64,000 nucleotides of DNA. It comes from Macrostomum lignano (taxonomy: Eukaryota). The notes under the pieces are model-generated. The model saw nothing but the letters and a program-made list of their open reading frames with translations, was not told the origin of the DNA and did not search any database. Of the stretch, positions 1-64,000 are shown piece after piece. Location: assembly GCA_002269645.1 (NCBI GenBank), contig NIVC01000100.1, forward strand, positions 950,208 to 1,014,207, in the 5' to 3' direction. The translations under genes were made by a program, and so were the position numbers. Numbering within the stretch: position 1 is the first letter of the stretch; each line of letters starts with the position of its first letter.

Positions 1-48
1 GGTGGTGGCGGCGGTGGCGGCTCATCAAATAAACCACCGACGGTGTAA
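1..48 (+). CDS. 3' end of an upstream coding exon (GGGGGGGSSNKPPTV-stop)
   Basis: Frame +1 is open from base 1 to TAA at 46-48, followed by an AT-rich 3'UTR-like stretch with AATAAA near 145-155. Too short to identify. Confidence 0.4.
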   Translation, partial: GGGGGGGSSNKPPTV

Positions 49-305
49 AACATCAAAACTTTTATTAACTTGCTACTGCTTAAGTAATATGTTGTGCATA
101 GGAACCCAGTTTTAAATTTGTGTAATTGGTCAATTCAGTAGTAAAATAAATAAATAATGCCAATGGTAAACCCGCCTATTTACTTTTTCCTAAATTATTA
201 TGAAATACTAGTGTGATTTTCTTAAATTTTGTTCGTTTTTATTTATTGTCCTATGTAAACTGATTATCCTCTGTTTCAATAGGTTATTTGTTTCGACGCA
301 TGTAG

Positions 306-1105
306 TGGGTGGACACAGCTACCCCTTCAGTAATGGGCACAGTTACCACTTCAGTAATGGGCACAGTTACCACTTCAGTAATGGACACAGCTACCACTTC
401 AGTAATGGACACAGCTACCCCTTCAGTAATGGACACAGCTACCCCTTCAGTAATGGACACAGTTACCACTTCAGTAATGGACACAGCTACCACTTCAGTA
501 ATGGACACAGCTACCCCTTCAGTAATGGGCACAGTTACCACTTCAGTAATGGGCACAGTTACCACTTCAGTAATGGACACAGCTACCACTTCAGTAATGG
601 ACACAGCTACCCCTTCAGTAATGGGCACAGTTACCACTTCAGTAATGGACACAGTTACCACTTCAGTAATGGACACAGCTACCACTTCAGTAATGGACAC
701 AGCTACCACTTCAGTAATGGACACAGCTACCACTTCAGTAATGGACACAGCTACCACTTCAGTAATGGACACAGCTACCACCTTAGTAGTGGACACAGCT
801 ACCACTTCAGTAATGGACACAGCTACCACCTTAGTAGTGGACACAGCTACCACTTCAGTAATGGACACAGCTACCACTTCAGTAATGGACACAGCTACCA
901 CTTCAGTAATGGACACAGCTACCACTTCAGTAATGGACACAGCTACCACTTCAGTAATGGACACAGCTACCACTTCAGTAATGGACACAGCTACCACCTT
1001 AGTAGTGGACACAGCTACCACTTCAGTAATGGACACAGCTACCACTTCAGTAATGGACACAGCGTCCACTTCAGTAGCGACACAGCTACCACTTTAGTAA
1101 TGGAC
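306..1105. repeat. 24-bp minisatellite (ATGGACACAGCTACCACTTCAGTA)n, about 33 copies
   Basis: Direct reading. It explains ORFs 284..1069, 309..1097 and the N-terminal half of 305..1759. Confidence 0.95.
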
Positions 1106-1150
1106 ACAGTTACCCCTCCAGTGTACACAGCTCCTCTCATTCTGTTTCAG

Positions 1151-1759
1151 CCCGTCATCGCCCCCAACCCTCATTCGCCAACAAGCCGGCAATCGGCCCC
1201 TCGCCCTCACCTACGCAGCCTACTTGCCATTCTGTGCGTCAGCGGGGTCTCATTCCTACTAGCACTGAGCAGTCATCAGTCAGCAGTGTCGTCCAGTTCT
1301 GTCATGACATCGACAGCCTCCGAACCGAGCGAAGCCTCAATGGGCCAGTGCTCGCTGCCTGGCGACAGTCGCAAGCCGTCAATTTTCACTAAAATAATCC
1401 GCCGAGAAGTTCCGGCAAAGATTCTGTACGAAGACGAAATGGTAATTTCGTTTCTTGGCTTGCCGCAGAACCGCGTCACCCCTGTGCAGTTTCTTGTTGT
1501 GCCAAAGAAACAACTGGCCACGCTGGAGGAGGCGCACTCTTGCGATGAAGCTGCTCTGGGCCGAATGTTTACCGTTGCTAGTCTGGTTGCTAAGCAACAG
1601 GGAGTTACCAATGGTTACAGATTGGTTATTAATAATGGTAACGACTCTGGGCAAGAGGTGCCTCATCTACATATTCACGTGTTTGCGCTTAACGCCCAAA
1701 AAATAAAAAAATTGCGGAAAAGTGTCCTGTCAACTTGCAAAAAATTTGCCGTTTTTTGA
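1151..1759 (+). pseudogene. HINT: HINT-family histidine triad hydrolase, copy 1, C-terminus replaced
   Basis: Near-identical to copy 2 (offset 2384) up to GTTTGC at 1686. It has IFTKIIRREVPAKILYEDE and the HLHIHV triad, then diverges into unrelated AT-rich DNA and lacks GQPMSWPPG. In-frame ATG at 1304; candidate acceptor TTTCAG ends at 1150. Confidence 0.75.
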
Positions 1760-1849
1760 TTTTGAAGTACCGAAAATTACGCTTGAATTGCATTTTTTAA
1801 TTTTTTGCTTTTTTTATATTATAGATTTTTTATATTGCATCTTTCGCAA

Positions 1850-2100
1850 TTAAAACAATTTTCTTGAGTTTTCTTTGATTTAGGTGGTAATTAAATTACA
1901 ATTGATTTTTACATACTTTTCTGTTGCATTTTCTTTAATTTTTAATTGAAGTTATAATTCAATTACAATTGATTTGTAAAAACTATTTTGTTGCATTTTC
2001 TTCAATTGAAGTGGTTATAAAAGAAATTAATTTGTGAAAACTGTTTTGTTGCATTTACTTTAATTGAAGTGGTTATTAAATTACAATAATTTGTGAAGTA
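1850..2100. repeat. Degenerate AT-rich tandem repeat of about 58 bp (TTGCATTTTCTTTAATTGAAGTGGTTATTAAATTACAATTGATTTGT...)
   Basis: Four to five diverged copies are visible. Confidence 0.55.
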
Positions 2101-3343
2101 CAGCCTTCTTTGTAACAGTTATCTGATCCAACATTTTTTGAGTTGCCTTCATTTTAATTGATTCAAATTGCATTTTATTAAATAAATGTTGGATGCTGAA
2201 TGTTGAATATGCACCTTTTTTCACAATTCATACACAAAAGGCTCGACGCATCAGATCTTGGTATAGAGATAAAAATGACTAAAACTGTTTTAAATCTCAT
2301 CCAGCATAGCATGTTTTAATTTATAATGAAGAATTTCGATATCAGGATAAATGAATTATTAGACAGAAAAGGTTGGAATTATTCATGTTTCCTTGAGTAT
2401 GCATGCTGAAATTTAGTTTTATCCTAACATTTATCGCTTTGGCCTAAAGTACAATTAATCCCAGATGACAATAAAAAGCTAAATAAAAACACATTTCGTT
2501 AAAATTAATGTAGTAGTTGGCTCAGGAAGAATGGAATAAAGTATTTATCAAAATTATAGTGTTTAAACTATGGTATAATAGCTTATCATTATTAAGATAC
2601 TATGTAACAGTGATTATTATTATAATAGAAGTATTTTTATCTTGTTATAATCAGGGGCAGACAAAATCAGACAAAACAAAAATGCAACATCATTTTTTGA
2701 TGGATCAGTTTTAATTAGATGAATATTCGTTAGTTATTTTAGATTCGGAGTGTGTAGGAAGTTATTTAGGTTTTAATGGGACGTTACCAACAATGAGAAC
2801 AAGAACGATTGTTGCATAAATTGTTTGTTAATTACAAATGTATGTAAAGGGAAAAACAGACATTCATGTTAAGTAATGCATAGATACTACGAGTAGTCTG
2901 TTGCATTTTTGCAAAGAAGATATTCCATTTTGGAATATGAGATAGGAGAAATGTTATAATATTGCTACAGACAATTGAAAGTAAAGTAAATATATATTTA
3001 TCTCCAGGCAGCTGACCTTTTTGTATTGTACTTTGAAGTTCCTATTCTTTAAATTAAAGTGTTTATCTATTAGAAAATCCTTAGGTAGTCAATATCTTTT
3101 AGCTTTCCCATCATGTTCATTAGTAGTATTAATGGTGCTTTTTCAATCCTAGCATTGTGGCCAGTGAAAAATTTATCAGCAATGACAAAAGCCCATGATT
3201 TACTCTGACTGAAGTATTCTATTTATAAATGCTAATCATATAATACATTCATTTCCTGTTAGAAATCTTCCAGACTTGGTTAGCTGATATTTAAAAAGGG
3301 TTAGACTAATTTGATAACGTTCGTGCGCTCTAGATTTTAAGTC

Positions 3344-3510
3344 CACAGTTATCCCTTCAGTGGACACAGTTGCCCCTCAGTAGACACAGCTGCCCCTCCA
3401 GCGTACATAGCTGCCCCTTCAGTGGACACAGTTGCCCCTCAGTGGACACAGCTGCCCCTCCAGCGTACACAGCTTCCCCTTCAGTGGACACAGTTACCCC
3501 TCCAGTGTAC
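3344..3510. repeat. Imperfect 20-21-bp repeat (GGACACAGTTGCCCCTCAGT), related to the 24-bp array at 306-1105
   Basis: Shares the GGACACAG(C/T)T core and sits at the same position relative to HINT copy 2. Confidence 0.85.
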
Positions 3511-3534
3511 ACAGCTCCTCTCATCGTGTTTCAG

Positions 3535-4107
3535 CCCGTCATCGCCCCCAACCCTCATTCGCCAACAAGCCGGCAATCGGCCCCTCGCCCTCACCTACGC
3601 AGCCTACTTGCCATTCTGTGCGTCAGCGGGGTCTCATTCCTACTAGCACTGAGCAGTCATCAGTCAGCAGTGTCGTCCAGTTCTGTCATGACATCGACAG
3701 CCTCCGAACCGAGCGAAGCCTCAATGGGCCAGTGCTCGCTGCCTGGCGACAGTCGCAAGCCGTCAATTTTCACTAAAATAATCCGCCGAGAAGTTCCGGC
3801 AAAGATTCTGTACGAAGACGAAATGGTAATTTCGTTTCTTGGCTTGCCGCAGAACCGCGTCACCCCTGTGCAGTTTCTCGTTGTGCCAAAGAAACAACTG
3901 GCCACGCTGGAGGAGGCGCACTCTTGCGATGAAGCTGCTCTGGGCCGAATGTTTACCGTTGCTAGTCTGGTTGCTAAGCAACAGGGAGTTACCAATGGTT
4001 ACAGATTGGTTATTAATAATGGTAACGACTCTGGGCAAGAGGTGCCTCATCTGCATATTCATGTGTTTGCTGGACAACCTATGAGTTGGCCACCTGGCAC
4101 TGACTAA
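3535..4107 (+). CDS. HINT: HINT-family (HINT1/HINT2-like) histidine triad nucleotide-binding protein, copy 2, complete C-terminus
   Basis: IFTKIIRREVPAKILYEDE...FLVVPKK...GYRLVINNGNDSGQEVPHLHIHVFAGQPMSWPPG matches the HINT fold and the WPPG terminus. First ATG is at 3688 (139 aa); the frame is open upstream to an acceptor ending at 3534. AATAAA near 4173. Confidence 0.9.
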   Translation, partial: PVIAPNPHSPTSRQSAPRPHLRSLLAILCVSGVSFLLALSSHQSAVSSSSVMTSTASEPSEASMGQCSLPGDSRKPSIFTKIIRREVPAKILYEDEMVISFLGLPQNRVTPVQFLVVPKKQLATLEEAHSCDEAALGRMFTVASLVAKQQGVTNGYRLVINNGNDSGQEVPHLHIHVFAGQPMSWPPGTD

Positions 4108-4356
4108 TTAAAGTTAGCGATTGTCGATCTCCTCGCTGGAGTACATTTAAAAAACTTTCAATTGTATAATGAAATAAAGTCTTCTATTGAAGCCAAATAG
4201 CCTGCCTTTGATTGGAAATATATGCTCGTATATATCGATTATTTTATTTTTGTGCGTCTTCAGTAAACTAGTACAAATAAACGCTTTTTGCTTCTTTTTA
4301 ATTCGATTCATAGTTTTACCGGAAATTTCCCGGAAAGTATGTTAGTGTTCAATAAA

Positions 4357-4788
4357 AGTTCAAGACGATTCTCACTGAAGTGCAAGACGATTCTCACTAT
4401 AGCTCAAGACGATTCTCACTATAGTTCACGACGATTCTCACTATAGTTCACGACGATTCTCACTATAGTTCACGACGATTCTCACTATAGTTCACGACGA
4501 CTCTCACTGAAGTGCAAGACGATTCTCACTATAGTTCACGACGATTCTCACTATAGTTCACGACGATTCTCACTATAGTTCACGACGATTCTCACTATAG
4601 TTCACGACGACTCTCACTGAAGTGCAAGACGATTCTCACTATAGTTCACGACGATTCTCACTATAGTTCACGACGATTCTCACTATAGTTCACGACGATT
4701 CTCACTATAGTTCACGACGACTCTCACTGAAGTGCAAGACGATTCTCAATATAGTTCAAGACGATTCTCAATATTGTTCAGGACGATT
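4357..4788. repeat. 22-bp minisatellite (AGTTCACGACGATTCTCACTAT)n with periodic variant units
   Basis: Direct reading; about 19-20 copies with no spacers. Confidence 0.95.
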
Positions 4789-4977
4789 CGGTTAAAGTTT
4801 GTGGCAAATCTCTGTAAAATGTTTTTTCAAAGCGATTCTTAGAAATAAATATTTGATAACTATTCTAAGTCTACACTACGTTTTGACGTCATTTTTACAG
4901 CTTACATATCAACTTTGTCTTTTGCTGATCATTGATCGTTAAAAAGCTTGAAAAGAACTTCGGGTATTTTAAAGAGA

Positions 4978-6042
4978 ATGTTTTGTCGCATCTACCAACG
5001 CTGCCACCATTCTACTCAACCGTTTGCTTTGCTGCAACACTTTGCAAGCAAATCGTTGCCTATTAATTTCTATAATTGCGCCGCTACAAGTGTTTATGCT
5101 ACTACTAGCCTGAGTTGTTTGACTCAATCTTGCGCTATTCATCGACGTCAATTGTCGCAGGCTTCTCTAACTGATCAGTCATCAGAAAGTAAACAATTGC
5201 TTTCACACCAGCAACAGTCCAAGCCGAAACTGCATTGGACTGAAGAGTTTCGCATTCGATCGCCGAAGGTTCCACTGAGTAGACTGCAGGACGAGCCAGT
5301 TGTAGCCATAGACATTGAAAGCGACGCCTTCAACGATAGACGGATAGCATTTCTATTGCGTCGGGGCATTTTAAAAGTTCCGCTGCATCCGAGAATGCGC
5401 GGTCTAGGCAAGATACTTAGCTATTGCGGTTTGTTTAGCCTGCCCTACTTGATGTTCTGCAAATGGGCTGGCGGTACACCTTTGCTTGGCGAGATGACCA
5501 CTTATGCTATTCCAGCTGCAGTAGCTGGCGTCTGTATTGGCTACCTTGGCATCAATCTAGCCTTAGAGAAGGCCTATCTTGCTAATAGAATCTATTCGAT
5601 AGCATTAGACGAAAATGATCCAACAATGGTTTATATTAGCACCTTGCCTGCTGGCGGTTGGCTTCACGGACAGCATCGCAGCTACGTGACTACTATTGAT
5701 AATATCGTAGTGGACACCGAAAATGCCAATAGAAATTGGGCTAAGCTGAGCTTCAAAGCTGGCGGCGAAGGTCTGTCATTCTCTTTGCCGATAAGCAAAC
5801 GAAAATGTTTTGTAGTCGATGGCAGGGCAATGTCGGCGTTCACCTCGGCAATCTGGTCGTCTAGTTCGGCTGCATCGGCGGCTAAGCTGTCGGACATGCG
5901 CGGCTTCGATCAGGTGTCCTTGCCGAATGAACGGGAAATTGATCGTCACCTTGACAGTTTGATGACTCCTGAAAATGCCAGTCAGTCGAGTGAGAAGTCT
6001 GACGATTCTAATCAGAATAAGAAACAGAAATCCACTGCTTGA
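4978..6042 (+). CDS. Intronless putative mitochondrial inner-membrane protein, TMEM186/TMEM70-like
   Basis: ATG at 4978. The N-terminus is Arg/Ser/Gln-rich with no acidic residues, like a presequence. Two hydrophobic segments are followed by LANRIYSIALDENDPTMVYISTL, which resembles the TMEM186 post-TM region as I recall it. Family call is by eye. Confidence 0.55.
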   Translation: MFCRIYQRCHHSTQPFALLQHFASKSLPINFYNCAATSVYATTSLSCLTQSCAIHRRQLSQASLTDQSSESKQLLSHQQQSKPKLHWTEEFRIRSPKVPLSRLQDEPVVAIDIESDAFNDRRIAFLLRRGILKVPLHPRMRGLGKILSYCGLFSLPYLMFCKWAGGTPLLGEMTTYAIPAAVAGVCIGYLGINLALEKAYLANRIYSIALDENDPTMVYISTLPAGGWLHGQHRSYVTTIDNIVVDTENANRNWAKLSFKAGGEGLSFSLPISKRKCFVVDGRAMSAFTSAIWSSSSAASAAKLSDMRGFDQVSLPNEREIDRHLDSLMTPENASQSSEKSDDSNQNKKQKSTA

Positions 6043-6266
6043 ATAATGGCGCGATTGTACACTCGTATACGCAGAATTTCATAGCTTAGTATAACAACCG
6101 TCTGAGCACCATTGTTAGTAGGATTGCGTCACATCTACTTTAATTATTTTATCATCGAGACTTGTATAATAAAAGCATCCTTTCTGTCAGTTGAGCAGAG
6201 TTGCTCATGATTCAACTCGTGCCCATCGTCGCACAACCATACGCACGCCATACATATATACACTAG

Positions 6267-6724
6267 TATTGGTTTTGTCAGCCTAACTGAGAGTGGGGCC
6301 ATCCAAAGTGAGAATCCTGCCTACGCTGACTGCGAAGGGCCTGGCTGCGTGCAGCCTTAGTCTATGGGCCATAGACAATAAAGGACAAGCAAAGTGATAA
6401 AAAGCCATCCAATGTGAGAATCCTGCCTACGCTGAATACGAAGGGCCTAGCTGCGTCCAGCCTAGTCTATGAGCCATAGACTATAAAGGATAAGCTAGGA
6501 TTGGCTAGTCATATGGCTCAGAAGCTCAGAAGGTATAAAAATAAAAGAATACGACGCATAGACCAATCGATTCTCACATTGGATGGCTTTTTATCACTTT
6601 GCTTGTCCTTTATTGTCTATGGCCCATAGACTAAGGCTGCACGCAGCCAGGCCCTTCGCAGTCAGCGTGGGCGGGATTCTCACTTTGGATGGCTTTGTTC
6701 TCAGTTAGGCTGACAAAAGCAATA
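6267..6724. mobile_element. Foldback/MITE-like element with inverted arms of about 156 bp
   Basis: 6267-6422 is the near-perfect reverse complement of 6569-6724, with a diverged direct copy of the subunit inside. No clear TSD. Confidence 0.8.
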
Positions 6725-7190
6725 TCTTTTTACCGCTAAAAAACTCTTGAAACTAAATTGAGTCAAGAACAGTGGCTCTGAACCTGCCAGATGCAACCTT
6801 TCATAACCCAGTGTTGATAACTCAACCGTATTTACTATAATTGATCAGTGAATTAGTTGATAAAAAATCATCCAGCTTAGAACCATGCGTTATAAAAACT
6901 ATAGTTTACCTTGCTTAAGTTTCTGTCGCCTGTACAGGTAAAAAAGTTCTGCTAACACGTTTTGTGTCTAGCTCCACCGTAAGGTTAACGTTACTGATGT
7001 TTGCAAATAATAAAGTTGTTAAAACACTGTTAAAGTTTGAATTATCTAAATACACGGTCATTTTAAAGCTTGCTTTAAAAATTTAAATTTCTTTTCAAAG
7101 TTTTTCAAATTTATCTGTCATATTTGTTATTCACGATATGCTTTCTAATTTAGCAGATAGAAATATATAGGAATTTATTCACTAGTTTGG

Positions 7191-9349
7191 GACTGACTGA
7201 CTGACTGACTGACTGACTGACTGACTGACTGACTGACCTGAGTGAGTGGGTGACTGACTGACTGACTGACTGACTGACTGACTGACCTGAGTGAGTGGGT
7301 GACTGACTGACTGACTGACTGACTGACTGACTGACTGACTGACTGACTGACTGACTGACTGACTGACTGACTGACTGACTGACTGACTGACTGACTGACT
7401 GACTGACCTGAGTGAGTGGGTGACTGACTGACTGACTGACTGACTGACTGACTGACTGACTGACTGACCTGAGTGAGTGGGTGGGTGACTGACTGACTGA
7501 CTGACTGACTGACTGACTGACTGACTGACTGACTGACTGACCTGAGTGAGTGGGTGACTGACTGACTGACTGACTGACTGACTGACTGACTGACTGACTG
7601 ACTGACTGACTGACTGACTGACCTGAGTGAGTGGGTGACTGACTGACTGACTGACTGACTGACTGACTGACTGACTGACCTGAGTGAGTGGGTGACTGAC
7701 TGACTGACTGACTGACTGACTGACTGACTGACTGACTGACTGACTGACTGACTGACTGACTGACCTGAGTGAGTGGGTGACTGACTGACTGACTGACTGA
7801 CTGACTGACTGACTGACTGACTGACTGACTGACTGACTGACCTGAGTGAGTGGGTGGGTGACTGACTGACTGACTGACTGACTGACTGACTGACCTGAGT
7901 GAGTGGGTGACTGACTGACTGACTGACTGACTGACTGACTGACTGACTGACTGACTGACTGACTGACTGACTGACTGACTGACTGACTGACTGACTGACC
8001 TGAGTGAGTGGGTGACTGACTGACTGACTGACTGACTGACTGACTGACTGACTGACTGACTGACTGACTGACTGACTGACCTGAGTGAGTGGGTGACTGA
8101 CTGACTGACCGACTGACTGACTGACTGACTGACTGACTGACTGACTGACCTGAGTGAGTGGGTGACTGACTGACTGACTGACTGACTGACTGACTGACTG
8201 ACTGACTGACTGACTGACTGACTGACTGACTGACTGACCTGAGTGACTGACTGACTGACTGACTGACTGACTGACTGACTGACTGACTGACTGACTGACT
8301 GACTGACTGACTGACTGACTGACTGACTGACTGACTGACTGACTGACCTGAGTGAGTGGGTGACTGACTGACTGACTGACTGACTGACTGACTGACTGAC
8401 TGACTGACTGACTGACTGACTGACTGACTGACTGACCTGAGTGAGTGGGTGACTGACTGACTGACTGACTGACTGACTGACTGACTGACTGACTGACTGA
8501 CTGACTGACTGACTGACTGACTGACTGACTGACTGACTGACTGACTGACTGACCTGAGTGAGTGGGTGACTGACTGACTGACTGACTGACTGACTGACTG
8601 ACTGACTGACTGACTGACTGACTGACTGACTGACCTGAGTGAGTGGGTGACTGACTGACTGACTGACTGACTGACTGACTGACTGACTGACTGACTGACT
8701 GACTGACTGACTGACCTGAGTGAGTGGGTGGGTGACTGACTGACTGACTGACTGACTGACTGACTGACCTGAGTGAGTGGGTGACTGACTGACTGACTGA
8801 CTGACTGACTGACTGACTGACTGACTGACTGACTGACTGACTGACTGACTGACTGACTGACTGACTGACTGACTGACTGACTGACTGACTGACCTGAGTG
8901 AGTGGGTGACTGACTGACTGACCGACTGACTGACTGACTGACTGACTGACTGACTGACTGACCTGAGTGAGTGGGTGACTGACTGACCGACTGACTGACT
9001 GACTGACTGACTGACTGACTGACTGACCTGAGTGAGTGGGTGACTGACTGACTGACTGACTGACTGACTGACTGACTGACTGACTGACTGACTGACTGAC
9101 TGACTGACTGACTGACTGACTGACTGACTGACTGACCTGAGTGACTGACTGACTGACTGACTGACTGACTGACTGACTGACTGACTGACTGACTGACCTG
9201 AGTGAGTGGGTGGGTGGGTGACTGACTGACTGACTGACTGACTGACTGACTGACTGACTGACCTGAGTGAGTGGGTGGGTGACTGACTGACTGACTGACT
9301 GACTGACTGACTGACTGACTGACTGACTGACTGACTGACTGACTGACTG
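7191..9349. repeat. 2.15-kb (GACT)n microsatellite punctuated by CCTGAGTGAGTGGGT
   Basis: Direct reading; explains ORF 7182..9383. Confidence 0.98.
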
Positions 9350-9393
9350 CTCTGCTCAGAGTCTCAGAGCTTGGACTGTTCAACAGTGGAAGT

Positions 9394-9574
9394 TTATTTA
9401 CAAATCGATCTAAAGTACACTAGTAGCCAGTCTATTTTCGATTCAGAGTCAATTTTGTTGAGGTTGTAGGCTTGGTCACGCTTGCTTTGGAGGAGCTCGT
9501 CAGCTGCAGGCTCGCGGCATGCCTGATCAAACAGAATGCAGCCGAATCCGTCTTCCCTGTCTTGTCTTGTATTT
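9394..9574 (-). CDS. Possible terminal exon of an unidentified minus-strand gene
   Basis: Minus-strand acceptor TTTTCTCATTTAG precedes an open frame (..DREDGFGCILFDQACREPAADELLQSKRDQ..) ending in TAA overlapping AATAAA. No homology recognised. Confidence 0.25.
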
Positions 9575-10130
9575 CTAAATGAGAAAATCGTGTACTGTGC
9601 TCTGAATGCTTTAATATTGAAAGTTGGACTTTTTGAAACTATCACTAATTACACAGGCAATCTTGTCTTGGTAGAACTGTCAGTGAAAGGCGTTATTGTA
9701 ATCTTTTTTGGGTGGAAATTTCGGATTTTAATTTCGGACGCTTTTTGTTAACCATTAATTAATTGACAGACATTTGCACCTGTCTAATTTAGAAATAGTT
9801 CTTTCTATTATTAGTATTTTTACCAGATTGATTTCCAAAGAATTACGGACAGAATCGTCAAAGAATGAATTAATTACTTAGATTGGCAAGTGAAGCTTGT
9901 CAAAAATTGTAAGTTGTAATTGTTAGTTTGTATCTACTAGCCATGATGCTTGTTTCAAAAATACAAGCAAATACAAGATCGGCCTAAACTTCAAGCTGTC
10001 GGATGGTCGGTACAGATAGCTGCCCTTGACTAAAGTCTTTGATCGTCGATAATATTTTTGTAGCCTACAAGTATAAAAGCTAACCAAGTTCTACAGTGCC
10101 ATTTCCTGTCGAGCGACGCCAAACACAAAG

Positions 10131-10615
10131 TCAGTAGGACAGTCTGGGCCATAGACTATCATCCCGCTTGATTAAGTCAGTACCAGTTGGACTGTCCAGG
10201 CCATAGACTATCCTCCCCGTTTGATTAAGTCAGTACCAGTTGGACTGTCCAGGCCATAGACTATCCTCCCCGTTTGATTAAGTCAGTACCAGTTGGACTG
10301 TCCAGGCCATAGACTATCCTCCCCGTTTGATTAAGTCAGTACCAGTTGGGCTGTCTAGGCCATAGACTATCCTCCCCGTTTGATTAAGTCAGTACCAGTT
10401 GGGCTGTCTAGGCCATAGACTATCCTCCCCGTTTGATTAAGTCAGTACCAGTTGGGCTGTCTAGGCCATAGACTATCCTCCCCGTTTGATTAAGTCAGTG
10501 GGACTGTCTTGGCCACAAGCTATCAACCCCGTTTGATTAAGTCAGTACCAGTTGGGCTGTCTAGGCCATAGACTATCCTCCCGTTTGATTAAGTCAGTAG
10601 GACAGTCTGGGCCAT
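10131..10615. repeat. 53-bp tandem repeat (GGCCATAGACTATCCTCCCCGTTTGATTAAGTCAGTACCAGTTGGACTGTCCA)n
   Basis: Period 53 (10199 to 10252); about 9 copies. Confidence 0.95.
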
Positions 10616-11105
10616 AATTTATTATTGGTAATTGATGGATGAAGCAAATAGCAAGTAAAATTATATGCTGGAAGATTTTCGTACTAAGTTGACCCCGGAT
10701 TGTTACCGATTTCTTTTCGGAATAATGAGTATAGAGCTGATCGGATTATGGAGGCAGGGAAAATTCTGTCCTGAAAGCCTAGCTAATTGATGTCTCTTTA
10801 ATGAAGAGTCTTTTTGTCACAGATTCTCTCGTCTAATCAAGTAAAAAAGACAAGATTGCATTTACTTTAGAATTTTGCTCGGGTAAGCACCAAGCTTTGA
10901 GTTAGATCTTTTGTTTCTGTGGCGTTTTTGTGGGCTAATTGCTAATTTTTTTGCTTAGTAGCGATTCTCTTTTGAGCTGAACTCATCAAGCGCATTAATA
11001 CAGTCAGATGGGCGTGCAACGGAAAACTGTGTTCCTTCTTTGCAGTTTAATGCTAATTATTTTAGCAATTCCAATGTCTTTGGGCGTGCAAAATTGCTGC
11101 GATTG

Positions 11106-11520
11106 TGTTGCTAGGTTGCTGTTAGTTACCGTTGCTAGGTTGCTGTTAGTTACCGTTGCTAGGTTGCTGTTAGTTACCGTTGCTAGGTTGCTGTTAGTTA
11201 CCGTTGCTATGTTGCTGTTAGTTACCGTTTCTAAGGTGCTGTTACTGTTTCTTAGGGTTTTGTTAGTTACCGTTGCTGGGGCGCTGTTAATTATCGTTGC
11301 TAAGTGAGTTAGCTATTAATTACGGTTGCTAAGGGAGCTGTTATTTACTGTTTCTAACGGAGCTGTTATTTACCGTTGCTAAGGTAGCTGTTAATCACTG
11401 TTGCTATTTATAAGTTGCTGTTAGTTACCATTGCTAGGGAGCTGTTAGTTACCGCTGTTAGGTTATTGTTTACCAGGTATCATTGCTGTGGTAACTCACC
11501 CGTTGCTAGAGTACGTTAGC
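11106..11520. repeat. 24-bp repeat (GTTGCTAGGTTGCTGTTAGTTACC)n, decaying rightwards
   Basis: Direct reading; explains ORF 11008..11307. Confidence 0.9.
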
Positions 11521-12062
11521 CCTAAAGTGCTATGTACAGAGCTGTTATGTACTCTTATCTAGTTATTCATGTACTTTCGGCTACGTTATAGTTGATCACC
11601 ATAAATCACTTTAAAACGCTTCTATACCATTTAATTTCTCAGAAAAATTTTTTCAGAACATATGTTTTAAGTAATTTTCCCAGTTATTTAACTGCAGGTT
11701 TTTACCTACTTTTTCTACCTTTAACTTCGGTCAACTTGCAGGCAGTTAAGAGTTACAATCTCGTGCACAGATTTGATCATACATCAAAGGCGAAAGTCTA
11801 CGCTTAAAAAAGGGTGACATAGTCGAGGCCTTATCTCTGCAATTAGGGTGCAAAGTTCAATCTTCAATCTGCAGTTCTATACGCAGGTACATTGTTAATA
11901 ACAATTTAGAAATCCAACTTGACAATTCTTCAGTTGGCCACCAGCTGTCCACAGCGTGTCTTTAGCGGCTGGCTCTCATGCCATCTGCCTTGGCCAGTTA
12001 GTAACAATACAAAACTTTATTATTGTTCGGCTAAAGAGTTCGCATTCCGGTTTAAAGAGAAA

Positions 12063-15000
12063 ATGTCTAATAGCAGGCAAGATCAACTGCAGCAGGACTA
12101 CCCATCAGCTGTCAGAGCTCTTAACAAGCTGCAATCGAATGCAGCAAATTTAGATCAGGTGCTGCGCGAGAAGGACGCCAGGTGTGGCGATAAAATACCA
12201 GAAATGATACGATGGGCTGCTAAGCTGGGTGAGATCTGTTGTTCCTTTGTTGCTTCTGCTGTTTCTTTGTTGCTTCTGCTGTTTCTTTGTTGCTTCTGCT
12301 GTTCCTTTGTTGCTTCTGCTGTTTCTTTGTTGCTTCTGCTGTTTCTTTGTTGCTTCTGCTGTTTCTTTGTTGCTTCTGCTGTTCCTTTGTTGCTTCTGCT
12401 GTTTCTTTGTTGCTTCTGCTGTTTCTTTGTTGCTTCTGCTGTTTCTTTGTTGCTTCTGCTGTTCCTTTGTTGCTTCTGCTGTTTCTTTGTTGCTTCTGCT
12501 GTTTCTTTGTTGCTTCTGCTGTTCCTTTGTTGCTTCTGCTGTTTCTTTGTTGCTTTTGCTGTTTCTTTGTTGCTTCTGCTGTTCCTTTGTTGCTTCTGCT
12601 GTTCCTTTGTTGCTTCTGTCGTTTCTGTTGTTGCTGGCGAGCCTTAGTGCTGGCGCCCTTTGGTGCTGGCGCCCCTTGGTGCTTGAACGTGTCGAAGTTA
12701 TTGTCAGCTGCTGCTAAAATAACCTATTATAAGATGACGAGCCGTTAATAACTGTTAAAGCAGGGATATTTACTCCAGCCGTTTACCCTAAACGCGCTTT
12801 CTTTAGATGTAACGCCTGCCGACTACAACTCGCTTCGTGTGATCCACGTGACCGGCACCAAGGGTAAAGGCGGAACTTCGGCCTACGCCGAATCTATTCT
12901 ACGTTGCCATGGTTACCGTACAGGTTTCTTCTCGTCGCCGCATTTGGTAGAAGTTCGCGAACGAATTCGAATCAACGGCCGGCCTCTGTCGCGTGAACAG
13001 TTTGCTAAACAGTTTTGGCGCGTGCACGGCAGGCTGATTGGCACGGGTTCTGCGGGTGAGCCCGAGCCAGCCTATTTTCCTTTCCTAACGCTGATGGCTG
13101 TGTGGACTTTTCTGGCTGAAAAGGTGGACGTTGCTATTGTTGAGGTGAGTGCTAATAGTGTGCATTAACTGTTTCTAAGGTATAATATCCCCTTCCTAAG
13201 ATGTAAGCCACCGTTGCTAGGGTATAAAATTCCATTTCTAAGGCATAAGGAACCGTTGCTAGTGTAAATATCCCATTTCTAAGGCATAAGGAACCGTTGC
13301 AAGGGTAACTATCTTATTTATAAGGTGTAAGAAACCTTTACTAAGGCAAATATCCCTTTCTAAGGTGTAAGGAACCGTTGCTAGGGCAAATATCCCTTTC
13401 TAAGGTGTAAAGAACCGTTGCTAGGGCAAATATCCCATTTCTAAGTTGTAAGAAACCGTTGCTAGTGTAAATATCTATTTCTAAGGTGTAAGGAACCGTT
13501 GCTAGGGCAAATATCCCATTTCTAAGGTGTAAGAAACCGTTGCTAGTGTAAATATCTATTTCTAAGGTGTAAGGAACCGTTGCTAGGGCAAATATCCCAT
13601 TTCTAAGGTGTAAGGAACCGTTGCTAGGGCAAATATCCCATTTCTAAGGTGTAAGGAACCGTTGCTAGGGAAAATATCCCATTTCTAAGGTGTAAGGAAC
13701 CGTTGCTAGGATATAATGTCCCGTTGCTAGGGCATAATACTCGTTGCTAGGGTTTATAATCAGCCGTTGCTACGCTCGTATGTATAATCTTACGTCGCAG
13801 CAGCGAATTCAATTACAATTTTCATTAGAGTACTATATGCCCTGCTACTAGAGTATGAATCTCGGTTGCTAGGGTATTAGCAAGTGTCTGTTGCTAAGGT
13901 ATGAAATGGTTTATTTCGTTAAAAGTTTAATATTTAACTAGACCAGGCTATTAGTACTACTCGTATTAACAGCAAAAATAAAAATTCCATTTTTTTCAAA
14001 GAGCCTAGTGACATTTTCAATGCACAGCAGATATTTAAATTTATAAATAATCAATAAAAGGACACTTAAAGGTCGATGTTTTCACACTGTCTGCACCTGC
14101 GCATTAAGAGAAGAGATTCGACATTGCACTGTACGAGCGTAATTATATTCAACATCGACAATTTCATGCTAGACATTTAAGTGCTTTCTGGAAAATCTGA
14201 CAAAAATGCATTAAAAAAAATAAATTCCAGTGCAGTATAACAAAACTGTATAGCTCCCGCTAGAGCCGAAATTGAAGTGCATTCAAATGCGACTCAGGTT
14301 GATTCCTTTATCAATACCAATATTTTATCGTTGATTAATTAGTGGGGACGTTGCTCATCCTGCCTTTGAACTTGACAGATAGAAAGCATCTGGCTCTAAT
14401 GGCTCAGATGCTAATTGTCACTCTGAACCTCGCCCATTTTCACTCTCAATCTCACCAATTGTCACTCTCAAACTTTCTGAATTTCACTCTCAACCCCAAA
14501 AAATATCACTCTCAACCTCGCCAAGTGTCACTCTCAACCTCGCCAATTGTCACTCTCCACCTCGCCAATTGTCACTATCAACCTCGTCCATTTTCACTCT
14601 CAACCTCGCCAATCGTCACTCTCAACCTCGCCAATTGTCACTATCAACCTCGTCCATTTTCACTCTCAATTTCGCCAATTGTAACTCTCAACCTCGGCAA
14701 TCGTCACTCTCAACCTCGCCAATTGTCACTCTCCACCTCGCCAATTGTCACTATCAACCTCGTCCATTTTCACTCTCAACCTCGCCAATTGTCACTCTCA
14801 ACCTCGCCAATTGTCACTCTCAAACTTTCTGAATTTCACTCTCAACCCCAAAAAATATCACTCTCAACCTCGCCAATTGTCACTCTCAACCTCGCCAATT
14901 GTCACTCTCCACCTCGCCAATTGTCACTATCAACCTCGTCCATTTTCACTCTTAATTTCGCCAATTGTCACTCTCAACCTCGGCAATCGTCACTCTCAAC

Positions 15001-16493
15001 CTCGCCAATTGTCACTCTCCACCTCGCCAATTGTCACTATCAACCTCGTCCATTTTCACTCTCAACCTCGCCAATTGTCACTCTCAACCTCGCCAATTGT
15101 CACTCTCAAACTTTCTGAATTTCACTCTCAACCCCAAAAAATATCACTCTCAACCTCGCCAATTGTCACTCTCAACCTCGCCAATTGTCACTCTCCACCT
15201 CGCCAATTGTCACTATCAACCTCGTCCATTTTCACTCTTAATTTCGCCAATTGTCACTCTCAACCTCGCCAATCGTCACTCTCAACCTCGCAATTTTCAC
15301 TCTCAAACTTTCTGAATTTCACTCTCAACCCCAAAAAATATCACTCTCAGCCTCGCCAATTGTCACTCTCAACCTCGCCAATTGTCACTCTCAAACTTTC
15401 TGAATTTCACTCTCAACCCCAAAAAATATCACTCTCAACCTCGCCAATTGTCACTCTCAACCTCGCCAATTGTCACTCTCAACGTAGCCAATTGTCACTC
15501 TCAACCTTGCCCATTTTCACTCTCAATTTCGCCAATTGTCACTTTCAACCTCGCCAATTGTCACTGTCAAACTTTCTGAATTTCACTCTCAACCCCAAAA
15601 AATATCACTCTCAACCTCGCCAATTGTCACTCTCAACCTCGCCAATTGTCACTCTCAACCTCGCCAATCGTCACTCTCAACCTCGCCAATTGTCACTCTC
15701 CACGTAGCCAATTGTCACTCTCAACCTCGCCCATTTTCACTCTCAATTTCGCCAATTGTCACTTTTAACCTCGCCAATTGGCACTGTCAAACTTTCTGAA
15801 TTTCACTCTCAACCCCAAAAAATATCACTCTCAACCTCGCCAATTGTCACTCTCAGCCTCGCCAATTGTCACTCTCAACCTCGTCAATTGTCACTCTCAA
15901 CTTCCCATTTTTCATTCTCAGTGTCCCCATTGTCACTCCCGTCACTCCAGGTGGGCATCGGCGGTCGTTACGACAGCACAAACTTTGTCTCGTCTCCCTG
16001 GGTGTGCGCCTTCTCCCCTCTCGGCCTCGATCACACCGCCCTCCTTGGCAATAGCATCGCCGAAATTGCCTGGCAAAAAGCTGGAATCATGAAGCCCGGA
16101 TGTCCCTCAGTGACTGTCTATGGCCAGCCAGAAGAGGGCCTGGCTGTGCTTCAATCCCAGTCTGCCGATCTGGGTTGTCCGCTGTTGATCGCTCCAGAGC
16201 TGAATGAACTGCCCGAGTCGCTAGCGGGCAGGTTGGCTCCATCGCAGAAGGCCAATGCCGCTCTGGCCGTGGCCGTCTGCCGAGTGTGGCTGCGCAGAGC
16301 TCGGACTGATGAGGCCTTGCTGGAGGCTGGGCGAGGCCTGGTTGTGGTGAGTGTTCTGGCTGCGACAGTACGGCACTGAGACAGGCAGACTGACAGACAG
16401 TAGTACAGACACTTAGACACTAGGGCAGACACTGAGACAGACATTAAGACTGAGAAAGACACTGATACAGACACCAAGAGAGACTTACACTGG

Positions 16494-16568
<75 letters not shown>

Positions 16569-16672
16569 GGACGGACAGGCAGACAGACAGACGGACAGGC
16601 AGACAGACAGACAGACAGACAGACAGACACTAAGACACTAAGACACTAAGACAGACAGACAGACAGACACTA

Positions 16673-16764
<92 letters not shown>

Positions 16765-16868
16765 GGACGGACAGGCAGACAGACAGACGGACAGGCAGAC
16801 AGACAGACAGACAGACAGACAGACACTAAGACACTAAGACACTAAGACAGACAGACAGACAGACACTA

Positions 16869-16929
<61 letters not shown>

Positions 16930-16948
16930 GGCAGGCAGACAAACAGGC

Positions 16949-16981
<33 letters not shown>

Positions 16982-17032
16982 GGTAGACAGACAGACAGAC
17001 AGGCAGACAGACAGACAGACAGACAGACACTA

Positions 17033-17089
<57 letters not shown>

Positions 17090-17108
17090 GGCAGGCAGAC
17101 AAACAGGC

Positions 17109-17141
<33 letters not shown>

Positions 17142-17160
17142 GGTAGACAGACAGACAGGC

Positions 17161-17193
<33 letters not shown>

Positions 17194-17204
17194 GGCAGAC
17201 ACTA

Positions 17205-17237
<33 letters not shown>

Positions 17238-20200
17238 GGCAGGCAGGCAGACACTAAGACAGACAGACAGACAGGCAGACACTAAGACAGACAGACAGAC
17301 AGACAGGTAGGCAGGCAGACAGACAAGCAGACACTAAGACAAACAATAGGTCAGACACTGAGATAGACACTAATGCAGACATAAGACAGACACTTTAATA
17401 CAGACTCTAAGACAGACACTGAGACAGGCATTAGGAGACACTAGGACCAGTGGTGTGATTCAGGCGCGAATTCGCGCCAGGCGCGAAAATGGCGCGAATG
17501 CGCGAATCCTGGGGGTCTGGCGCGAAATTTTGTGGAACCATGGGCGCGAAAATTGCATTCCTATTTTCTGATTTTTATACTTATTCTATTGTCAGACAGT
17601 ATGAAATACAAGAATGTCATAGCTTAGGAGATTAATCTCGAGAATTTCGAGATTCGTGGAGAATTTCGTGGTCGCAAAGAAGCAAAGTGACACTGAAGAT
17701 GTGGCTGCTACGTCTGCAAGGGCGGCAGAGATCAGATGTGTTGTCAGGATTGCACTAAGAATCGCAGCTTCGAGTCAGAAGAGGACCTTGCCGAGGATCT
17801 GATGGCCATTTGCCCAGATTCAAAGATTCCACCCAACATCGCCAACAAGAAGTTCAGGCGGGACACGGCTGGGACTTGAGAGACATGCTAATTGGTAGCC
17901 AGACGCATCTTCAAAAGTGTCATCAATTGACTTATTTGGCTGTCAGTAGAATATTATTGGCATGGCGCGAAAATTTTCAGTCGGCGCGAAATTTGGCAAA
18001 CTTTCCAATCACACCACTGACTAGGACATCGCTAAAACAAATCAACAGTTACACAGGGCTCATGCATGTAATTATAATATTTTGCTTGCTGCATATTTGA
18101 AACTGCATATTTGAAACTGCATATTTGAAACTGTCAATGTCACTTTTCGTGCCCCTATCTGCAGAGACATAAATGTAGTTTAGTTTGACATTTGACGCGT
18201 TCGCGGTGTTCTTGTGTCATTTTTCTTTTTTTAGAAAACCACATGAAAAATTGACGGTTACTTTCATTGAATCTCTAGCTGACGCTGTCTACTCTTTATC
18301 AATTTGAGTTACAAGGACTGGCATTTAGCTAAAAAGTACCATTCGTTCTTGTCTCTGTCTGTTAGACTATTCATTTTTAATCAGGGCCTTATATGTATGC
18401 TACTCGTATGTTACACTATGATCCCTGTGATCCTTCTGAGTTGGTAGTTAGTGACACTGCATGTTCTTCATGCTATTTATCTCTTATAATTGGTATTAGC
18501 CTTCTTCATGACCGTCTGAATGGGTCATAAACCTTCTATGATCTTCATGACCCTTTTGTATTAGTCATAAACCTTCTATAGTCTTTATGACTTGTTTGAA
18601 TTGGTCATAAACCTTCTATGATCTTCATGACATAAACCAAAATTAGTCATATTAGTCATTTGAAACTGCATATTTGAAACTGCATATTTGAAACTGTCAA
18701 TGTCACTTTTCGTGCCCCTATCTGCAGAGACATAAATTTAGTTTAGTTTGACATTTGAACAGCCACGGGAATAGCTGCTATTTAGGGAGCTATTTAGGGA
18801 TTCCAAACAAACAAAGTCATATTAGTCATAAACCTTCTATAGTCTTTATGACTTGTTTGAATTGGTCATAAACCTTCTATGATCTTCATGACCCTTTTGT
18901 ATTAGTCATAAACCTTCTATAGTCTTTATGACTTGTTTGAATTGGTCATAAACCTTCTATGATCTTCATGACCCTTTTGTATTAGTCATAAACCTTCTAT
19001 AGTCTTTATGACCCTTTTGTATTAGTCATAAACCTTCTATAGTCTTTATGACTTGTTTGAATTGGTCATAAACCTACTATGCTCTTCATGACCCGTCTGA
19101 ATGGGTCATAAACCTTCTATGATCTTTACGACTTATCTGAATTGGTCATAAACCTACTATGATCTTCATGACCCGTCTGAATGGGTCATAAACCTTCTAT
19201 GATCTTTACGACTTATCTGAATTGGTCATAAACCTACTATGATCTTCATGACCCGTCTGAATGGGTCATAAACCTTCTATGGTCTTTACGACTTGTCTGA
19301 ATTGGTCAAAACCTTCAATGATATTCGTGGCCCGTCGGAATGGGTCATAAACCTTCTATAATCTTTACGACTTGTCTGAATTGGTCATAAACCTTCTATG
19401 ATCTTCATGACCCTTTTGTATTAGTCATAAACCTTCTATAGTCTTTATGACTTGTTTGAATTGGTCATAAATTTTTATGATCATCCTGACTCCACTAAAT
19501 CGATCCTAAACTTTTCAACCTCATATTTGACAGCCTAATTAAATATTGTCATCACGAACTGCATAATCGATGATGTTGCAAACTCTGTACAAACCTGTGC
19601 ATTTCCCGCAGAAAAATCCAACCGAAGATTCAAACGACCCCCTAGATTTGGAGGCCTGCAACCGTGGCTTGTCCCTTGCCAGCTGGCCCGGTCGCTATGA
19701 CGTCATGCCCTACCGACCAGGTGTCACCCTGTACATTGACGGCGCTCACACAGCTGAAAGCGTATCCCAGGCCGCCAGCTGGTTTGCTAATCTGCAACAG
19801 GGTCGAATTGGCGCTAAGAAAAAATTGCTATTCAATAGAACCGGCGACAGAAGGCCTAAGGATCTGCTGGCTCAGTTGGTTAAATTAGGATTTGTTCAGG
19901 CTGCATTTTGTCCCAATGTTGTGGACTCAAGGAGCTCAAGCAGCAGCCGTAGTGCGGATCTATTCAGCGCGTTGGCTTCCGGTGACTCTAGCGGTATCCG
20001 ACTTAAAGTTGAAGAGAATAAAACCGCTTATGAGCAGCTTGATAGCCAATGCGATTGTCGAATATTCGATTCCGTAGCTGAAGCCCTCGAATGGTTGGTT
20101 ACTGACGGAAATGGCTCGGACGAGATGCAATGCGATGTACTTGTCACCGGCAGTTTGCACTTGGTTGGCTGTCTGTACGCAATGCTAGCGCCCCAGGTGG

Positions 20201-20241
20201 CCGACGGGGAGACAACTGGGGAGGCTAGAGCTATTAGCTAG
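12063..20241 (+). CDS. FPGS: Folylpolyglutamate synthase; join(12063..12228,12807..13144,15951..16346,19612..20241), 509 aa
   Basis: Motifs [68 protein letters not shown] and [11 protein letters not shown] occur in order. All junctions are GT-AG with matching phases (1,0,0). Confidence 0.95.
12233..12635. repeat. 20-bp repeat (GTTGCTTCTGCTGTTTCTTT)n in FPGS intron 1
   Basis: Direct reading; starts within about 10 nt of the donor. Confidence 0.95.
13170..13780. repeat. 41-bp repeat (CCGTTGCTAGGGCAAATATCCCATTTCTAAGGTGTAAGGAA)n in FPGS intron 2
   Basis: Direct reading. Confidence 0.92.
14410..15910. repeat. 22-bp repeat (TCACTCTCAACCTCGCCAATTG)n with variant blocks, FPGS intron 2
   Basis: Direct reading; explains ORFs in 14342-16092. 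Confidence 0.95.
16378..17440. repeat. (AGAC)n microsatellite with ACTAAG/AGGC variants, FPGS intron 3
   Basis: Direct reading. Confidence 0.97.
17448..18019. mobile_element. Non-autonomous hAT-type element (572 bp)
   Basis: Perfect 13-bp TIRs CAGTGGTGTGATT (17448-17460) and AATCACACCACTG (18007-18019). 8-bp TSD ACTAGGAC at 17440-17447 and 18020-18027. Subterminal GGCGCGAA motifs at both ends. Confidence 0.92.
18500..19480. repeat. 40-bp tandem repeat with alternating variants (GTCATAAACCTTCTATAGTCTTTATGAC...), FPGS intron 3
   Basis: Direct reading. The unit holds an 8-bp inverted repeat GTCATAAA/TTTATGAC; the array is interrupted at 18660-18814. Confidence 0.92.
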
Positions 20242-20344
20242 CTCTTAGTAGTCTTCCCGAGTTGTCAGCCGAACAGCGTAATTAACTATTAGCCTGACGA
20301 AAATGGCCCTTTGTTACACTCTTACCTTTGATTCCTTCCCCTAG

Positions 20345-20500
20345 ATGTACTCTCACCCCCGCTTCAACTCCGGCCCTCGAATGTACATTCTACCCCGCTT
20401 CAACTCCTGCCCCCGAATGTACATTCAACCCCCTTTTAACTACTGCCCCCGAATGTACATTCAACCCCCTTACAACTCCTGCCCCCGAATGTACACTCAG
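20345..20500. repeat. Repeat of about 36 bp (CCCCCGAATGTACATTCAACCCCC...), 4-5 copies
   Basis: Direct reading. Confidence 0.8.
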
Positions 20501-21002
20501 CGTCTATCGATCCTAAATATTGGTTTCAACTTGACGATATTAAAATTATTGTGCTTTGTGAAAAGTTTGTTGTTCATCGATTTTTTTGCCTCCTTTGTTT
20601 TTTTGTTTTTCTGATTTCTATTTAATATAATTAAATAATGAATGCTTATTTTGTAATTTTTGAACTTGATTATTTTATTCAGCAAATCCTTGATATTTTG
20701 ATACAAGCGTAAAATGTTTGAAAGAAGGTTATGTTTCGTTTAACTATATTTAGATATGGCATTTACTCGCTAAAAACAAAATCATGAAAATTTATATTGT
20801 TACATTTTGCAACAAATTATAGTTGCTAGCTTTTTGCCAACAATTATTTTTCCTAATATTTTACCTGGATATATCTACTCAAAATACTGTAGTGTGTTGA
20901 AATCATTTCCGTGGATTGTAACTGGTACGCAAGGTAGGAAATTTTATCGTAGCTTTATGAGCTTTCATCATGTTGCTTAAAATATCTAGATACTTGCTAT
21001 TT

Positions 21003-21240
21003 TATGTACACTCGCTCCAGAGCACAACCCCACCACCCCAATGTACACTCGCTCCAGACCGCCACCCCACCACCCCAATGTACACTCGCTCCAGACCGCA
21101 ACCCCACCACCCCAATGTACACTCGCTCCAGACCGCAACCCCACCACCCCAGTGTACACTCGCTCCAGAGCACAACCCCACCACCCCAGTGTACACTCGC
21201 TTCAGACCACCACTCTACCACCCCAGTGTACGCTTGGCAC
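21003..21240. repeat. 37-bp repeat (ATGTACACTCGCTCCAGACCGCAACCCCACCACCCCA)n
   Basis: About 6 copies. Confidence 0.9.
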
Positions 21241-22090
21241 ACCCAGTTAAATTTAAAATATTCTGCTACCAACTACCAGTTGTAGTTTTCCATTCCGAAA
21301 TCCGTGACTGGTTGATCTATTTATTAATCAATATTCGTCTTATGAATAGCCAAGATGCCTAAAACTATCCAAGCTATTTTGAGCATTTGATCCCTCAATC
21401 GGAGTCTATTATGTTTGCCATTATACTGCAATAAAAAAGTTGTATATTTTTGCCATTGATTCTATGCAAATTAAGATGAGATATCTGACAATACAGACTT
21501 TATATAGCTTCATCTATATGTACTATAACTGTAGTGTATTGTCTTTGCTTCACTCTTCTTTTGTTTCCCAGCCAGGAAAGAGATAATTTTCGCGCGCAAC
21601 AAGTGAAACAATAGCAAGCGACATGTCGACCGTGCAAATCTTCCTTTTCTCGCTGTGTGGCTTTCCATTTTCTAAAAGCTGTCTCTTTTTCCTCTTTTAG
21701 CAGACATTGTAGAGCATTGATCGTGCGCTCGCGTGAGAAGAGGAGAGGCGAAAAATCATTTCTATATTCCTGCTGATGCTGACTGCAACTATTGCACTTT
21801 TAATACGGGATGTTAGAATGATCAGGTGAAACAAATCTTTGATGAAGCAGCCCTCATTAGTGCTAGAAATTCATTCGTCCATGTCAAGTTTACTAATCAG
21901 ATGGCGAAGCATTCGTGCTTAAAGGTGGTACAGGTACATGTATAGCTACTCGCGCCCATCATTTTACTACTATTGACTTCGTTCTTGGCTAGACTTGTTT
22001 TGTATTTTCCTATAGCATAAAGCTGTGTCTTTCTATCTAACAGCTTCCAGAGCTGCTTTGTACTTTAAAATTTAGTAAAAAAGACGACTA

Positions 22091-22610
22091 CCTACACCTT
22101 TTCCATTCAATTTCAACAAAATTTAGCTCTGTCTTCGTCAGACACTCGTCCGTATGGCCCTCCGGGTTCAACATCATCATCTGCGTCACCGATTTTTTCA
22201 ATTCTTCATCTCCTGCTTCTGCGAACATCTCGTCGCTCATTCTTCTTATTCGTTAACATGAAGCTTCTGTCTTCTGGAAGCGAACTTCAAGAAGAGCAGC
22301 ACTTAATTTACAGAGGGATGTAATAAAGAGCCATACATAGACAGTTTGAAGTATTTTGTTAGCTTGAGAGGGGCTATTGAAGATTTATGCAGTACAGTGT
22401 ACACTAAAAATGTGCGTCAAAAATGTTGTGCTGAAATTGAATGGTAAATCTGCATACCAGATTGTTTTGTTTTGTCCATGGACAGAAATATAATATCTAA
22501 CTGCCGAAATTGAATGGGTTCTCCTTGCCGAATTCGAATGATGGTTGAAGTAGATATAAAATTATGAAATTGAATGCGAGTTTGATTGAAATTGAGCGGA
22601 AAAGGTGTAG
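22091..22610. mobile_element. TA-flanked MITE, Tc1/mariner-like (about 520 bp)
   Basis: 25-bp TIRs CTACACCTTTTCCATTCAATTTCAA versus the reverse complement of TTGAAATTGAGCGGAAAAGGTGTAG (23/25). TA at 22089-22090 and 22611-22612; the left end has one extra C. Confidence 0.7.
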
Positions 22611-22904
22611 TAGGCCTGACCTTTGAGAATGCCGGTAACAATATCAGGATTTGTTTCTACGGATGTGAAGATAACATTAAAAAGAAGCATTGTATTTTAA
22701 GGCTATAGCTCATTTTTTACTTATCCAGAACTCACCTCAAAATAGCTATTTCAGACGTGAATGAGAAAATTCCTGCTAAATGTACCTGTATGTGCTATGC
22801 TAGTTCTGGGAGTATTGTTTGACTTTGTGTATCATGTTTTGTATGTGTGAAAAAGTACAAAGGACTAGTAAGATTGCCCCCCCCTTTTTGAAGTATTTAG
22901 CACG

Positions 22905-23632
22905 ATAGACTAGCACCATTGCCCCACTCTGTAGTATTTATTACAATAGACTAGCACCATTGCCCCCTCTGTAGTATTTAGTACAATAGACTAGCACCAT
23001 TGCCCCACTCCGTAGTATTTAGTACAATAGACTAGCACCATTGCCCCACTCCGATAGTATTTAGTACAATAGACTAGCACCATTGCCCCACTCCGTAGTA
23101 TTTAGTACAATAGACTAGCACCATTGCCCCACTCCGATAGTATTTAGTACAATAGACTAGCACCATTGCCCCACTCCGTAGTATTTAGTACAATAGACTA
23201 GCACCATTGCCCCACTCCGATAGTATTTAGTACAATAGACTAGCACCATTGCCCCACTCCGTAGTATTTAGTACAATAGACTAGCACCATTGCCCCACTC
23301 CGATAGTATTTAGTACAATAGACTAGCACCATTGCCCCACTCCGTAGTATTTAGTACAATAGACTAGTACCATTGCCCCACTCCGATAGTATTTAGTACA
23401 ATAGACTAGCACCATTGCCCCCTCTGTAGTATTTAGTACAATAGACTAGCACCATTGCCCCCCTCTGTAGTATTTAGTACAATAGACTAGCACCATTGCC
23501 CCCTCTGTAGTATTTAGTACAATAGACTAGCACCATTGCCCCCTCTGTAGTATTTAGTACAATAGACTAGCACCATTGCCCCCCTCTGCAGTATTTAGTA
23601 CAATAGACTAGCACCATTGCCCCACTCCGTAG
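22905..23632. repeat. 41-42-bp repeat (AGTATTTAGTACAATAGACTAGCACCATTGCCCCACTCCGT)n
   Basis: About 17 copies. Confidence 0.95.
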
Positions 23633-23936
23633 GAGTAAATGTTGGCTAAACACCTATAATGCAGCACTGTTTTATACATGCTGCCATAGATTTCAAAAGT
23701 ATTTTTCGAATTAAAGGATGGATGATAAACAAAACTCGTCTAGAAAGGACTGGATTGGCTGAGTTTGAAACAGCCAATGACTGATGCTCCAAGCAGCTGT
23801 ACTCTAATGGCAAGGCCGTTCACAGCCTTTTAAAACATTATAACCTCTCAGTTCACCCTCACTGTTCTGTTTGGGAATCATAAACTCTAACGAGTAATAT
23901 CCAGCCATCGATTCACTGGCACCTGGCATCGCCATC

Positions 23937-34820
<10,884 letters not shown>

Positions 34821-34951
34821 AAATGTCTCAGTTGTTTTTATATGGATTCATATCAAAATCCATCTCTGTTTCTTGTAATGCATGCATTCTTAACCAAGCG
34901 GTCCCACTTGCAGTCACACACCGGAGTCTCACCACACAGCCTCTCGACCAC

Positions 34952-35470
34952 AGAGACTCTTACCTCAGAATCTCTCATTCCAGAATCTCTCATTCCAGAG
35001 ACTCTCACCTCAAAATCTCTCATTCTAGAGACTCTCACCTCAGAATCTCTCATTACAGAGACTCTCACCTCAGAATCTCTCATTCCAGAGACTCTCACCT
35101 CAGAATCTCTCATTCCAGAGACTCTCACCTCAGAATCTCTCATTCCAGAGACTCTCACCTCAGAATCACTCATTCCAGAGACTCTCACCTCAGAATCTCT
35201 CATTCCAGAGACTCTCATCCCAGAATCTCTCATTCCAGGGACTCTCACCCCAAAATCTCTTTTCCCAGAGACTCTCACCTCAGAATCTCTCATTCCAGAG
35301 ACTCTCACCTCAGAATCTCTCATTTCAGAGACTCTCATCCCAGAATCTCTCATTCCAGGAACTCTCACCTCAGAATCTCTCATTCCAGGGACTCTCATCC
35401 CAAAATCTCTCATTCCAGAGACTCTCACCTAAGAATCTCTCATTCCAGGGACTCTCATCCCAAAATCTTT
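34952..35470. repeat. 30-bp repeat (CAGAATCTCTCATTCCAGAGACTCTCACCT)n
   Basis: Direct reading; about 17 copies. Confidence 0.95.
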
Positions 35471-35884
35471 TTACCCCTTATTTTGGATTATTTTTTACAC
35501 ATTTAATTTAATTTCTTTTCTGTCTGTCTGTCTTACTAGACAACCAATTTTAATCAGGTGACGATGGTAAGCTGTACGTATCATAATAATTCAATTGTCA
35601 AACTGTTAATTGTGGCATTTTGTATTGTCTAACGCTCGTAATGGTAGTTAGCAGTTTGCGATTCTTTCGAAAAAAATCCGTGCGTTGACGTTTGTCATAA
35701 ATAAATTTATTAATTAAATTCAAAAATTTTGTGCTTAAGCTCTCAAGGATAACTCCTTGTACTCCAGTTACTCCAGTACAGTGGCGTAGTTAGTTAAATC
35801 TAAATTAAACCAAAGGAACCAAGGCTTGACGAATGAAAGGAGCTCAACTCTTGCCACCTCTCGGATCTGGTTTCCACCGGCACA

Positions 35885-36210
35885 GGAGACAGGGGTAGAG
35901 GTTCCAGAGACAGGGGTAGAGGTTCCAGAGACAGGGGTAGAGGTTCCAGAGACAGGGGTAGAGGTGCCAGAGACAGGGGTAGGGGTGCCAGAGACAGGGG
36001 TAGAGGTGCCAGAGACAGGGGTAGGGGTGCCAGAGACAGGGGTAGAGGTGCCAGAGACAGGGGCGCCCACCAAGAGACAGGGACACCCACCAAGAGACAG
36101 GGACACCCACCAAGAGACAGGGACACCCACCAAGAGACAGGGACACCCACCAAGAGACAGGGACACCCACCAAGAGACAGGGGTGCCCACCAAGAGACAG
36201 GGGTGCCCAC
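35885..36210. repeat. Adjacent 21-bp (GAGACAGGGGTAGAGGTTCCA)n and 20-bp (GAGACAGGGACACCCACCAA)n arrays
   Basis: Direct reading; shared GAGACAGGG core. Confidence 0.93.
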
Positions 36211-36319
36211 ATTAAAATTGTTTAAATTGGCTTGAACTCGTCGCTGCACTACAATCAGTAGGCCAAATTGAATTTTTAAATTGAAATTTTCGTTTAAACC
36301 AAGGACCACTAGAAGTTAC

Positions 36320-36660
36320 CTCCCTCCTCTCCTCTCCCCTCCTCTCCTCTCCTCTCCCCTCCTCTCCTCTCCTCTCCCCTCCTCTCCTCTCCCCTCCTCT
36401 CCTCTCCCCTCCTCTCCTCTCCCCTCCTCTCCTCTCCTCTCCTCTCCTCTCCCCTCCTCTCCTCTCCCCTCCTCTCCTCTCCCTCCTCTTCTCTCCCCTC
36501 CTCTCCTCTCCCCTCCTCTCCTCTCCCCTCCTCTCCTCTCCCCTCCTCTCCTCTCCCCTCCTCTCCTCTCCCCTCCTCTCCTCTCCTCTCCTCTCCTCTC
36601 CCCTCCTCTCCTCTCCCTCCTCTCCTCTCCCCTCCTCTTCTCTCCCCTCCTCTTCTCTCG
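36320..36660. repeat. Polypyrimidine (CCTCT/CTCCC)n tract
   Basis: Direct reading. Confidence 0.95.
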
Positions 36661-36661
36661 T

Positions 36662-37388
36662 CATATCACAGAATATCACAAACCCGAAATATCATAAACC
36701 CGAAATATCACAAACCCGAAATATCCTAAACCCGAAATAGCATAAACCCGAAATATCATAAACCCGAAATATCATAAACCCGAGATATCAAACCCGAAAT
36801 ATCATAAACCCGAAATAGCATAAACACGAAATAGCATAAACACGAAATATCATAAAGCCGAAATATCACAAACCCGAAATATCATGAACCGAAATAGCAT
36901 AAACCCGAAATATCAAACCCGAAATATCATAAACCCGAAATAGAATAAACACGAAATATCATAAACCCGAAATATCATAAACCCGAAATATCACAAACCC
37001 GAAATATCATAAACCCGAAATAGCATAAACCCGAAATATCAAACCCGAAATATCATAAACCCGAAATAGCATAAGCTCGAAATATCAAACCCGAAATATC
37101 ATAAACCCGAAATATCATAAACCCGAAATAGCATAAACCCGAAATATCAAACCCGAAATATCATAAACCCGAAATATCAAACCCGAAATAGCACAAACCC
37201 GAAATATCATAAACCCGAAATATCATAAACCCGAAATATCATAAACCCGAAATATCATAAACCCGAAATATCACAAACCCGAAATATCATAAACCCGAAA
37301 TATCACAAACCCGAAATATCACAAACCCGAAATATCATAAACCCGAAATATCACAAACCCGAAATATCACAAACCCGAAATTTCACAG
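36662..37388. repeat. 16-bp repeat (AAACCCGAAATATCAT)n
   Basis: Direct reading; an inverted array of the same unit lies at 43370-43836. Confidence 0.95.
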
Positions 37389-37431
37389 AACAGAGCAGCA
37401 GGCTGAGGTCGCCGTGGGGCCGGAGGTTCCA

Positions 37432-37821
37432 CTCGAGCCAAGGCTGGCTCGACCAGTTCTTTTGCTGGTCCCGTTGCTCGCCAAAGCCCGCAAATCCCCA
37501 GGGCCCTGCCATCAGCCGGTGTGTCAGAGGCATCGCGGAGCACTTCATGCTGTGAATGCCCCGCCTTTACTCAGGACAGGCTCACCTACCTCGGCCCAAA
37601 CCCGGACCTCTCCGACGTTTTAAGGCCGAGAATCTCTGCCAGCTCGTCCGCTACCTAAGGGCTACCGGCGAGCGACAATCCACCTCCTGGACTCCCCGGA
37701 GGGGACCGCGCTGCGGACACCGGCGCCACCGGAACTCCCTGCGCGACACCGCAGCATTAGACAACACCGCTGCATGCAGATGCTGGGACCCCCTGCAGCT
37801 CAGTCATGCAAGTCAAGTCAA
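37432..37821 (+). mobile_element. Degenerate 3' fragment of an RNase H-type LINE (same family as 39222-41329)
   Basis: AKAGSTSSFAGP and (frameshifted) EHF..CECPAFTQDRLTYLGPNPDLSDVFKAENLCQLVRYLRATG align with the main copy. 3' end GGACCCCCTGCAGCTCAGTCATGCAAGTCAAGTCAA. Confidence 0.75.
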
Positions 37822-39221
37822 GGGCCAGATAGATAAAAAATCTAAAGCACATGGCTGCGGGCCGTGAAGAGAAAGAAGACAGCTGAGAAAAGACACACGC
37901 CTTGAGCAGGCTGGATTGCTATTGTGAAGCTTCAAAGGACCCGGGGGCGGAAAGAGAGGCTTTTAGCCCCCATAGATGGTAGACTGAGGTTGGAATTGAG
38001 GACTTGCAGTGCCCACTCTTATACAATCGAAGCAATGTTTTCAGCGATCACTCGCGCAAATTGCAATGCCCAGGGCTTAAGACAGTAAGTCCTACGTTTA
38101 TGAAGGCATCCAGAAGACGAATGTTTTAAGAGGCCAAACTTAAAGGCTGGAGAAATATTCGCTATGATTGAGTAGTTAGCCATTTTAATTCATGTTGAGC
38201 CATGGCTTGCAACATGGGCACGCTTCCCATCTTGCTAAACTGGGCACATGTAGTGTGAGCATCTTTTGCGTGTATTTTGTTAGTTAATTGATTGTATTAG
38301 TTTCTATATTGTTAATTATTATTTTGCTTCAATTTAGTCACGCGGTCTAATGTACTTTTTTCTTGTTAGTTAAAATCTAAATTTGTAAACAGTTTAGAAG
38401 TTAGACGCCAATTCTGTGACTCAGCGGAGGGTTGAGTTTTTCTGCGAACCCCAGCTTTGCGCGGCCAGCCAATCAGAACCGGCCTGGACCCTGGCACGCG
38501 GCAAGTTCCAGTTCTACCCGGCGCCGCGGGCACAGTGCAAATCGGCTTAGCGGGCGGCCGGCCAGACGACCACCACCCGGCTTGAGGGGGAGGGGGTTTT
38601 GAGGGTTTGACTCTGACTATATATGAAAGTGTGTTTGGCAATCAGATCTCACTTCTGTTTTTCCGTCCCCGGTTTTGATTTTTGTCCCGGCTTTCCGGCC
38701 GCTTGCCCTTGTTTTGGTTCGCGCTTTGAGGCGCTTGAGTTCATCACCCCCGGTCCATATTTTTGTCCCGCCCGACCGCTTCAGTCTTGTAGTGTAACGT
38801 AGCGTAACTTCTGTCTGAAGTCATCGCTATCAAGCGCGGTTAAATAGAGACTGTCGGATCTGATCAAGTACGCGGCCTCGACCCCGAGGGCCTCAGTGTC
38901 ACACTGAAGGGCAGCGCTGATAGAATTTAGTCAGTGCTCCGTTGAACGGTCAATTCGGCAGGGCTCTCGTTCGAGTGTAGGTTTTGGTTTAGGCCAGGGG
39001 TTAGGAGTCTTCTCCGTGGGCCCGTGTGCGGTTTCTTCTTCTTCAGCTGAGATCCGCTTGCCAGTTGCGTAATTAATTAGTTATTAATCGTTATTATCAT
39101 CGGTGTCAATTTTATCTGCGCCGTGAATCGTATTAAGAACCCTGTAACTTTATATAACTTGTCAAATTAAATCGTCAAGTCAATTACTTATTAGCTATTC
39201 TCATTAGGATTATCACTCTCT

Positions 39222-41329
39222 TTGACTTAGCTGCAGGGTGGTCCGTAGACACAGCGGGGAGGCGAGGGTCGCCCATTCCGCTAGCCCCTGAAGGCCCGCA
39301 GACAGGCAGAGGCGTGGGGCCGGTCAGGGTGGTCCGCCGGTCCGTCCTGCAGCGTGATCTTCCGTTGGGAAGAAACTGGCTCGTCTAGTCGCCCGAAGGA
39401 ACTGGATGAGCCGTGGGATGCTGTCGGGCTGGCAAACCTCGTCAATGGACGGGTTCGGCCCGAGGTAGCGTAGCCGGTCTCTGTTAAAGAAAGGGCAGTG
39501 ACAGACAAAGTGCTGAGCATCTTCATTGTCGCACTCGCAAAAGGGGCAAATTTCGCTCTCGAGGTCGCCTCGGAGGAAGCAGTGCCTGGCGAGGTAGCCA
39601 TGGCCGGTAAGGGTCATGACAAGGGCTCGAATATCCTTCCGATTCTGGTTCAGAAGGATGTTTCTGAGCCTGTGAGACGGGCAAGGAACCGCGGCACGAG
39701 ATTGCCGGCAGTTTTGGGTGCCCGCCCATCTGTCCCTGTGGAGGGAGTCAGCCCAGTCGTCGATCTGACGATTGATGACTGTCAAGGGCATAGGGACCAG
39801 GGGGCAGGGCCGAAAAAAGAGCCAGAGCCGCCCCTCTTGGCGAGGGTGTCTGCCAGCTCGTTCCCCGGAAACCCTGCGTGCCCTGGGATCCACTTCAGCC
39901 TGACAGTATTGCTTCTGGCCAGGAGGTTGAGCTGCCGGGCGCAGTCGGCGACTGTCCGGGAGTTCGTTGTGGTGTGGCAAAGGGCCTGTAAGGCCGCTTG
40001 GCTGTCGGAGTGGATGACAATAGTCTTTCCTCTCGTAACCTTGGCGTTTAGCTCTGCAGCGCAAGAGCTGATGGCAAGGACTTCGTTCTGGAAGACTGTG
40101 GAGAGTCTACCAGTGTGCTGGGCATGCGTGGCAATTACGCGGCCGTTGATGATGATGCAGACCCCAAAGCCGGCGCGACCGTCTTTGATGGATCCGTCCG
40201 TGTAGCAATGGACCTCCTGGAAATTCCAGTGGTCATTGGCAGCATCCCTAGAGGGGATGGTGACCTTGTAGCGCTGAAAGAGGTTGAGAGTGCGGGGTTC
40301 GCCGTCAGATAGGACGTGGAGCCCGCCGCTGTCTCTCAAGTCCTTGAGGCAGAGGTCAGCGTGGGGCAGAAGCTTGCGCTTAGCCATGGCCCTATGGGGC
40401 TGGATTCGAATGCCAGCGTCAGCTAGACGGCGGGCAGTCTTAGCCGCTTCCCTGCGGACAAAGATGTCCAGCGGAGGAATGTTGAGGAAGGCGTTGAGGC
40501 CATCGTAAGGAGCAGACGGAGGGGCGCTCATGATCGTGCGACAAGCGCGCCCTTGCGCTCTCCTGAGAGCCTCTAGACAGGTCTTTATCTGCAGGGCGCT
40601 AGCCCAGATCAGGCCGCCATACGAGATAGCGGGCCTAACCATTGCAGTGTAGATCCACCAGAGGCGCTTGGGGGTGAGCCCCCAGGTGGTGCCGACGGCC
40701 CTGCGCAATTGCGCGAGGACTGCGAAGGCCTTTTTGGCTTTTGTTTGAACGTGGGGAGACCAGTTCAGCCTGTGGTCCAGGGTAATACCCAGACATTTAG
40801 TCTGCTTGCAGAAGGGGATTTCCCTTCCGTAAAGCGTGAGCGGCCGAATCTGCCACTTGGTCCTGCTGGTGAACATGATCGCTGCGGTCTTAGTCTCAGA
40901 GAGCCTTAAACCACAGCGGTCCGCCCATTGCTCAGCAGCGTAGATGAAGTTCTGAAGAAGGTCCCTGAGGGTATCAGGGGACGGACCAGATGCCACCGCG
41001 GTGACATCGTCCGCATATCCAACTTTCAGAATGGGGTCAGGCCGAACATCCCGGAGGAGCTCATCGATGACCATATTCCAGAGAACTGGAGACAGCACCC
41101 CACCTTGCGGGCTACCTTTGCAGACGGGGACCGTCCTCTGGTAGCCCAGCAGACTGGCGGTGGCCGTGCGATGGCTGATCATGTACATGATCCATCTGGT
41201 GAGATGTGAGTGCGTTAGCCTCTCACAAAGAGCTCTTCGGAACGCCTCAAAGAGGACGTTATCGAAGGCGCCAATGATGTCCAGGAAGATCCCCAGAGCA
41301 AAGCCACTACCAAGCACGGCCTTCTCGAG
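39222..41329 (-). mobile_element. 5'-truncated non-LTR retrotransposon (LOA/I-group-like): RT C-terminal half, RNase H and CCHC finger
   Basis: FLDIIGAFDNV, GSPQGGVLSPVLWN, YADD; RNase H YTDGS/VFQNE/SDSQAAL/WIPGHAGFPGNELAD; CPFC..EDAQHFVCHC. One -1 frameshift near 39805. 12-bp TSD TTATCACTCTCT at 39210-39221 and 41330-41341. Confidence 0.93.
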
Positions 41330-41815
41330 TTATCACTCTCTAAATCTATTCGGTTCGTGTTCCATCGCGTTCTTTCTTTTCTTGTACTGTACCTGCGGCT
41401 ATTGGAGAAAGACTGGTAGGACTCGCCGACCGGCGATAGGCGATTAGGGCCAATAGCTTTAAAATCTCTGAACGCTCCAAGTAGGTTTGTTTGTCTAGGG
41501 CCTAAATAATTGCTTATCGTGCATGCTATATACATTTATTGTATCTATCAAACACATACAATATTTTCATCAAATAGCTCTATTGTCCAGCTTCTGTGGC
41601 AAGCAGTGAGAGATGAAGAAATGGAGACCAAATTAAAAAGCAGAGCTAGGCAATTCGCAGTCTGCGTGCCACGTAAAGAATTGCATCGAAAGCGTGCACG
41701 CGCGCTTGGTGCGTTTTAGAGAGAGTTGTTTATAAAAGCAGCTGACCCGAAGCAGCGCATTTCTGTTTCAATTAGGAAAGATTAAATTTTATTCAGGCCT
41801 CACAAAACCAAACAC

Positions 41816-42010
41816 ATGAAGATGTAACTTGGCATCGCACTGCTGTTGACCCTGTTCCTGGTGTCCGAACTGGCAGCCAGCAACCAGTGGGAGCAGCCGG
41901 ACGAGCCCGACACGCTTGACGCCCTCGCAAGCGTTATCAAACATTGTGAAACACGACTGAAAACTGTTTTTTATTTACAGGCTAACACCATACGGACTAA
42001 TAGCAACTAA
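41816..42010 (+). pseudogene. Small secreted-peptide-like ORF with premature stop at codon 4
   Basis: ATG AAG ATG TAA, then LGIALLLTLFLVSELAASNQWEQPDEPDTLDAL. TATAAAAG at 41731 and AATAAA at 42032. Confidence 0.4.
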
Positions 42011-42344
42011 AGTGCTATTACTAACAATTATAATAAAGTAATTTGTTCACTAAGTTATGTGAACACACGTAGGCAGGGGGGTTACTGTCTTTGTATTTTG
42101 CTTCCATCGCTAACATCAGAGATGGATTCATGTCTCTGGCGCCCTCCCTAAAGTGAATCCTGGCTACACACCTGCACATAGGGAGATCAAAAACCGTTCT
42201 TTTCTTTCATTGTTAGAAAGTTAAGATAGCTGTGTCAGAGTTCGTCTACTAATGAGTAGAAAGTATAGAATGTGACTCGAAAGATGTCAAAGAAATGGCG
42301 CCCATGACAGAGTGCGGAGTTTTAAAGTATCTAAGTATACGAGC

Positions 42345-42888
42345 GTAGTCTTCGGTGTCGAATACGGAGACTCGTTTGGTAGCCCGGAGAAACCGGGTGA
42401 GCCGTGGGATGTTCTCGGGCCGGCAAGCGTCGTTCAGGGACGGGTTGGGCCCGAGGTGGTTGAGCCGGTCTCAGTTGAAGGCCGGGCAGTGGCAGACGAA
42501 GTGCTTGGCGTCTTAGTTCTCAAGGTTGCAGAAGGGGCAGAGTTCGCTCAGCGGGCGCTTCGGAGGAAGCAGTGCCTGGCAAAGCAACCGTGACCCGTGA
42601 AGATCATAGTGAGAGCGCGGATATCTTTTCGATTTGGTTCAAAAGATTTTCTGCAGCTTGGGGACGGGTTGGGCACTGCCGCACGGGATTTTGGCGGCAG
42701 TTGGAAATGCCATCCCATCTGCGCAGGTGCCAGGATGTCCGCCCAGTCGTTAATCTGACGATTAATGACCGTGGCGGGGATGGGGGCCAGAGGCACGGGG
42801 CCAAGGAGCGAGCTGGAGCTACCCGTCTTAGCGAGGGAGTCAGCGAGCTCGTTACCTTTGAAACCAGCGTGTCCTGGGACCCTCCTCT
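42345..42888 (-). mobile_element. Second diverged 3' fragment of the same LINE family (RNase H end and CCHC)
   Basis: PGHAGFKGNELADSLAK, NRKDIRALTMIFTGHGCFARHCFL, EHFVCHCPAFN-stop-DRLNHLGPNP; frameshifts and a stop. Confidence 0.85.
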
Positions 42889-43208
42889 TCTCTCCCCTCT
42901 TCTCTCCCCTCCTCTTCTCTCCCCTCCTCTTCTCTCCCCTCTTCTCTCCCCTCCTCTTCTCTCCCTCCTCTTCTCTCCCCTCCTCTTCTCTCCCCTCTTC
43001 TCTCCCATCCTCTTCTCTCTCCTCCTCTCCCTCATCTTCTCTCCCCTCCTCTTCTCTCCCCTCTTCTCCTCTCCCCTCCTCTCCTCTCCCCTCCTCTCCC
43101 CTCCTCTTCTCTCCCCTCCTCTCCTCTCCCCTCCTCTCCTCTCCCCTCCTCTCCTCTCCCCTCTTCTCTCTCCTCTTCTCTCCCCTTCTCTTCTCTCCCC
43201 TCCTCTTC
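42889..43208. repeat. Polypyrimidine (CTCTC/CCTCT)n tract
   Basis: Direct reading; abuts the 5'-truncated end of the LINE fragment. Confidence 0.95.
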
Positions 43209-43273
43209 TAAATAGGAAGATTACTTAGAAACGTGTCTGTCTGCTCTGCTCTCTGTGTAAATTCAAGGGTCGT

Positions 43274-43836
43274 CATCACAAACCCGAAACATCACAGCTC
43301 CGAAAACACTTCCCATTATAAACCCGAAATATCATTACTCCGAAAGATCTCGAACGCCCAATGGTTTTTGTTTTTCGGGTTTGTGATGTTTCGGGTTTAT
43401 GATATTTCGGGTTTATGATATTTCGGGTTTATGATATTTCGGGTTTATGATATTTCGGGTTTATGATATTTCGGGTTTATGATATTTCGGTTTTATGATA
43501 TTTCGGGTTTATGATATTTCGGTTTTATGATATTTCGGGTTTATGATATTTCGGGTTTATGATATTTCGGGTTTATGATATTTCGGGTTTATGATATTTC
43601 GGGTTTATGATATTTCGAGTTTATGATATTTCGGGTTTATGATATTTCGGGTTTATGATATTTCGGGTTTATGATATTTCGGGTTTATGATATTTCGGGT
43701 TTATGATATTTCGGGTTTATGATATTTCGGGTTTATGATATTTCGGGTTTATGATATTTCGGGTTTATGATATTTCGGGTTTATGATATTTCGGGTTTAT
43801 GATATTTCGGGTTTATGATATTTCGGGTTTGTGATG
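43274..43836. mobile_element. TIR-bounded element whose right subterminal 16-bp motif has expanded into an array (TTTCGGGTTTATGATA)n
   Basis: CATCACAAACCCGAAA at 43274 and its exact reverse complement ending at 43836; inward-facing copies of the motif on both sides. No TSD identified. Confidence 0.65.
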
Positions 43837-44024
43837 CCCCGCCCCCTCCAATACAAAGGACCTGGACCTGGCCGAGTTTAGCGTTTGGTTATGCCACCTT
43901 GATATCATGGCTGATCTCACATGAATTTGTCTCCAACTTTTGTAACAATAAACATGAATCAATTTTACACGGAGGAAAAACCGTTTAATCCTCCATCTTC
44001 ACTGGATGGAGGGCTTTCATTTCA

Positions 44025-44185
44025 GGAGGTGCCATTCCGTTTTAGAGGGCGCCATTTCCATTGAGGAGCGCCATTTCATTTGAAAAGGCGCCATTTCGTT
44101 TGAGGGGGCGCCATTTAATTTGAGGGGGCGCCATTTAATTTGAGGGGGCGCCATTTCAGTTGAGGGGCACCATTTCATTTGAGAA
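44025..44185. repeat. 20-bp GGCGCC-core repeat, inverted orientation
   Basis: GAGGGGGCGCCATTTCATTT units. Confidence 0.85.
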
Positions 44186-44457
44186 AACGCCCTGCCATTT
44201 CAAGACATGCTCCAGACACCAACAACCCCCTTCCATGCACTCAGAACACTCAGCCCCAAATGAGCGCAGCCAATGAGGTTGAGTCTACTCAATCCCGGCC
44301 AACCCCGCTCACTCCCTGCACTCAAAGCCTCACGTAGGGCCAATAAAATCCCTCTTGAGCCATTTATTAACAAGAATCCCAACAAAAACAGCAACACGAG
44401 AGACTGTGGGAGTTCTGAGTTTTGTAGAAGACAAGAAAACAGAAATCAACTCCAATC

Positions 44458-45653
44458 ATGTTCGGCATGGAAGCCATTTTGAACGAATCTGACGACTGCA
44501 AACGTGCATCTGCCGCTCTACAGAAGAAACTTGACGAGCATCTAATTGATGAAGAAGAAGATGCTGTTGATGTTGAATTAGCCGAAGAGAATAACTCCGA
44601 TAAGGAGTTGCCTGCGGTGCCAGCGACCGCCTCTGCTACTTCGACTGGAGCAGGACTCAAATTTGGAATGTCGGCAATTCTTGGCGAGTCAATGACGGCT
44701 CAATGTGAGTAGCAATTTAATTGATTTGTGCACCAATGCATAACAGGTAGCAGAATCTAACTGTATCTACCTAATAAACTACAATCTACCTAATAAACTA
44801 CCATCTACCTAATAAACTACCATCTACCTAATAAACTACCATCTACCTAATAGCACTACCATCTACCTAATAAACTACCATCTACCTAATAAACTACCAT
44901 CTACCTAATAAACTACCATCTACCTAATAAACTACCATCTACCTAATAGCACTACCATCTACCTAATAAACTACCATCTACCTAATAAACTACCTTCTAC
45001 CTAATAAACTACCATCTACCTAATAAACTACCATCTACCTAATAGCACTACCATCTACCTAATAAACTACCATCTACCTAATAGCACTACCATCTACCTA
45101 ATAAACTACCATCTACCTAATAAACTACCATCTACCTAATAAACTACCATCTACCTAATAAACTACCATCTACCTAATAAACTACCATCTACCTAATAAA
45201 CTACCATCTACCTAATAAACTACCATCTACCTAATAAACTACCATCTACCAAATAAACTACCATCTACCTAATAAACTACCATCTACCTAATAAACTACC
45301 ATCTACCTAATAAACTACCATCTACCTAATAAACTACCATCTACCTAATAAACTACCATCCACCTGCTAAAAACTACAATCTACCAAATAAACTAAAATC
45401 TATCTGAAAAACGACAATCTAAAATCTTATCTAATAATCTAGAATATAGAATTCATACAATTATTCAATTTAAAATTTATCAAATCTATCTACCTTAAGT
45501 GCAACCAGACCTGCAATCTGTCTAACCACCCAGTACATACCGCTCAAAAAAACAATTTTCAGCCACTTCATCCTCTGCTGCGTTGCCGCCACCGCCTCCC
45601 ACACTTCTGCCACCTCTGCTATTCGCTGGAGACCTGAGACACCTCATGTTTCT

Positions 45654-45696
<43 letters not shown>

Positions 45697-48600
45697 CATC
45701 AGCAGCAACATATAGAGGCCGCTATCTACTTTGGAAACTTATTGCATGGTAAGAATCTCTTATGTTTGACTGTATACATAGTGCATGCATTATTTGTTAC
45801 TGCATACTTTGGAATATTACTGAAACCCCTCCCAAAATATATGCAGGCGAAATGAAATGGCGCCCCTTATAATGGAATGGCGTCCCCCTCAAATGAAATG
45901 GCGCCCCCCTCAAATGAAATGGCGCCCCCCTCAAATGGAATGGTGCCCCCATCAAATGGAATGGCGCCCCCCTCAAATGGAACGGCGCCCCCTCAAATGA
46001 AATGGCGCCTCCAATCAAATGAAATGGCGCCCCCCTCAAATGGAATGGCACCCCCCTCAAATGGAATGGCGCCCCCCTCAAATGGAATGCGCCCCCCTCA
46101 AATGGAATGGCGCCCCCCTCAAAAGGAATGGCGCCCCCCTCAAATAAAATGGCGCCCCCCTCAAATGGAATGGCGCCCCCCTCAAATGGAATGGCGCCCC
46201 CCTCAAATGAAATGGCGCTCCCCTCAAATGGAATGGCGCCTCCAATCAAATGAAATGACGCCCCAATCAAAACAAAATGGCGCCCCTCAACACCACTCGC
46301 ACCCACTCCAATGAATATGTGGCATCACGAGTTGAATTTTACATATCTTACTTAAGACTGAGATAATAATTTTAACAAGATCAACTCACAGATGCCTTCA
46401 GTTGGTGATTTTTATGAACAAATTTAAATTAGGCTATTCATACTCATGTATGAATTGATTGAGACAGCTTACAAGAATACTTGTATAACCCCAACCAAAT
46501 GCAGTGATTTTGTGAAGTGCGGCCACTTATTGTCAATGCTATCATAATAATCCTACATAACATAGCTGGGGATTTCAAGTCCTTTGTCTTCAATTTGATT
46601 CTCCAACAGGGTTGGGCCGTTGAAGGGGGTCGTGTTGGTTAATTTTGTCTTAAGTATTACATCTATTATAAGAACTCTGAGTCCTAACTGAATTGGACAC
46701 TTAGGGTAAGAATGAATATGAAGTGTTCTCAAATCTTTTACGGTCGGGGAGCTAATTAAAACTGGAATTTCTAACATTTCTATAACATCTATAAGGCAGT
46801 TGCACAATTCTAAATTCCTGTTATAACAAAAAAGTCAAAGACCTGTTCAAGAATTCCACTTCAATTGAAGGGCAGGGCGAGTCTGGTTTGAATAACCAAT
46901 TAGTTGAAATTGTTAAAGTTGTGAATGATTCCAAATCGGTGAATAATAGCGAATGAAAAGAGGTGTCAAAAATTGTGGGCAAGTTTAATTGCTGTTAAAA
47001 TCTTTCAGCTAATCTAACAATTGAACTGGAATTAGAATGGCTGTCGAGAATGCATATTCAAATGGGAAAATTTCGCTTATAAAAGTGTCTAAATTCCGAG
47101 AGGGCATTGTCACGCGGTATAGTTCAGTTACAATGACTGGGATGTCTTGCTGACAATGGCTATAGTTGCATTGTGTTGTGTGCTGTGGTCAACTGCAGGC
47201 AGGCCACGTATCTCACACTTGGTGTCTAATTGATCCTTACACGATTGGTTGCGTAATCTCTATGAGGTAGTATATCTAGCATAATATTGTTGAGCTTGAG
47301 TCTGTTGTGTACACAGCTATATTTATCTATATTTGTTTAAATTATAACCGTCTTAAATGGCGAAAGCATGCGTGGAAGTTTCGTGTTAAGGTGGGACAGA
47401 TGGTGCCCAATTAGGTGATAAAACTATTTGTCATGGCGACAAGATATTGCTGTTGTTAGTTGATGCTGTTTGAAAGAGGTTTGAGATGAAAGAGAAAAGA
47501 GAGAATAGGAGAGGAGAGGAGAGGAGAGGAGAGGAGAAGAGAAGAGAAGAGAGGAGAGAGAGGAGAGGAGAGGAGAGGAGAGGAGATGAGAGAGAGGAGA
47601 GAGAGGAGAAGAGAGAGATGAGATGAGCTAAGTGAGACTCACAAGCCGTCCCCAGCAACAGCCCCAGCGCAGTCTCTTTCACCCCATCCCTCACAAAACC
47701 CACCCGCAGGCGGCTGTCCCAGCCTGCCGCCGCTGCCTCCGCCACCTCACTCGATGTCAAGCGGCACCTCAGTTGGAGTCTCCATGCCGCCGAGCTCCGC
47801 CCTGGCAACCACAGCCATCGCCGAATCCGCTGCAAACTTCTACCAGCCTCCGCATCAGCAGCCGCACCATCAGAGCCAGCATCCTCATCCTCATCATCAT
47901 CATCAGCAGCAGCAGCACTTTGCCATGCTTCAGCAGCACTGCGGAGCCGCTGCAGCCGCAGCTGCCGCCGCCGCGGCTGCCGCAGCATTTCGAGGCAAGC
48001 CGCGTCGCGGGATGCTCAGACGGGCGGTGTTCAGCGACCAGCAGCGGAAAGGCCTGGAGAAGATGTTCCAGCGGCAGAAGTACATCAGCAAGCCCGACAG
48101 GAAGAAGCTGGCTGACAAACTCGGATTGAAAGACTCGCAGGTGAGTGGATAGAGAGAGACTTGCTCTTTGCGGAGGGTGATAAAAGTATCGGTGAAATTG
48201 CGATTATTTTGATATTTTGAGTTCAGGGGCTAAGTTTTCATGAGATGAAAAGGAATTGAAGTTTATTGCCAAAAGACTAGATTATAATGAGATTTGCGTG
48301 TGATTCAGGTAAGATTTAGGTGAGATTCGGGTGAGATTTGGGTGAGATGTGAGTGAAATTTGGGTGAGATTCGGGTGAGATTTGAGGGAGATTTTGGTGA
48401 GATTTGTGTAAGATTCGGGTGAGATTTGTGTGAGATTCGGATGAGATTTGTGTGAAATTCGGGTGAGATTTGTGTGAGATTCGGGTGAGATTTGTGTGAG
48501 ATTCGGGTGAGATTTGTGTGAGATTCGGATGAGATTTGTGTGAGATTCGGGTGAGATTTGTGTGAGATTCGGGTGAGATTTGTGTAAGATTCGGGTGAGA

Positions 48601-51145
48601 TTTGTGTGAGATTCGGGTGAGATTTGGGTGAGATTCGGGTGAGATTTGTGTGAGATTCGGGTGATATTTGGGTGAGATTCGGGTGAGATTTGGGTGAATG
48701 TGGTCAAAATTTGGCCAAGTACTATTTCGGCAGATTAAAGGGATTTAATGGCCAAAATGGTAAAAATAGCCGTATTTTATCAGCGTTTCAAAATTCTTTC
48801 CACAGCATTGAGTTTCGTTGCTCAGAAATGTTTTCGTGGTCTCAAATTGATTGAATAAAAATTTGGGGTCTAACAATCTGCTCTCTCTCTCGCCCCAGTT
48901 TTTCTTTATAATCCTTTTCCAAAAGCTATACGCCACAATGTGAATTGCAGCAATTTTAACACCTATAAGGTAACCTAGCCAGATCAGTTTACAACTAGAA
49001 GTTAAGTCAATTTTAAAGGGCCTTTCTGGCTCCTGTCTGATTGTTCTGTAATCGATCTGAATTCATGACTCTTTAATAGGCCCCGCTGAGGTGTGAGAAA
49101 ATGCAGGCTAAATTCTCCCCTAGGACCCCTGTAATAACGGGATTAAGAAATTCAAGACACAATTTCTGCTGCCCCATGTAGAGAAACCGAATACTTGAGA
49201 GAACAATTTCTTGAGAATATGACGGTTTTTGCTTCAACATCTCAATTGAGTTCTTTAACCCCCCTTTTTCAATATAGTATTATCCTAGCTACCAAATGGA
49301 CCCGGAGCTAGCCCTGTACCACGTGGTTTAATACCATTGTTTACACTTCCACTGCCCGCCAGCCCTGAGCCCCGCTGATGAGGGAGGTGAAGAGGGAGTG
49401 AAGGAGAAGGTTGGTAAGAAAATAATCCCATCTACGAGCTAATAGGACTTCATCAAGTGAGTTTTGCGGAATTGAACAAATTTTATATAACTGCTGTGAT
49501 GACAAGTCGTTGACTTCTGACTCTCGGCGGGTTCCACCGAAGTCCCCGGCTATGGGCAAAAATTTGAATTTCAGCTAGAGCGGACGGGTTCATTCTCTAG
49601 TTAGGGCAAACACAGCTCAGTATAAATGCATGGGAATGAAATTAACAATCTTCCCCATAGGCCAAAGACTGAATTTATAGTTTCCTAGAGACCGCTTGTC
49701 AATACACACGCCAGTTTTGATGAGATGTTTGATTTTAGTCAAGGTTTTTTGATGTGGAACAAATATCCTCTCCATCTGTGTTCTTGACAACTGTTTCCTG
49801 AGAACGATCAAACTCAAACTAGGGTTTGAAATGCAACCAGCAATGACTTGTTGGAATGCTTGTTGGAGTTTGCCTTCGAGAAAATGTTTTAACTCAAAGA
49901 AATAATTTGGGCTCCTCATCGAATGGCCTCATAGAATACTCGTAGCGCTTATACAATGGCGGTTATAGAATGACGCTCATAGGATGACGTTCATAGGATG
50001 ACGCTCATAGAATGACGCTCATAGGATGACGTTCATAGGATGACGCTCATAGAATGACGCTCATAGAATGACGCTCATAGGATGACGCTCATAGGATGAC
50101 GTTCATAGAATGACGCTCATAGAATGACGCTCATAGGATGACGCTCATAGGATGACGTTCATAGGATGACGCTCATAGAATGACGCTCATAGAATGACGC
50201 TCATAGGATGACGCTCATAGGATGACGTTCATAGGATGACGCTCATAGAATGACGCTCATAGAATGACGCTCATAGAATGACGCTCATAGAATGACGCTC
50301 AAAAAATGGCGCTCATAGAATGATGCTCAAAGAATGACGCTCATAGAATGACGCTCATAGGATGACGCTAATAGGATGACGTTCATAGGATGACGCTCAT
50401 AGAATGACGCTCATAGAATGACGCTCATAGAATGACGCTCATAGAATGACGCTCAAAAAATGGCGCTCATAGAATGATGCTCAAAGAATGACGCTCATAG
50501 AATGACGCTCATAGGATGACGCTAATAGGATGACGTTCATAGGATGACGCTCATAGAATGACGCTCATAGAATGACGCTCATAGAATGACGCTCAAAAAA
50601 CGGCGCTCATGAAATGACGCTCAAAGGATGACGCTCATAGAATGACGCTCATAGAATGATGCTCATAGAATGACGCTCATAGAATGACGCTCATAGAATG
50701 ACGCTCAAAAAACGGCGCTCATGAAATGACGCTCAAAGGATGACGCTCATAGAATGACGCTCATAGAATGACGCTCATAGAATGACGCTCATAGAATGAC
50801 GCTCATAGAATGACGCTCATAGAATGACGCTCAAAAAACGGCGCTCATGAAATGACGCTCAAAGAATGACGCTCATACAGTTTCCCCACCAACTCGTTCT
50901 CCAACCAATAGGTGAAAATCTGGTTTCAAAACCGACGCATGAAATGGCGCAACTCCAAGGAGCGCGAACTCCTGACCTCTTCGTCCGGATCGTCGGTCAG
51001 GAAAGACTCCTCATCAATTGCGGCTGGTTCAGGCGCTGCCAATGTTGAATGTCTGCAGGATGCCGTGAGACCCGAGAGCTTTGAATACGAAATGCAGTTG
51101 GCTGGCGAGACAGCGCCCGAACCCACAACCGATGAGGACCACTGA
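44458..51145 (+). CDS. DBX: Dbx (developing brain homeobox) transcription factor; join(44458..44704,45563..45748,47710..48140,50912..51145), 365 aa
   Basis: KPRRGMLRRAVFSDQQRKGLEKMFQRQKYISKPDRKKLADKLGLKDSQ|VKIWFQNRRMKWRNSKERELL is the Dbx homeodomain signature; eh1-like LKFGMSAIL in exon 1. GT-AG junctions in phases 1,1,0. Confidence 0.93.
44765..45405. repeat. 19-bp repeat (ATCTACCTAATAAACTACC)n in Dbx intron 1
   Basis: Direct reading. Confidence 0.95.
45848..46290. repeat. 20-21-bp repeat (AAATGGAATGGCGCCCCCCTC)n in Dbx intron 2
   Basis: Same family as 24230-24682. Confidence 0.92.
47480..47628. repeat. Polypurine (GAGAG/GAGGA)n tract upstream of Dbx exon 3
   Basis: Direct reading. Confidence 0.9.
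48288..48700. repeat. 22-bp repeat (GAGATTCGGGTGAGATTTGTGT)n in Dbx intron 3
   Basis: Direct reading. Confidence 0.93.
49965..50878. repeat. 14-bp repeat (ATGACGCTCATAGA)n in Dbx intron 3, more than 60 copies
   Basis: Direct reading; ends about 30 nt before the exon 4 acceptor. Confidence 0.96.
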
Positions 51146-51517
51146 TTGACTGATTTATTGATATAGTAATTTTATTGTCTTTGTCTTTTACTCTATGTTT
51201 AAGTTAAAGTAATTATGTTTCATTTTCATAAGCAGTTTAAAACATTTTTGCCGCGTTTTTTTTTCTTGTCGTATATAGAAATTCATCATTGACCTCCTAT
51301 ATTTGTATTGTAGTCAGTTTGCCTTTTCTTAGTTACTATCGCTGACCATGTACATCTATTATCCTATTAGCTTGTTTAAGTTCGCTTGCACTTATAATTC
51401 TCCGCAAGGGATACTGTTTCTTAGAATCGATGTAAATACACGCAGAAGTAGGTTTTTCAAACTTTAATGTCAGTCAGCATCAAACTTGGGTTGTCAGTGA
51501 GTAGTAGGGCGAATTAT

Positions 51518-51950
51518 GATACTGCCGCACTAGCACTGGCGAGATAGGCGGCAATGCAAATGTATAGGGAAAAATACACTGCGGAGATATGAGCCCTATC
51601 TCTGTGCATTGGGGACGGCTAAGCACTGCAGAGATATGAGCTCTATCTCTGTGCATTGGGGACGGCTAAGCACTGCAGAGATATGAGCTCTATCTCTGTG
51701 CATTGGGGACGGCTAAGCACTGCAGAGATATGAGCTCTATCTCTGTGCATTGGGGACGGCTAAGCACTGCAGAGATATGAGCTCTATCTCTGTGCATTGG
51801 GGACGGCTAAGCACTGCGGAGATAGAGGCGATTCATGATACTGCCGCACTAGCGCTGGCGAGATAGGCGGCAAAAAGGATATAGGAAAAATACACTGCGG
51901 AGAGGATCCTATCTCTGTGCATTGGGAACGGCTAAACATTGCAGAGATAA
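51518..51950. repeat. 47-bp hairpin-forming tandem repeat (about 5 copies) nested in a larger duplicated block; putative Polinton TIR
   Basis: Period 47 (51623, 51670, 51717, 51764, 51811); stem CAGAGATA/TATCTCTG. GATACTGCCGCACTAGC block at 51518 and 51837. Confidence 0.85.
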
Positions 51951-52273
51951 GAGGGGTGGCCAATCTCTGTGCTCTGTGTTAGGGTAAGGTTATAAAGTTT
52001 TACAACTGCACAGAGGACGGCTGGTGTTGCTTACCTGGATAAGGGGACGGGGGGATACACTAATTACAGCCAGTGGCCTCTATAACGGTAAAGTAATTAT
52101 TACCTGAGCATGGCTGGATGTTCATATACGATATGATAAGGAGAGGGCATGCATGTACAAATTACTATATAAGCAGCCACGCAAGTACAAATAAACAAAT
52201 AGACAAAAACAAATTGTATAAAAGGATTTTAAAAACCTTACTACTTCTAAAAAACAACTCTTTCTCTTTCAAA

Positions 52274-53683
52274 ATGAAAACTTTTAAAAGTTGTCATAGA
52301 GACCTCTATGAGGTCTGTATAAGCTGCGAAGTGTGCCTGCTTGGAGGCGTGTCCCCAAGACACCACGAGAATGAGAACTGTCTGGTCTCATGCTGGTTGG
52401 CATGCGACCAGTGCGGCACCGTCGAAGCTCTGCAGGAGGGAAAAATTCCAGCATATCATCGAGGACACAAGATCGTCAGCGATGACAAGAAAAAGCAAGA
52501 AAGTAACCGCTGGAAAGTAATCCGCGCCATCAAAAAGAGCAACGAGAGAGAAAAGAAGAGCCAGCAGAAAAAGGGAGCCAACAGGAGTCTGCTATCAGCT
52601 CACTTGAGTCAAGTAATTGACTCTACATTGAAGAGGATGAGGCCAAGCGGGTCTTCAGCAGCTGCAGAATTTGAAGTTGAGCTGTCTGCTGGAGTCGAGG
52701 CTGCTGGAGTCGAGGCTGCTGGAGTCGAGGCTGCTGGAGTCGAGGCCGCTGGAGTCGAGGCTGCTGGAGTCGAGGCTGCTGGAGTCGAGGCTGCTGCTGT
52801 CATAAACTTCATAGAGGAAGATGTCCTGGATCAGTTCCTCAGGGAATTCAACGCTGGTCAGCAGCAGCAGCAGCAGCAACCTGTCTCTTCGGTTCCGGTG
52901 ATTGCTGGAAAACAACTTCATCTAATTGAAGACGACCACGAAATGGAAATCCTAGAAGAGGAGGGCAGCGACAATGAGTCGCATAATGCAATTGTGCCAC
53001 CTGCAGCTCCAGCCGCCCCAGCTGCTCTGGCCGCCCCAGCTGCTCTGGCCGCCCCAGCTGCTCTGGCCGCCCCAGCTGCTCTGGCCGCCCCAGCTGCTCT
53101 GGCCGCCCCAGCTGCTCCAGCCGCCCCAGCTGCTCTGGCCGCCCCAGCTGCTCCAGCCGCCCCAGCTGCTCTGGCCGCCCCAGCTGCTCCAGCCGCCCCA
53201 GCTGCTCTGGCCGCCCCAGCTGCTCTGGCCGCCCCAGCTGCTCTGTCCGCCCCAGCTGCTCTGTCCGCCCCAGCTGCTCTGGCCGCCCCAGCTGCTCTGG
53301 CCGCCCCAGCTGCTCTGGCCGCCCCAGCTGCTCCAGCCGCCCCAGCTGCTCTGGCCGCCCCAGCTGCTCTGGCCGCCCCAGCTGCTCTGGCCGCCCCAGC
53401 TGCTCTGGCCGCCCCAGCTGCTCTGGCTGCCCCAGCTGCTCCAGCCGCCCCAGCTGCTCTGGCCGCCCCAGCTGCTCCAGCCGCCCCAGCTGCTCTGGCC
53501 GCCCCAGCTGCTCTGGCTGCCCCAGCTGCTCCAGCCGCCCCAGCTGCAGCCTCTACAATTCCAGCTTCTCAATCCGAAACTCCACCCGTGCCAGCTGGAG
53601 TTGCCTTCTTTCTGCCTCCTGTCGGCGGGGCTGGGTACGAGGTAACGATTTTCGAAAATCGTATTAGAATTGTGCCGCTGTGA
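52274..53683 (+). CDS. Polinton accessory ORF: Cys/His-rich N-terminus, basic patch, (AAGVE)n and (AAPAAL/AAPAAP)n repeats
   Basis: Open 52118-53683, likely ATG at 52274. CISCEVC..HH..C...C..C..CDQC cluster; unique sequence on both sides of the repeats. Confidence 0.6.
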   Translation: MKTFKSCHRDLYEVCISCEVCLLGGVSPRHHENENCLVSCWLACDQCGTVEALQEGKIPAYHRGHKIVSDDKKKQESNRWKVIRAIKKSNEREKKSQQKKGANRSLLSAHLSQVIDSTLKRMRPSGSSAAAEFEVELSAGVEAAGVEAAGVEAAGVEAAGVEAAGVEAAGVEAAAVINFIEEDVLDQFLREFNAGQQQQQQQPVSSVPVIAGKQLHLIEDDHEMEILEEEGSDNESHNAIVPPAAPAAPAALAAPAALAAPAALAAPAALAAPAALAAPAAPAAPAALAAPAAPAAPAALAAPAAPAAPAALAAPAALAAPAALSAPAALSAPAALAAPAALAAPAALAAPAAPAAPAALAAPAALAAPAALAAPAALAAPAALAAPAAPAAPAALAAPAAPAAPAALAAPAALAAPAAPAAPAAASTIPASQSETPPVPAGVAFFLPPVGGAGYEVTIFENRIRIVPL

Positions 53684-54568
53684 CTAAGCAATTTTTGTAC
53701 TTTTTTGCTTTCTGTGTGGAGTGAGAAATCTACCCATTTATTGCAATTATTGCTAAAACTTTATTTCAACTAGCTTTTTAAAGTTGAAAGTAGGTACATT
53801 AATTAATGATTTGATCATCTCATAACTCTGTATTCGCTTCTAGGAATCTTGCTTATAAGTTTTCAGTTTTCATTTCCAAATTAGTTTTAAAAAAAAGCTC
53901 GTAGCTCGTAGTGGCAACCAATATTTTTTTGGTATCCGAGGTAAAAAAAAATTATTTGAAAAGTAGGTGAAACATTATACAGTTGAATTTAACAAATTAA
54001 AATCAACATAACATACTTTCAATAAATTGGTGATGGTTTCGTATGCTTGGTGCGATTGATTAGGTATAATTTTCTTTCTACTGCTTTGACGCGGTGTTTC
54101 CTCATTCTTTAATTATTGAACTTTTCAGCTATATTTCTGCTTCTAAACTCTCGTCTGTATTTGTAATTCATTGTTCCATGCATTGTTTATTGACTATGAT
54201 TGCACCATGTGAATTCGATATTTTTTTAAAAAATATATATATAATGTCAGCATTTTTCCACTCGGTGATTGGTTTGTTAATTAACTATTGGCTTCATTTT
54301 GCATTTTTTACCGATTGAGTCTGCGTAGGAGGCAAATAGAAACGAACTTTTACGAATAGGGATCAATAGAATATGCATGCAGAGAGCTAGCTTAAGGGAG
54401 AACCAAAAAAATATAACCAGCATCTACTAGCTTGTAAGTGTGGATATTGTACCAGTATTGCAGCAATAAAGACTTACGAAAAAAGATTTCAAATATTCAC
54501 TCCCAGTTGCTTATGACACTCAGTTGCAGCCAGTAAACACTGTCAGCTTTTAACTGCTTGCCTTTTCT

Positions 54569-57500
54569 ATGGTTGAGCACTCCTGGATGGAGCAGGAGAA
54601 TGACCACTCATGGATGGAGAATGACCACTCATGGATGGAGAATGACCACTCATGGATGGAGAATGACCACTCATGGATGGAGAATGGCCACTCGTGGATG
54701 GAGGATGACCACTCGTGGATCGAGTATGACCACCCTTGGGTGGACCATGACGTCAGCAGCGAGTCAGCAGCCAGCAGCGAGTCGGCAGCCAGCAGCGAGT
54801 CGGCAGCCAGCAGCGAGTCGGCAGCCAGCAGCGAGTCAGCAGCCAGCAGCGAGTCAGCAGCCAGCAGCGAGTCAGCAGCCAGCAGCGAGTCAGCAGCCAG
54901 CAGCGAGTCAGCAGCCAGCAGCGAGTCAGCAGCCAACAGCGAGTCGGTGACTGATGCACACCAAGGTAAGTGCCTTTATTTATCCTTTTCAACTTACTTA
55001 AAAATTTTCTTATCAATGCGATGTATATTATGCAGTCTAAAATTTTAGTCCAAAGAATGGGAGAAGGGGAGATAAAAGACTTTATACCGGTAGGGTTGTA
55101 CATGTATGCTTGGGTACAGACGTTTAGTTTAGTATCTTTGATATTTGAAACTATAGGCAGCAAAAAACAAAAATATTATCCTAAAACCACAAACCAGGTT
55201 CAACAGTCAGCTTCAGCAGAGTTGCCCAAGCCTATGATCAATCACTGGAAATACTGAGGCTCAGATCGAGTCACCCAGACACGCTTCCGTCAGAATTTTT
55301 TGTCCAAGCTGGAGACAAAATTATTGAGGCAGTTCAGCAAAGAATTTCAAGACATCATTACAAAGTTCAGCTAAAGGCGAATATTCGAATGGTCCGAATA
55401 AGAGATGGGGAGATGCTTGCCGAAGAGGACAGATGGATAAGCTGTAAAATGCAGGCCCTAGACCTAGGTGGTGAAGCAGGCCGTTTAAACAACTGGTTGA
55501 TTGAGCAGGAGCAGGAGTTGGAGAGGATCTGTAGTATGATTAATACGAACGGCAGTGGCTGGACAATTAAACAAATTAATTTTCTAGACATCAACCTTGC
55601 CAGGTACAATCCAATTCGATTTCGCCAGGGCAGAGCCGTTAGATTCAATCTTCCTGCCAGTTTGAAGAACAAAAAGGCTGTTATCAATCCACCGAGCACA
55701 GGCAAAGACTGTTTCCTGTACGCCTGTCTCGCTGCACTGCACAGCGCCGATCCGAAAGTTCAGAAATCGCCCAACAGAATATCCTCTTACGATGAATGGT
55801 TGCGTGAGCTGGACTTTGCAGAAATCTCCATGCCAGTGAGTGTCGCTGATATCGATCGCGTCGAGTCTAACAATCCAGGAATTTGCATTTCTGCGTTCTC
55901 TTGGCAGCAGGGCAGTGTGACTCTTCTCCGTCGCCGCAAGCATGAGTCAGATGACCGAAGACACCTCATGCTTTTGCTAGTTAAAGACAGCTACGGATCG
56001 GAGCACTGGTGTGCAATTACTAATTTTGACAGGTTAATGAACAGTCGTAATGGTCCCGCCATGAGGAAGTGGTGCACGAAATGTTTAACATCATTTTATA
56101 GCAACGAGAGGCTTCAAGAGCACAGGAACGAATGCAGCATTACTGCAGAAAATCCTGTCAAAGAAACGCTTCCAGTTCCAGGACAGAATGAAATAAAGTT
56201 CCGAAACTGTCAAAACACTGTCAGTCCACCATTCGTTGCCTATGCCGACCTGGAAGCCATTTTGCGAGCGAACACAGACCCTGCTAACCTGATCTCAAAG
56301 CATGAACCATGTGCAGCAGCTTTTCTTGCAGTGCCTCGTGAAGGCATGACAGGACCTCCGCTTAGGCCAGAAGGAGACATGTACAAGGTCTTTTGCAATG
56401 CGGACCCTGATGAGTGTATCCTTGGTTTTCTCAAATCTCTTGAAAGCCTGGCTCAGGATATATTTCACTGGAACCAGAAGCATAGCCACCAGCCGGCTGA
56501 CCGATCATCCGCGACCGTCATGGATGATTTCAATTCTGCTGAGGTATGTCACTACTGCAAGAAGAACTTTAAAAGTTCTACAGATAAACATTTTGACCAC
56601 GATCATTTAAATGGACAGTACAAAGGTGCAGCATGTCAAGAATGCAACCTGCGAGCACAGCTCCGACGCCGGTTTCTGCCCCTGGTTTTTCACAACTTAG
56701 GCGGCTACGACCTTCATCTTCTACTTTCCACTGCGCTTGGGAGCATGAAAAATTGGAAACTTAGTGTTGTTCCGCAATCATCCGAGCGATACTTGTCACT
56801 AAGGGCGGAATTCCCTGTTGCAAGTTACGTAAAGAACGGAAAAGTTGTGCCAATCATGTTTACAATTCAGTTCATCGACTCGCTCTGCTTTTTGAAGGGA
56901 AGTTTGTCCAATTTGTTTGCTAATCTTCCCGAAGCTGAATGCAAGCTGACAATGCAAATGCTTGAGTCAAGACCACATCTTTCAAGAGAGCTACTTCGAA
57001 AAAAAGGGATTTTCCCATATGATTACCTCACAGGATTTGAGATTCTCGAGCAGTCGGTTTTGCCGCCTAAAGATGCTTTTTTTAATCGACTTTCCGATCG
57101 GGGAATTTCCGACGACGACTACAATAGAGCAAGAGCGGCATGGGCGGCATTTCAATGCAAAAGTTTGAAGGATTATATGCTCGCCTATCTTGAAATGGAT
57201 GTAAGGCAGCTGGCTGACATTTTCGAGACATTCCGACAGGCCAGTCTGAAAGAGGACGGATTGGATCCGGTACACTACTTTACTACTCCTGGTTTGTCTT
57301 ACGACTCAGCTCTAAAGTCGACTGGAGTGGTTCTAGAGCAGCTGACTGATGCTGACATGTATCATCTGTTTGAGAAGGGAATACGAGGAGGCATGTCCTT
57401 CATTAATGTGCATTGCGTCAAAGGTAATAATCCTAGCTTGCCAGGTTATGATGATCAGCAAGAGAGTGTAAGCCTCATGCCGATCGATATGAACAACTTG

Positions 57501-58847
57501 TATGGCTTTGCCCTGTCGCTTCCGCTTCCATGCAGGGAATTCAGGTGGGTACCGGAACAGGAAATCCAGTTCTGGGACTCCAATCGGTTTCTGTCACTCA
57601 ATCCAGAAGCCGAGATCGCCTACCTTGTTCAACTCGATCTAGAATACCCAGCTGAGATTCACGATTCGACTCAGGAGTTACCGTTTGCACCTGAAAAATC
57701 AAAACCACAGCCAGATCAATTCTCGCCGTACATGGCCGAACTATGGAAAGAGATTGCTGAACAGCGAACTGGCAATGCTGAAGCTAAGTTTCAAGCAACG
57801 GAGAAGCTTCTACTCACCTGTACCGACAAGGATTCTTACGTAGTTCACAGCACCGTTTTAAGATTTTACCTGCAACACGGAATGCGGATCAAGTGCGTCA
57901 AAAAAATGATTTCGTTCAAGCAGGAAAATATTTTCGCGCCGTACATTGCCAGCAACAATGAAAAAAGAGCTTTGGCAACTTCCGAGTTTGCTAAGGATTT
58001 TTACAAATTGAAAAACAATTCTCTCTTTGGAAAAACTATGGAGAACGTTCGAAAAAGATGCGATGTTCGAATTTGCACTAACCAGACTCAAGCAGAAACT
58101 TGCGCCTCTCGACCAAACTGTGCCGCATTCTCGATTATCAATGAGTCGTTGAGCATTTTTCAGCTCAAAAAAGATAAAGTCACGCTTGACAAGGCCATTT
58201 TCGTTGGCCAGGCAGTTCTCGATCTCTCTAAGATGGCCATGTACAGCCTACTATATGACAGGCTCCGACCGCTGTTCTGTCATTCAGACGGTTCCAGAGA
58301 CATGATGCTTTGCGGAGGTGATACTGACTCATTTTTTCTAGCTTTCAAGAATCATGATTTAACATCGGAGGTAATCCCGAAGCTTAGAGAGGAAAAAATA
58401 CTTGACACATCCAACTATTCTCGAGACCATCCGCATTTCTCTGAAGAGTTAAAAGGAAAGCTGGGCTGCGTTAAAGATGAATCTGCTGGTGGAATTTACC
58501 AGGAGTGGATTCTTTTGCGTCCAAAACTTTATTCGTTTCTCCCTGCCGAGAATTCGAGTGCAAAGATCAAGAAAACTGCCAAAGGCGTGAAGCAGTCAGT
58601 AGTAAGACAGCAAATTTCGCATGCGAACTATGTCGACGCGTTCGAGTCCAAGCAAGAGCAGATGGTTGCCATGACAGCGATTGTTTCCAAGAAACACGAA
58701 ATCTTCACGTCGGTCATGGAGAAAAGAAGCCTATCGGTGTGGGAGGATAAGCGAGTGTGGCTTAGCAGTAATCGAAGCCTGCCCTACGGACACTATGCGC
58801 TGACGCCCGCATCCCACGATCAGCTGAAGCGCATCCGACTGGTCTAG
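54569..58847 (+). CDS. polB: Protein-primed family B DNA polymerase; core ORF 55389..58847, proposed join(54569..54965,55198..58847), 1348 aa
   Basis: Exo I ADLEA, Exo II FHNLGGYDLH, Exo III YLEMDV; pol motifs DMNNLYG, KLKNNSLFGK, GDTDS, RPKLYS, AKGVK; C2H2 finger and endonuclease VII-like CHYC..DHDHLNG..C..CN insert. No frameshift in the core. Confidence 0.95.
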
Positions 58848-59429
58848 TGCGGGTGTTTAACAGACTGTTTAGTACTTTTTCTTGCTTTTAGAGTTGTTTA
58901 AATTGCCAAATTCTGTTTTAAATGTAGTGACTTGCATGTAGTAACTTTTACAAATTTGTATGCTTGGCTAATTGCGCTAGATTTAGCTGTCAATTTGTTT
59001 TTGCGGCGTGAAATATTGATATCAATTTAAGTTTTACTTTTTATAAAGCTGTGTGGCAAGTGCGCTCATACAATATTAATTCATTTTTGTTTGCTTTGTG
59101 TACTACTTGTTTAAAATGTGTTTTTGGTTTTTATCTGACACAAATTGTTCCTGTAAATTCAATCAGCGTTTTAATCATATTTTCTCTATCACTTTTCTAT
59201 TTCTCTTCTCTCGGTGCACATCGTTTGTTATAACGATGGTAGTATTGTTTACTTTCGGATTTGATATGCGTTTTGCGATACTTTTGGTGATGGGCTAAAT
59301 ACGTTTTTGAAGTGTTCCATAGCTGTCTGCCTGGGAAAATGAATGTAAAGAATACCAAGTTTATCCTTTTATTCACTTTTCACTAATCATTGAAATATTT
59401 GCGGCAAATTGCTTGACTTGACTTTATTT

Positions 59430-60002
59430 TTATTCAATGGAAAGAACTACATTGAGTAGACGCATGCTATCGGTATGCAACTGATTCAAGGACCGAGCTC
59501 CACTGAGAACAAAAGAGCCGCTGTGAAAAAGCAGACATTTACAAAAGTTTAAATTGAAAATTAAAGCAGAAAAGGATTCTGGTTCATATTCGGCGTTTGG
59601 GATAATTGATTTTAACATTAATAAGGAAAGTGCGGAATGAACTGGGAGCTGTCCATGAGCAGTAATAGTTTTAATTCGAACACAAATTGTTTGATGAGGC
59701 AGCAGTTGAGCCGGCACTCTCCGATGCAGCATAGCCACGAAGCGACGGGCAGCCCTTTTGGCGTCTGCGTGGGTCTTGGCACCGCAGATGCTCAGTTGCC
59801 CAGTAGGGTAGAGTAGGAGAGTCACTCTGGGAATCCGCATCCGCTTGATGAGCACCCGGGGCCAGACGGGCCGGTAGATCACATGAGCCATGCTGAGAGC
59901 CAGTTCCCGTAGAGGCAGCTGAGCGCCCCTGCCACCATCCAGTCTCAGATCTACTCCGCCAACCAGATTGGTCACTCTTAGGGCTGTAGCTGGTGGGCTC
60001 AT
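59430..60002 (-). CDS. TATA-box-binding protein (TBP)-like protein inside the Polinton, about 190 aa
   Basis: Two TBP repeats: VTNLVGGVDL..LPLRELAL..YRPVWPRVLIKRMRIPRVTLLLYPTGQLSICGAKTHADAKRAARRF and IKTITAHGQL..YEPESFSALIFNL..KCLLFHSGSFVLSGARS. ATG at 60002; the frame is open to 60041. Confidence 0.88.
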   Translation of the reverse strand: MSPPATALRVTNLVGGVDLRLDGGRGAQLPLRELALSMAHVIYRPVWPRVLIKRMRIPRVTLLLYPTGQLSICGAKTHADAKRAARRFVAMLHRRVPAQLLPHQTICVRIKTITAHGQLPVHSALSLLMLKSIIPNAEYEPESFSALIFNLNFCKCLLFHSGSFVLSGARSLNQLHTDSMRLLNVVLSIE

Positions 60003-60522
60003 TTCGATCGTCAACTTCTTCACCAAATCTGCTTCTGCCAACTTTACTGCTCGTGTGCCACGGACACTGCTCGCTTCTTAAGTTGATGCAGAACTTTGGC
60101 TTAAGCCAACTGTAGTGCAGCAACGAATTTCTCACTGCACAGCCAGTATCTGAATCTTCAGTCGAGGGTGCTCCCAAATCTTCTAGGTTATAAACCTGTC
60201 TTCCAAGCAGCTCAGTCAGAAAAATCGACTTCCTTTCCCCATTTGACCAGATCGGACCACTGGCAATGCTCAGAATGTCTTCCGCCAGTTCCATGTACGG
60301 ACGGGTTCCATCATTCCACTTAAACTGGTGCAGACTCTTAGATAGCTGTCTGTAGTAAACTCGCATGTCAGGTGAGACTCTCTCCCATGGATACGGAGGT
60401 GCGTACACATGGTGAGCAATGTGGTAGCTCCCCGCTCTGATTTGAACAACTGCCAACTCCTTCACAACAAATTTTTTGCTTGTGCTGTTGCACGGGAATC
60501 CTTGGAAGTCAATGTAGTTCAT
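59671..60522 (-). CDS. Conserved Polinton ORF, DnaQ/DEDD-exonuclease-like N-terminal domain (IDFQGF..KFVVKELAV..PPYPW..HQFKWNDG..Y)
   Basis: Motif pattern recalled from Maverick/Polinton ORFs; the last 110 or so codons overlap the TBP ORF in another frame. Confidence 0.6.
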   Translation of the reverse strand: MNYIDFQGFPCNSTSKKFVVKELAVVQIRAGSYHIAHHVYAPPYPWERVSPDMRVYYRQLSKSLHQFKWNDGTRPYMELAEDILSIASGPIWSNGERKSIFLTELLGRQVYNLEDLGAPSTEDSDTGCAVRNSLLHYSWLKPKFCINLRSEQCPWHTSSKVGRSRFGEEVDDRNEPTSYSPKSDQSGWRSRSETGWWQGRSAASTGTGSQHGSCDLPARLAPGAHQADADSQSDSPTLPYWATEHLRCQDPRRRQKGCPSLRGYAASESAGSTAASSNNLCSN

Positions 60523-60551
60523 GATGCAGCTTTCCTTCGAAAATTTCGGAG

Positions 60552-61244
60552 TCAGTCCACCTTCTTATATACTTTTCTGGCAGGCAATTTCAGCCAGGCT
60601 GTGTTGCTCCCGTACCCCTTGACTAGACTCTCCTGTTCTTTCTCCAGTTCACCCCCTCTGCTGGTTGCCATTTTCTTCTTAACTGATTTACCAACAGCGG
60701 AAAGCGGAACATTAAGCTTTTTCTGCTGCAGAAAATCGATGAACTCGTTCCACCCAACTGGTTCACGCTCACATGGCGAATCCCTCACTGTGTGCTGAAT
60801 CAAGTCCAGTATGTTTGAGGAAGGGATTGACGTGCCTGCGATTTCCACCTCCCCGTTTTCACAAACTCGAATCAGCTCTGGATTGGTGGACAGGATCGTC
60901 CACAGACTGCGAGCCCTGGTTTTGAATTTCTGTGGCACCGACTTGCTGATCTTCTCTTCCCAGGTGCTTATCTGGGGTGTCTCTGTTTTCATCAACTTGG
61001 CTTCAGTATTGCGTGCTCCTTCTTTTCCAGCGTGCTTGCGCTTGGCCAGCAAACTTTGCATTGCACTTTGGTACATGGCGGTTTTCACATCTTCTGGACA
61101 ATCCTCGGCATACAAGATGTCATCGCATTTCTTCTGAGCCTGCTTCAAGTCAGCTTCAGTGGTAGTCTCATTTGGCTTCAAATTCTGCATCAACATCTCA
61201 TACTCTGCTTTAGGAATCAGAACCATTTCTGAAAATTTGTTCAT
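60552..61244 (-). CDS. Conserved hypothetical Polinton protein (230 aa)
   Basis: SVPQKFKTRARSL..L..ENGEVEIAGTSIPSSNILDLI..PVGWNEF..L...NVP pattern typical of a recurrent Maverick ORF (from memory); intact. Confidence 0.7.
   Translation of the reverse strand: MNKFSEMVLIPKAEYEMLMQNLKPNETTTEADLKQAQKKCDDILYAEDCPEDVKTAMYQSAMQSLLAKRKHAGKEGARNTEAKLMKTETPQISTWEEKISKSVPQKFKTRARSLWTILSTNPELIRVCENGEVEIAGTSIPSSNILDLIQHTVRDSPCEREPVGWNEFIDFLQQKKLNVPLSAVGKSVKKKMATSRGGELEKEQESLVKGYGSNTAWLKLPARKVYKKVD
60564..60571 (-). promoter_or_regulatory. Candidate TATA box (TATATAAG) about 45 nt upstream of the exonuclease-like/TBP ORF pair
   Basis: Plus-strand CTTATATA at 60564-60571; ATG at 60522. Confidence 0.35.
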
Positions 61245-61548
61245 TTTGCTTCTTCTTCTTTACCAGCTTAAGCAGAATCGGGAGTATTTTGATGAAGCCA
61301 GCCTTCAACAAGTCTGTCTTTCTTCTTTTGTGAGTAATTTTTCGAATTATCTCTTTTGACTTTGCAAGAACAGCTTTTTCATCGAGCGAAAACGATAGAT
61401 TGTTTTGTAAGAGATTATGGCAGGCCTCGACAAGAAAATAACGCACTTCTTTTGGACAATTTTTTATCAACAGCCGCTTGAAGCGCACGGTATATTTAGG
61501 TGACGCAAGAACCGCAAAAAGACTTGCATATGAATCAAGCACTTCCAT
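61210..61548 (-). CDS. Small basic conserved Polinton protein (possible core/DNA-condensing protein)
   Basis: LVEACHNLLQNNLSFS..K..L..IIRKI..KRRK..L..AGFIKILPILL; ATG at 61548; overlaps the next ORF by 35 nt. Confidence 0.65.
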   Translation of the reverse strand: MEVLDSYASLFAVLASPKYTVRFKRLLIKNCPKEVRYFLVEACHNLLQNNLSFSLDEKAVLAKSKEIIRKITHKRRKTDLLKAGFIKILPILLKLVKKKKQNEQIFRNGSDS

Positions 61549-61589
61549 TGCGATGAAAACAATAGCTGATAAAAACAAGCTTCACTTTC

Positions 61590-62235
61590 TTAAGCAAATA
61601 CAAGATGGGGTCGCTGGTTGGGCAGAATTCTGGCCCGCACTCGCAGCTCATCGGGAGTTGATGGTGAAAGTCTAGGAACAGGTAGGCTCCCCTGCCCTGC
61701 GCGGTCACGTGCTTGAACACTGACAGCAGAAAGCCGGGCTTCTCTGTAAAGCACTGCCTGCCCAGTGCTGCAATCTGCAGCTGGTCTCGGGGTTTTTCAA
61801 GATAGCTAAGTACATTACATTCAAGCTCATTGTTCGCGACTCTTTTCCCTTGAAAAATATATTCTGAGTCAGCATCACCAAAAAGCACGGCAAGTGATGT
61901 GCGATTCCTGTGAAAAAATTTCGCATTGAAGCAGAGTTTGAAGTTTCCTCTATTAAGTCATCGAAAACAACCAGGTCATTGGGCCTAAGTGCTGCCTCGA
62001 TGTTGGTGGGAAATCCCTGGCGCAGCTGCACACCTAGGCTGTTCAGTTCTGCATGGCCTGCCTGTGAGATCCCATAGTACCACAGAACTCTGCCAGGCTT
62101 CACATCAAACATGACGTCTCTGTACTGGATCAGGTGTTCGACAAAGGTTGTTTTTCCTGCATTGGTGGGCCCGCAGACAATCATGCAGCTTCCCTGCCTG
62201 AGGCGGATATCGTAGCAAACTTGCTTTTCTCCCAT
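61590..62235 (-). pseudogene. A32/FtsK-like DNA packaging ATPase with two 1-nt deletions
   Basis: Walker A GPTNAGKT, Walker B LVVFDD, LTQNIF. KNP|RDQLQI needs +1 C at 61789-61792; HQ|TPDELRVRARILP needs +1 at about 61658. Confidence 0.88.
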
Positions 62236-62344
62236 GTTTAATGCATAAATATTAGAAATCACGGACATCTTTTTCTTAAGTTGGCTTCAAACCTCTGTAA
62301 GATTCTATCATTCAAATGATTTTTCTCATTAGCATGCAAATGCT

Positions 62345-62769
62345 TCAAAATCCCTCAAATGACCGATTGAACAGAAACTTTTGATAAGCAAAATAGATGC
62401 AAAACATTCCGCATTTATTAGAGTTAGCACATTGAACTCTGTTTATATTGCTTCGGAGCCAAAAGCCAGTTGTTTTAATCTCTCGAAACAAATTATAAAC
62501 CAAAGATAAAATTTCAGGTTCCCAGCCGAGGGAGTTGAACAACTCAATGCGATTTCCTTGCCCAACATAGCACACCACCCAGTGACCAAATGAGCCATTG
62601 TGCTGAAGTAGGACAAAAACAAACTTGTTTTCAAAGGAAATTGATGATCTAAATTTTCTTTTACATTCAAGGGCAGAGAATTTTTATAGCGCAAATGTAA
62701 AGTAACTATGAGAAATTTTTGGTAAGGCAAAAATTTTCTGGCGAGATTAAGTAGTTGAATTGCATCCAT
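62345..62769 (-). pseudogene. Adenain-like cysteine protease, frameshifted
   Basis: GHWVV (His), FNSLG, Q..NSNKCGMFC (Gln/Cys). The N-terminal part (MDAIQLL..) is in a different frame, with the shift at about 62640-62680. Confidence 0.82.
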
Positions 62770-62774
62770 GTCAA

Positions 62775-64000
62775 TTAAGAGGAATAGTCCAGCAAAAGCT
62801 CTCGGTGCTTGGTGACCTCAATCAGCGAGTCATACAGGCACATAGCAATCAGGGACACCGCTTCATTCAGAGCCTGTTGGAAGCGAATCTCCAGCCGCAG
62901 GTTGCCCTCCTTCTGTCCGTACCACAGAGCCGCTCCTCGGGTGTGAGATCGAATGCAAACACCGTGGTGTTGTTGGAGAAGAGCTGGTAGGGGATCCACG
63001 GACCGAGTTTGTGTGGCTTGCAGATTGACAGCTTTTCAGGTAGTGCAAGTATTCTCTTACGAAAGGAATTGTTTTCAGGTGTGAAGGCGCCGTGGCACAC
63101 GGTTTCCCCACCTTTCTTTAGAGCCAATCGGCTAAGGTTGAAGCTCTGGAACTGTAACGGGCTCGCGTGATGATGACCGTTGAATGCTCGGTGGCTCACG
63201 AAGGCCAGCATGATGAACTTCGGCAATTTTCCATGAGTGAATCCTTCAATGTTTTTTGACTGAATACCTGGGGTAGGATGAAGTTCTGCATTTCAGTTTC
63301 GCTCGATGGGATACAGTGCATTTTGGTTTGTCAGCCCCTGCTCATGGGCCAGGCTGATGTGGGGCATCACTTTGACTCGGCGAAGATGCAGAATGCTGTG
63401 AGAGATTTCCATTCGGTATGCCGCGTTGTTTGCATTCGGGGTTCTGATGGCAAAGGCCCCATCGCTGGGGACCAGTTTGATGTGCAGGTGCAGATTGCTT
63501 AGCAGAAACACTGGGCACTGGAAAACATCGCTGAAGAGCGGCCCCGCATACTCCATCCATTGGGATTCCCTGTGGCTCTCCGTGTGCTCTTCAGCTGCCG
63601 AGTTCGGCTCCAGGAAGCCAGCAGGGTAAAGTTTTAGTTGCTGGGCATCGGATGAGCTCATTAGTGCTTTGAAGTACGCATGGTAGGGATAGAGCTGGTC
63701 TCCACCAGACACCACTCGCTGGTTAATGCTCACAATTACATCTGAGAAGGCTGTAGACAGAACAAAATTTTCTGGGTGCACGTCACTGTCTCTGCGCTCG
63801 GTGATGATGCCATCTCCATCTCGAACATCCTCCCTCAGCAAACCCCATCCAGTCTCACAAGGCGGCAGCGAATATAAAGAAAAGAATTAAGCAGATCTGT
63901 ATATTCATCGGCAGATTGGTGCAGTCAAATTCAATGGGAGAGTTTGCAACAATGGAATTATACTGGGTGAATATCAACATAAGTAGCTTTTTCAATGCAG
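62775..64000 (-). pseudogene. Polinton major capsid protein (double jelly-roll), multiply frameshifted, 5' end beyond the window
   Basis: Segments YVDIHP/SPIEF/YTDL, LYPYHAYF, GPLFSDVFQ, LHLRRVKV, GKLPKFIMLAFVSHRAFNG, FAFDLTP and GNLRLEIRF..YDSLIEV..RELLLDY lie in alternating frames. Confidence 0.9.

Follow-up and report, generated by a model that had tools for sequence, protein, structure and literature searches.

A conserved TATA-binding protein gene of Polintons and its candidate link to family-specific variants of the TATA box

Whether animal Polintons are working viruses, and how their capsid genes are expressed without an RNA polymerase, is an open question. Many giant viruses carry a viral RNA polymerase besides a TATA-binding protein (TBP), and TBP and TFIIB form a textbook, DNA-dependent pair. 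The closest described systems are the TBP mimics of herpesviruses (KSHV ORF24, EBV BcRF1 and HCMV UL87), which according to the accessible text of PMC6541308 act on late promoters with a TATT box, and the TBPs of giant viruses. The latter are described in the accessible part of PMC7221094 as almost always accompanied by a viral TFIIB and as conserving the first stirrup glutamate (C.L3.2) in about 40% of cases, the two C-lobe stirrup glutamates being the TFIIB-binding signature. Recognition of the 5' half of the box falls to the C-lobe of TBP, where yeast Pro191 is proposed to exclude every first base except T (PMC1636458, accessible text). For Polintons themselves, the accessible text of PMC8502044 calls the virion genes a supported inference, and the legend of Fig. 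5 of this paper includes the abbreviation TBP for the map of a MELD virus (Starrett et al. 2021, PMC8502044; bioRxiv 10.1101/697771); the readable text of its animal adintovirus maps (Suppl. Fig. S2) has no such label. No study of a Polinton TBP was found in the literature covered, which lies outside Repbase, subscription papers and other Polinton surveys, and the accessible parts of PMC7786948, PMC12220804 and PMC10675990 hold nothing relevant to one. The gene described here is a conserved Polinton gene that has been noted once in passing in print, and its tie to family-specific TATA variants is new. A preliminary description of the locus had accepted that its proposal would fall if the gene were already catalogued as routine in its clade; the gene does recur in many Polinton families and is not peculiar to this element, but its record in print is one figure-legend label in the text accessible to us.

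The window, that is the whole stretch of 64,000 nucleotides of Macrostomum lignano DNA that was analysed, contains the following features of the element:

51500-51824, plus strand: left terminal inverted repeat, starting AGTAGTAG and matching both ends of a sibling copy
52274-53683, plus strand: left-arm ORF with a Cys-rich head and repeats, preceded by canonical boxes
55389-58847, plus strand: protein-primed DNA polymerase B (PolB; PF03175), convergent with the TBP gene
59430-60002, minus strand: TBP ORF, 190 aa, two lobes in a single intact frame
59620-59700, no strand: putative crossover zone within the TBP gene, between the lobes, where identity between subfamilies drops
59671-60522, minus strand: 283-aa ORF without a Pfam match, its last 110 codons overlapping TBP lobe 1 in another frame
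60552-61244, minus strand: conserved 230-aa Polinton ORF
61210-61548, minus strand: conserved 112-aa ORF
61705-62268, minus strand: packaging ATPase (P-loop and homology), its frame broken near the 3' end in the assembly
62443-62769, minus strand: adenain-like protease, partial frame (PF00770 in sibling copies)
62867-64000, minus strand: major capsid protein (MCP), in pieces by single-base indels; the contig ends at 64000

The element is a Polinton, of which the window contains the left part. A sibling copy of 16.7 kb has a terminal repeat of about 325 nt at both ends and a 6-bp target duplication, its inverted repeats starting with AGT as those of Polintons do, and the combination of a protein-primed polymerase with a retroviral-type integrase is present as PF03175 in the window and as rve plus chromo domains in siblings. 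Beyond the MCP the sibling copies carry this integrase (rve + chromo), a minor capsid candidate and a homolog of PC4/Sub1. The capsid genes were assigned by gene order, size and mutual homology, Pfam giving no match. In the window the ATPase, protease and capsid frames (61705-64000) are broken by single-base indels, several of which are absent from contigs of public runs; the breaks near the contig end are likely to be assembly errors, and introns in the capsid gene were rejected because the breaks are single-base indels not found in those contigs. Repeats of 47 nt lie within the terminal repeat (51577-51953). In the flanking host DNA there is a homeobox exon (47754-48152, plus strand), presumably Dbx/Hlx-like, 3.3 kb from the left end of the element, and a 15-nt tandem array lies by the insertion (49960-50880).

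The TBP gene is the last in the virion-gene run of this multi-copy Polinton. Its product matches PF00352 in two stretches with 87 bits (cut-off 22.9) and TBP chains of the PDB at E values of 2e-18 to 4e-10, and its predicted model (pLDDT 95.4) superposes on TBP chains with a TM of 0.83 and an rmsd of 1.8-2.6 A, the modelled chain having the saddle fold of ten strands and four helices. The preliminary description had proposed an intact two-repeat TBP fold, without an N-terminal extension and situated between PolB and the virion module, and these points are confirmed. Its start at 60041 has to be corrected: this position is a TTG, the conserved ATG is at 60002, and the 13 extra codons are not conserved, because an L064-type subfamily has a stop immediately 5' of the ATG. 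The gene is co-oriented with the virion genes, but not, as the wording of that description implied, with all element genes, PolB being convergent on the plus strand (55389-58847), and the overlap it had reported concerns one gene only, 332 nt being shared with the 3' end of the ORF at 59671-60522. The frame is indeed single and uninterrupted; the term intronless carries little weight, because the core of the host TBP has no interruption either. Contigs from four public runs guessed to be RNA span the stretch with no splice joints and are not counted as transcription evidence. A frameshift or splice fusing the 283-aa ORF to the TBP was rejected, since no joint was found, and the fused model P0009 and a few long frames fit single-base indels in individual copies.

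In lobe 1 of the protein N12 is kept, P48 occupies the position of the first intercalating Phe with W47 one residue before it, and Y65 is at Phe2; in lobe 2 T112 replaces the second Asn and T114 the Val, while F144 and F159 retain Phe3 and Phe4. E140 and E142 correspond to the C-lobe stirrup glutamates for TFIIB and S145 to yeast Pro191. The protein thus departs from the canonical set of four intercalating Phe, two Asn and a C-lobe Pro. The kept first Asn and replaced second one had been read correctly from the sequence. The four Phe had been given as W, Y, F, F, which stands for Y65, F144 and F159 but not for the first; the gapless alignment puts Pro48 at Phe1 and Trp47 just before it, which makes the set P(W)/Y/F/F.

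The tail of the 283-aa ORF over TBP lobe 1 (59671-60002) is open in 21 of 21 loci, including a distant family that is 38% identical. The chance of this under synonymous re-draws is 0.7-4% for the near family and 0.08-0.9% for the distant one, and the overlap is probably real dual coding. At its N-terminus this ORF has a D-x-(E/Q)-G-F motif, which may be DEDD-exonuclease-like.

The gene could be a mere passenger, a recent and decaying retrocopy of the host TBP, with the boxes described below arising by chance from codon use. Such a reading can point to the matches to the host TBP (L086), at just 46 of 175 aligned residues, and to stops in some copies among the 152 genome matches (150 of 231 candidates scored), of which 25 are full-length and identical. 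The host TBP and a TRF2-like gene are loci apart from the element gene. Pairwise dN/dS for nine representatives of the 19 near-family loci (36 pairs) was 0.06-0.45 in lobe 1 (36/36 pairs) and 0.06-0.39 in lobe 2 (27 of 36 pairs, the other nine being saturated). The element TBP is under purifying selection; the values lie far below 1 on both lobes, where the preliminary description had expected a value near 1 of a decayed retrocopy. Nor does the protein nest with its host counterpart: in quick trees with long branches, from which C889- and C181-type proteins were left out, grouping of the element TBPs with host TBP was rejected (AU test, p=0.0025) and grouping with TRF2 weakly so, at a borderline p=0.046. 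In these trees a branch with support of 82-86 separates the Polinton-type TBPs from the rest, a single origin being neither shown nor rejected. As the gene has saturated synonymous sites and is kept in four deep lineages and in elements of other hosts, and as the boxes are spread over more than one reading frame and over intergenic DNA, we regard a passenger retrocopy as very improbable.

Within the near family, identity between subfamilies falls near position 59680 from 95-98% to 60-80%, and public contigs branch there; where the TBP is 88% identical, the adjoining PolB reaches only 48%. From these sequences we infer that the PolB arm and TBP lobe 2 were exchanged between subfamilies by a crossover inside the TBP gene. 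Despite this swap of lobe 2, all aligned representatives have the contact residues T112, T114, E140, E142, F144, S/T145 and F159. Positive selection on lobe 2 was considered and rejected, given the low dN/dS and saturated synonymous sites; subfamily exchange fits better. The PolBs of L041, L042 and L045 are 46-49% identical to that of the window.

An exhaustive protein search returned many compact TBP-like proteins of 165-200 aa. Seven of these were used to scan metagenomes and gave 22 loci, which are not 22 independent cases because about nine assemblies supply them; 17 of the 22 have adjoining Polinton integrase, capsid or ATPase genes, three have a PC4-like neighbour (one below cut-off) and two are too short for a decision. 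In the same genome as the window, 11 of 14 further capsid-bearing Polinton loci, sampled from 100 listed, have a TBP-like ORF; of the three in which none was seen, one is cut by the contig start and two lack PolB in the stretch. The recurrence in other copies and species that the preliminary description had wished to see checked is found in many Polinton families, metagenome loci included, and one host, counting the window's family, has four deep TBP-bearing lineages. Divergent TBP-like ORFs scored 31.0 and 25.7 Pfam bits, above the cut-off, or 22.6, 21.2 and 20.8, below it, and one had no match. One was assigned to TBP by Atlas (0.96); another, of C181 type, was placed by fold with a TM of 0.72-0.75, its alignment containing TBP-like rows, and its profile comparison with TBP was weak (57%, one lobe). 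The families first read as TBP-less were rejected as such when a TBP was found beyond PolB, and no TBP-less Polinton of this lineage was found among the sampled loci, which leaves the connection of box and TBP without a negative control. Scans of IMG/VR gave only giant-virus-like and archaeal-type TBP loci without Polinton genes, some giving no match at all, and the three integrase loci from IMG/VR had neither a matching capsid gene nor a TBP and are not valid TBP-less controls. The protein search with the divergent TBP set returned no named relative in other animals.

Several further observations were made on these loci. In four of four C889-type families (L137, L152, L153, L154) the TBP-like ORF has no ATG and starts at a pyrimidine tract plus AG, and for this reason is probably a spliced 3' exon. 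In L154:2872-4290 and L164:1040-2446 an in-frame fusion joins a TBP-like domain and a deoxynucleoside kinase (PF01712, 85 bits). Accessory genes include dUTPases, a Fic-domain protein and a C2H2 zinc-finger ORF (L133:6494-7159, L148:2908-3774, L145:6922-7698, L137:7315-8217). Homologs of PC4/Sub1 (PF02229), which could be coactivators or single-strand binding proteins, occur in L048:2260-3054 and in L099, L102, L104, L106, L108, L114 and L150, often beside the TBP gene, some with the domain in tandem or joined to the N-terminal domain of RNase H1; none was detected in the C889 and C181 groups. In L110 and L111 the TBP and capsid genes are divergent, with 5' ends overlapping around a shared short AT-rich stretch. 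Seven IMG/VR contigs of 34-166 kb (L075-L079, L082, L085) have an archaeal-type TBP that stands apart from the Polinton group in the tree, and are probably archaeal viruses. Further compact TBP-like families are known without genomic context; of these, P0084 and P0091 share the Polinton C-lobe signature and P0021, P0032, P0061 and P0120 lack it.

The genes of the window are preceded by two kinds of box:

52166-52173, plus strand: canonical TATATAAG before the left-arm ORF
52217-52224, plus strand: TATAAAAG before the left-arm ORF
60075-60082, minus strand: CTTAAGAA, lying within the upstream ORF as the rare codon pair TTA-AGA, 80 nt ahead of the ATG of the TBP gene
60564-60571, minus strand: canonical TATATAAG before the 283-aa ORF
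61587-61594, minus strand: CTTAAGAA, 46 nt before the 112-aa ORF
62273-62280, minus strand: CTTAAGAA, 45 nt before the conserved ATPase ATG (62235)

In the window family CTTAAGAA lies on the coding strand 39-110 nt before the ATG of virion-arm genes, namely those for the integrase, minor capsid protein, ATPase, 112-aa ORF and TBP, and in the window-type subfamily also the MCP; it was not found within 120 nt before the protease or the MCP of L040 type. Some of these positions lie in intergenic DNA, others within the upstream gene, in various frames. Canonical TATA(T/A)AAG is mostly found before PC4, the left-arm ORF and the 283-aa ORF. Each of the six near-family arms has 5-6 copies of the core CTTAAGA where 0.5-0.75 would be expected, and none of the five PolB stretches has any; across the window as a whole it is not enriched. 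Of 31 matches to CTTAAGAA, 28 are found in the zone from 10 to 120 nt ahead of a listed start, which makes up 15% of the length, and the other three precede an ORF112 start missed by the search pattern; there is one match on the opposite strand. Since the six arms fall in two or three subfamilies the fair counting unit is one arm, and L048 taken by itself gives 6/6. Before the TBP gene the box is kept in 19 of 19 near-family loci, though TTA accounts for only 43 of 593 Leu codons.

Other families have at the same position TATAAG[C/T] (6-10 forward and 0-1 reverse per arm) or TATAAATA (7 forward, 0 reverse), and these boxes fix the register, so that CTTAAG is TATAAG with positions 1-2 changed. 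A less clean CGTAAA[C/T] was seen in one metagenome group, with 16 of 32 matches before a start and seven on the other strand. No clear box was found in three metagenome groups (L102-L104, L110-L111, L113-L118), and L099-L101 have a weak one only. Set side by side, the boxes read CTTAAGAA, TATAAGCA, TATAAATA and CGTAAAC.

Stray ATGs were counted after the 52 of 72 boxes that have a long ORF behind them, against a background of 0.012 per nt. There were 20 in 1248 nt from +6 to +29 and seven in 304 nt from +30 to +35, but between +36 and the start only two in 1221 nt (p=7e-5). Avoidance past about +35 fits a transcription start some 30-36 nt after the box, as with TATA, and not at the box itself; an initiator consensus at +30 was not visible.

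Late motifs of baculoviruses and poxviruses are initiators of TAAG or TAAAT type, and CTTAAG, TATAAG and CATAAG all include TAAG. The boxes might accordingly be real promoters with a reader other than the TBP, whose own role would lie elsewhere, for instance in transcription by Pol III or in replication of the ends; candidate readers are the 112-, 230- and 283-aa ORFs, the Cys-rich left ORF, the host TRF2 or a helper-virus polymerase that uses an initiator of that type. The three virion-arm ORFs have no assigned function (the 283-aa one no Pfam match), and a TBP-less control family is lacking, as said. Against a different reader are the tolerance of stray ATGs up to about +35, which fits a start about 30 nt downstream, the lack of TAAG in the TATAAATA and CGTAAAC boxes, and the presence of boxes in the C889 and C181 groups, where the 283-aa ORF was not detected. 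A separate reader seems to us distinctly unlikely.

The residues of the protein fit the change of box. We compared 34 Polinton-type rows (20 with element context, one with PC4 only and 13 without context, several being near-copies) with 35 rows of cellular, archaeal and other viral TBPs. The second Asn is kept in none of the 34 and in 35 of the 35 others; the Val after it is replaced in 34/34 and kept in 34/35; and Pro191 is kept in 6/34 as against 34/35. Ser145 at the Pro position goes with a C-starting box in the window family and Asn with the CGTAAA group, and four C889-type families keep the Pro and have TATAAG; two Pro-less lineages nevertheless carry T-starting boxes, and the pairing of Pro and box comes down to about two independent C-starting cases. 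Of the stirrup pair, the second acidic residue is present in 34/34 Polinton-type rows and the first in 27/34, a feature not unique to the group because the giant-virus-type L072 and L073 keep both. No TFIIB (PF00382) was found at Pfam level in the element ORFs scanned, which cover the window and the sibling and further loci, and the 15 TFIIB-family matches in the genome include none that is multi-copy like the element, whose TBP has at least 152. Since Phe1 is Pro here and the C889 group has lost the first Asn too, DNA binding may be weak or altered.

Such losses could also mean that the protein is a repressor or decoy, which would occupy the boxes or titrate TFIIB, NC2 or Mot1 while the host TBP activates, and so keep the integrated element quiet or dampen host transcription. 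That Phe1 has become Pro, that the distant family has lost the basic patch of helix 2 and that the C181 group has canonical boxes would agree with this, and the stirrup glutamates would suit a TFIIB sink as well. A decoy has, on the other side, no need for the C-lobe changes on the DNA face that are common to 34 of 34 rows. In addition, the host TBP (L086) has the Pro and should read C-starting boxes poorly, because they break the steric rule suggested for Pro-bearing TBPs (PMC1636458, accessible text). We therefore consider a repressor or decoy unlikely.

We favour, with a probability of about 0.6, the reading that the element TBP acts as a one-protein factor for the presumably late virion-arm genes, reading the TATA variants of its family and recruiting host TFIIB and Pol II. 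First, the host TBP/TFIID would start the canonical-TATA genes (left-arm ORF, PC4 and 283-aa ORF). The element TBP, judging from its fold and residues, would then bind CTTAAGAA, the TATAAG with its first two bases changed, through a C-lobe that lacks the Pro barring a non-T first base and in which the Asn and Val contacts are Thr. It would next recruit host TFIIB and Pol II, as suggested by the kept stirrup glutamates and by the lack of a TFIIB match among the element ORFs scanned, to start some 30-36 nt downstream. The variant box before the TBP gene would finally give positive feedback on TBP itself, and other Polinton families would each use a divergent TBP and a box of their own. A TBP of their own together with an altered TATA at the capsid-region genes suggests that the virion genes may be switched on by one private factor. 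Among the points against this mechanism are that several TBP-bearing families use boxes which host TBP could read (TATAAATA; TATAAG), and that the box stays constant while lobe 2 is swapped between subfamilies. The preliminary description had proposed that the element redirects the host polymerase with altered specificity; the family TATA variants and the C-lobe changes lend this real support, binding and activation being predictions from sequence.

In a wider reading, TBP would be an overlooked core gene of a large Polinton lineage, each family having a co-evolved private pair of TBP and TATA variant, and it would have been overlooked because it is often at or below the Pfam cut-off. We hold this tentatively, at somewhat less than even odds. 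If it is true, CTTAAG, CGTAAA, TATAAG and TATAAATA would be a natural orthogonal promoter set that needs one protein of 170-190 aa and host TFIIB and Pol II, and the elements would control the early-to-late switch themselves, like autonomous viruses, without a polymerase or helper virus. The locus offers a concrete candidate switch with a candidate binding site in a tractable animal with many intact copies, and a source of natural altered-specificity TBPs with which the part that Pro191 and other steric constraints play in TATA recognition may be probed.

Among known systems, the MELD-virus map resembles this locus in having a TBP-like gene in an element with an adintovirus-like PolB; its label belongs to a section on non-animal datasets, where the accessible text leaves the element unnamed and gives no distribution, selection, promoter or mechanism (PMC8502044). 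The TBPs of giant viruses (Nucleocytoviricota) are, like the Polinton protein, divergent, built of two lobes and encoded by a virus-like dsDNA genome. Unlike in giant viruses, neither a TFIIB nor an RNA polymerase gene was matched in the Polintons examined, whose TBPs retain the pair of acidic residues, and four giant-virus-type rows of our set keep the second Asn, which the Polinton type does not. The host TRF2/TLF, likewise a paralog of TBP, also has changed intercalating residues and does not favour the canonical TATA (PMC10005294, accessible text), but it is a host gene, and that of this host (L089) keeps both Asn and the Pro and loses Phe2-4. In the yeast altered-specificity TBPm3, which binds TGTAAA, C-lobe changes also shift recognition of the 5' half (PMC1636458, accessible text); TBPm3 is an engineered triple mutant, whereas the Polinton changes are natural and affect other residues, namely the Asn, Val and Pro positions and Val203, which becomes Lys. 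Closest in logic, to judge from the accessible text of PMC6541308, is the mimic of beta- and gamma-herpesviruses, which is likewise a viral TBP-like protein without a viral RNA polymerase, aimed at structural genes through a modified TATA about 30 bp before the start. The herpesvirus mimic acts as one of six members of a complex and makes its own contact with Pol II, whereas the Polinton has a bare TBP of 165-200 aa that keeps the TFIIB-binding glutamates; the box is changed at positions 1-2, varying by family, instead of at position 4 as in TATT. In place of the TATT box, the Pol II-binding domain and the five partners of the herpesvirus late complex, the element of the window has CTTAAGAA and a 190-aa core, and no herpesvirus-type partner protein was matched by Pfam among the element ORFs scanned. 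If our reading is true, this would be the most compact viral means of late transcription known, evolved independently of the herpesviruses.
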